Source: a virus (lineage: Duplodnaviria; Caudoviricetes). From it: a stretch of 30,707 nt of DNA. The stretch is from positions 1-30,707 of the IMG/VR virus record IMGVR_UViG_3300048881_000448. One strand, written 5' to 3'. Shown one piece after another: positions 1 through 30,707 of this stretch (its first letter is position 1; each line of letters opens with the position of its first letter). The position numbers were made by a program, and so were the translations under genes. Below the pieces are notes generated by a model. That model was not told where the DNA came from and made no database searches. It saw only the letters and a list, made by a program, of their open reading frames with translations.

Positions 1-11
1 AGCAACCCGAT

Positions 12-98
12 GCCCGGGTGGTGAAATTGGTAGACACAAGGGATTTAAAATCCCTCGCTGGTAACAGCGTGCCGGTTCAAGTCCGGCCCCGGGCACCA
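12..98 (+). tRNA. leuZ: tRNA-Leu (anticodon TAA), likely prophage integration site
   Basis: GCCCGGG acceptor stem pairing with CCGGGC, anticodon arm AGGGA-TTTAAAA-TCCCT, long variable arm, GTTCAAGTC T-loop, encoded CCA. Confidence 0.96.
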
Positions 99-166
99 AT
101 CTAAAATCCTTTAAATACAGCCACTTACGAACACATAACCTTTTATTCAAAACACACGAAAAACCC

Positions 167-199
167 ATTTCAGAATATTTCAGAATATAATTTCAGAAT
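167..199 (+). repeat. Three direct repeats ATTTCAGAAT, probable integrase arm-type sites
   Basis: Exact 10-mers at 167-176, 177-186 and 190-199, about 70 bp from the tRNA 3' end. Confidence 0.7.
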
Positions 200-218
200 A
201 TTATTGCTTTTCAGGTAC

Positions 219-244
219 AAAAAAACCGCAATTAAGCGGCTTTT
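219..244. terminator. Probable bidirectional intrinsic terminator
   Basis: A-tract, CCGC-aattaa-GCGG hairpin, T-tract; lies between convergent tRNA and integrase transcripts. Confidence 0.6.
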
Positions 245-245
245 C

Positions 246-293
246 AACTTACCGGAAATTCCGGATAGTTCACCTGTTCGGTAGTTCCGAACA
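246..293. repeat. Two adjacent imperfect palindromes
   Basis: AACTTACCGGAAATTCCGGATAGTT (246-270) and TGTTCGG-TAGTT-CCGAACA (275-293). Confidence 0.7.
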
Positions 294-303
294 ACTTAAA
301 TTT

Positions 304-477
304 TTAATATTCGTTTTCTTCTGCTATTCGCTTTCTTTTCTTCTCTTCATAAGCATCCCAGTCCGTATTCCTTTCCATTTCAATACAGTCATCACAAAGA
401 CGGGCGCCATAATAGTTAGAGACTGGAATTCTACGGCAATACTCACACCCACTTACATCACAATAGTCTTCACTCAC
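304..477 (-). CDS. Small Cys-rich (putative Zn-binding) protein, 57 aa, absent from the ORF track
   Basis: Manual translation MSEDYCDVSGCEYCRRIPVSNYYGARLCDDCIEMERNTDWDAYEEKKRKRIAEENEY; GTGA overlap with the integrase stop. Confidence 0.7.
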   Translation of the reverse strand: MSEDYCDVSGCEYCRRIPVSNYYGARLCDDCIEMERNTDWDAYEEKKRKRIAEENEY

Positions 478-1475
478 TTCTTACTCTCCACTGTTGGTAC
501 CACTGCGACTTTTCTGTCATACACACGAACCTGGCTTTCTGTTTTGTGGCCACTGGCCTGTTGTTTCTCGCTTACTGTCCCTTCAAAGTCACTAATACCT
601 TTGGCTTTAATGTCATGGAACGTGAAATCTAAAGGTAGCTGGGTTTCTTCGCGCGCCTTGATGATAGCTTTGCGCCAGCGCTGATCGAAACTCGCTACTG
701 CGAACGGGTGACCGTTCTTCTGGTGAAGCACAAACATGCTGAATACGTCTGGGTTTATTTCATTTGCTGTACTTACAGCTTTGCGTAGTCGTGGGCCCCA
801 TTCCTTAATTTGTTTCTTACCCGTTTTACCTTGCTGTATGAAAATACCGTCTTTAAGCAGCTGGCTTTGATGCAATTTAACCACGTCAGCTTTACGGGCC
901 ATGCACAAATAGCTAATTTCCATTGCTGCTTTAACTACTGGGCAAGCTCTCTGATAAACCGCGTCATACTCGTAGTCTTCAATGTAGCGGTCTCTCGCTT
1001 TCTCTTTGAACTGCTTAACGCCTTGGCATGGGTTGCGCTGCACTTTGCCGCGTTCGTATGCCCATCGAAACACACGAGATAAAAACGCTTTGTGTCTATT
1101 CGCTTGCACTGGTGATTTTTGGCCAAGAATGTCCATGAACTTTCTTACATGAACAGGAGTAACCGTGTTCGGGTCCATTTTGCCAAATGCACTGAGTACT
1201 TTCTTGCTGTACTTCTGATAGTCTTTGCGCGTGTGTAACGATAAATCGCGGAAATCAGCACTATCAAAGAACGTTTCAACTAGGTGTTGAACAGTGTGCT
1301 TGTTATTGGCTATGGCCATATATTTTTCGTAAGCAGCCCATACTTCCGATTGTTTGGCGTCGACATCACAAAGGCGCACAGTTCCACCACCTACGGGTTT
1401 AAACTCGTAAGCACTGCGCCCTTTGTACACTCGCTGAGGCATCCATTGATCTTCTACTTTACGTTTACGTGGCAT
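474..1475 (-). CDS. int: Phage integrase (tyrosine recombinase)
   Basis: Catalytic motifs ARKAD, GKT, FHDIKAK, SGH, VYDR; adjacent to tRNA. Confidence 0.95.
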   Translation of the reverse strand: MPRKRKVEDQWMPQRVYKGRSAYEFKPVGGGTVRLCDVDAKQSEVWAAYEKYMAIANNKHTVQHLVETFFDSADFRDLSLHTRKDYQKYSKKVLSAFGKMDPNTVTPVHVRKFMDILGQKSPVQANRHKAFLSRVFRWAYERGKVQRNPCQGVKQFKEKARDRYIEDYEYDAVYQRACPVVKAAMEISYLCMARKADVVKLHQSQLLKDGIFIQQGKTGKKQIKEWGPRLRKAVSTANEINPDVFSMFVLHQKNGHPFAVASFDQRWRKAIIKAREETQLPLDFTFHDIKAKGISDFEGTVSEKQQASGHKTESQVRVYDRKVAVVPTVESKK

Positions 1476-1478
1476 AAT

Positions 1479-1685
1479 CTATTTCAAAAAGTTAGGGTTA
1501 AAACCGTCATCATTTGCTGCAGCTGGCGCTTTGTCGCGGCCATTTAGCCAGTCGTCGGTTGTCCACACTTCTCCCTTGGCGTTTACGCGGTAGGTAATAC
1601 CGTTCTCTTCAAACCAACGTACTTGAGAGCTTCGCTTCTCGTACCCGGTCATTGTCGTTATATCTGAGCCTATTACAATTTGCAT
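1479..1685 (-). CDS. Putative excisionase (DUF4224-like)
   Basis: 68 aa immediately upstream of int; MTGY..RSSQVRWF..NGI pattern typical of this family. Confidence 0.75.
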   Translation of the reverse strand: MQIVIGSDITTMTGYEKRSSQVRWFEENGITYRVNAKGEVWTTDDWLNGRDKAPAAANDDGFNPNFLK

Positions 1686-1686
1686 C

Positions 1687-3117
1687 TTACGCGACCTTTG
1701 ATAAACGTTGTTTGCACATTTCTGGTAGGTTTGCTTCTACTAAAGCCTTTGCAAAAGGTGGCGGTACTGCATTCCCACACCTGGCTACTTGCTTAGTTTT
1801 TGAAATAGGCTTTCCGTTTGGGTCAACATCAATGATGTAATCGTCTGCAAAGCCTTGCGCTTTAAATAACTCTCGTGGCTGCAGCATACGCATACCTATA
1901 TCAACAATCTGATAATCGACACCGTGTATAGTTACTAATCCGAAGCGCTCTTTAGTTGTAATAGTTTGAAGTGGCTGATCGGCAGGGTGCCCGATATTGG
2001 TACCGTAATACTTAAGTAAAAATGCTCTAACTTCACCTAAGTGCAAACCTCCAGCTGTAATAGTGTGTGCTGGCTCATCTGCACGGTGCCCAATGTTAGT
2101 GCCGCGCATTTTTATCAAATGACTGGTTACAAGCGCGTTATGATCTACAGTGGTAACTGTTGGGGTAGGGTTATCAACTGGCGCGCCAATAACGCCAGTG
2201 TAATGCTTTGCAAGGAAGGCACTTACTAGGGCAAAGTGCCCACCTTTGACGCCAGCACATTGAGTTCTTAAAGGTTCGTTTAATGCCATGTTGCGCTGAC
2301 TGCTTGCGTTTGCATGCTCAGTTATAAAAGGTGTTACTTCACTAACAATAAATGGCTTATCAGACTCAATAAGAAACTTTTGAATACCCTTAGCAATTCT
2401 TTTCAGCGTATTTTCAGCTAAAGGCTTTTTACGCTCGAAAATTGACGGGCAGGGAATAGACCAATCGATGCATTCAGCAGCTGTGCGCCAATGCTTTAGC
2501 TTGCCTGTTTTAACTTCTGGTGTATCTGGTTTACCGTGGGTAGGGATAGGCCAGACAATTGGACGACCATCACGGCGAGCCACCATGAAAAGACGCTTGC
2601 GGATAGTAGGTGCACCATAGTCACATGCACGAAGCTCTTTGAATTCTACTTTATAGCCTTGGCGCTCTAGCGCCCTGACGAATGACTGAAAAGTTTTACC
2701 CTTACGATCCGGGCAAGGCTTGCCATCCACTATTGGTCCCCAAGTTTTAAACTCTTCCACATTTTCCAACATGATTACTCGAGGCTTAACAGTCGCAGCC
2801 CAGCGAACAGCCACCCATGCTAATCCACGAATTTTCTTTTCAACCGGCTTGCCACCTTTAGCTTTACTGAAGTGCTTACAATCAGGGGAGAGCCAGCACA
2901 GACCAACAGGTAAGCCGTTTACAGCTTCACGTGGATTAACATCCCAAACGCTTTCGCAATAATGCTTTGTGACTGGGTGATTCATAGCGTGCATAGCAAT
3001 AGCATCAGGGTCATGGTTGATAGCAATGTCGACACTTCTACCAATAGCCATCTCAATTCCCGAAGAAGCACCGCCGCCCCCAGCAAAATTATCAACAATG
3101 AGTTCTTTAAATAACAT
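1687..3117 (-). CDS. DNA cytosine-C5 methyltransferase (orphan, phage type)
   Basis: Motifs FAGGGG, SPDCKHFS, ENVEEF, RKRLF, CGNAV; start placed at ATG 3117 after a GAGG Shine-Dalgarno. Confidence 0.93.
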   Translation of the reverse strand: MLFKELIVDNFAGGGGASSGIEMAIGRSVDIAINHDPDAIAMHAMNHPVTKHYCESVWDVNPREAVNGLPVGLCWLSPDCKHFSKAKGGKPVEKKIRGLAWVAVRWAATVKPRVIMLENVEEFKTWGPIVDGKPCPDRKGKTFQSFVRALERQGYKVEFKELRACDYGAPTIRKRLFMVARRDGRPIVWPIPTHGKPDTPEVKTGKLKHWRTAAECIDWSIPCPSIFERKKPLAENTLKRIAKGIQKFLIESDKPFIVSEVTPFITEHANASSQRNMALNEPLRTQCAGVKGGHFALVSAFLAKHYTGVIGAPVDNPTPTVTTVDHNALVTSHLIKMRGTNIGHRADEPAHTITAGGLHLGEVRAFLLKYYGTNIGHPADQPLQTITTKERFGLVTIHGVDYQIVDIGMRMLQPRELFKAQGFADDYIIDVDPNGKPISKTKQVARCGNAVPPPFAKALVEANLPEMCKQRLSKVA

Positions 3118-3118
3118 T

Positions 3119-3391
3119 TTAAACCTCAAACATTTTAGCCTGGTGCTGCTCTAGCGGTTCTGGCCTGTTCGTAACTTCGAATACCTCAATTAATGAGTCA
3201 TGAACGAAGCTGCTGCAGATTTCAGTGCAAAATACTTTTTTACCATGCGCTTCACAGGTACCGAACTGGGTTCTGTCTTTCGCACGGCCTGTATACTTTT
3301 CAACGTAAGGGCAGTGCTTATCTTGCTTATACCCTTCAACTGAGAAGTGATTACAGGCTATGCATGCTTTAGGTAGTTTCATCTGCATCAT
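3119..3391 (-). CDS. Cys-rich hypothetical phage protein
   Basis: CIACNHF plus four more Cys; tightly packed in the operon. Confidence 0.7.
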   Translation of the reverse strand: MMQMKLPKACIACNHFSVEGYKQDKHCPYVEKYTGRAKDRTQFGTCEAHGKKVFCTEICSSFVHDSLIEVFEVTNRPEPLEQHQAKMFEV

Positions 3392-3612
3392 GAATTTTTA
3401 CCCAACGCCAGCAGGCCAAACAAGAAAACGGCCACTATAGATACAATCCATACCCAGCACACAGAGCGCATTAAATAGTTAAACGCCCTTGGCTCTGTTC
3501 GACAATCGCCGCCATAGTATTTGAAGCTAACAATCAAGCCAAAAACACAGAGAAGTGAAGAACAAATCAAAAGCGCCCAGCTGATGCTAAAAAGGTTTTC
3601 GTAGTTCATCAC
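3388..3612 (-). CDS. Small two-TM membrane protein
   Basis: Two hydrophobic segments; 4-bp overlaps with both neighbours. Confidence 0.65.
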   Translation of the reverse strand: MMNYENLFSISWALLICSSLLCVFGLIVSFKYYGGDCRTEPRAFNYLMRSVCWVWIVSIVAVFLFGLLALGKNS

Positions 3613-4376
3613 TCTTGCTCCTTGCGTAGTTGTTCGATGTAATCTTGCAGGTCTGATACATCCACGAAGTGCGACTTGCCTTCCGCGTACGCTATTGAGG
3701 ACTCAATACCTTCAATCTGCTGCTCTATGGCGAATTTGTTTAGCCACTTGCCAAACTCAATGCAGTATTCATGCGGAGTTAAGCCCCACTTGCTAAATGC
3801 CACATCTTCCGAAGTCTCTCCAAATTCGTCTGTTTCTGATTCGACCATCAAAAAAGCATTCTCAATACGACTTAAGCAATCAGAAAAACTATGAAGGTTT
3901 CTAATGTTTGTGCATATAACAGACGTTGCTAATCTATTATTGTTTTCAGCGTTGAAGCCTAGCGCGTCAGCAATGCTGTTTGCGTGCAACTCCAGCCCCT
4001 CAACACGCTCATTAGCCTTTGCTAGTCCATCAGCACAATTGCCAAGCGTCTTTTCAAGCTTTTGAACTTTTTCCAGTGCAATTGATTTTTCTAAGTTCAT
4101 ATCTTGCGCAGCTAGCGTGGCTATTTTCTCGGCCCTCTCTGCTTTATCTGCAAGCTCATTAGCCTTTGCTAGTTGCTCGGTAAGGTGATTAATTTCATGA
4201 GATGCAGCTTGTGCCAGATCATTAATACTGACTTCACACGAACCCTCGCGGCCTTGGTCGTCTTCGCCAAAAACCTCCATACCACCGTCTTCAATCATTT
4301 CCGCATCAGCTGCAGCGAACTCACCAAGGATAAAGAGAAGTGCACCACCAAATTTATTTGTTTTTACGTTGCTCAT
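3609..4376 (-). CDS. Hypothetical coiled-coil early phage protein
   Basis: Long ORF; start placed at the ATGA overlap at 4376; internal LAKANE repeat. Confidence 0.75.
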   Translation of the reverse strand: MSNVKTNKFGGALLFILGEFAAADAEMIEDGGMEVFGEDDQGREGSCEVSINDLAQAASHEINHLTEQLAKANELADKAERAEKIATLAAQDMNLEKSIALEKVQKLEKTLGNCADGLAKANERVEGLELHANSIADALGFNAENNNRLATSVICTNIRNLHSFSDCLSRIENAFLMVESETDEFGETSEDVAFSKWGLTPHEYCIEFGKWLNKFAIEQQIEGIESSIAYAEGKSHFVDVSDLQDYIEQLRKEQE

Positions 4377-4768
4377 GCGCTGGCCACCTCTTTCCATTGA
4401 TCACGTTCACGAGTGATCTGGTTGATTTGCTCTTGCAGCTGCTCACACTGTTTTTGTAATAGGCCGCATTCGACGTTACCGTCATTAATGGTTTCTTCAT
4501 GTTGCTGCAGTTCAGACATGGCCAAACGCTTTAAGCGCTCATTTTCTGCATTAACGCGCGCCAGCTCCTGAATAATTGCATCAGCTACACATTCACCTTC
4601 ATCTACCAGATTGTTACCAACGCAATGCTCGAGTAATTTTTCAAGGCTTTGCTCATTACGCGTGGCTGCTTCAACGATTGGGGCGAATGCCTCTCTAACC
4701 TCATTAGCTGAAATTAGGGTGCCATTAACAGGGCAGTGGCCTAAGGCCTTAAAATCAAGCTTAGTCAT
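4373..4768 (-). CDS. Hypothetical coiled-coil protein
   Basis: Q/E/L heptads; translationally coupled to neighbours. Confidence 0.75.
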   Translation of the reverse strand: MTKLDFKALGHCPVNGTLISANEVREAFAPIVEAATRNEQSLEKLLEHCVGNNLVDEGECVADAIIQELARVNAENERLKRLAMSELQQHEETINDGNVECGLLQKQCEQLQEQINQITRERDQWKEVASA

Positions 4769-4950
4769 TACTGCATCCCTAAATCTTCAAGTGTTACGCC
4801 TAGCTCTTTCGCCATTTCATGTGCTTCTATGCGACGACGAACGCGGCAAGCTTCAAGTGACTCTTGCTTAGTGCGGCGCTTCTCAGTTGATCCTTTGCCG
4901 CGAAAACATGAATCTGTGAATTGTTGAAATACATCGTTATGCGGTCTCAT
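4768..4950 (-). CDS. Small hypothetical phage protein
   Basis: 60 aa; TAATG overlap with the next gene; RRRIEAHEMAKELG C-terminus. Confidence 0.7.
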   Translation of the reverse strand: MRPHNDVFQQFTDSCFRGKGSTEKRRTKQESLEACRVRRRIEAHEMAKELGVTLEDLGMQ

Positions 4951-4954
4951 TCGC

Positions 4955-5122
4955 CTAATCCTTTTTACTTGTTTCTTCTAGCGCTTCAGCGCGTTCTAAC
5001 TGAATGGCAAGGCTCTCTAACTGGCGAACCTCATCAACGCTAAACTGAACCGGCAGGTTCGAACCAATCACCTTGGCCAACGCGCTTACTCCGGTACCGT
5101 TCAATTGAAATATGTGTTTCAT
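4955..5122 (-). CDS. Small hypothetical protein, 55 aa, absent from the ORF track
   Basis: Manual translation MKHIFQLNGTGVSALAKVIGSNLPVQFSVDEVRQLESLAIQLERAEALEETSKKD fills the operon gap. Confidence 0.55.
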   Translation of the reverse strand: MKHIFQLNGTGVSALAKVIGSNLPVQFSVDEVRQLESLAIQLERAEALEETSKKD

Positions 5123-5161
5123 AGTTACTGAGTGGGGCAGTGCCCCACACCTTATTGATGG

Positions 5162-6019
5162 TTAAGCGCGAAAGCCGCCGATAAAGACTTCAACAGGCAA
5201 CTCGTTAAGGTTGTCTGAAATCTTCTCTTTGAACTCTTCAGAGATTTGTTCGTTATGCTCTTCTTCACCCACTATGCGCAGCGTGAAGGTAATGCGCGCA
5301 TCACCAGTGAGCATTGAAACGCGGATTCTGAACGTAACTTCTGATAGGCCTGCATAGGGGACGCAGGTAAAATTAATGTAGGCTGGCAGGTCTTTCTTGT
5401 TCTTGGCCGCTTCACGCTCTGTCACGCTGGCGCTGTTCTCGAACTGGTCTATTGAGCTTTCAATTTCTCGTACACGCTCAACGGTTACCGTTCTAACTGC
5501 GTTAATGGCCACAGCCAGATTCATTTGTTCACCTGAAAGACCGTCTACTGTGATACGGTCTTTCCAGTCTTCAATGAAATCACTAAGGTCTTGCTGACCA
5601 GAACGTCCACCGCATGCAGAAATCAACGCCTTATAAGCAGCTGTTTTAGGGATGCTAAGTGTAGCCTTGTGATCACAGTGACCAGGTACAACCAAATCAC
5701 CTACGTTTAAAACGGCAGCGGCCTTCATGTCTTCACCGTCGATAAATACTTGCGCGTTAGGGTAAAGCGGGGTTTCTTCGCCAACGTACTCACTCACATA
5801 CGCAACAAAGCTTTTGATATCTTCCGTAGTAAAGGAGCCGCGAAAACGTGTTCGGTTCTGCAGTTGGTTTTCAAAGTTAAGTAAAGAAAAATTATCCGGT
5901 ACCATCATGGCCGGTGCTTCTCTTTCCTGAATCAAGCAAGTAGTGTCAGCCAGCTGCGCATTTAATTGCTTGTTAAGTTCGCTCTTTTGAAGTTCTAGAA
6001 GTGTGTCGCGATCTAACAT
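5162..6019 (-). CDS. DUF2303 / YfdQ-family protein
   Basis: RFRGSFTT..I.SF, GHCDH.A.L, QQDLSDFIEDW, F.CVPY.GL and IG.F C-terminus are typical of the family. Confidence 0.85.
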   Translation of the reverse strand: MLDRDTLLELQKSELNKQLNAQLADTTCLIQEREAPAMMVPDNFSLLNFENQLQNRTRFRGSFTTEDIKSFVAYVSEYVGEETPLYPNAQVFIDGEDMKAAAVLNVGDLVVPGHCDHKATLSIPKTAAYKALISACGGRSGQQDLSDFIEDWKDRITVDGLSGEQMNLAVAINAVRTVTVERVREIESSIDQFENSASVTEREAAKNKKDLPAYINFTCVPYAGLSEVTFRIRVSMLTGDARITFTLRIVGEEEHNEQISEEFKEKISDNLNELPVEVFIGGFRA

Positions 6020-6021
6020 AA

Positions 6022-6390
6022 TTATTCCTTAGTCATCTTAGTTACATTGGCTTGACCCGCGAACAGGTCGTCGTGGCTTTTAGCAAGCAAACTAATAGAA
6101 CCATCCTTGTTCACCCACATTGGGGTTTCAGTGGTGGTCTCTTCGTTAATCTTGCCCGTTGGGGTAGGACGTGAATATTTGGCAGTAGAAACCACCTTCA
6201 CTTTAATGCCTGCACCGTTTTGGGCAGACGTTGCAGCCGGTTCAATTTTGAAGGTAACGTCTAACTTGCCACCCTTATTGAATCGAAAGATTGATTTGCT
6301 CACCTCTGTAAGAAAGGCAGTTAGCTGACGCTCAAATGCACCGCTATCTACTTCAGCGAGAAATTCATTTAATGGGCCTTGTTCGCTCAT
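6022..6390 (-). CDS. YfdP-like hypothetical protein (partner of DUF2303)
   Basis: FL.EVD.G.FE, PT..GK..EE...ETPMWV...G.IS pattern; directly upstream of DUF2303. Confidence 0.7.
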   Translation of the reverse strand: MSEQGPLNEFLAEVDSGAFERQLTAFLTEVSKSIFRFNKGGKLDVTFKIEPAATSAQNGAGIKVKVVSTAKYSRPTPTGKINEETTTETPMWVNKDGSISLLAKSHDDLFAGQANVTKMTKE

Positions 6391-6419
6391 TGTTTTTCCT
6401 TTGGTTAAGCTGCTAGCAG

Positions 6420-6623
6420 CTATTCAATAAAATCGTCTAAACCGCGTTGCTGTGCTCTTCGCTTGAACTTCTCAAGCGCGGTTTTTTCTAGTTTGTCGAT
6501 GCGGTAAACGTTGCAGCCGCATACTTCTGCAATAGCGTCACGAGTAATTATTTGCCCTGGCTCGATAAGCACACTTAGCACTGCCAAGCCAAGGTCAATG
6601 TTTAACTCGTCTTCGCGCTTCAT
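6420..6623 (-). CDS. Stand-alone sigma-70 region 4-like HTH protein
   Basis: TRDAIAEVCGCNVYRIDKLEKTALEKFKR resembles the sigma 4.2 consensus T..EI....GVTRERIRQIE..AL.KLR. Confidence 0.65.
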   Translation of the reverse strand: MKREDELNIDLGLAVLSVLIEPGQIITRDAIAEVCGCNVYRIDKLEKTALEKFKRRAQQRGLDDFIE

Positions 6624-7498
6624 TAAGCATTAGCAGCTAGCGCTGCAGCTTTAGCTTGCAAACTGAAGTAGCGGTCTAGGAATAGTTCTTTGGCACCCAT
6701 TGGTGGAAGCGGGTGAATGATTTCTTCACAAGGCACTTGATCACTAATGAATGCCCAGTGAGCAGGGTGAGGTGTCATTAGGTCGCGCACCTCGGTAGCT
6801 AGCATTTTTATATCTGCGTCTTTTACGCATGCATGAACTGGCCATTCAACGCCGACACTTCTGTAAAGGTTCTGTTCAATAGTGGTGTGAATACTTTGGT
6901 AGACAGGTAGCAACTGCTTTAAAGGGGAAACCATGTCACCACAGTAAGCTTCTGCAGCATCATGAAGTAGGGCAGCTAGCGCATGTTCTTCTGGTACCAA
7001 CTCACTAACAAGAACGGAATGTTGCGCAACTGAGTAGAATTTATTGGTGTGGCCATTGAAGCGGCACATGTTAGAAAGTGCGTGTGCGATGTCTTCAATA
7101 TCAAAAAGCATGTGCTTAATGTTGGTGTAATCAAACGTGGTACCAGAGCGCAGCTGAACTTTCGGAGGAACTTGAGCGTTTGATAGAGGTACCACATTAT
7201 TCGGCTTTGCCGGGGTGCTGGTGACTGTGATGTCGAACTCTTTACAGATTTCGCGAAGCTTGCTTACTGTCTCTTGGATCTTCTCAAACAGATAGTTTTC
7301 ACCAGGCCATGAGTTCGCATTGCTTAAATAACAATGATTGAGACCATCTTTCCAAACATCGATAAAGAAATAACCTTTATCTAGGGCTATTTGGTGCTGA
7401 ACACTAAAGCGAACATCATCAGCGATAGCATTTGTAAGAAGCAGCATTTCATCTTTGCCAGCTGCGATTGATTCTTTAAGTATTGAATTTGATTGCAT
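6623..7498 (-). CDS. HD-domain 5'-deoxynucleotidase (YfdR/YfbR-like) with N-terminal extension
   Basis: IEDIAHALSNMCRFNGH, YSVAQHS, ALLHDAAEAYCGD, VKDAD motifs. Confidence 0.88.
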   Translation of the reverse strand: MQSNSILKESIAAGKDEMLLLTNAIADDVRFSVQHQIALDKGYFFIDVWKDGLNHCYLSNANSWPGENYLFEKIQETVSKLREICKEFDITVTSTPAKPNNVVPLSNAQVPPKVQLRSGTTFDYTNIKHMLFDIEDIAHALSNMCRFNGHTNKFYSVAQHSVLVSELVPEEHALAALLHDAAEAYCGDMVSPLKQLLPVYQSIHTTIEQNLYRSVGVEWPVHACVKDADIKMLATEVRDLMTPHPAHWAFISDQVPCEEIIHPLPPMGAKELFLDRYFSLQAKAAALAANA

Positions 7499-7590
7499 TT
7501 TGTCGCATCTCCAGTTCAAAGCTATTGCTTTTTTGAACGTCCGTTATATATTAAGGCGCGGTTATTTATTAAACCGACACCCCACAGGGA

Positions 7591-7699
7591 ATATGCTTAA
7601 AGGTAAGAATCTTGCCTTTACTTACCAAAAAGATAATACTAATATTAGTAAAAAGGTAAGGTTATGCAATACCAAAACGGTAAGAAATTAACTGGTAAG
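7591..7699 (-). promoter_or_regulatory. OL/PL operator cluster (17-bp CTTACC-N5-GGTAAG-like sites)
   Basis: Sites at 7621-7637, 7644-7660 and 7668-7684, plus GGTAAG half-sites ending 7607 and 7699; same motif as OR. Confidence 0.75.
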
Positions 7700-7734
7700 A
7701 CCAGATAGTTGGGGTTTGAAGTAAGGGATTTTCA

Positions 7735-7796
7735 TTGAAGCAGTAAGATTTCTGTTAAAGTTTGGCTGTACATCCGTACAACAACATACACAGGAA
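7735..7796 (+). promoter_or_regulatory. Putative promoter of the 7802-8898 cassette with overlapping LexA-box-like site and RBS
   Basis: TTGAAG 7735-7740; extended -10 TGtTAAAGT 7753-7761; CTGT-ACATCCGT-ACAA 7766-7781; AGGA 7792-7795. Confidence 0.55.
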
Positions 7797-7801
7797 TAAT
7801 C

Positions 7802-8044
7802 ATGAAAAAACTGCTTAAAAACGCCTCTCTAATTTCAATCGCAATCTTTGCTTGCTATGCCTCTACCTCTGCTAACGCTGACCCCGTTAGCAAGCTTACT
7901 TGCGCCTTAAACCCTTCTTCATGCTCATCAACGCTTGGAGCTGGGGGTACAGGCCATGGTGGTACCGGCGGTGGTAATGGCGGTAACACTGGTACGAAAA
8001 CGGAAATCACAAACGGTGTAAATAATGCGAAAAGTAACGAATAG
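7802..8044 (+). CDS. Secreted peptide precursor (signal peptide, Cys-x6-Cys loop, Gly-rich segment)
   Basis: MKKLLK n-region, hydrophobic h-region, ANA|D signal peptidase I site; CALNPSSC; GAGGTGHGGTGGGNGG; good RBS. Confidence 0.85.
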   Translation: MKKLLKNASLISIAIFACYASTSANADPVSKLTCALNPSSCSSTLGAGGTGHGGTGGGNGGNTGTKTEITNGVNNAKSNE

Positions 8045-8053
8045 GTGTAATAA

Positions 8054-8605
8054 ATGGCGCTCATATCAATAGCTTTTGAATGGGCGTTAGACCAGTGGGC
8101 GGTAGTAGTTGCCGCCCTGGCATTTGTCTATAATATGCTCTTCAACTCACAAAACAGTAGGCTTATAGCCTCTTCTCTTACTGTGGCCTTAATGTATGCA
8201 TTCGGGCATTTCTTATTAGCTTGGATTAACGAGTTACCATTCGATGAGCAGGTGTACTTTCGGTACTCTTCGAGGTTTCTTCTTTATGCTATTGCCGGGT
8301 TCTTTATGGCAGCGCTTATATTTAAGCTCGGCCCCAACTTCACCACTACCACAGTTTTTTCAATCATGATTTTTTCAATGATCATGCAGCTGCTGCTTCA
8401 CATTGATAGAAATGTGATTGGACTAAATAAAATAAGTGAATCTATTGAGCTGGGTAACGCCATCGTCAATAAAGGTTTTCCATCTGGATATTGGTTCTTG
8501 TGGGATTTTTACACGGTAAGTCTGAATGTTACCGGTTGTTTTTTATTTATATATTTGTTCGTTGGTGAGGATATAAAGGAGTATCTATGTTCACGTTTTT
8601 CTTAG
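8054..8605 (+). CDS. Polytopic membrane protein (~5 TM), function unknown
   Basis: Five hydrophobic segments; AGGT RBS; 9 bp after the peptide gene. Confidence 0.85.
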   Translation: MALISIAFEWALDQWAVVVAALAFVYNMLFNSQNSRLIASSLTVALMYAFGHFLLAWINELPFDEQVYFRYSSRFLLYAIAGFFMAALIFKLGPNFTTTTVFSIMIFSMIMQLLLHIDRNVIGLNKISESIELGNAIVNKGFPSGYWFLWDFYTVSLNVTGCFLFIYLFVGEDIKEYLCSRFS

Positions 8606-8898
8606 TATTAGTGTTTGGTTTAGTCGTTTCAGCAATCGTCTTTGTGACATTTTCAAAACCAAATCATCAGGTAAAGCAAAAACAATTAGCCATATATATT
8701 GCCAATGTAAGATACCTTAAGAAGTGTGCTGAAGAGTGCAGTGATGGACTGCAAACACTTGAATATTCGAAGAGAAGAGAAGCCCTGATAGAAGAGCTCC
8801 TAAGTTACATTGAGAAACACAAACTAACTGACTGTGATGCAGTCAAATCGGCTGATATTATAAAGCTTGATGACTTTCGTTCCCGCCAGAGCGCTTAG
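8587..8898 (+). CDS. Single-pass membrane-anchored helical protein, function unknown
   Basis: N-terminal FTFFLVLVFGLVVSAIVFVTF anchor; strong AAGGAG RBS; overlaps the previous gene by 19 bp and cI convergently by 41 bp. Confidence 0.8.
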   Translation: MFTFFLVLVFGLVVSAIVFVTFSKPNHQVKQKQLAIYIANVRYLKKCAEECSDGLQTLEYSKRREALIEELLSYIEKHKLTDCDAVKSADIIKLDDFRSRQSA

Positions 8899-9313
8899 CA
8901 TCTTTGCTATTAATTAGGTTTTTATACTCCGTAATAATTAAGCTTGTGACAGCTTCTGAGTCTATCGATTTCTTTGGCTCATAAATACCCGCAGCTATTA
9001 ACTGGTTTATTACGTTTTTAACGGCCAGTGTAAGTAGGTCCTCATCATTCAAGTGACCAACATTATCATCTTTCGAAACCTGTAGTTTATCCATCCAGCC
9101 TACAGGCTTTTCGAAGGCCTTTTCTAGCTTCCTTGCGAACTTATCACCCATTTTCTTATTACTGTTGCCATTTTTCAGTTGGCTTATGTAGTTTGCATCA
9201 GTGTCTACAAGGTCCGACAACGCCTTTATTGAACCGATCACAGCTATAAGATATTCAAGGTTTAATCGCCTAACCTCTTTTACATCCATTATAAATTCCA
9301 GTCGCTTATTCAT
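8858..9313 (-). CDS. cI: CI-like repressor (HTH, no S24 peptidase domain)
   Basis: VRRLNL..LI, YISQL, MGDKFARKLE, P.GWMD phage-repressor HTH pattern; divergent from Cro across operators. Confidence 0.88.
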   Translation of the reverse strand: MNKRLEFIMDVKEVRRLNLEYLIAVIGSIKALSDLVDTDANYISQLKNGNSNKKMGDKFARKLEKAFEKPVGWMDKLQVSKDDNVGHLNDEDLLTLAVKNVINQLIAAGIYEPKKSIDSEAVTSLIITEYKNLINSKDAKRSGGNESHQAL

Positions 9314-9336
9314 TTAGTCTCTCAATCAAACCATAT

Positions 9337-9404
9337 CTTACCTAAATGGTAAATTAGCTTGACGGTAAGATTTGTCAATACTAGAATCTTACTTAAACGG
9401 TAAG
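9337..9404. promoter_or_regulatory. OR with divergent PR / PRM promoters
   Basis: Operators 9337-9353, 9353-9369 and 9388-9404; PR = TTGACG(9359)-17 bp-TAGAAT(9382); reverse-strand TTGACA at 9373-9378. Confidence 0.82.
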
Positions 9405-9417
9405 GTTAAGGTGACTT

Positions 9418-9681
9418 ATGACACTCAAAGAATGGTTTCAAAAGCACAAATCGCTAGATATGAGAATGAAGTTGGCTGAAAAAGCGGATAGCACAGTTGG
9501 TTATCTCAATCAGCTTGCATACACCCCAAAAAAGGCCAGCGTGTCTATGTGCGCCGCATTGTATTCGGCATCGGTGGAATTAACACCTGGCGAAGTAATC
9601 TTTCCAGAAGACGAAAGACCCGATATTGCGGAAGTATTTAGCACAAAGCAGCAGCACGAAGAAGAGAGCAAGGCAGCATGA
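9418..9681 (+). CDS. cro: Cro-like HTH regulator
   Basis: LAEKADSTVGYLNQLAY HTH, RPDIAEVF motif, first gene after PR. Confidence 0.85.
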   Translation: MTLKEWFQKHKSLDMRMKLAEKADSTVGYLNQLAYTPKKASVSMCAALYSASVELTPGEVIFPEDERPDIAEVFSTKQQHEEESKAA

Positions 9682-9941
9682 CTTTAGCTATGGCCTCTCA
9701 TCAAGAAGCGCTTTATGAATGCTTAACTCGCACTTCAAACATTGCACGAATAACGCTAAATCGTCGTCACAACCATTCAGCGACAGTGGCCGCAACGCTT
9801 CAACAGCTTCTTTTAACAGAGCAAAAGCCGCTTCTAGGTTTTTTTGTTGTTTCATCACAATACCTTTTAAACAGTGTTTCACTCGAAAGCATAACTGAAG
9901 CGCTGCAAACCTATAACTGTACTAAGGAGCGGAAATCGTGA
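9678..9941 (+). CDS. Hypothetical ORF (may be the shadow of an antisense gene)
   Basis: ATGA and GTGA overlaps with both neighbours, but atypical composition. Confidence 0.4.
   Translation: MTLAMASHQEALYECLTRTSNIARITLNRRHNHSATVAATLQQLLLTEQKPLLGFFVVSSQYLLNSVSLESITEALQTYNCTKERKS
9688..9855 (-). CDS. Small antisense helical protein, 55 aa
   Basis: AAAGGT RBS before ATG 9855; MKQQKNLEAAFALLKEAVEALRPL... amphipathic helices. Confidence 0.45.
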   Translation of the reverse strand: MKQQKNLEAAFALLKEAVEALRPLSLNGCDDDLALFVQCLKCELSIHKALLDERP

Positions 9942-10303
9942 GTGCAGCCATTCTATTTAAAACATCAAAAGACTTGCCGCCGCCTTTTGGTGGGTGCGCC
10001 TATTTTGAGAGGTCCTGTGATCCGTTTCACCCTAAGGTATTGCAGTCTGCTTTAGACAAAACAATAGATTCGTCAGACGTTCCGGAGTCTGGGTGGATGG
10101 GAATAGATTGGGCAGAAAATCCAATCTGCTTTATTCCAGATGGAACAGGTTACGAGAAACGCAATGAAAGCTTTTCCATTGAAGAAGGTTACTTCCCAGA
10201 TGGAAGAATGTTCGCTTATCCCCTTGGGGAAAATGGCGATTATTTAAAAAATCGGCACCAAGCCGAAAAAACCAAGAGGAACAATAATGGACAATCAGCA
10301 TAA
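9938..10303 (+). CDS. Hypothetical protein upstream of acb2
   Basis: AAGGAG RBS, GTG start, overlaps acb2. Confidence 0.75.
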
Positions 10304-10511
10304 GAAAATTAAGGGGTATAGAGACCTCTCTCAGGAAGAAATCGACTTAATGAACGAGGGGAAAGAACTTTCACAAAAAGTGGGAGACTTCATTTCAAAA
10401 TTAGAAGCAAACGAAAAACTGGATAAGCGATGGGTCGCAATAGGGAAAACAGACCTGCAAAAAGGGTTTATGTCTGCCATTAGAAGTATCGCTCAGCCAA
10501 CTAGTTTTTAA
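10287..10511 (+). CDS. acb2: Anti-CBASS protein Acb2 (cyclic oligonucleotide sponge)
   Basis: [22 protein letters not shown] and RW.AIGKTD.Q.G.M...R.IAQP.SF match the Acb2 sequence as I recall it; GAGGA RBS. Confidence 0.92.
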
Positions 10512-10530
10512 CTCAAAGCGTTCAATATTT

Positions 10531-10995
10531 ATGTGTATTAAAGAAAAAGCCCAGCAAGACCAAGAAGTATGGCAAATCAATATTTGCGACGAGAAAGTTC
10601 TACTAAAGAGACTTGAGAACGGCAAGACGGTAGAAAGCTACCGCCATACCGATAAAGCAAAAGCAATACAAGACATCATCTCAATTCTCCGTGGCCTTGA
10701 CCCAATGAGGGATTACTCTTCAGCGCAAAATGAAAAGAATGTTTCACAACCATTTCAAATGTCAGTTTCGCAAGCGGCAAAGATTGGTAAAAACCTAAAC
10801 AAGGTTGTCAGTTGCGCAATCAGAGTTACTGCTGGCGTAGACCAACCCAGTGCTAAATATAGCGATGAGCATAACTCCTCAATAAAACAAAGGAGAGAGG
10901 CGTTTGAACAGACTGATATTTTTAAAAAGGCTGTGCAAATAGGAACATTGGCTGAAGAGGCGCTAAACCTCATTCAGCCAACAGAACTCTTGTAG
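10531..10995 (+). CDS. Hypothetical protein
   Basis: 154-aa ORF in the operon, no recognisable motif. Confidence 0.55.
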   Translation: MCIKEKAQQDQEVWQINICDEKVLLKRLENGKTVESYRHTDKAKAIQDIISILRGLDPMRDYSSAQNEKNVSQPFQMSVSQAAKIGKNLNKVVSCAIRVTAGVDQPSAKYSDEHNSSIKQRREAFEQTDIFKKAVQIGTLAEEALNLIQPTELL

Positions 10996-11040
10996 AAGCT
11001 CGTTTCTATATTTCGTAGTCGCTTTGAATAGGTAATGGTT

Positions 11041-11196
11041 ATGTCTACAAAAAATAAAGCAGTTAAAGGTCACCGCCACATGTGGCACCAGCCACCACTT
11101 TCTGTGCGCCTAGTTAGAACCTTTTTTCTAATAGTTGCGCTTTTTGTGGTCGTTTTGCCTTTCGCCATTGCAGCTTATGCTTTGGTGACCTTATGA
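11041..11196 (+). CDS. Small single-TM membrane protein, 51 aa, absent from the ORF track
   Basis: Manual translation MSTKNKAVKGHRHMWHQPPLSVRLVRTFFLIVALFVVVLPFAIAAYALVTL; ATGA overlap with the next gene. Confidence 0.65.
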   Translation: MSTKNKAVKGHRHMWHQPPLSVRLVRTFFLIVALFVVVLPFAIAAYALVTL

Positions 11197-11447
11197 GCAC
11201 GCAAGGTCGAATGATGAAGTACATGGGCTTACCACCAACTCGAAAGAAGATTTTTAAGGTTGGTGATGCCGTTCGACCAATGCCAGGCGCACGCACATTA
11301 ACTGAATCTACCATTCTTGATGGTAAGAGCTACGGAAAAGTAGCCATTGTTTTTGAACGCATCATCCATGTTGATGACGACTTGAACGGGCGCATTCATT
11401 TAGCGCCTGAAGACTTAATTCTGATCACTGCCGCAGAGGACCAGTAA
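11193..11447 (+). CDS. Hypothetical small beta-barrel-like protein
   Basis: FKVGDAVR motif; coupled overlaps on both sides. Confidence 0.7.
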   Translation: MSTQGRMMKYMGLPPTRKKIFKVGDAVRPMPGARTLTESTILDGKSYGKVAIVFERIIHVDDDLNGRIHLAPEDLILITAAEDQ

Positions 11448-11941
11448 TGTTTACTGACACTGATTTACTGAATTGTTTTAAGCCTAACTGCACATATAGC
11501 CGCGACGCTCTCGCTGAAGCAATTGGTGCTGTTGAATTGCCACCACTTTCTGCGGCATTGGGCAGGCTAAGCGGGCAGGGCTTTATCGTTAAAGATCTTG
11601 CTGAGAAGACATGGACGCTCACGGCCAAAGGTAAAGCAGCTACTTATTTCGAGCCGATTGGCGGTACTGCGGCTTCACTTAACGACAAAGTGAAAGATAT
11701 CAGCGCAGCACGAACTGCTAAAGACCAAAAGCAGGAAGACCCGGTTCACACATCCATTAAAAGCCTAGAAGCATTGTTCATCGCAATTAGGCGTAAACCG
11801 CAAGACCTTGGCATTAAGCGCGAAACACTAAATGCGTTAGCCAGATTCATGGATCCAACCATCTCAAGTAAGCTAGTTGAAATAGCAGACGACCTGCTGC
11901 AGCTGGAAGCTATAACTAAGCTAGGCGAGGGCATGCAGTGA
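11447..11941 (+). CDS. Putative winged-helix DNA-binding protein
   Basis: SRDALAEAIG...LSAALGRLSGQGFI...WTLTAKG winged-helix pattern. Confidence 0.7.
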   Translation: MFTDTDLLNCFKPNCTYSRDALAEAIGAVELPPLSAALGRLSGQGFIVKDLAEKTWTLTAKGKAATYFEPIGGTAASLNDKVKDISAARTAKDQKQEDPVHTSIKSLEALFIAIRRKPQDLGIKRETLNALARFMDPTISSKLVEIADDLLQLEAITKLGEGMQ

Positions 11942-12768
11942 ATCAGGCCGAGTATGAAGCGCTAAGCGATAACTGCTTGCCTCCATTTGCAGTTACGCTA
12001 TACATACGTTGCTTTCGAAAGAAAATGAGATATAGTGACGGGATAGTGCATGTTTCCTTACGCTCTATGAAAGAGGAAATGGAGCACACCCCCCTTCGTG
12101 GCTCTAACACGGTTGAGCCCAAGCCTACCACTGAGAAAATACGAACAGCAGTTCGACAATTAGAGCGCGCAAACCTAATCGAACTGATTAGAAAAGGCTC
12201 TATTAAAGAACAAAAAGCAGCCTGTTATCACTGCTCTTTAGCCTCAACAGACTTATCAGGTTCAAATGAGGAACAACACGAGAGCAACACGGGAACAACA
12301 CGCAATAAAAAAACGCCACAACCCACACCACACAAGCGATACAGCGGAAACGTCTTAAAATTTCAAAAGTCCGATGAACAACACATATCCGTTATATCCG
12401 ATATAGAAGAAGAAGATAGCGCGTGCGCGCGCGAAAATCTGAACTTCTGTAACGACTGGATAGGGCTGGCCAAGCAAGTTGGTCTTTCAGTCAGTACGGA
12501 TGAATTACAAGCGATTTTCAACAAGTGGAAGTTTAGCGATACAGGTAACACCTATCGCCACATAGCCACACATCGAAAGTACTGGATGCGTTATTGCGCA
12601 ACCATCAAGCACAACCAAGTCAAAGGGGGCAGTCATGCACTCAAGCAGCAATCTAGTCAACAAAGTGGGTATCGCAATGCAACCGCAACCGCATGGCGAG
12701 ACTGTTATGAACGAGCGCAACGAGGCGAAGGGGTCGAAGCGTTCGACTTCTCTACCGAGCAGACTTGA
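11938..12768 (+). CDS. Replication initiator (O-like)
   Basis: N-terminal winged helix (IRTAVRQLERANLI), internal iteron-bearing low-complexity linker, upstream of a P-like gene. Confidence 0.78.
   Translation: MNQAEYEALSDNCLPPFAVTLYIRCFRKKMRYSDGIVHVSLRSMKEEMEHTPLRGSNTVEPKPTTEKIRTAVRQLERANLIELIRKGSIKEQKAACYHCSLASTDLSGSNEEQHESNTGTTRNKKTPQPTPHKRYSGNVLKFQKSDEQHISVISDIEEEDSACARENLNFCNDWIGLAKQVGLSVSTDELQAIFNKWKFSDTGNTYRHIATHRKYWMRYCATIKHNQVKGGSHALKQQSSQQSGYRNATATAWRDCYERAQRGEGVEAFDFSTEQT
12271..12385 (+). repeat. Iterons (putative origin) GA(A/G)CAACAC(G/A)
   Basis: Copies at 12271, 12282 and 12293 (11-bp period) and at 12376, inside the initiator gene. Confidence 0.7.
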
Positions 12769-13414
12769 TACTGTCTACCAGTTTTGCCTAACGAACTTGA
12801 AACCAGTGTTGATGGAGTACTGGCCTGAATTCGTGAACAAGTACCCAGAACTGGATATGCAGCAATGGGCCATTCGTGAATACGCTAAGCAGATGGTAGA
12901 CGAGGGTGTTTCCAGTAGTCGACAAATTCAATCGGGTATTGCAAAGGCGTGTAAGCAGCAATATCGCCCACGGCCTACAGAGTTTGCGAAGCTTTGTAAG
13001 CCTACACCTGAGGAACTTGGAATACCCTCACTGCGTGAAGCTTACGATGAAGTGATCGCCAGACGCGGAAGATTCAAAGGTAAAGACTTTGAATTTAGCC
13101 ATCGCGCGGTTGAGCTGGTAGACGAACGTGTTGGTCATCGTGTTTATCAAATGCGAGACGCTGACTTCATGGAACTGTTCAAAGGTGAGTATGAGTACTG
13201 GGTAGGCAGAGCTATGACAGGAGATTTGCCTGAAGCGAAAAAAGCGCTTGAATACTCAACACCGAAAAAGCCGGTTATCGACAGTTACGTGGCTAAGCAC
13301 GGCAAACCTATGCTTGGCGATGATTTGGTTAGTCAGAAAATTAAAGAGCTTGGCATGCTAGTTTCTAGAAAACGCCAGGCGCACATAAGCACACCAGACG
13401 ATAAGGTAGCGTAG
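12635..13414 (+). CDS. Replication protein P-like (helicase loader)
   Basis: GV.S..QIQ.GI, P.PTEF..LC.P..EELGIPS pattern; position after O. Confidence 0.78.
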   Translation: MHSSSNLVNKVGIAMQPQPHGETVMNERNEAKGSKRSTSLPSRLDTVYQFCLTNLKPVLMEYWPEFVNKYPELDMQQWAIREYAKQMVDEGVSSSRQIQSGIAKACKQQYRPRPTEFAKLCKPTPEELGIPSLREAYDEVIARRGRFKGKDFEFSHRAVELVDERVGHRVYQMRDADFMELFKGEYEYWVGRAMTGDLPEAKKALEYSTPKKPVIDSYVAKHGKPMLGDDLVSQKIKELGMLVSRKRQAHISTPDDKVA

Positions 13415-13416
13415 TA

Positions 13417-13767
13417 GTGACAGACGTTCAGCACGATACAAGCGAAACCGAAACTTTGCTCAATGAGTGGGGCAAATGGAGCCGAATGGGATTAGGACTC
13501 AATATCGGTAAAAGCGATAACAACAACGTGTATTTCATCAATGACGATATGGCGCTATTGGTAGACCGTCTTGTTGCAGAACTGAAGCGAGAGCGACCTT
13601 TGTTAGCCAACATAGTCATCATGTACTATCGAAGCGATTACAATTACCCAATGATTTCTAACGCGTTAAATATTGGTGAGACAAAAGCAAGAAGTCTACA
13701 TAAATCAGCTATTTGTTGGGTTGATGGGGCTTTGATTGGGTTCACCCTAGACGTTAAATTGGCATAA
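13417..13767 (+). CDS. Late antiterminator Q-like
   Basis: LLNEWGKW, DDMALLVD..VA.L, C-terminal HTH and WVDG; precedes late promoter and terminators. Confidence 0.85.
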   Translation: MTDVQHDTSETETLLNEWGKWSRMGLGLNIGKSDNNNVYFINDDMALLVDRLVAELKRERPLLANIVIMYYRSDYNYPMISNALNIGETKARSLHKSAICWVDGALIGFTLDVKLA

Positions 13768-13781
13768 TTTGAAAAAACTTG

Positions 13782-13810
13782 TTGATCTGCGCGCGCGGAT
13801 CATCTACTTT
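13782..13810 (+). promoter_or_regulatory. Late promoter PR'-like
   Basis: TTGATC-17 bp-TACTTT with near-palindromic GATCTGCGCGCGCGGATC (candidate Q-binding element). Confidence 0.6.
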
Positions 13811-13845
13811 ACTTCACGTAAGCTAAGTGAAGCTGCACTCGACAC

Positions 13846-13874
13846 AAAGGTCACTCATTGAGTGGCCTTTTTTT
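13846..13874 (+). terminator. tR'-like intrinsic terminator
   Basis: AAAGGTCACTC-att-GAGTGGCCTTT hairpin followed by a T-tract. Confidence 0.8.
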
Positions 13875-13919
13875 GTGCCTGCTTTTCTCTGCTTGTTGTG
13901 TCTTGTTTATCCCAACCTT

Positions 13920-13945
13920 GCCTCACCATTTGGTGGGGCTTTTTT
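13920..13945 (+). terminator. Second late-leader terminator
   Basis: GCCTCACC-attt-GGTGGGGC hairpin plus T6. Confidence 0.7.
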
Positions 13946-13958
13946 ATGGATGAAGATT

Positions 13959-14387
13959 ATGTTTCCCTACGGCAAAACTTCACAAGCCCGTCTTGATACG
14001 TGCCATGTTGATACTCAAACGATATTCAACGAGGTGAAGAAGTTCATTAACGCGTCGATCTTTTGCGGCTATCGCGGTAAAGATGAGCAGAACAAAGCCT
14101 TTGCCGATGGTTTGAGTCAATTGGAGTGGCCTAACTCAAAGCACAACACTTTTCCTTCCATGGCCATTGATGCTGGCCCTTACTTCGTAGAATTAAGTAA
14201 CACAGACTGGAAAGACGAATTGGCTTTCGCTGTATTCGCAGGACATGTCATGTGTATTGCTCGTCAGCTATACGCTGAGGGTAAAACAACCCACTTGCTT
14301 CGCTGGGGTGGTGATTGGGATATGGACGGTAGAAGCCGTGATGAGCGTTTCCGCGACTTACCACACTTTGAGTTATATAAGCCATAA
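13959..14387 (+). CDS. Endolysin, M15-family Zn peptidase (L-Ala-D-Glu peptidase-like)
   Basis: GYR...EQ, SKHN, AID, RWGGDW, DLPHFEL; start moved to ATG 13959 because the longer ORF runs through terminators. Confidence 0.9.
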   Translation: MFPYGKTSQARLDTCHVDTQTIFNEVKKFINASIFCGYRGKDEQNKAFADGLSQLEWPNSKHNTFPSMAIDAGPYFVELSNTDWKDELAFAVFAGHVMCIARQLYAEGKTTHLLRWGGDWDMDGRSRDERFRDLPHFELYKP

Positions 14388-14396
14388 GGTGAAATA

Positions 14397-14801
14397 ATGA
14401 ATTGGTTAAAACCTCTAAGCAGCGCTATTGATGGTGTTATTGGTATCTTCAAGAGTAAGCAAGAGCAAAAGGCAAACGCTGAACAGGCTAAGGCAAAGCT
14501 TAAGCAAACTAAATTACAAGGTGAGCATGAGGTCACACTTACTGACGCAGAGGGAGAAGCGCTATTAGCCCAGGGCTTAGAGAGCAGCTGGAAAGATGAG
14601 TACGTTACCGTTCTCATTACCTCACCTTACGCTTTGTTGGTATTAGGTGCGATATTGTTAGCTGTATTCAATGACTCTCGCATGTTGGATGCAGCAGTAC
14701 TGGCCATCAGTAATCTTGAGAAAGCCGGTGTTGATTTAGACTTTCTGTTCAAGGCTGTAGTGTTATCTGCTATTGGCCTGAAGGTATGGCGTGGTAAGTA
14801 A
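14397..14801 (+). CDS. Lysis-cassette membrane protein (3TM-holin-like)
   Basis: Amphipathic N-terminus, SWKDEY motif, two hydrophobic segments. Confidence 0.6.
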   Translation: MNWLKPLSSAIDGVIGIFKSKQEQKANAEQAKAKLKQTKLQGEHEVTLTDAEGEALLAQGLESSWKDEYVTVLITSPYALLVLGAILLAVFNDSRMLDAAVLAISNLEKAGVDLDFLFKAVVLSAIGLKVWRGK

Positions 14802-14900
14802 TAACCTTACGTCTAATACACAATGGAACAACAATTGAATAATCATGTTATGGGCCCTACAGGAGTGCATAGCATGTCAGCATATAGCGACAGATTTAAA

Positions 14901-15122
14901 ATGAGTGATAAGACCACAGCTACTAACTACACAGCCAGTGGCCTTACGGCTTTATGGGGAATGGTAAACATCGACCATCTAGTAGCAGTGATAGGTATTA
15001 TCATAGCCATAGCCACCTTCGGCGTTAACGTCTACTTCAAGCGCAAAGAAGACAGACGACAAGAAGAACTTCATGCCAAACTTATGGAAGCATCACCTAA
15101 CAACGAATGCATTCCTAAATAA
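14901..15122 (+). CDS. Holin, HP1 family (upstream in-frame starts from 14823 possible)
   Basis: DKTT...Y..SG, IGIIIAIATF.VNVYFKRKEDRR pattern. Confidence 0.8.
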   Translation: MSDKTTATNYTASGLTALWGMVNIDHLVAVIGIIIAIATFGVNVYFKRKEDRRQEELHAKLMEASPNNECIPK

Positions 15123-15143
15123 CTTTCATAAAAATATTTTCGC

Positions 15144-15190
15144 GGGTCCTTTTGGAGGCACCCCCTCACACGGCGCATAGACTCGCGTTT
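15144..15190 (+). other. Putative cos site (cosQ/cosN)
   Basis: GGGTCCT (identical to lambda cosQ) followed ~30 bp later by ...ACTCGCG, just upstream of terminase genes. Confidence 0.6.
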
Positions 15191-15227
15191 TTTTAACAGC
15201 TATAAAATCCCATAGGGGGGTTATATT

Positions 15228-15707
15228 TTGTTTGATTTAGATGATAAAGCTAAACAAACAGAATTCGCTTCTTTGGTTGGTGCTTCACAACCGGCCATTC
15301 ACAAACATCTCGATAACGGAACCTTAGTTCGTGGCGGTACCTACCGCCAGTGGTTACGTGCTTACTGCGAAAAACTACGCGACGAAGCCAGCGGCAGAAC
15401 CGCAAGCGACCAGCGCTTGAAGTTAGACGAAGCGCGAACACGCGAAGCCTCGGCAAACGCGAGAATAAAAGAGCTCACGCTATTCAAAGAGGAAAAGCTA
15501 ATTCTCGACAAGGCGCAAGTTCGCGAAGCTATCGACGGCTGGATTGCCCTGGCGAAATCTGAGTACACAAACTCGATAGAAAAAATCTTAGCCATGCTGG
15601 AAAGCCAGCATGGTATCACCATAGACAGAGAATCAATTGATGGAACCACAGCTGCTGCCATGCGAGTTATTGCAGACTTCCAGTTCCAATCTACAGACTC
15701 TGATTGA
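15228..15707 (+). CDS. Terminase small subunit (Nu1-like)
   Basis: N-terminal HTH QTEFASLVGASQPAI, AYCE.LRDEASGR, coiled coil; precedes TerL. Confidence 0.88.
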   Translation: MFDLDDKAKQTEFASLVGASQPAIHKHLDNGTLVRGGTYRQWLRAYCEKLRDEASGRTASDQRLKLDEARTREASANARIKELTLFKEEKLILDKAQVREAIDGWIALAKSEYTNSIEKILAMLESQHGITIDRESIDGTTAAAMRVIADFQFQSTDSD

Positions 15708-17706
15708 CGAATGCCGCGCTGGGTGGCTACCACCTGAAAACATTCCAACGCGCCAATGGCTTGAAAAGTACTTTCGATTACCCGCTGAAGATGCAGACTT
15801 TGCTGGTTTGTACAACGCGGATTACGTGCCGTACTTCTGGGGTGTAATGCATGCCCTAGATGATGACTTTGTTGAGATGGTCGGCTTAATGAAAGCCGCT
15901 CAAATCGGCTGGACTCTGCTTGAAACTGGCTGGATAGCAAAGCGTATTTGCTGTGAACCCAGTCGAATTCTTGGGTTGTTTCCTAAAGATGACAAAGCAC
16001 GCGACTTCATTGAAGAGAAGTTTGAACCTGTAATCAGGGCTACGCCTGAACTCGCTAAAAAAGTTGATGTTAGCAGCAGTAGAAAGGCGGGTAACCGAAG
16101 CAATAAAAAGAATTTCCCCGGGGGTTCTCTTAAAGTTTTTGGCTCTAACTCAGTCAGTAACGTTAAGTCGACGCCATCGCCAGTGGTGCTGGTTGAAGAA
16201 CCCGACGACACAAACGGTAACGTTGGTGATCAGGGGGATGCGATACGCTTAGCGCGCGAACGCATTAAACGCTTCCGAAAACGTAAGTTTGTTCTTGGTG
16301 GTACACCTTCCGTTGAGGATTTAAGCGAAGTTGAGCATTACATCAACCTCGGTACGCAGCGACATTTGCCAGTGGCCTGCCACGATTGTGGCGAAAAGCA
16401 CGTTTTAGACTGGGAAAATGTCAGCTGGGTAGAGCAAGATGAAGGCCCTGTTCATCCAGTCTATGGTAGAAACCTACCTGAAACGGCGGTTTATGCTTGC
16501 CCTCACTGCGGTAGTGCGTGGAATGACTGGCAGCGTCAGCAAAATATATTCAATACCTGCAAAACTGCAGAGGAAGAAGGCGATAAGTTCTGTGGTTGGG
16601 TACCAACGGTTAACACCGATGGCGTAATAGAAACCTTCAAGGGGCTGTCTGAGCTTTACGTTTGTATTCCTGGCACCTCGCTTTCAAGTTTGGTTAAGGA
16701 CTTTCTTGAAGCAGAACACGAAGCTGCAGCTGGTGACGAAGCCGGTAGGATAATTTTTCAGAACTCTAAACTGGGTAAGCCTTACGCATACCGCAGTAAA
16801 GATAACCTGAATCACGAGCAGCTGCAGGCGCTTGCTGATGACTACCCAGAATTAACGGTACCAAAAGGTGGCTTAATTGTTACCGCTGGCATCGATGTTC
16901 AGCACGATAGATTAGCTATTATCATTCGGGCGTTCGGTAGAAACGAGGAAAGCTGGTTAGTTCTTTGGAAAGAAATTTCCGGTGACTGTGTTGATAAAGC
17001 TGATCCTGTGTGGGATGAGTTGGACCAATTACTTTTCAACGGGTTCGAGCATGAAACGCTTGGTAGGGTTTACCTTTCAGCGGCCAGTATAGATAGCTCT
17101 GACGGTGGTACCAACCACGCGGTCTATCACTACGTTAGAACGAGAAGTAAGAAACATAGACGCGTTCACCTTATGGCAATCAAAGGTGACAGTAACGACA
17201 ACGGCAAGCGTGAAATATTCCGTTTACCTTCTGCAAAACTCGACCATAACAACGCCAAGCGCTCAACAAAAGCAGACAAGCACGGCGTTCTTGTTTACCT
17301 CGTTGGTACTCACAAGGCTAAAGATCTTCTATCAAAGCGGCTTCAAGGTACCGGAGCTTTCATGCACAGCTACAAAGATGCGCGTGCTGATTACTGGGAG
17401 CAAGTGACAGCTGAGGTTAAGGCGCCAAGTAAAAAGCTTCGCGGCCAAATGACTTGGCAATGCCGGAGCGGTAGAAGAAACGAAGGTACCGACTGCGAAG
17501 TGTATGCGCTTCACGCTGCAATGTCTCAAAAGGTTCACGCTAAAACTAGCGCCCAATGGGATGCACTTGAAAACAGCTTAAGTCAGAAAGACATGTTCAG
17601 CGCTGAATTAGAAAGCGAAGTTGAACAGAAAGCTACCAAGCGAAAACGCCAATCATCTGCCACTCGCCCACGGCGAAAGCGTGGCTTTAGTACTCAGGTT
17701 AGATAA
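15637..17706 (+). CDS. Terminase large subunit (GpA family)
   Basis: KAAQIGWT Walker A, GTP, CHDC/CPHC Zn motifs, AGIDVQ, RNE..DC. Confidence 0.95.
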   Translation: MMEPQLLPCELLQTSSSNLQTLIDECRAGWLPPENIPTRQWLEKYFRLPAEDADFAGLYNADYVPYFWGVMHALDDDFVEMVGLMKAAQIGWTLLETGWIAKRICCEPSRILGLFPKDDKARDFIEEKFEPVIRATPELAKKVDVSSSRKAGNRSNKKNFPGGSLKVFGSNSVSNVKSTPSPVVLVEEPDDTNGNVGDQGDAIRLARERIKRFRKRKFVLGGTPSVEDLSEVEHYINLGTQRHLPVACHDCGEKHVLDWENVSWVEQDEGPVHPVYGRNLPETAVYACPHCGSAWNDWQRQQNIFNTCKTAEEEGDKFCGWVPTVNTDGVIETFKGLSELYVCIPGTSLSSLVKDFLEAEHEAAAGDEAGRIIFQNSKLGKPYAYRSKDNLNHEQLQALADDYPELTVPKGGLIVTAGIDVQHDRLAIIIRAFGRNEESWLVLWKEISGDCVDKADPVWDELDQLLFNGFEHETLGRVYLSAASIDSSDGGTNHAVYHYVRTRSKKHRRVHLMAIKGDSNDNGKREIFRLPSAKLDHNNAKRSTKADKHGVLVYLVGTHKAKDLLSKRLQGTGAFMHSYKDARADYWEQVTAEVKAPSKKLRGQMTWQCRSGRRNEGTDCEVYALHAAMSQKVHAKTSAQWDALENSLSQKDMFSAELESEVEQKATKRKRQSSATRPRRKRGFSTQVR

Positions 17707-18218
17707 TGAATGAACCAAAACGTTTAATCAAAGGTGACTACGCCAAGTGGTCACGCAAAGTGGCGAACGCATCACACACTTATCAGTACATTCTGGTTGG
17801 CCCCGAAAGCAAATTTACCATCGACACGACTGTGGTTGATGGGGCGCTTCATGTTGACCTTGGTTCTGAAGAAACGAAAGGGTACCAGTCTGGTGAGTAT
17901 CGCTGGCATTTGTTTAGTGATGATGGCACTGGCCGCAGAACAGTCGACCATGGCTACATCATTATCGACGCTAACCCTCATGATTTAGAGTATTGCGACA
18001 CAACCAGCCATGCAGAACGTGTTTTAAAGGCGATAGAAAAGCGCATTGAAGGCCGCATTCTTTCTGATCACGAAAACTATACCGTTGATGGCCGTAGTTT
18101 AACTCGCATACCTATTGAGCAGCTTGAAAAGTTAAAGCGCAAATATAGCTGGCGCGTTCGCAGTGTTAGGCAGAAGAAAGGCCTAACTAAACCCCCACGT
18201 CGAGCTTACTACAGGTAG
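17706..18218 (+). CDS. Head completion protein (gpW-like C-terminus)
   Basis: NYTVDGRSLTRIPIEQLEKLKR pattern; between TerL and portal. Confidence 0.7.
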   Translation: MNEPKRLIKGDYAKWSRKVANASHTYQYILVGPESKFTIDTTVVDGALHVDLGSEETKGYQSGEYRWHLFSDDGTGRRTVDHGYIIIDANPHDLEYCDTTSHAERVLKAIEKRIEGRILSDHENYTVDGRSLTRIPIEQLEKLKRKYSWRVRSVRQKKGLTKPPRRAYYR

Positions 18219-18221
18219 TGT

Positions 18222-19781
18222 ATGTTTAATCTCTTTAAAAAGTCGAAAGGCGAAACCGAGCGAGTTGAACCAGTTCTTGGGAAAGGCGCTGGTTCTAGCC
18301 GTGATCGTCAGCGTCATAAATTGCATGCACAGGAACGCTTTGCTGCAGCAAAAAGTCCACGTATCAGTTCAAATAATTTCTTTGGTTCTGGTCTTAGCAT
18401 TGATGAAACGTTAAGACGCGATTTATCAAGAATTAAGGCTGCTAGTCGCAAAGCTGGTGAAGACGTTGGCTATATGAAGCGCTTCTTTTCCATGGTGCAG
18501 ACTCACGTTGTTGGTGATAAGGGGCCGCGCTTACACGCTGAAGTTCGCGGAAACGATGGAAATTTAGACCGCGTAGCTAATCAATCTATTGAAAAAGCGT
18601 TCGCTAAGTGGTGCAAAATTGGCGTGTGTGAAATCAGTGGGCGCATGGACTTCATTGGGGCCATGCAGCTCATTGCAAAAACCGTATGCCAAGACGGTGA
18701 CATTATCATTCGTCACATTCACGGCGCGCCCAATAAGTTTGGGTATGCCATTCAGTTGATTGAAGCTGACCTGTTAGACGCGACTTTAAACAAAGATTTA
18801 GGGAACGGCGTTCGCATTAAGATGGGCGTTGAAATAGATAAGTGGGGCAGACATGTTGCTTATCACTTGTTGACTAACCACCCTGGTGAACATACGTGGC
18901 GCCATGATAATACTGGGAAGCGCTACGTTCGTATTCCTGCAGATGAAATCATTCTTCCTTTTCCAATGTTCCGCCCTGGTCAAACACGCGGTGTTCCATG
19001 GGCTCACGCATCACTCTTAGATTTTCACGATATCGGTGGTTATCGCGAATCAGCGCTAGTGGGTAGCAGGGTTGCAGCCAGCAACATGGTTATTTACGAA
19101 CGCGACCCAGAGCAAGAAGCCCCTGAGGAAGAGGACGAAGGTGATTTCATTTTCGAACTTGAACCAGGCGGTGCAGCAATTACCCCAGAGGGTTACCGCG
19201 CAAAAGAAACAAACTTTCAACATCACGGCGATTCAGTTGAAGGATTTCAAAAGGCATCGCTTAAAGGCGCGTTTGCTGGCGTAGATGTGAACTACAACAC
19301 AGGCGCGAACGACTATGAAGGTGTTTCATGGTCAAGCCTTCGCCAAGCAGTACTCGAAGATAGAGAGCACTGGAAACGTCTTCAAGGTTGGTTAATAAGC
19401 CAAGTGGTTGGCGCGATATACCAACGCTGGCTTAAACATGCGCTTTTGAATGGCGCTATAGACAACTTAAGAGGCTACGACCTAGAACGCAGCGTTGATG
19501 CATTTTCTTTCAAAGGACGCAGATGGCAATGGGTTGACCCATTAAAGGATGAACAGGCCATCGGCGCTGCAATGGATAACTTCACCGTTAACCCGATGGA
19601 CGTTCTGAATGAAAAAGGTGTTGATGTCGACGAAATGGCAGAAGGCTGGCAGCAATATCTTCAGATTTTAGGTCCAGCGATGGAGCTGGCTAAAGGTTTT
19701 GGTATAGGCAAAGGGGCAAAAGTTGCAGCTGCAGCCAATAAGAACGCCCCTAAAAACGATGAAGAAGAGGGCGAACAGTGA
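18222..19781 (+). CDS. Portal protein, lambda family
   Basis: RPGQTRGVPW, VSWSSLRQ, WVDPLKD motifs. Confidence 0.95.
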   Translation: MFNLFKKSKGETERVEPVLGKGAGSSRDRQRHKLHAQERFAAAKSPRISSNNFFGSGLSIDETLRRDLSRIKAASRKAGEDVGYMKRFFSMVQTHVVGDKGPRLHAEVRGNDGNLDRVANQSIEKAFAKWCKIGVCEISGRMDFIGAMQLIAKTVCQDGDIIIRHIHGAPNKFGYAIQLIEADLLDATLNKDLGNGVRIKMGVEIDKWGRHVAYHLLTNHPGEHTWRHDNTGKRYVRIPADEIILPFPMFRPGQTRGVPWAHASLLDFHDIGGYRESALVGSRVAASNMVIYERDPEQEAPEEEDEGDFIFELEPGGAAITPEGYRAKETNFQHHGDSVEGFQKASLKGAFAGVDVNYNTGANDYEGVSWSSLRQAVLEDREHWKRLQGWLISQVVGAIYQRWLKHALLNGAIDNLRGYDLERSVDAFSFKGRRWQWVDPLKDEQAIGAAMDNFTVNPMDVLNEKGVDVDEMAEGWQQYLQILGPAMELAKGFGIGKGAKVAAAANKNAPKNDEEEGEQ

Positions 19782-21667
19782 ACGTAAATAAAGTTACTGC
19801 AGCCATGTTGCGTAAAGGGCAATGCCCTGTCATGCAGCGTGACATGGAAGCGCAAATTGAAAAGGTAGACGAAGAAAGCCGTATCGTCACCCTTAGCTTT
19901 TCCAGTGAATATGAAGTTGAGCGCTGGGGATGGGTAGAAACCCTTGGTCATGATGAAGGTGAATGTGACCTAGCAAGAATTAACAATAAAGGCCCGTTCC
20001 TTAGTGATCACAACTGGAACGACCAACGCGGCGTAATTCAAAAAGCTTGGATTGAGAAAGGGCGCGGCTACGCTGAAATAAAGTTGAGCCGTAACCCGCT
20101 AGGCCAGCAGCTTCTTATCGATATGCAAGATGAGATTCGTGTGAATGTATCTGTTGGCTACCGTATCCACGCCGCGAAATTAACCCGCGAAGAAAACGAT
20201 TTAGATTACTACCGCGTTACCCACTGGGAACCGCTTGAAATATCTTCTGTATCAGTACCGGCAGACCCTACCGTAGGTGTTGGTCGCAACGCTGAAACAA
20301 ACGACAACCCCGTAAAAATAACCACCACTGAGGTACGTAAAATGGATGATACCAAAATCCAAGACAACAACGCCCCGGATGAAACGGCCGAACGTTCGGA
20401 ATCACCGGAAACGACTAACCAAACTAAGCGTGAATTCGCAGAGCCACGTAAAGTTAAAACTTCACCTGAAGCAAGCGATGCTCAACGTATTGCTGAAACT
20501 GCACGCCAGTACGGTGCCACTGATTTAGGCAATAACTTTATTGCTAAAGGCCGCAGCTACGAAGAGTTTAACAGCGCGCTTATTCGTGAGCTTCACGGCA
20601 AGCGAAAAGATCCTGAAGCCGAGTCAACAATGATTAATTTGGATATCGGTGAAAACGAGCTTCGCAAGTACAGCGTTATTAATGCGCTTCGCGCGGTTGC
20701 TACGGGTAACTTTAAGAAAGCTGGCCTTGAACGTGAAGTGTCAGAAGCTATCGCTAAACGTGTTGGCCGTGATGCTGACGGTATTTATCTTAGCTATGAG
20801 GCCATGGGCTACGGTTTGCGCCAAATGCAACTTGCACGTATGCAATCAGCTGGCACTGCGGGTAAAGGTGCTGAGCTTGTAGCTACCGAACTTCATGCTG
20901 AAATGTACATTGAAGCACTTCGCGCACAAGCAGTGGTGGGTCAATTAGGTGCGCGCATGGTGTCTGGCCTTGTGGGTGATGTTGATATTCCTAAACAGAA
21001 TGGTTCGGCAACCTTCTACTGGGTAGAGGAAGACGGTGCAGCTACAGACAGTGACCTGTCTTTCACCACTGTACAGCTACGACCTAAAACGCTAGCTACT
21101 GCAGTTCCTATCACTCGCCGTATCATGAACCAGTCTACGCCAGATATTGAAGCGCTGGTTATGGCTGACATCATGCGTGGTCAAAGCTTAGGGTTAGACC
21201 AGGGCGCGCTTTACGGTTCGGGCATTGGCAATGAACCTACAGGTATCGCTAATACCAGCGGTATCGGTGCAATTGCGTTCGCTACACCAAATAGTCCTAC
21301 ATGGGCTGAAACTGTTGCATTTGAAACTGACGTGGCAGAAGCCAACGCAGATGCTAACACCATGGCTTATCTAATGCGCCCGTCTTTACGCGGCAAGCTT
21401 AAAACGACTGAGAAAGCTTCAGGCACAGGCCAGTTTATTTGGCAGAATGGCCGTGTTAACGACTACAACGCTGCAGTAACAACACAAATGAACGCTGGCC
21501 AGATGTTGTTTGGTGACTTCTCGCAAGCGCTAATTGGCTTGTGGGGTGCGCTTGACGTGGTACCTGATCGCGCTACCAAAGTTGCTAGCGGTGGTCTTGT
21601 TATGCGTTTGTTCCAAGACGCAGACGTTGCGGTTCGTCACCCTCAAGCTTTCTGCTTGGGTGAGTAA
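19778..21667 (+). CDS. Fused prohead protease-major capsid protein (HK97 fold)
   Basis: Protease motifs FLSDHN, NVSVGY, EISSVSVPAD; capsid motifs GSG..NEP.GI, FGDFS, DVAVRHP.AF. Confidence 0.93.
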   Translation: MNVNKVTAAMLRKGQCPVMQRDMEAQIEKVDEESRIVTLSFSSEYEVERWGWVETLGHDEGECDLARINNKGPFLSDHNWNDQRGVIQKAWIEKGRGYAEIKLSRNPLGQQLLIDMQDEIRVNVSVGYRIHAAKLTREENDLDYYRVTHWEPLEISSVSVPADPTVGVGRNAETNDNPVKITTTEVRKMDDTKIQDNNAPDETAERSESPETTNQTKREFAEPRKVKTSPEASDAQRIAETARQYGATDLGNNFIAKGRSYEEFNSALIRELHGKRKDPEAESTMINLDIGENELRKYSVINALRAVATGNFKKAGLEREVSEAIAKRVGRDADGIYLSYEAMGYGLRQMQLARMQSAGTAGKGAELVATELHAEMYIEALRAQAVVGQLGARMVSGLVGDVDIPKQNGSATFYWVEEDGAATDSDLSFTTVQLRPKTLATAVPITRRIMNQSTPDIEALVMADIMRGQSLGLDQGALYGSGIGNEPTGIANTSGIGAIAFATPNSPTWAETVAFETDVAEANADANTMAYLMRPSLRGKLKTTEKASGTGQFIWQNGRVNDYNAAVTTQMNAGQMLFGDFSQALIGLWGALDVVPDRATKVASGGLVMRLFQDADVAVRHPQAFCLGE

Positions 21668-21688
21668 TCCACATAATTTTTAACTAGC

Positions 21689-21713
21689 AAAGCACCTTCG
21701 GGTGCTTTTTTTT
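21689..21713 (+). terminator. Intrinsic terminator after capsid
   Basis: AAAGCACC-TTCG-GGTGCTTT plus T-tract. Confidence 0.88.
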
Positions 21714-21726
21714 AAGGTAAAAGAAA

Positions 21727-21975
21727 ATGGCTAGAGATAGTAAAAAAGTAAGCTTTGAGCCTACACGCGGTGTGCGCCTTATGGGTAAAAGCTACTTTCC
21801 TAAGGCAAAGGGTAAAACAATCATCTCGATTGATGCTTCGATGGCAAAGGAACTGCAGGCAGCGTCGAAAGGTAAAATTGTCGACGCAAAAGCTAACACT
21901 GAAATCGAAGTACCAAAAATCGATGACGGTTTAGACGCGGCGTTTGGTCCAGAGAACGATGGTGAAAGCGAATAG
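21727..21975 (+). CDS. Hypothetical head-associated protein
   Basis: AAGGT RBS; position after capsid. Confidence 0.65.
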   Translation: MARDSKKVSFEPTRGVRLMGKSYFPKAKGKTIISIDASMAKELQAASKGKIVDAKANTEIEVPKIDDGLDAAFGPENDGESE

Positions 21976-21977
21976 CT

Positions 21978-22259
21978 ATGAGCTTTCAAGATGATCTTGC
22001 CGCAGATATGGAGTCAGTTTTTTTTGCTGACTTTAAACATGTGGCGGTTATCTCTGGTGTAGAGGTTAACGGATACCTGTACACCAGAGCGCATGAGTTC
22101 GGTGAACTGGACACTAATCAGGTTCAGTTCGACACACCGAAAACATCGCTACCAGCCATAAAGCGCAGGGAACCTATCACGGTAAATGGCGTTAAATATC
22201 TTTTCGTGACAAAGCAAGAGTCCGGCGAAGTTACCAGCTTGATCCTTGAGCGTGTTTAG
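21978..22259 (+). CDS. Head-tail joining protein (gpFII-like)
   Basis: Size, position and beta-rich sequence. Confidence 0.7.
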   Translation: MSFQDDLAADMESVFFADFKHVAVISGVEVNGYLYTRAHEFGELDTNQVQFDTPKTSLPAIKRREPITVNGVKYLFVTKQESGEVTSLILERV

Positions 22260-22261
22260 TA

Positions 22262-22813
22262 ATGTCAAAAATTGTATCGGTTAACTCAAAACAAGCCTTA
22301 GCTGAAATGAAGCGGATGAGTCGTGCGCTAGATACTCATAGAAAAGGTGAGGTTAACCGTGCAATGGCGGCAACCATCAACGATAGCCTCAAAAAGTCAC
22401 GGACGAAAATAGTTCGCCGTGCTTCTAAGGCCATGCAAGTTAAGCAAGCACCTATAAGACAACGTGTGAAAATCACACGTGCTAAAGCGACTAGTCTTCA
22501 CGGAAAAGTGTGGGCTGGTACCAATAGGCTGTCTGCAAGAACGGCAGGCGCTAAGCCGCGAGGTGATGGTCATGCGGTTGGTCCTTACGAGTGGCCAAAC
22601 ACATTCACCAATAAAGGCTTACGCAATATTTATATTCGAAAAGGTCAGGGAAGAGGAAACATTGAAGTCGCTGGTTTTGGTGCAAAGTTCACAGAGCAAA
22701 CGCTTAAGAACGCTGTAAACCAAGAGACAGAAGCTTCGCTTGCTAAAGATTTTCCTTTAGAGCTATTTCGTCAGTTGACCTGGCGATTAGATAAAGCGCT
22801 AGGAATTAAGTAA
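22262..22813 (+). CDS. Minor tail protein Z-like
   Basis: Basic protein, RAMAATIN pattern, position. Confidence 0.75.
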   Translation: MSKIVSVNSKQALAEMKRMSRALDTHRKGEVNRAMAATINDSLKKSRTKIVRRASKAMQVKQAPIRQRVKITRAKATSLHGKVWAGTNRLSARTAGAKPRGDGHAVGPYEWPNTFTNKGLRNIYIRKGQGRGNIEVAGFGAKFTEQTLKNAVNQETEASLAKDFPLELFRQLTWRLDKALGIK

Positions 22814-23211
22814 TGGCCACACGTTCGCAGATACGAGAAGTAATCCGCGCGATAGCGGAGCCTGCTGGCTTCTCGACTACTTTTAATTACTCTCCAGCGC
22901 AGATATTCGAAGACGAACTACCTGCGTTAAAGGTGTTCTTTAATTCTGGTGAAACTGAATATGACTTCGATGATACCGGAATTACAGAGGCACAAGTCAT
23001 TGTTGAAATCATGCTTCGTGATCCGGGCAATATTGATGATGCATTAGACCAAAAAGCCACTGCAGTGCAGCAGCTGCTGCGCGAAAACCCCCAGTTAGAC
23101 GGCCTGATTGAAGGCATGAATAGAACCAACTTTGCATACGACCGTGACAGTGAAACGACTATCGGTGAATTGCAGCTTACTTACACAATACAATACCTAG
23201 ACGAGGATTAA
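22813..23211 (+). CDS. Tail terminator (gpU-like)
   Basis: Acidic; ELPA..V, DDALD, YDRD.E pattern. Confidence 0.78.
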   Translation: MATRSQIREVIRAIAEPAGFSTTFNYSPAQIFEDELPALKVFFNSGETEYDFDDTGITEAQVIVEIMLRDPGNIDDALDQKATAVQQLLRENPQLDGLIEGMNRTNFAYDRDSETTIGELQLTYTIQYLDED

Positions 23212-23213
23212 TC

Positions 23214-23633
23214 ATGAAGGGTAAATTAGTCTCATTGCACTTATCGCCGGATGCTGGCACTTCTTACGGTGATTCAATAGCAAATATTATGACCATGGAG
23301 CCTGGTGAAATGACCAGTGAAGTGGTTGATGCAACCCAGTATGGTACCGAACATGACTGGAGAGAGTCAGATTACGGTTTACGTGATGGCGGTGAATGGA
23401 ATATCACTGTTCGTTATCGCGAAACGCAGACTGATATTGAAAGTATTATTGATGCTTTCCATAACGGTACGAAAAACCACTTGCAGGTGCAATTTCCAGC
23501 GCCAATTTCTAAAGCAGTTTCATTCCGTTGCTTAACTACAAAAGTTGGTTATGCAATTCCTAAAGAGGGTCAAATAGACAGAAACTTAACGCTAAAAGTC
23601 GACGGCCCTATTCAAGAAGAAGATCTAGTTTAA
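23214..23633 (+). CDS. Major tail tube protein
   Basis: VDAT, GLRDGGE, LKVDGP motifs. Confidence 0.82.
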   Translation: MKGKLVSLHLSPDAGTSYGDSIANIMTMEPGEMTSEVVDATQYGTEHDWRESDYGLRDGGEWNITVRYRETQTDIESIIDAFHNGTKNHLQVQFPAPISKAVSFRCLTTKVGYAIPKEGQIDRNLTLKVDGPIQEEDLV

Positions 23634-24100
23634 TGCTTGGCTTCTTTAAGCGTTTTATCGCTGAGCGTAAGATGCCGAAGGATAAAACCTTCGTGCATCG
23701 CGCGCAAAGTGCAGCAGTTAAATTGGGGCGTTGGCTTATCGTTGAGCTTTCTGCAGCAGATGCTGTAGTGATCATGGACCAACTCAATCTTATTCAGCGT
23801 TCCCATGCTGACTTAGAAGAGAAAGGGCGTAATGTAATGGCGCTAAGATACCAGGCTATTGCAATGTCGTTACGTACAAAGTCTGGGCGCATACCTTTAA
23901 AGTGGGATAGTGAAACTGACCTTTTGTTTCTTGCATCATTCCCACAGTCGAAAATTTCCTTAGTGCTTGCAGAAATTGCCAGTGTTTCTGATATGCCTTG
24001 GATAGACCCTCTTTATCAGCCTCCAAAAAGTGAAAATGACTCTCAATCAGAAGAGCCCGAACCACTAAGTGACGAGGATTTAGCAAGAAACCCCTCGTAG
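23633..24100 (+). CDS. Tail assembly chaperone (gpG-like)
   Basis: Between tube and tape measure; ends at the slippery site. Confidence 0.78.
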   Translation: MLGFFKRFIAERKMPKDKTFVHRAQSAAVKLGRWLIVELSAADAVVIMDQLNLIQRSHADLEEKGRNVMALRYQAIAMSLRTKSGRIPLKWDSETDLLFLASFPQSKISLVLAEIASVSDMPWIDPLYQPPKSENDSQSEEPEPLSDEDLARNPS

Positions 24101-24408
24101 GCCAGCCCTATCGAACAGCCACACTTAGGCTGGCCTTAAAGCTAGGCTGCGAAGATGCAGACTCCCTCCTAGATAGACTCAGTGCGTCAAAGCTTCTCGA
24201 ATGGTTGCGATTCGGTGAAATCGAGCCCTACGGCGGCAAAATTGACCAGTTCCAAGTGGCTGGTTTACGTGCTCAAGTGGCAAATTACTTAAGCAAAAAG
24301 GGTGATAAACCCTTCGAATCTAGCGATTTTATCGTTGGATATCGCCCCAAAATGCAAATCAAACCTATGTCTGTAGAAGAGCTTTATAAGCGCTTTACGA
24401 GAAGATAA
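24088..24408 (+). CDS. gpT-like extension reached by -1 frameshift (gpGT)
   Basis: A-AAC-CCC at 24088-24094; the -1 frame is open and reads PLVGQPYRTATLRLALKLG...LLEWLRFGEIEPYG. Confidence 0.8.
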   Translation, partial: KPLVGQPYRTATLRLALKLGCEDADSLLDRLSASKLLEWLRFGEIEPYGGKIDQFQVAGLRAQVANYLSKKGDKPFESSDFIVGYRPKMQIKPMSVEELYKRFTRR

Positions 24409-26807
24409 TGAGCAAAAAGAACTACGAAGTTGAACTGCGAGGCAATACCCGGTCTTATCGCAGCGAGTTAGGGCGTGCAATCACCAGTAATGAGCGCTTT
24501 AACAACTCAATGCGTGGATTATCACAGGGCGCACAAGCTATTCAAGGCCCAATGGGCGGCGTGGCCAGTAGGGTATCTGTCGTTAATTCATTGTTTTCTT
24601 CTGGTGCTGCAGTCACTAGCGGATTAGCTGCGGCATTAGCTGGCCTAGTTGCGGTTGGCTATAAGTCGCTGCAGGTGTTCAATGAATACGAAAAAAGCCA
24701 ATTAAGAACCGAAGCACTAGTTAGGGCTACTGGTAATGCGGCTGGTTTCACTGCTGAGCAACTACAACAACAAGCAAACCAAGTTGCGTTAAGCACTCTG
24801 GCGAGTGTGCAGGGAATAACCGAAGCGCAGAACGTTCTTCAGACGTTTAAGTCTGTAAGCGGAGAAACCTTCACCCAGGCAGTGGAACTTTCTCAGGATA
24901 TGGCCGCTGTTTTTGGCGGTACCGCTAAAGATAAAGCCCTGCAATTGGGTAAAGCATTAGAAGATCCTGTAGCGGGTATTAATGCACTTAAGCGCAGTGG
25001 TGTTAGTTTCACTTCTGCGCAGAAAGACATGATTCGCTCAATGGTAGAAATGGGCGATACTGCAGGCGCTCAAAAGGTCATTCTTGAACAGCTTGCGGGG
25101 CAAGTAGGCGGGGCTGGTTCTGCCGAAGCTGGCGGGTTAGCAGGTTCAGTAGACACGCTTGGCCAGCGTTGGGATGAATTATTACTCAGTTTTTCTGAAA
25201 GCTCATCTTTAGGTGGTGGCGTTAAGAAGTGGCTAGATGGTATCTCGTATTCACTTGATAAGTTGCGCGGCAAAATTGCGCCAACTATTGAAGAGTTACA
25301 AATAGAGCTTCAGTACCTCGAAAACACCCAGCAGAAATCAGCGACTAAACGCGGTGCCAACGCGGCAAAAGCAGCTAATGCTATTCGTTCAGCGGAAGCC
25401 GATGAGCTCAGAGACCAAATTCTGCAGATGAAAGCAGAACAGGGCGACCTGCAGGCGTTAGATCAGCTGATAGAACAACGAACCAGTGAACTTGGCAATT
25501 TACGCCAGCGCCTACCAAATGCGAGTTCGGAAGGTACCGGCTGGTTCGGGAGTGGTGAGTCAGAAAAAGAAGAGTTGCAGAAGCAGCAAAGGAAAGCGGC
25601 TGCAGAACTTCAAGAGTTTAAGCGGCAGAAAAAGCAACTTGAAGCAGCTAACCAAGCGCACGTAGAAACGCAAGCCGCTATCAAAGAAGAAGCAGATCAG
25701 ACTGCACAAGTTAAGCGCGAAGAAGAAACTGAGAAAATGGCTTCAAGCCTTCGTGCGCAGTATCAGCGAATTTACGACGAGGCACTGGCAGCTGACGGTA
25801 GAGAGGTAGAGTTAACTAACTTGCGCTACGAGCGCAAGGTTGAAGAGATGAACGCAGAGCTTGAGCTTATGCGTGAAAAGGGACTGCTGACCCAAGAGCT
25901 TGAAAAGGAACATCAAGAAGCACTGAATAATCTTCTACTAACGAAAGAGGAGAAGGTTGCAGAACTGAACCAGCGCGAAATAGATGCGGCAACGGAGAAG
26001 TATGCTGCAATACGTGAAGCTGCGCTTGAAGCTGGCGGAAAAGATGAAGAATTAGCCCAGTTTAGGCATGACAAGCGTGTAGAGGAAATTGAAGCTGAGC
26101 TCGACATGCTACGCGAAAAAGGCTTAGCGACACAGGAAATTGAGGCCGCACATAAGCAGGCAATGGAAGACCTGGAAGCCACTCACCAAGGAAAGCTTGC
26201 TGAAATTCGCGATGAAGCAAGAGAAGAAGAACGCAAGAAGGAAGAAGAGAAGCAAGCTCGTCAGCAAGAAGGTTACGGAGTTCTCTTTGATACGGCAAAC
26301 AGCTTTTTCGATGGTATGGAAGGGCGTGAGGCTGGTTACGCGCGAATGGCCTTGTCTATCGGTGAAACCTTACTTAACGAGAAAAAGCGAAAAAGCCTGC
26401 AGTCTATATGGACTAACACCATGGATGCGGCAATGGGTGCTTACAACGCCTTGGCCAGTATTCCCTATATTGGGCCAGTGTTAGGTGGTGCTGCCTATGC
26501 AGGCGTGGTCGTAACTGGTGCAGCTGCAGCAGCAAAGCTAACTGGTATGGCGCACAGTGGTATGACAAACATTCCTTCCGAAGGTACCTACCTACTAGAC
26601 GGCGGCGAACGGGTTGTTCAACCAGAGCAAAACCGTGATCTCACACGCTTCTTAAGTTCATCAGAAACTAATAATTCTCAGAGTATGAGCTTTAAAAACG
26701 AAACGCATATCCATGGTGATGCATCAAATCGCGATTGGCGAGAGGTTGCATTGCGCGACAAGCGTTTCATTCGCTTGTTCAAAGCACGTCTTGAGAGGCC
26801 AGTATAA
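24408..26807 (+). CDS. Tail tape measure protein
   Basis: 799 aa, Ala/Glu-rich helical; LGKALEDP..G, GMAHSG...EGT.LL.GGERV. Confidence 0.95.
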   Translation: MSKKNYEVELRGNTRSYRSELGRAITSNERFNNSMRGLSQGAQAIQGPMGGVASRVSVVNSLFSSGAAVTSGLAAALAGLVAVGYKSLQVFNEYEKSQLRTEALVRATGNAAGFTAEQLQQQANQVALSTLASVQGITEAQNVLQTFKSVSGETFTQAVELSQDMAAVFGGTAKDKALQLGKALEDPVAGINALKRSGVSFTSAQKDMIRSMVEMGDTAGAQKVILEQLAGQVGGAGSAEAGGLAGSVDTLGQRWDELLLSFSESSSLGGGVKKWLDGISYSLDKLRGKIAPTIEELQIELQYLENTQQKSATKRGANAAKAANAIRSAEADELRDQILQMKAEQGDLQALDQLIEQRTSELGNLRQRLPNASSEGTGWFGSGESEKEELQKQQRKAAAELQEFKRQKKQLEAANQAHVETQAAIKEEADQTAQVKREEETEKMASSLRAQYQRIYDEALAADGREVELTNLRYERKVEEMNAELELMREKGLLTQELEKEHQEALNNLLLTKEEKVAELNQREIDAATEKYAAIREAALEAGGKDEELAQFRHDKRVEEIEAELDMLREKGLATQEIEAAHKQAMEDLEATHQGKLAEIRDEAREEERKKEEEKQARQQEGYGVLFDTANSFFDGMEGREAGYARMALSIGETLLNEKKRKSLQSIWTNTMDAAMGAYNALASIPYIGPVLGGAAYAGVVVTGAAAAAKLTGMAHSGMTNIPSEGTYLLDGGERVVQPEQNRDLTRFLSSSETNNSQSMSFKNETHIHGDASNRDWREVALRDKRFIRLFKARLERPV

Positions 26808-27401
26808 ATGTCTGCTTTTCCTATCCAGTTTTTTAAACAGGTTGAGGTTACGTTAATTCTCGACATCATTAAGCCAGAAGAGCGACTGTATGAAAACAAG
26901 TCATTGGGGAGTGAAGATCCTTATTATCTCTTTGCGCTTACCTCTACACCTGTTAGTCATGATGACGCTATGGAAATTAGCGGAATCCTAGACTGGTACA
27001 ACGATTCAATTAGAAACTTCCTTCTGCCAAACCCACTAAAGTCGGTTAGAAAGCTAAACGGTCTTTATTTAACAACAAGTGGATTCGTTGGTAGCCAAGT
27101 TTTACATGTTGCAGGCTTGCCGCCATCACGTGAAAAGGCGGTATGGGGTGGGGATTTTGTACAGCCCGACATAAACACTAAAGGCTATCGAATTGCTTTT
27201 AGTGCCAACTCAGACGCAACAGGCCGTGCCACAATTACGCTTACTCAACCACTTTTACACAATATTCCTGCGGGTACACAGATTCGCTACGGCGATGATG
27301 TCAACTTTCAGGTGTGTGTTAAGAACCGTAATGGTGGTGAGTTCGGGGTTAAAGATGCGGGAAAAACCATCTTCGATTTAGAGTTAATGGAGCAGCTGTG
27401 A
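26808..27401 (+). CDS. Distal tail (Dit-like) protein
   Basis: Directly after tape measure; SDATG.ATI....PL pattern. Confidence 0.65.
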   Translation: MSAFPIQFFKQVEVTLILDIIKPEERLYENKSLGSEDPYYLFALTSTPVSHDDAMEISGILDWYNDSIRNFLLPNPLKSVRKLNGLYLTTSGFVGSQVLHVAGLPPSREKAVWGGDFVQPDINTKGYRIAFSANSDATGRATITLTQPLLHNIPAGTQIRYGDDVNFQVCVKNRNGGEFGVKDAGKTIFDLELMEQL

Positions 27402-28024
27402 AGAATTTGACTGCATCAGAAATTGAGCGCTTAAAAGGTTACAACCCCACTCGTTACCAAACCTACCTAATAAAAATGAACATCAACGGGAATATGCTTT
27501 ATCTGACAGATAGGGATGCCCCTGTTTTCTACGGCGGTGTTTATTATCAACCGGGTTATATAACGTCTGACAGTATCGATGACATTGAAGTGACTTCAGA
27601 GCCTTCTACAAATGAATTTACGCTTACGTTAGACGTAAGAGACGGTGCTTTCATTCCTTACTTTTTAAATAAAGGTTGGAATAACTCAGAAGTTACAATC
27701 TTTGAGCAACATGGTGATGAAATAGGCGTGATCATTACGCTTAATGTCTTTGAGGGATTTATCGACTCTCGCGACATAATAAGAAAGACGATGAAAATTG
27801 ACGTAGTACTAGCCTCTGTATGGGCAGACTTCGAAAAGCAAGCCGGTACCAAGACGAACTCTGGTTCTCATCAAAAATATTACCCAGATGATACGGCCTT
27901 TGAGCACGTGGCCAGAGCAAAACGAAAAATTTATTGGGGTAAAAATGCGCCAGTTGCATCAAGTAGTGGCAGCTCCTCTGGTAGTGGCCGCTTTGATCTG
28001 CCAAGAATAACGCAGCAGGTTTAA
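27398..28024 (+). CDS. Minor tail / hub protein
   Basis: LYLTD, FEG.I, SVWADFE...G..TN..S pattern. Confidence 0.7.
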   Translation: MKNLTASEIERLKGYNPTRYQTYLIKMNINGNMLYLTDRDAPVFYGGVYYQPGYITSDSIDDIEVTSEPSTNEFTLTLDVRDGAFIPYFLNKGWNNSEVTIFEQHGDEIGVIITLNVFEGFIDSRDIIRKTMKIDVVLASVWADFEKQAGTKTNSGSHQKYYPDDTAFEHVARAKRKIYWGKNAPVASSSGSSSGSGRFDLPRITQQV

Positions 28025-28027
28025 AAA

Positions 28028-30707
28028 ATGAGCCTTTTAGAAGATATTGGTGGGTTCTTTTTTGGGTGGTTAGCACCTGAAGCGCCAGAGCCAATGCCGC
28101 CTGGTACTGAGTTAACATCAGCGCAAACTGATGCACATATTGGCGTAGTAATTGGAAAGGTCCACAAGACGACAGGCAATATCATATTCAAAGAAACCAA
28201 TGATGGTGACTCTGATGATATTAAAAATGACTTGCTTCATATCATTGTCGTGTGGTCTGAAAAAGTTGTGTCAATTGATGAGGTTTATGTAGACGATATC
28301 CCTGTTTCTTCTGATAACCCTGCATTTTTCCATGATGATGGCGGGCGTGTGGTGCACATGCGTAATTTCCCTGATGGCATGGACAACTATGAAGATCCAT
28401 TACTTACTGCAGCAGGGTGGCGATTATCAGACAAAGCTTCAGGTAAAGCATGCAGCTACATTCGTCTTGAATATCATGGTGGCGAGTTTGCTATCACATC
28501 AGAGCCTAAAATTACCGCTGATTTAACGGGTACTACTCACTCAAATCCAGCACTAGCTTTACTCGACTACCTTAAAGATCCGTTGTATGGAAAAGGCCTT
28601 TCTACTGGGCTGATTAACACAAATTCATTTTACAGAGGAAGAGATCTTTGTGACTCTCTTGTCGATGAGGTTGCTGGACAGCCAGAGCAGAGGCCGCTTT
28701 TTAGCTCCAACTGTAAGCTTGATACCAGTAAAGATATATTGGAAAACGTCAATGTACTGTTAAAGCCAATGCGTGGCTGGCTGCCTATTATCGATGGTCA
28801 ATTAACTTTAGTTATTGAGCAAGATGATGACCCAGTTAGCATACCAATCCTTGAGAAAGATATCATCGAGATGGATGGTGTTTCTGAAGGAAGTAAGAAC
28901 AAGCGATACAATCGTGTTGCGGTAACTTACTATGAGCCTGCAGCAGATGGCACTGCGCAGGAAGCCGCTTACCCACCTAAAGGCAGTGCGTTAGAGGCTC
29001 AGCTATTAGAAGAAGATAACGGCTTCATTAATGAAGGTTCCGTAGATCTTGTCACTTGCAACAACTATTACGAAGCTCTTGAGTTCGCTAAAACGTGGCT
29101 TGAAATTTCACGCGAACAAACAAAAACCCGCATACATTTGCCTAAGTGGGCGTTGATTTATGACGTGGGTGACATTGTTCCTGTTTACGATTCGTTTTTA
29201 GGCTGGGAAGGAAAGCTATTTCGGATAGAGCGGATTTCCTCCAATAAAAAACGGGTAACACTAACGGTTCGAGAGCACCAGCCCTATATTTATGATTTTT
29301 TTGGGGAAGGCAACAAACCAGAAATACCTGATACCACATATAGCTTTTCTAACCCCGATGAGCCAAGCGACTTGACGATTGAACACGTATATTCTGCGTT
29401 CGTACAAGTTAAAATCTCTTGGTATTCTGAAGCATCACGTTTCCTTTACCAGGTATTAGATGAGCAAGGCCTATTGATAGAAACGGATTCAATAGCGCGT
29501 TATCACGTAAACCTTTCAGGCTACGCGCTTGGTACCTACCGTTTTAGGGTGATGGCGCTAGGTGGTCTTTCTGCCCGAAGCGGATGGGCTGAAATACCGT
29601 TGATAATGCAAAAGCCTGGCGTACCAACAGATATTACAATAAACCCCACAGCTACAGAGTTGGAAGTTATCCCATACTTAGCCGGTTCTGATAGCTCAAC
29701 CGCGTTTTTGTATTCCATTAGTCACGACCTAACAGATGAAGAGCCGCCTTTGCCATATCGTGGGCCAGCTCATGCTTATACGTTCCCTGGCTTAGCACCA
29801 GAACGTGATTTCAAAATATGGGTTTGCTCATCCAATGCTCTTGGTGAGTCGCAATGGACGTTCGTAGTTGCAAGGACGTCTGCAGTAGATGATAGGTGGG
29901 TAAGCGTAATAGCTAATGTGCAGTGGCCTGGCCTACCTGCAACTCTAAAAGACCACGTTGAATCAATTACTAACGACGTGTCTTATTGGAGTACACAAAC
30001 CAGTGAGCAAGGCGACGACTATCAGCAGCTTATTTACAACGTTACCGAAGCGGTAAGCGCTAACCAGATAAACAGCACAGAGATAATCGGACTTAAACAA
30101 AAAGTTGGTACCAAAACCGTCGCTGCACAATTTACTGAATTTAAGCAGGTGAATATCGGTTATGAAGATGAAAACGGCGACTGGATAGTCGGTGCCCCCC
30201 TAGTTCGAGCATTCGACGAAGTGAAAGTGCAGAACAAAGATGGACAAGAACTCTCAGTGATCAACTTCATGCAAGCACTTGAAAATCAGATAGGTGAACT
30301 AGGCGGCACTTATTACCTTGGCGTTGTAGATGAAAACGAAAACTTCACCGGGCTAAGTATACAGGGCGGTAATGGCGACAGCGACATTCTGCTTTACATG
30401 GATAACCTTCGCTTTGCGAGCACTGCAGGTGAAGTGTTCTTCTGGTTAAATACAATAAGTGGGCGACTTGAAATAGGTGCAAACACTGAATTTAAAGGCA
30501 CCATGCGTGCAGCTAAAAAGCTCGTCGTTTTACCCAATGTTATGGAAGTGGAAGACCCGTCTGGCTTCGGTCCAGACAACTTATGGATATGGAAAGGAAG
30601 CCCGATTCTCGATCAAAACGGAGAGCCTGACTACGGCGCCTTAACCAAACAAAATGCTTCATTAGGCTGGCGCGACTTAAATGGTAACGAGTACTTCGGT
30701 GGCTCAG
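28028..30707 (+). CDS. Tail tip / host-specificity protein (gpJ-like), truncated by the window end
   Basis: ATG 28028 (MSLLEDIGGFFFGWLAPE...); SNPALALLDYL....YGKG motif and Fn3-like segments; absent from the ORF track, consistent with no stop before the window end. Confidence 0.85.
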   Translation, partial: MSLLEDIGGFFFGWLAPEAPEPMPPGTELTSAQTDAHIGVVIGKVHKTTGNIIFKETNDGDSDDIKNDLLHIIVVWSEKVVSIDEVYVDDIPVSSDNPAFFHDDGGRVVHMRNFPDGMDNYEDPLLTAAGWRLSDKASGKACSYIRLEYHGGEFAITSEPKITADLTGTTHSNPALALLDYLKDPLYGKGLSTGLINTNSFYRGRDLCDSLVDEVAGQPEQRPLFSSNCKLDTSKDILENVNVLLKPMRGWLPIIDGQLTLVIEQDDDPVSIPILEKDIIEMDGVSEGSKNKRYNRVAVTYYEPAADGTAQEAAYPPKGSALEAQLLEEDNGFINEGSVDLVTCNNYYEALEFAKTWLEISREQTKTRIHLPKWALIYDVGDIVPVYDSFLGWEGKLFRIERISSNKKRVTLTVREHQPYIYDFFGEGNKPEIPDTTYSFSNPDEPSDLTIEHVYSAFVQVKISWYSEASRFLYQVLDEQGLLIETDSIARYHVNLSGYALGTYRFRVMALGGLSARSGWAEIPLIMQKPGVPTDITINPTATELEVIPYLAGSDSSTAFLYSISHDLTDEEPPLPYRGPAHAYTFPGLAPERDFKIWVCSSNALGESQWTFVVARTSAVDDRWVSVIANVQWPGLPATLKDHVESITNDVSYWSTQTSEQGDDYQQLIYNVTEAVSANQINSTEIIGLKQKVGTKTVAAQFTEFKQVNIGYEDENGDWIVGAPLVRAFDEVKVQNKDGQELSVINFMQALENQIGELGGTYYLGVVDENENFTGLSIQGGNGDSDILLYMDNLRFASTAGEVFFWLNTISGRLEIGANTEFKGTMRAAKKLVVLPNVMEVEDPSGFGPDNLWIWKGSPILDQNGEPDYGALTKQNASLGWRDLNGNEYFGGS

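Follow-up and report, generated by a model that had tools for sequence, protein, structure and literature searches.

A candidate peptide-signaling cassette from an unnamed, widespread family beside the non-cleavable repressor of a lambdoid prophage

In the immunity region of a lambdoid temperate phage, three adjacent genes encode a small precursor, a five-helix membrane (TM) protein and a single-pass membrane protein. Sequence comparisons place this cassette in an unnamed, widespread family, and we give an even chance to the reading that the three genes form a peptide-sensing module in which the third protein acts as an antirepressor of the adjacent, peptidase-less repressor. The observations beneath this reading are gene content, conservation, co-occurrence and fusions in relatives. 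A sequence-only reading of the same DNA had proposed peptide signaling for lysogeny control; co-conservation, recurrence and co-variation support it in part, while we infer export, binding and control of lysogeny.

The DNA analyzed here (the window, 30,707 nucleotides) carries genes for integrase, excisionase, a P-like loader, Q, lysis, terminase, portal, capsid and tail proteins as judged by Pfam and PHROG matches, and the source of the cassette is an Alteromonas-type lambdoid prophage. The closest relatives of the window are prophages of Alteromonas portus and Alteromonas sp. 76-1, whose TM proteins are 95% and 61% identical, respectively. Elsewhere in the window, the gene at 10287-10511 (plus strand) encodes an Acb2/Tad1 hairpin protein (PF24729, E 1e-16), likely an anti-defence nucleotide sponge, that is also found in the related locus L002 and has other genes in its place in L001 and L004. 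The first pL gene (6623-7519, minus strand) encodes an HD-type nucleotide phosphatase with an N-terminal part of about 110 aa that has no match, and the early left operon contains a gene for a C-5 cytosine DNA methylase (1687-3129, minus strand). About 2.5 kb located 3' of the tail genes (28200-30707) has no ORF longer than 65 aa and includes an operator-like site with one mismatch (30041-30057). The features of the immunity region are as follows:

7802-8044, plus strand: gene 1, 80-aa precursor, likely a pheromone precursor
8054-8605, plus strand: gene 2, 183-aa five-helix membrane protein, likely the receptor
8587-8898, plus strand: gene 3, 103-aa single-pass protein, candidate membrane-tethered antirepressor
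9313-8858, minus strand: repressor, 151 aa, HTH and a conserved C-terminal helical domain of about 45 aa
9418-9681, plus strand: Cro-like gene by position, divergent from the repressor, with a match only to an unnamed PHROG (E 0.002)
7621-7637, 7644-7660 and 7668-7684, no strand: three left operators of the CTTACC-N5-GGTAAG type, from sequence
9337-9404, no strand: three right operators, from sequence
9359-9387: pR, TTGACG-17-TAGAAT, within the right operator block
7525-7560, plus strand: likely rightward promoter, TTGCTT-16-TATATT, facing pL across the left operators, possible start at 7560
7766-7781, no strand: LexA-like palindrome matching 7 of 8 core bases; a possible extended -10 (7753-7761) lies just before it

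The ORFs, their ribosome sites (AGGA, AGGTG and AAGGAG, one each) and the operators confirm the arrangement that had been described, in which three tightly coupled genes lie between the left operators and the 3' end of the repressor gene and are opposed to it. The end of gene 3 overlaps the 3' end of the repressor gene by 41 nt, an overlap that measures 38-44 nt in 5/5 relatives checked, and the left operator block is kept in 5/5 aligned relatives. The close relatives (L001, L002, L004, L070/L072 and L073, a set without L003 and L078) have all three genes beside the same type of repressor, as expected of genes that are conserved together. The three ORFs are intact in relatives with 41-99% TM identity and are therefore not chance ORFs; they are confirmed as real. 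The cassette had been described as richer in AT than the structural genes. Its GC content is indeed 0.407 compared to 0.468 for the late genes; the values for the repressor and peptide genes alone are 0.386 and 0.465, respectively. AT-richness is thus weak evidence, because the repressor gene has it too and the peptide gene does not. In lambda, rexAB lies between cI and OL and is transcribed with cI. The suggestion that our cassette occupies the rexAB position holds for its place, with membrane-protein cargo between cI and OL in both cases, but the direction is opposite, and the cassette also differs in having three genes, a putative exported peptide and no sequence match to rexAB.

The likely rightward promoter at 7525-7560 is absent from the list given by a consensus promoter scan. 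One contig from an RNA run begins at 7560, 7 nt past TATATT, with a 21-nt loose end that we take to be a template-switch adaptor; this single contig suggests, though weakly, a transcript that runs rightward across the left operators. Contigs from eight RNA runs, all chosen by matching this stretch, span portions of the cassette or the repressor gene, and seven of the eight cover only 7560-9239, with the caveat that such contigs give neither strand nor level and that uncovered parts prove nothing; in run X5, lytic genes are covered as well. Coverage confined to this part is what lysogen genes would give. It points weakly, the runs having been chosen by the stretch, to a lysogen-expressed defence, which could be superinfection exclusion or an Abi or toxin-antitoxin system in which a periplasmic peptide restrains a toxic membrane complex. 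The cassette does lie in a slot for defence cargo and does encode membrane proteins. However, none of the three genes has a match in PADLOC, and the tandem cores and swappable export leaders described below suit a diffusible signal better, making defence an improbable explanation.

A LexA-like palindrome is present 36-44 nt upstream of the peptide start in 4/5 close relatives. Scored against what we take to be the LexA box consensus, it has 7/8 core bases in the window, L001 and L004 and 8/8 in L073, and it is absent in L072. Such boxes are not enriched across the family (5/33 and 8/93, versus 13/270 controls), and the palindrome at 7766-7781 may be an RNA hairpin instead of a LexA box.

Gene 1 had been interpreted as a Sec-type precursor with a mature peptide of about 54 aa. 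By eye this holds, with a leader at residues 1-26 (K2, K3, K6, a hydrophobic stretch and A-N-A at 24-26) and 54 aa remaining as the mature part, but the h-region lies below the 19-residue threshold of the hydrophobic-segment scan. A lipoprotein reading based on C18 was rejected, that cysteine being missing in L070 and L073. The emphasis placed earlier on a CALNPSSC loop was not borne out by the relatives, where the loop is variable (ALNPSS, SILPIA, GFAPWA and SIAPWM). The C-x6-C loop was rejected as the ligand on this ground and on the presence of the Cys pair in only 20/51 Sec-like and 3/48 other precursors. Leader, loop and tail all differ between the peptides of close relatives, and what is kept is a core, GAGGTGHGG in the window (residues 46-54), with the clade consensus GAGG[TS][GD]HGG preceded by S/T-L or T-T/Q-S. 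The core is doubled in L004 and L073, and the core of L073 is identical to that of the window although the TM proteins are 41% identical. Judged from these alignments, the conserved unit of the peptide is the core and not the cysteine loop.

To describe the family we analyzed 120 loci with 130 cassettes; since the loci include near-duplicates, counts are also given by cluster. A small ORF with a Gly/Pro core (score at least 5) lies directly upstream of the TM gene in 99/130 cassettes versus 13/438 control genes, by a score that was designed after the peptides had been seen and with two cassettes cut inside arrays. The cores, which elsewhere in the family include GNGAGIEPP, GGQGGGVEP, NGGGLKPDP and GIGSGDPP, are tandemly repeated in up to six copies per precursor (for example in L191, L196 and L178), with 20/99 precursors repeated by a crude count. 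The leaders of the 99 precursors were sorted by a crude rule, which misfiled some (such as L001), into Sec-like (51), FlgM-like (28) and double-glycine-like (6) classes, with 14 others. A constant core, interchangeable export leaders and frequent multiplication are how the precursor of a diffusible signal would be expected to look. The co-variation of peptide and TM protein that had been anticipated was also found: cores are more alike where the TM proteins are more alike (rho 0.22, against a permutation maximum of 0.064), a correlation that shared descent can also produce and that depends on imprecise core extraction. Against the reading of gene 1 as a diffusible signal, we counted that Sec export would take the peptide no further than the producer's own periplasm. 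On balance, the gene 1 product is likely exported and trimmed to its core.

Two other kinds of peptide were considered. A microcin-like exported toxin encoded by gene 1, with genes 2 and 3 encoding membrane immunity proteins, would fit the double-glycine-like leaders of some members and the loci where one peptide gene is followed by 2-5 TM paralogs, an order that resembles immunity arrays. It fits less well with cores of 6-10 neutral Gly/Pro residues, and immunity needs neither a fused cytoplasmic domain nor a link to a repressor. No match to a known toxin (bacteriocin), exporter or immunity family was found in Pfam, NCBIfam or PHROG, whose profiles easily miss short peptides. We regard a microcin system as having only a small chance of being correct. 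Lasso peptides follow a rule of Gly1 with Asp/Glu at 7-9 together with B and C maturases; the core GAGGTGHGG contains no acidic residue, and no maturase was found among the window proteins scanned with Pfam and PHROG.

Gene 2 encodes a protein with five hydrophobic segments (6-24, 37-55, 75-93, 99-117 and 152-170), and its structure model has five long helices (pLDDT 85.7), which bears out the earlier prediction of about five TM helices. The residues conserved among members are Y71, H116-I-D118-R119-N120, W147, W150 and Y153. The model and the charge bias together put these polar and aromatic residues on a single face, where helices 3, 4 and 5 end, and this face is predicted to be periplasmic because the charge bias, from which we infer the topology, places the N-terminus outside and the C-terminus inside. 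No named family was matched by gene 2 in Pfam, NCBIfam, PHROG or PADLOC and there was no TPR match; 2/38 TM family members matched an unnamed PHROG. A PDB sequence search gave only transporter matches with E of at least 0.007, and a fold search with the model found no clear relative, its top hit being a designed helical barrel (Z 9.8). One Atlas cluster for the TM protein was automatically named MreD (score 0.92) without a common Pfam; for MreD, ECF-S and 5TM-LYT, gene 2 had no Pfam match and none was among the 50 folds listed. The statement that the cassette belongs to no recognized family therefore stands, with no Sie, Abi or bacteriocin match in Pfam, NCBIfam, PHROG or PADLOC.

From its features, gene 2 is probably the receptor for the peptide. 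It could instead process or modify the peptide, a role like that of AgrB, with the true receptor encoded elsewhere, and the conserved H116/D118 pair is compatible with this. However, many members have Y, F or A in place of H116, there is no conserved Cys or Ser nucleophile, no enzyme fold was matched and the fusions add a helical domain that is non-enzymatic, all of which make an enzyme very improbable.

Gene 3 encodes, as had been noted, a single-pass protein with a helical soluble domain: one hydrophobic segment (2-20) is followed by lysines and a predicted cytoplasmic helical part with the C-terminal tail IIKLDDFR. Among the 130 cassettes, the third gene is a separate single-pass gene in 73, a fused cytoplasmic domain in 25 and neither in 32. 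In clustering, one fusion falls together with 23 separate gene-3 proteins, gene 3 of Pseudoalteromonas phage HS6 matches a fusion profile at 5.7e-5, and the model of a fusion protein (pTM 0.80) has three helices in addition to its five TM helices. The homology of fused and separate forms in these two cases and the fold of the fusion lead us to conclude that the TM protein and the third gene act as a unit in the family. The gene 3 protein of the window has no detectable homology to other gene-3 proteins or fused domains (best profile probability 1.9%) and is equivalent to them by position and anatomy only; its Atlas matches were all below 0.9. No antirepressor family was matched by the 49 window ORFs scanned with PHROGs, from a record that may be incomplete. 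A tail like IIKLDDFR occurs in 14/33 gene-3 proteins adjacent to repressors, compared to 3/40 others and 19/470 controls, this motif being defined post hoc and 5 of its 14 repressor-adjacent hits coming from the window's own clade.

The repressor of the window matches PHROG 12107 over its HTH (E 2e-12) and has no Pfam match and no S24 peptidase domain, consistent with its earlier description as non-cleavable. The next downstream gene is of repressor type in 35/122 cassettes (16/46 TM clusters) and convergent in 34; the 35 consist of 21 with a Pfam XRE/CI HTH, 4 with PHROG matches and 10 homologues, and the Pfam scan took in 58 of the 122 next-downstream genes, those reading as housekeeping being left out. 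Peptidase_S24 was found in 0/21 of the Pfam-HTH neighbors; repressors of the P2, Mu and satellite types usually lack S24 in any case, which weakens this count as evidence. A held-out repressor profile applied to all neighbors detected 15/122 downstream and 0/123 upstream, and a search with the repressor as query found three viral loci, all of which have the cassette. The anticipated co-occurrence with this repressor type was thus observed, in that the cassette recurs beside peptidase-less repressors. The flanks, read by eye, are lambdoid, P2-like, Mu-like and integrase-CI-Cox elements as well as some plain chromosomal sites. The C-terminal domains of the repressors are short, helical and weakly alike, with at most 34% to the window clade.

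Cargo of any kind is often found in the slot downstream of cI, and this alone can give convergent adjacency. The peptide might therefore signal to a host protein or to a regulator encoded elsewhere, with adjacency to repressors reflecting a cargo habit. This would account for the 87/122 cassettes with no repressor-type next gene, many of which are among housekeeping genes or after tail genes, for the largest cluster of gene-3 proteins, which takes in both repressor-adjacent and chromosomal loci, and for the placement of the cassette after tail genes in HS6 and Rheinheimera-type prophages. Against it, the enrichment is downstream only, convergent and spread over 16 TM clusters, and the packing is tight, with a stop-to-stop gap of -44 to +19 nt between cassette and repressor in 16/18 loci listed. 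We consider an output located elsewhere unlikely, and action of the cassette on this repressor slightly more probable than its opposite. The repressor cannot be the sole output in the family, because 87/122 cassettes have no repressor neighbor and 32/130 have no gene 3.

Other arrangements near repressors were also seen. In L108, L113, L138, L142, L144, L146-L148 and L150, fused cassettes face paired small unannotated proteins of the RRxRYLIQT.. type, which have no Pfam or PHROG match, and short XRE genes. L198 and L199 contain tandem repeats of the whole cassette that end at one convergent HTH gene, and include one 261-aa precursor built of repeated core units.

Searches with one protein at a time recovered close kin only: 6 proteins, 9 with a profile and 11 among 1.84 billion representatives. 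Iterated profiles detected the TM domain in 27/401 and then 55/301 genomes of the family of A. portus, 4/79 of its genus, 16/401 of its order and 1/400 of its class (the class with the broad profile, which was built partly from the sampled genomes); a narrow profile applied to the order found 1/401, the seed genome only. The low counts hold for the genomes searched and do not amount to absence. Named carriers include records of Rheinheimera, Arsukibacterium, Alkalimonas, Paraneptunicella and Alteromonas, with A. portus and Alteromonas sp. 76-1 as cultured carriers and HS6 as an isolated phage. The HS6 cassette has a 23% TM match and the same three-gene layout, placed after the tail genes; its 190-aa TM gene (L006 3986-4558) carries no annotation in the record, where a 21-aa ORF within the gene is listed. 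The cassette had been presented as a module of the immunity region. This is the case in the window, but members also occur behind tail genes, in chromosomes and as arrays of TM genes with a single peptide gene. In L020-L024, L026, L031, L043 and L092, a single peptide gene precedes 2-6 TM paralogs and gene 3 is missing; these arrays adjoin genes reading as argH/argA, and some of the paralogs are broken. One genome carries 10 TM matches.

In the mechanism we propose, the gene 1 product would be exported and trimmed to GAGGTGHGG, which would bind a predicted periplasm-facing pocket of gene 2, and peptide-bound gene 2 would switch the anchored gene 3 protein. With little peptide, gene 3 would hold the C-terminal domain of the repressor at the membrane, favoring lysis or induction. 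With much peptide, from many lysogens or recent infections, gene 3 would be shut off and lysogeny favored. That the peptide would favor lysogeny is suggested by analogy to arbitrium only. The LexA-like box may add SOS input in the window clade.

Several known systems resemble parts of this proposal. In Agr/Com of Firmicutes, a peptide is sensed outside the cell by a polytopic membrane domain. The cassette shares putative outside sensing of a peptide by a polytopic membrane protein, whereas genes 2 and 3 (183 and 103 aa) have no kinase match, there is no response regulator and the fusions carry a three-helix domain. Small-protein modules of Vibrio phages reportedly comprise soluble transcription factors and small ORFs, with no exported peptide or membrane receptor. 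These modules cause induction without DNA damage, and the cassette would likewise be a signal-gated route of induction in Gram-negative prophages (PMC10432266). Gifsy phages have LexA-controlled antirepressors that are soluble and encoded outside the immunity region; the cassette is similar in its non-cleavable repressor, candidate small antirepressor and upstream LexA-like box in 4/5 close relatives, and differs in that the candidate antirepressor is membrane-anchored, encoded inside the immunity region and paired with a peptide and a TM protein (PMC3121763). Arbitrium of Bacillus phages consists of AimP-AimR-AimX, where AimR is a cytoplasmic TPR transcription factor and the peptide is imported by Opp, and phage peptide communication is described in Gram-positive hosts (PMC13389391). 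As in arbitrium so described, a putative secreted propeptide gene lies beside a presumed receptor gene in a temperate phage and receptor-peptide pairs diversify; unlike arbitrium, the cassette has a five-helix membrane protein without TPR or HTH, a separate anchored partner and Gram-negative hosts (PMC13389391). The cassette would act in the manner of arbitrium and of Gifsy antirepression, but it falls outside RRNPP and two-component systems. Neither it nor a Gram-negative peptide system is described in the literature that we searched, outside which most subscription journals lie. The cassette is made of unnamed parts, with a putative function.

Taken more broadly, the family may be a widespread, undescribed class of peptide quorum sensing, in which short Gly/Pro pheromones leaving by Sec, flagellar or double-glycine routes would be perceived by a new kinase-less five-helix receptor and relayed through a membrane-tethered antirepressor to repressors of the non-cleavable kind in lambdoid, P2-like, Mu-like and satellite elements. 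It would be a Gram-negative counterpart of arbitrium, found in marine Gammaproteobacteria and in the mobile elements they carry, and the chromosomal copies and receptor arrays would represent eavesdropping or manipulation by the host. This wider reading is tentative, and we put it at slightly less than an even chance. It is directly testable, given a nine-residue core, cultured hosts and an isolated phage. Even with an output other than the repressor, the peptide and five-helix family would be a new system of signaling or antagonism. If correct, the proposal would reveal a phage peptide system made from unnamed parts in abundant Gram-negative marine bacteria and would explain how the decision to leave dormancy is made in prophages whose repressors are non-cleavable.
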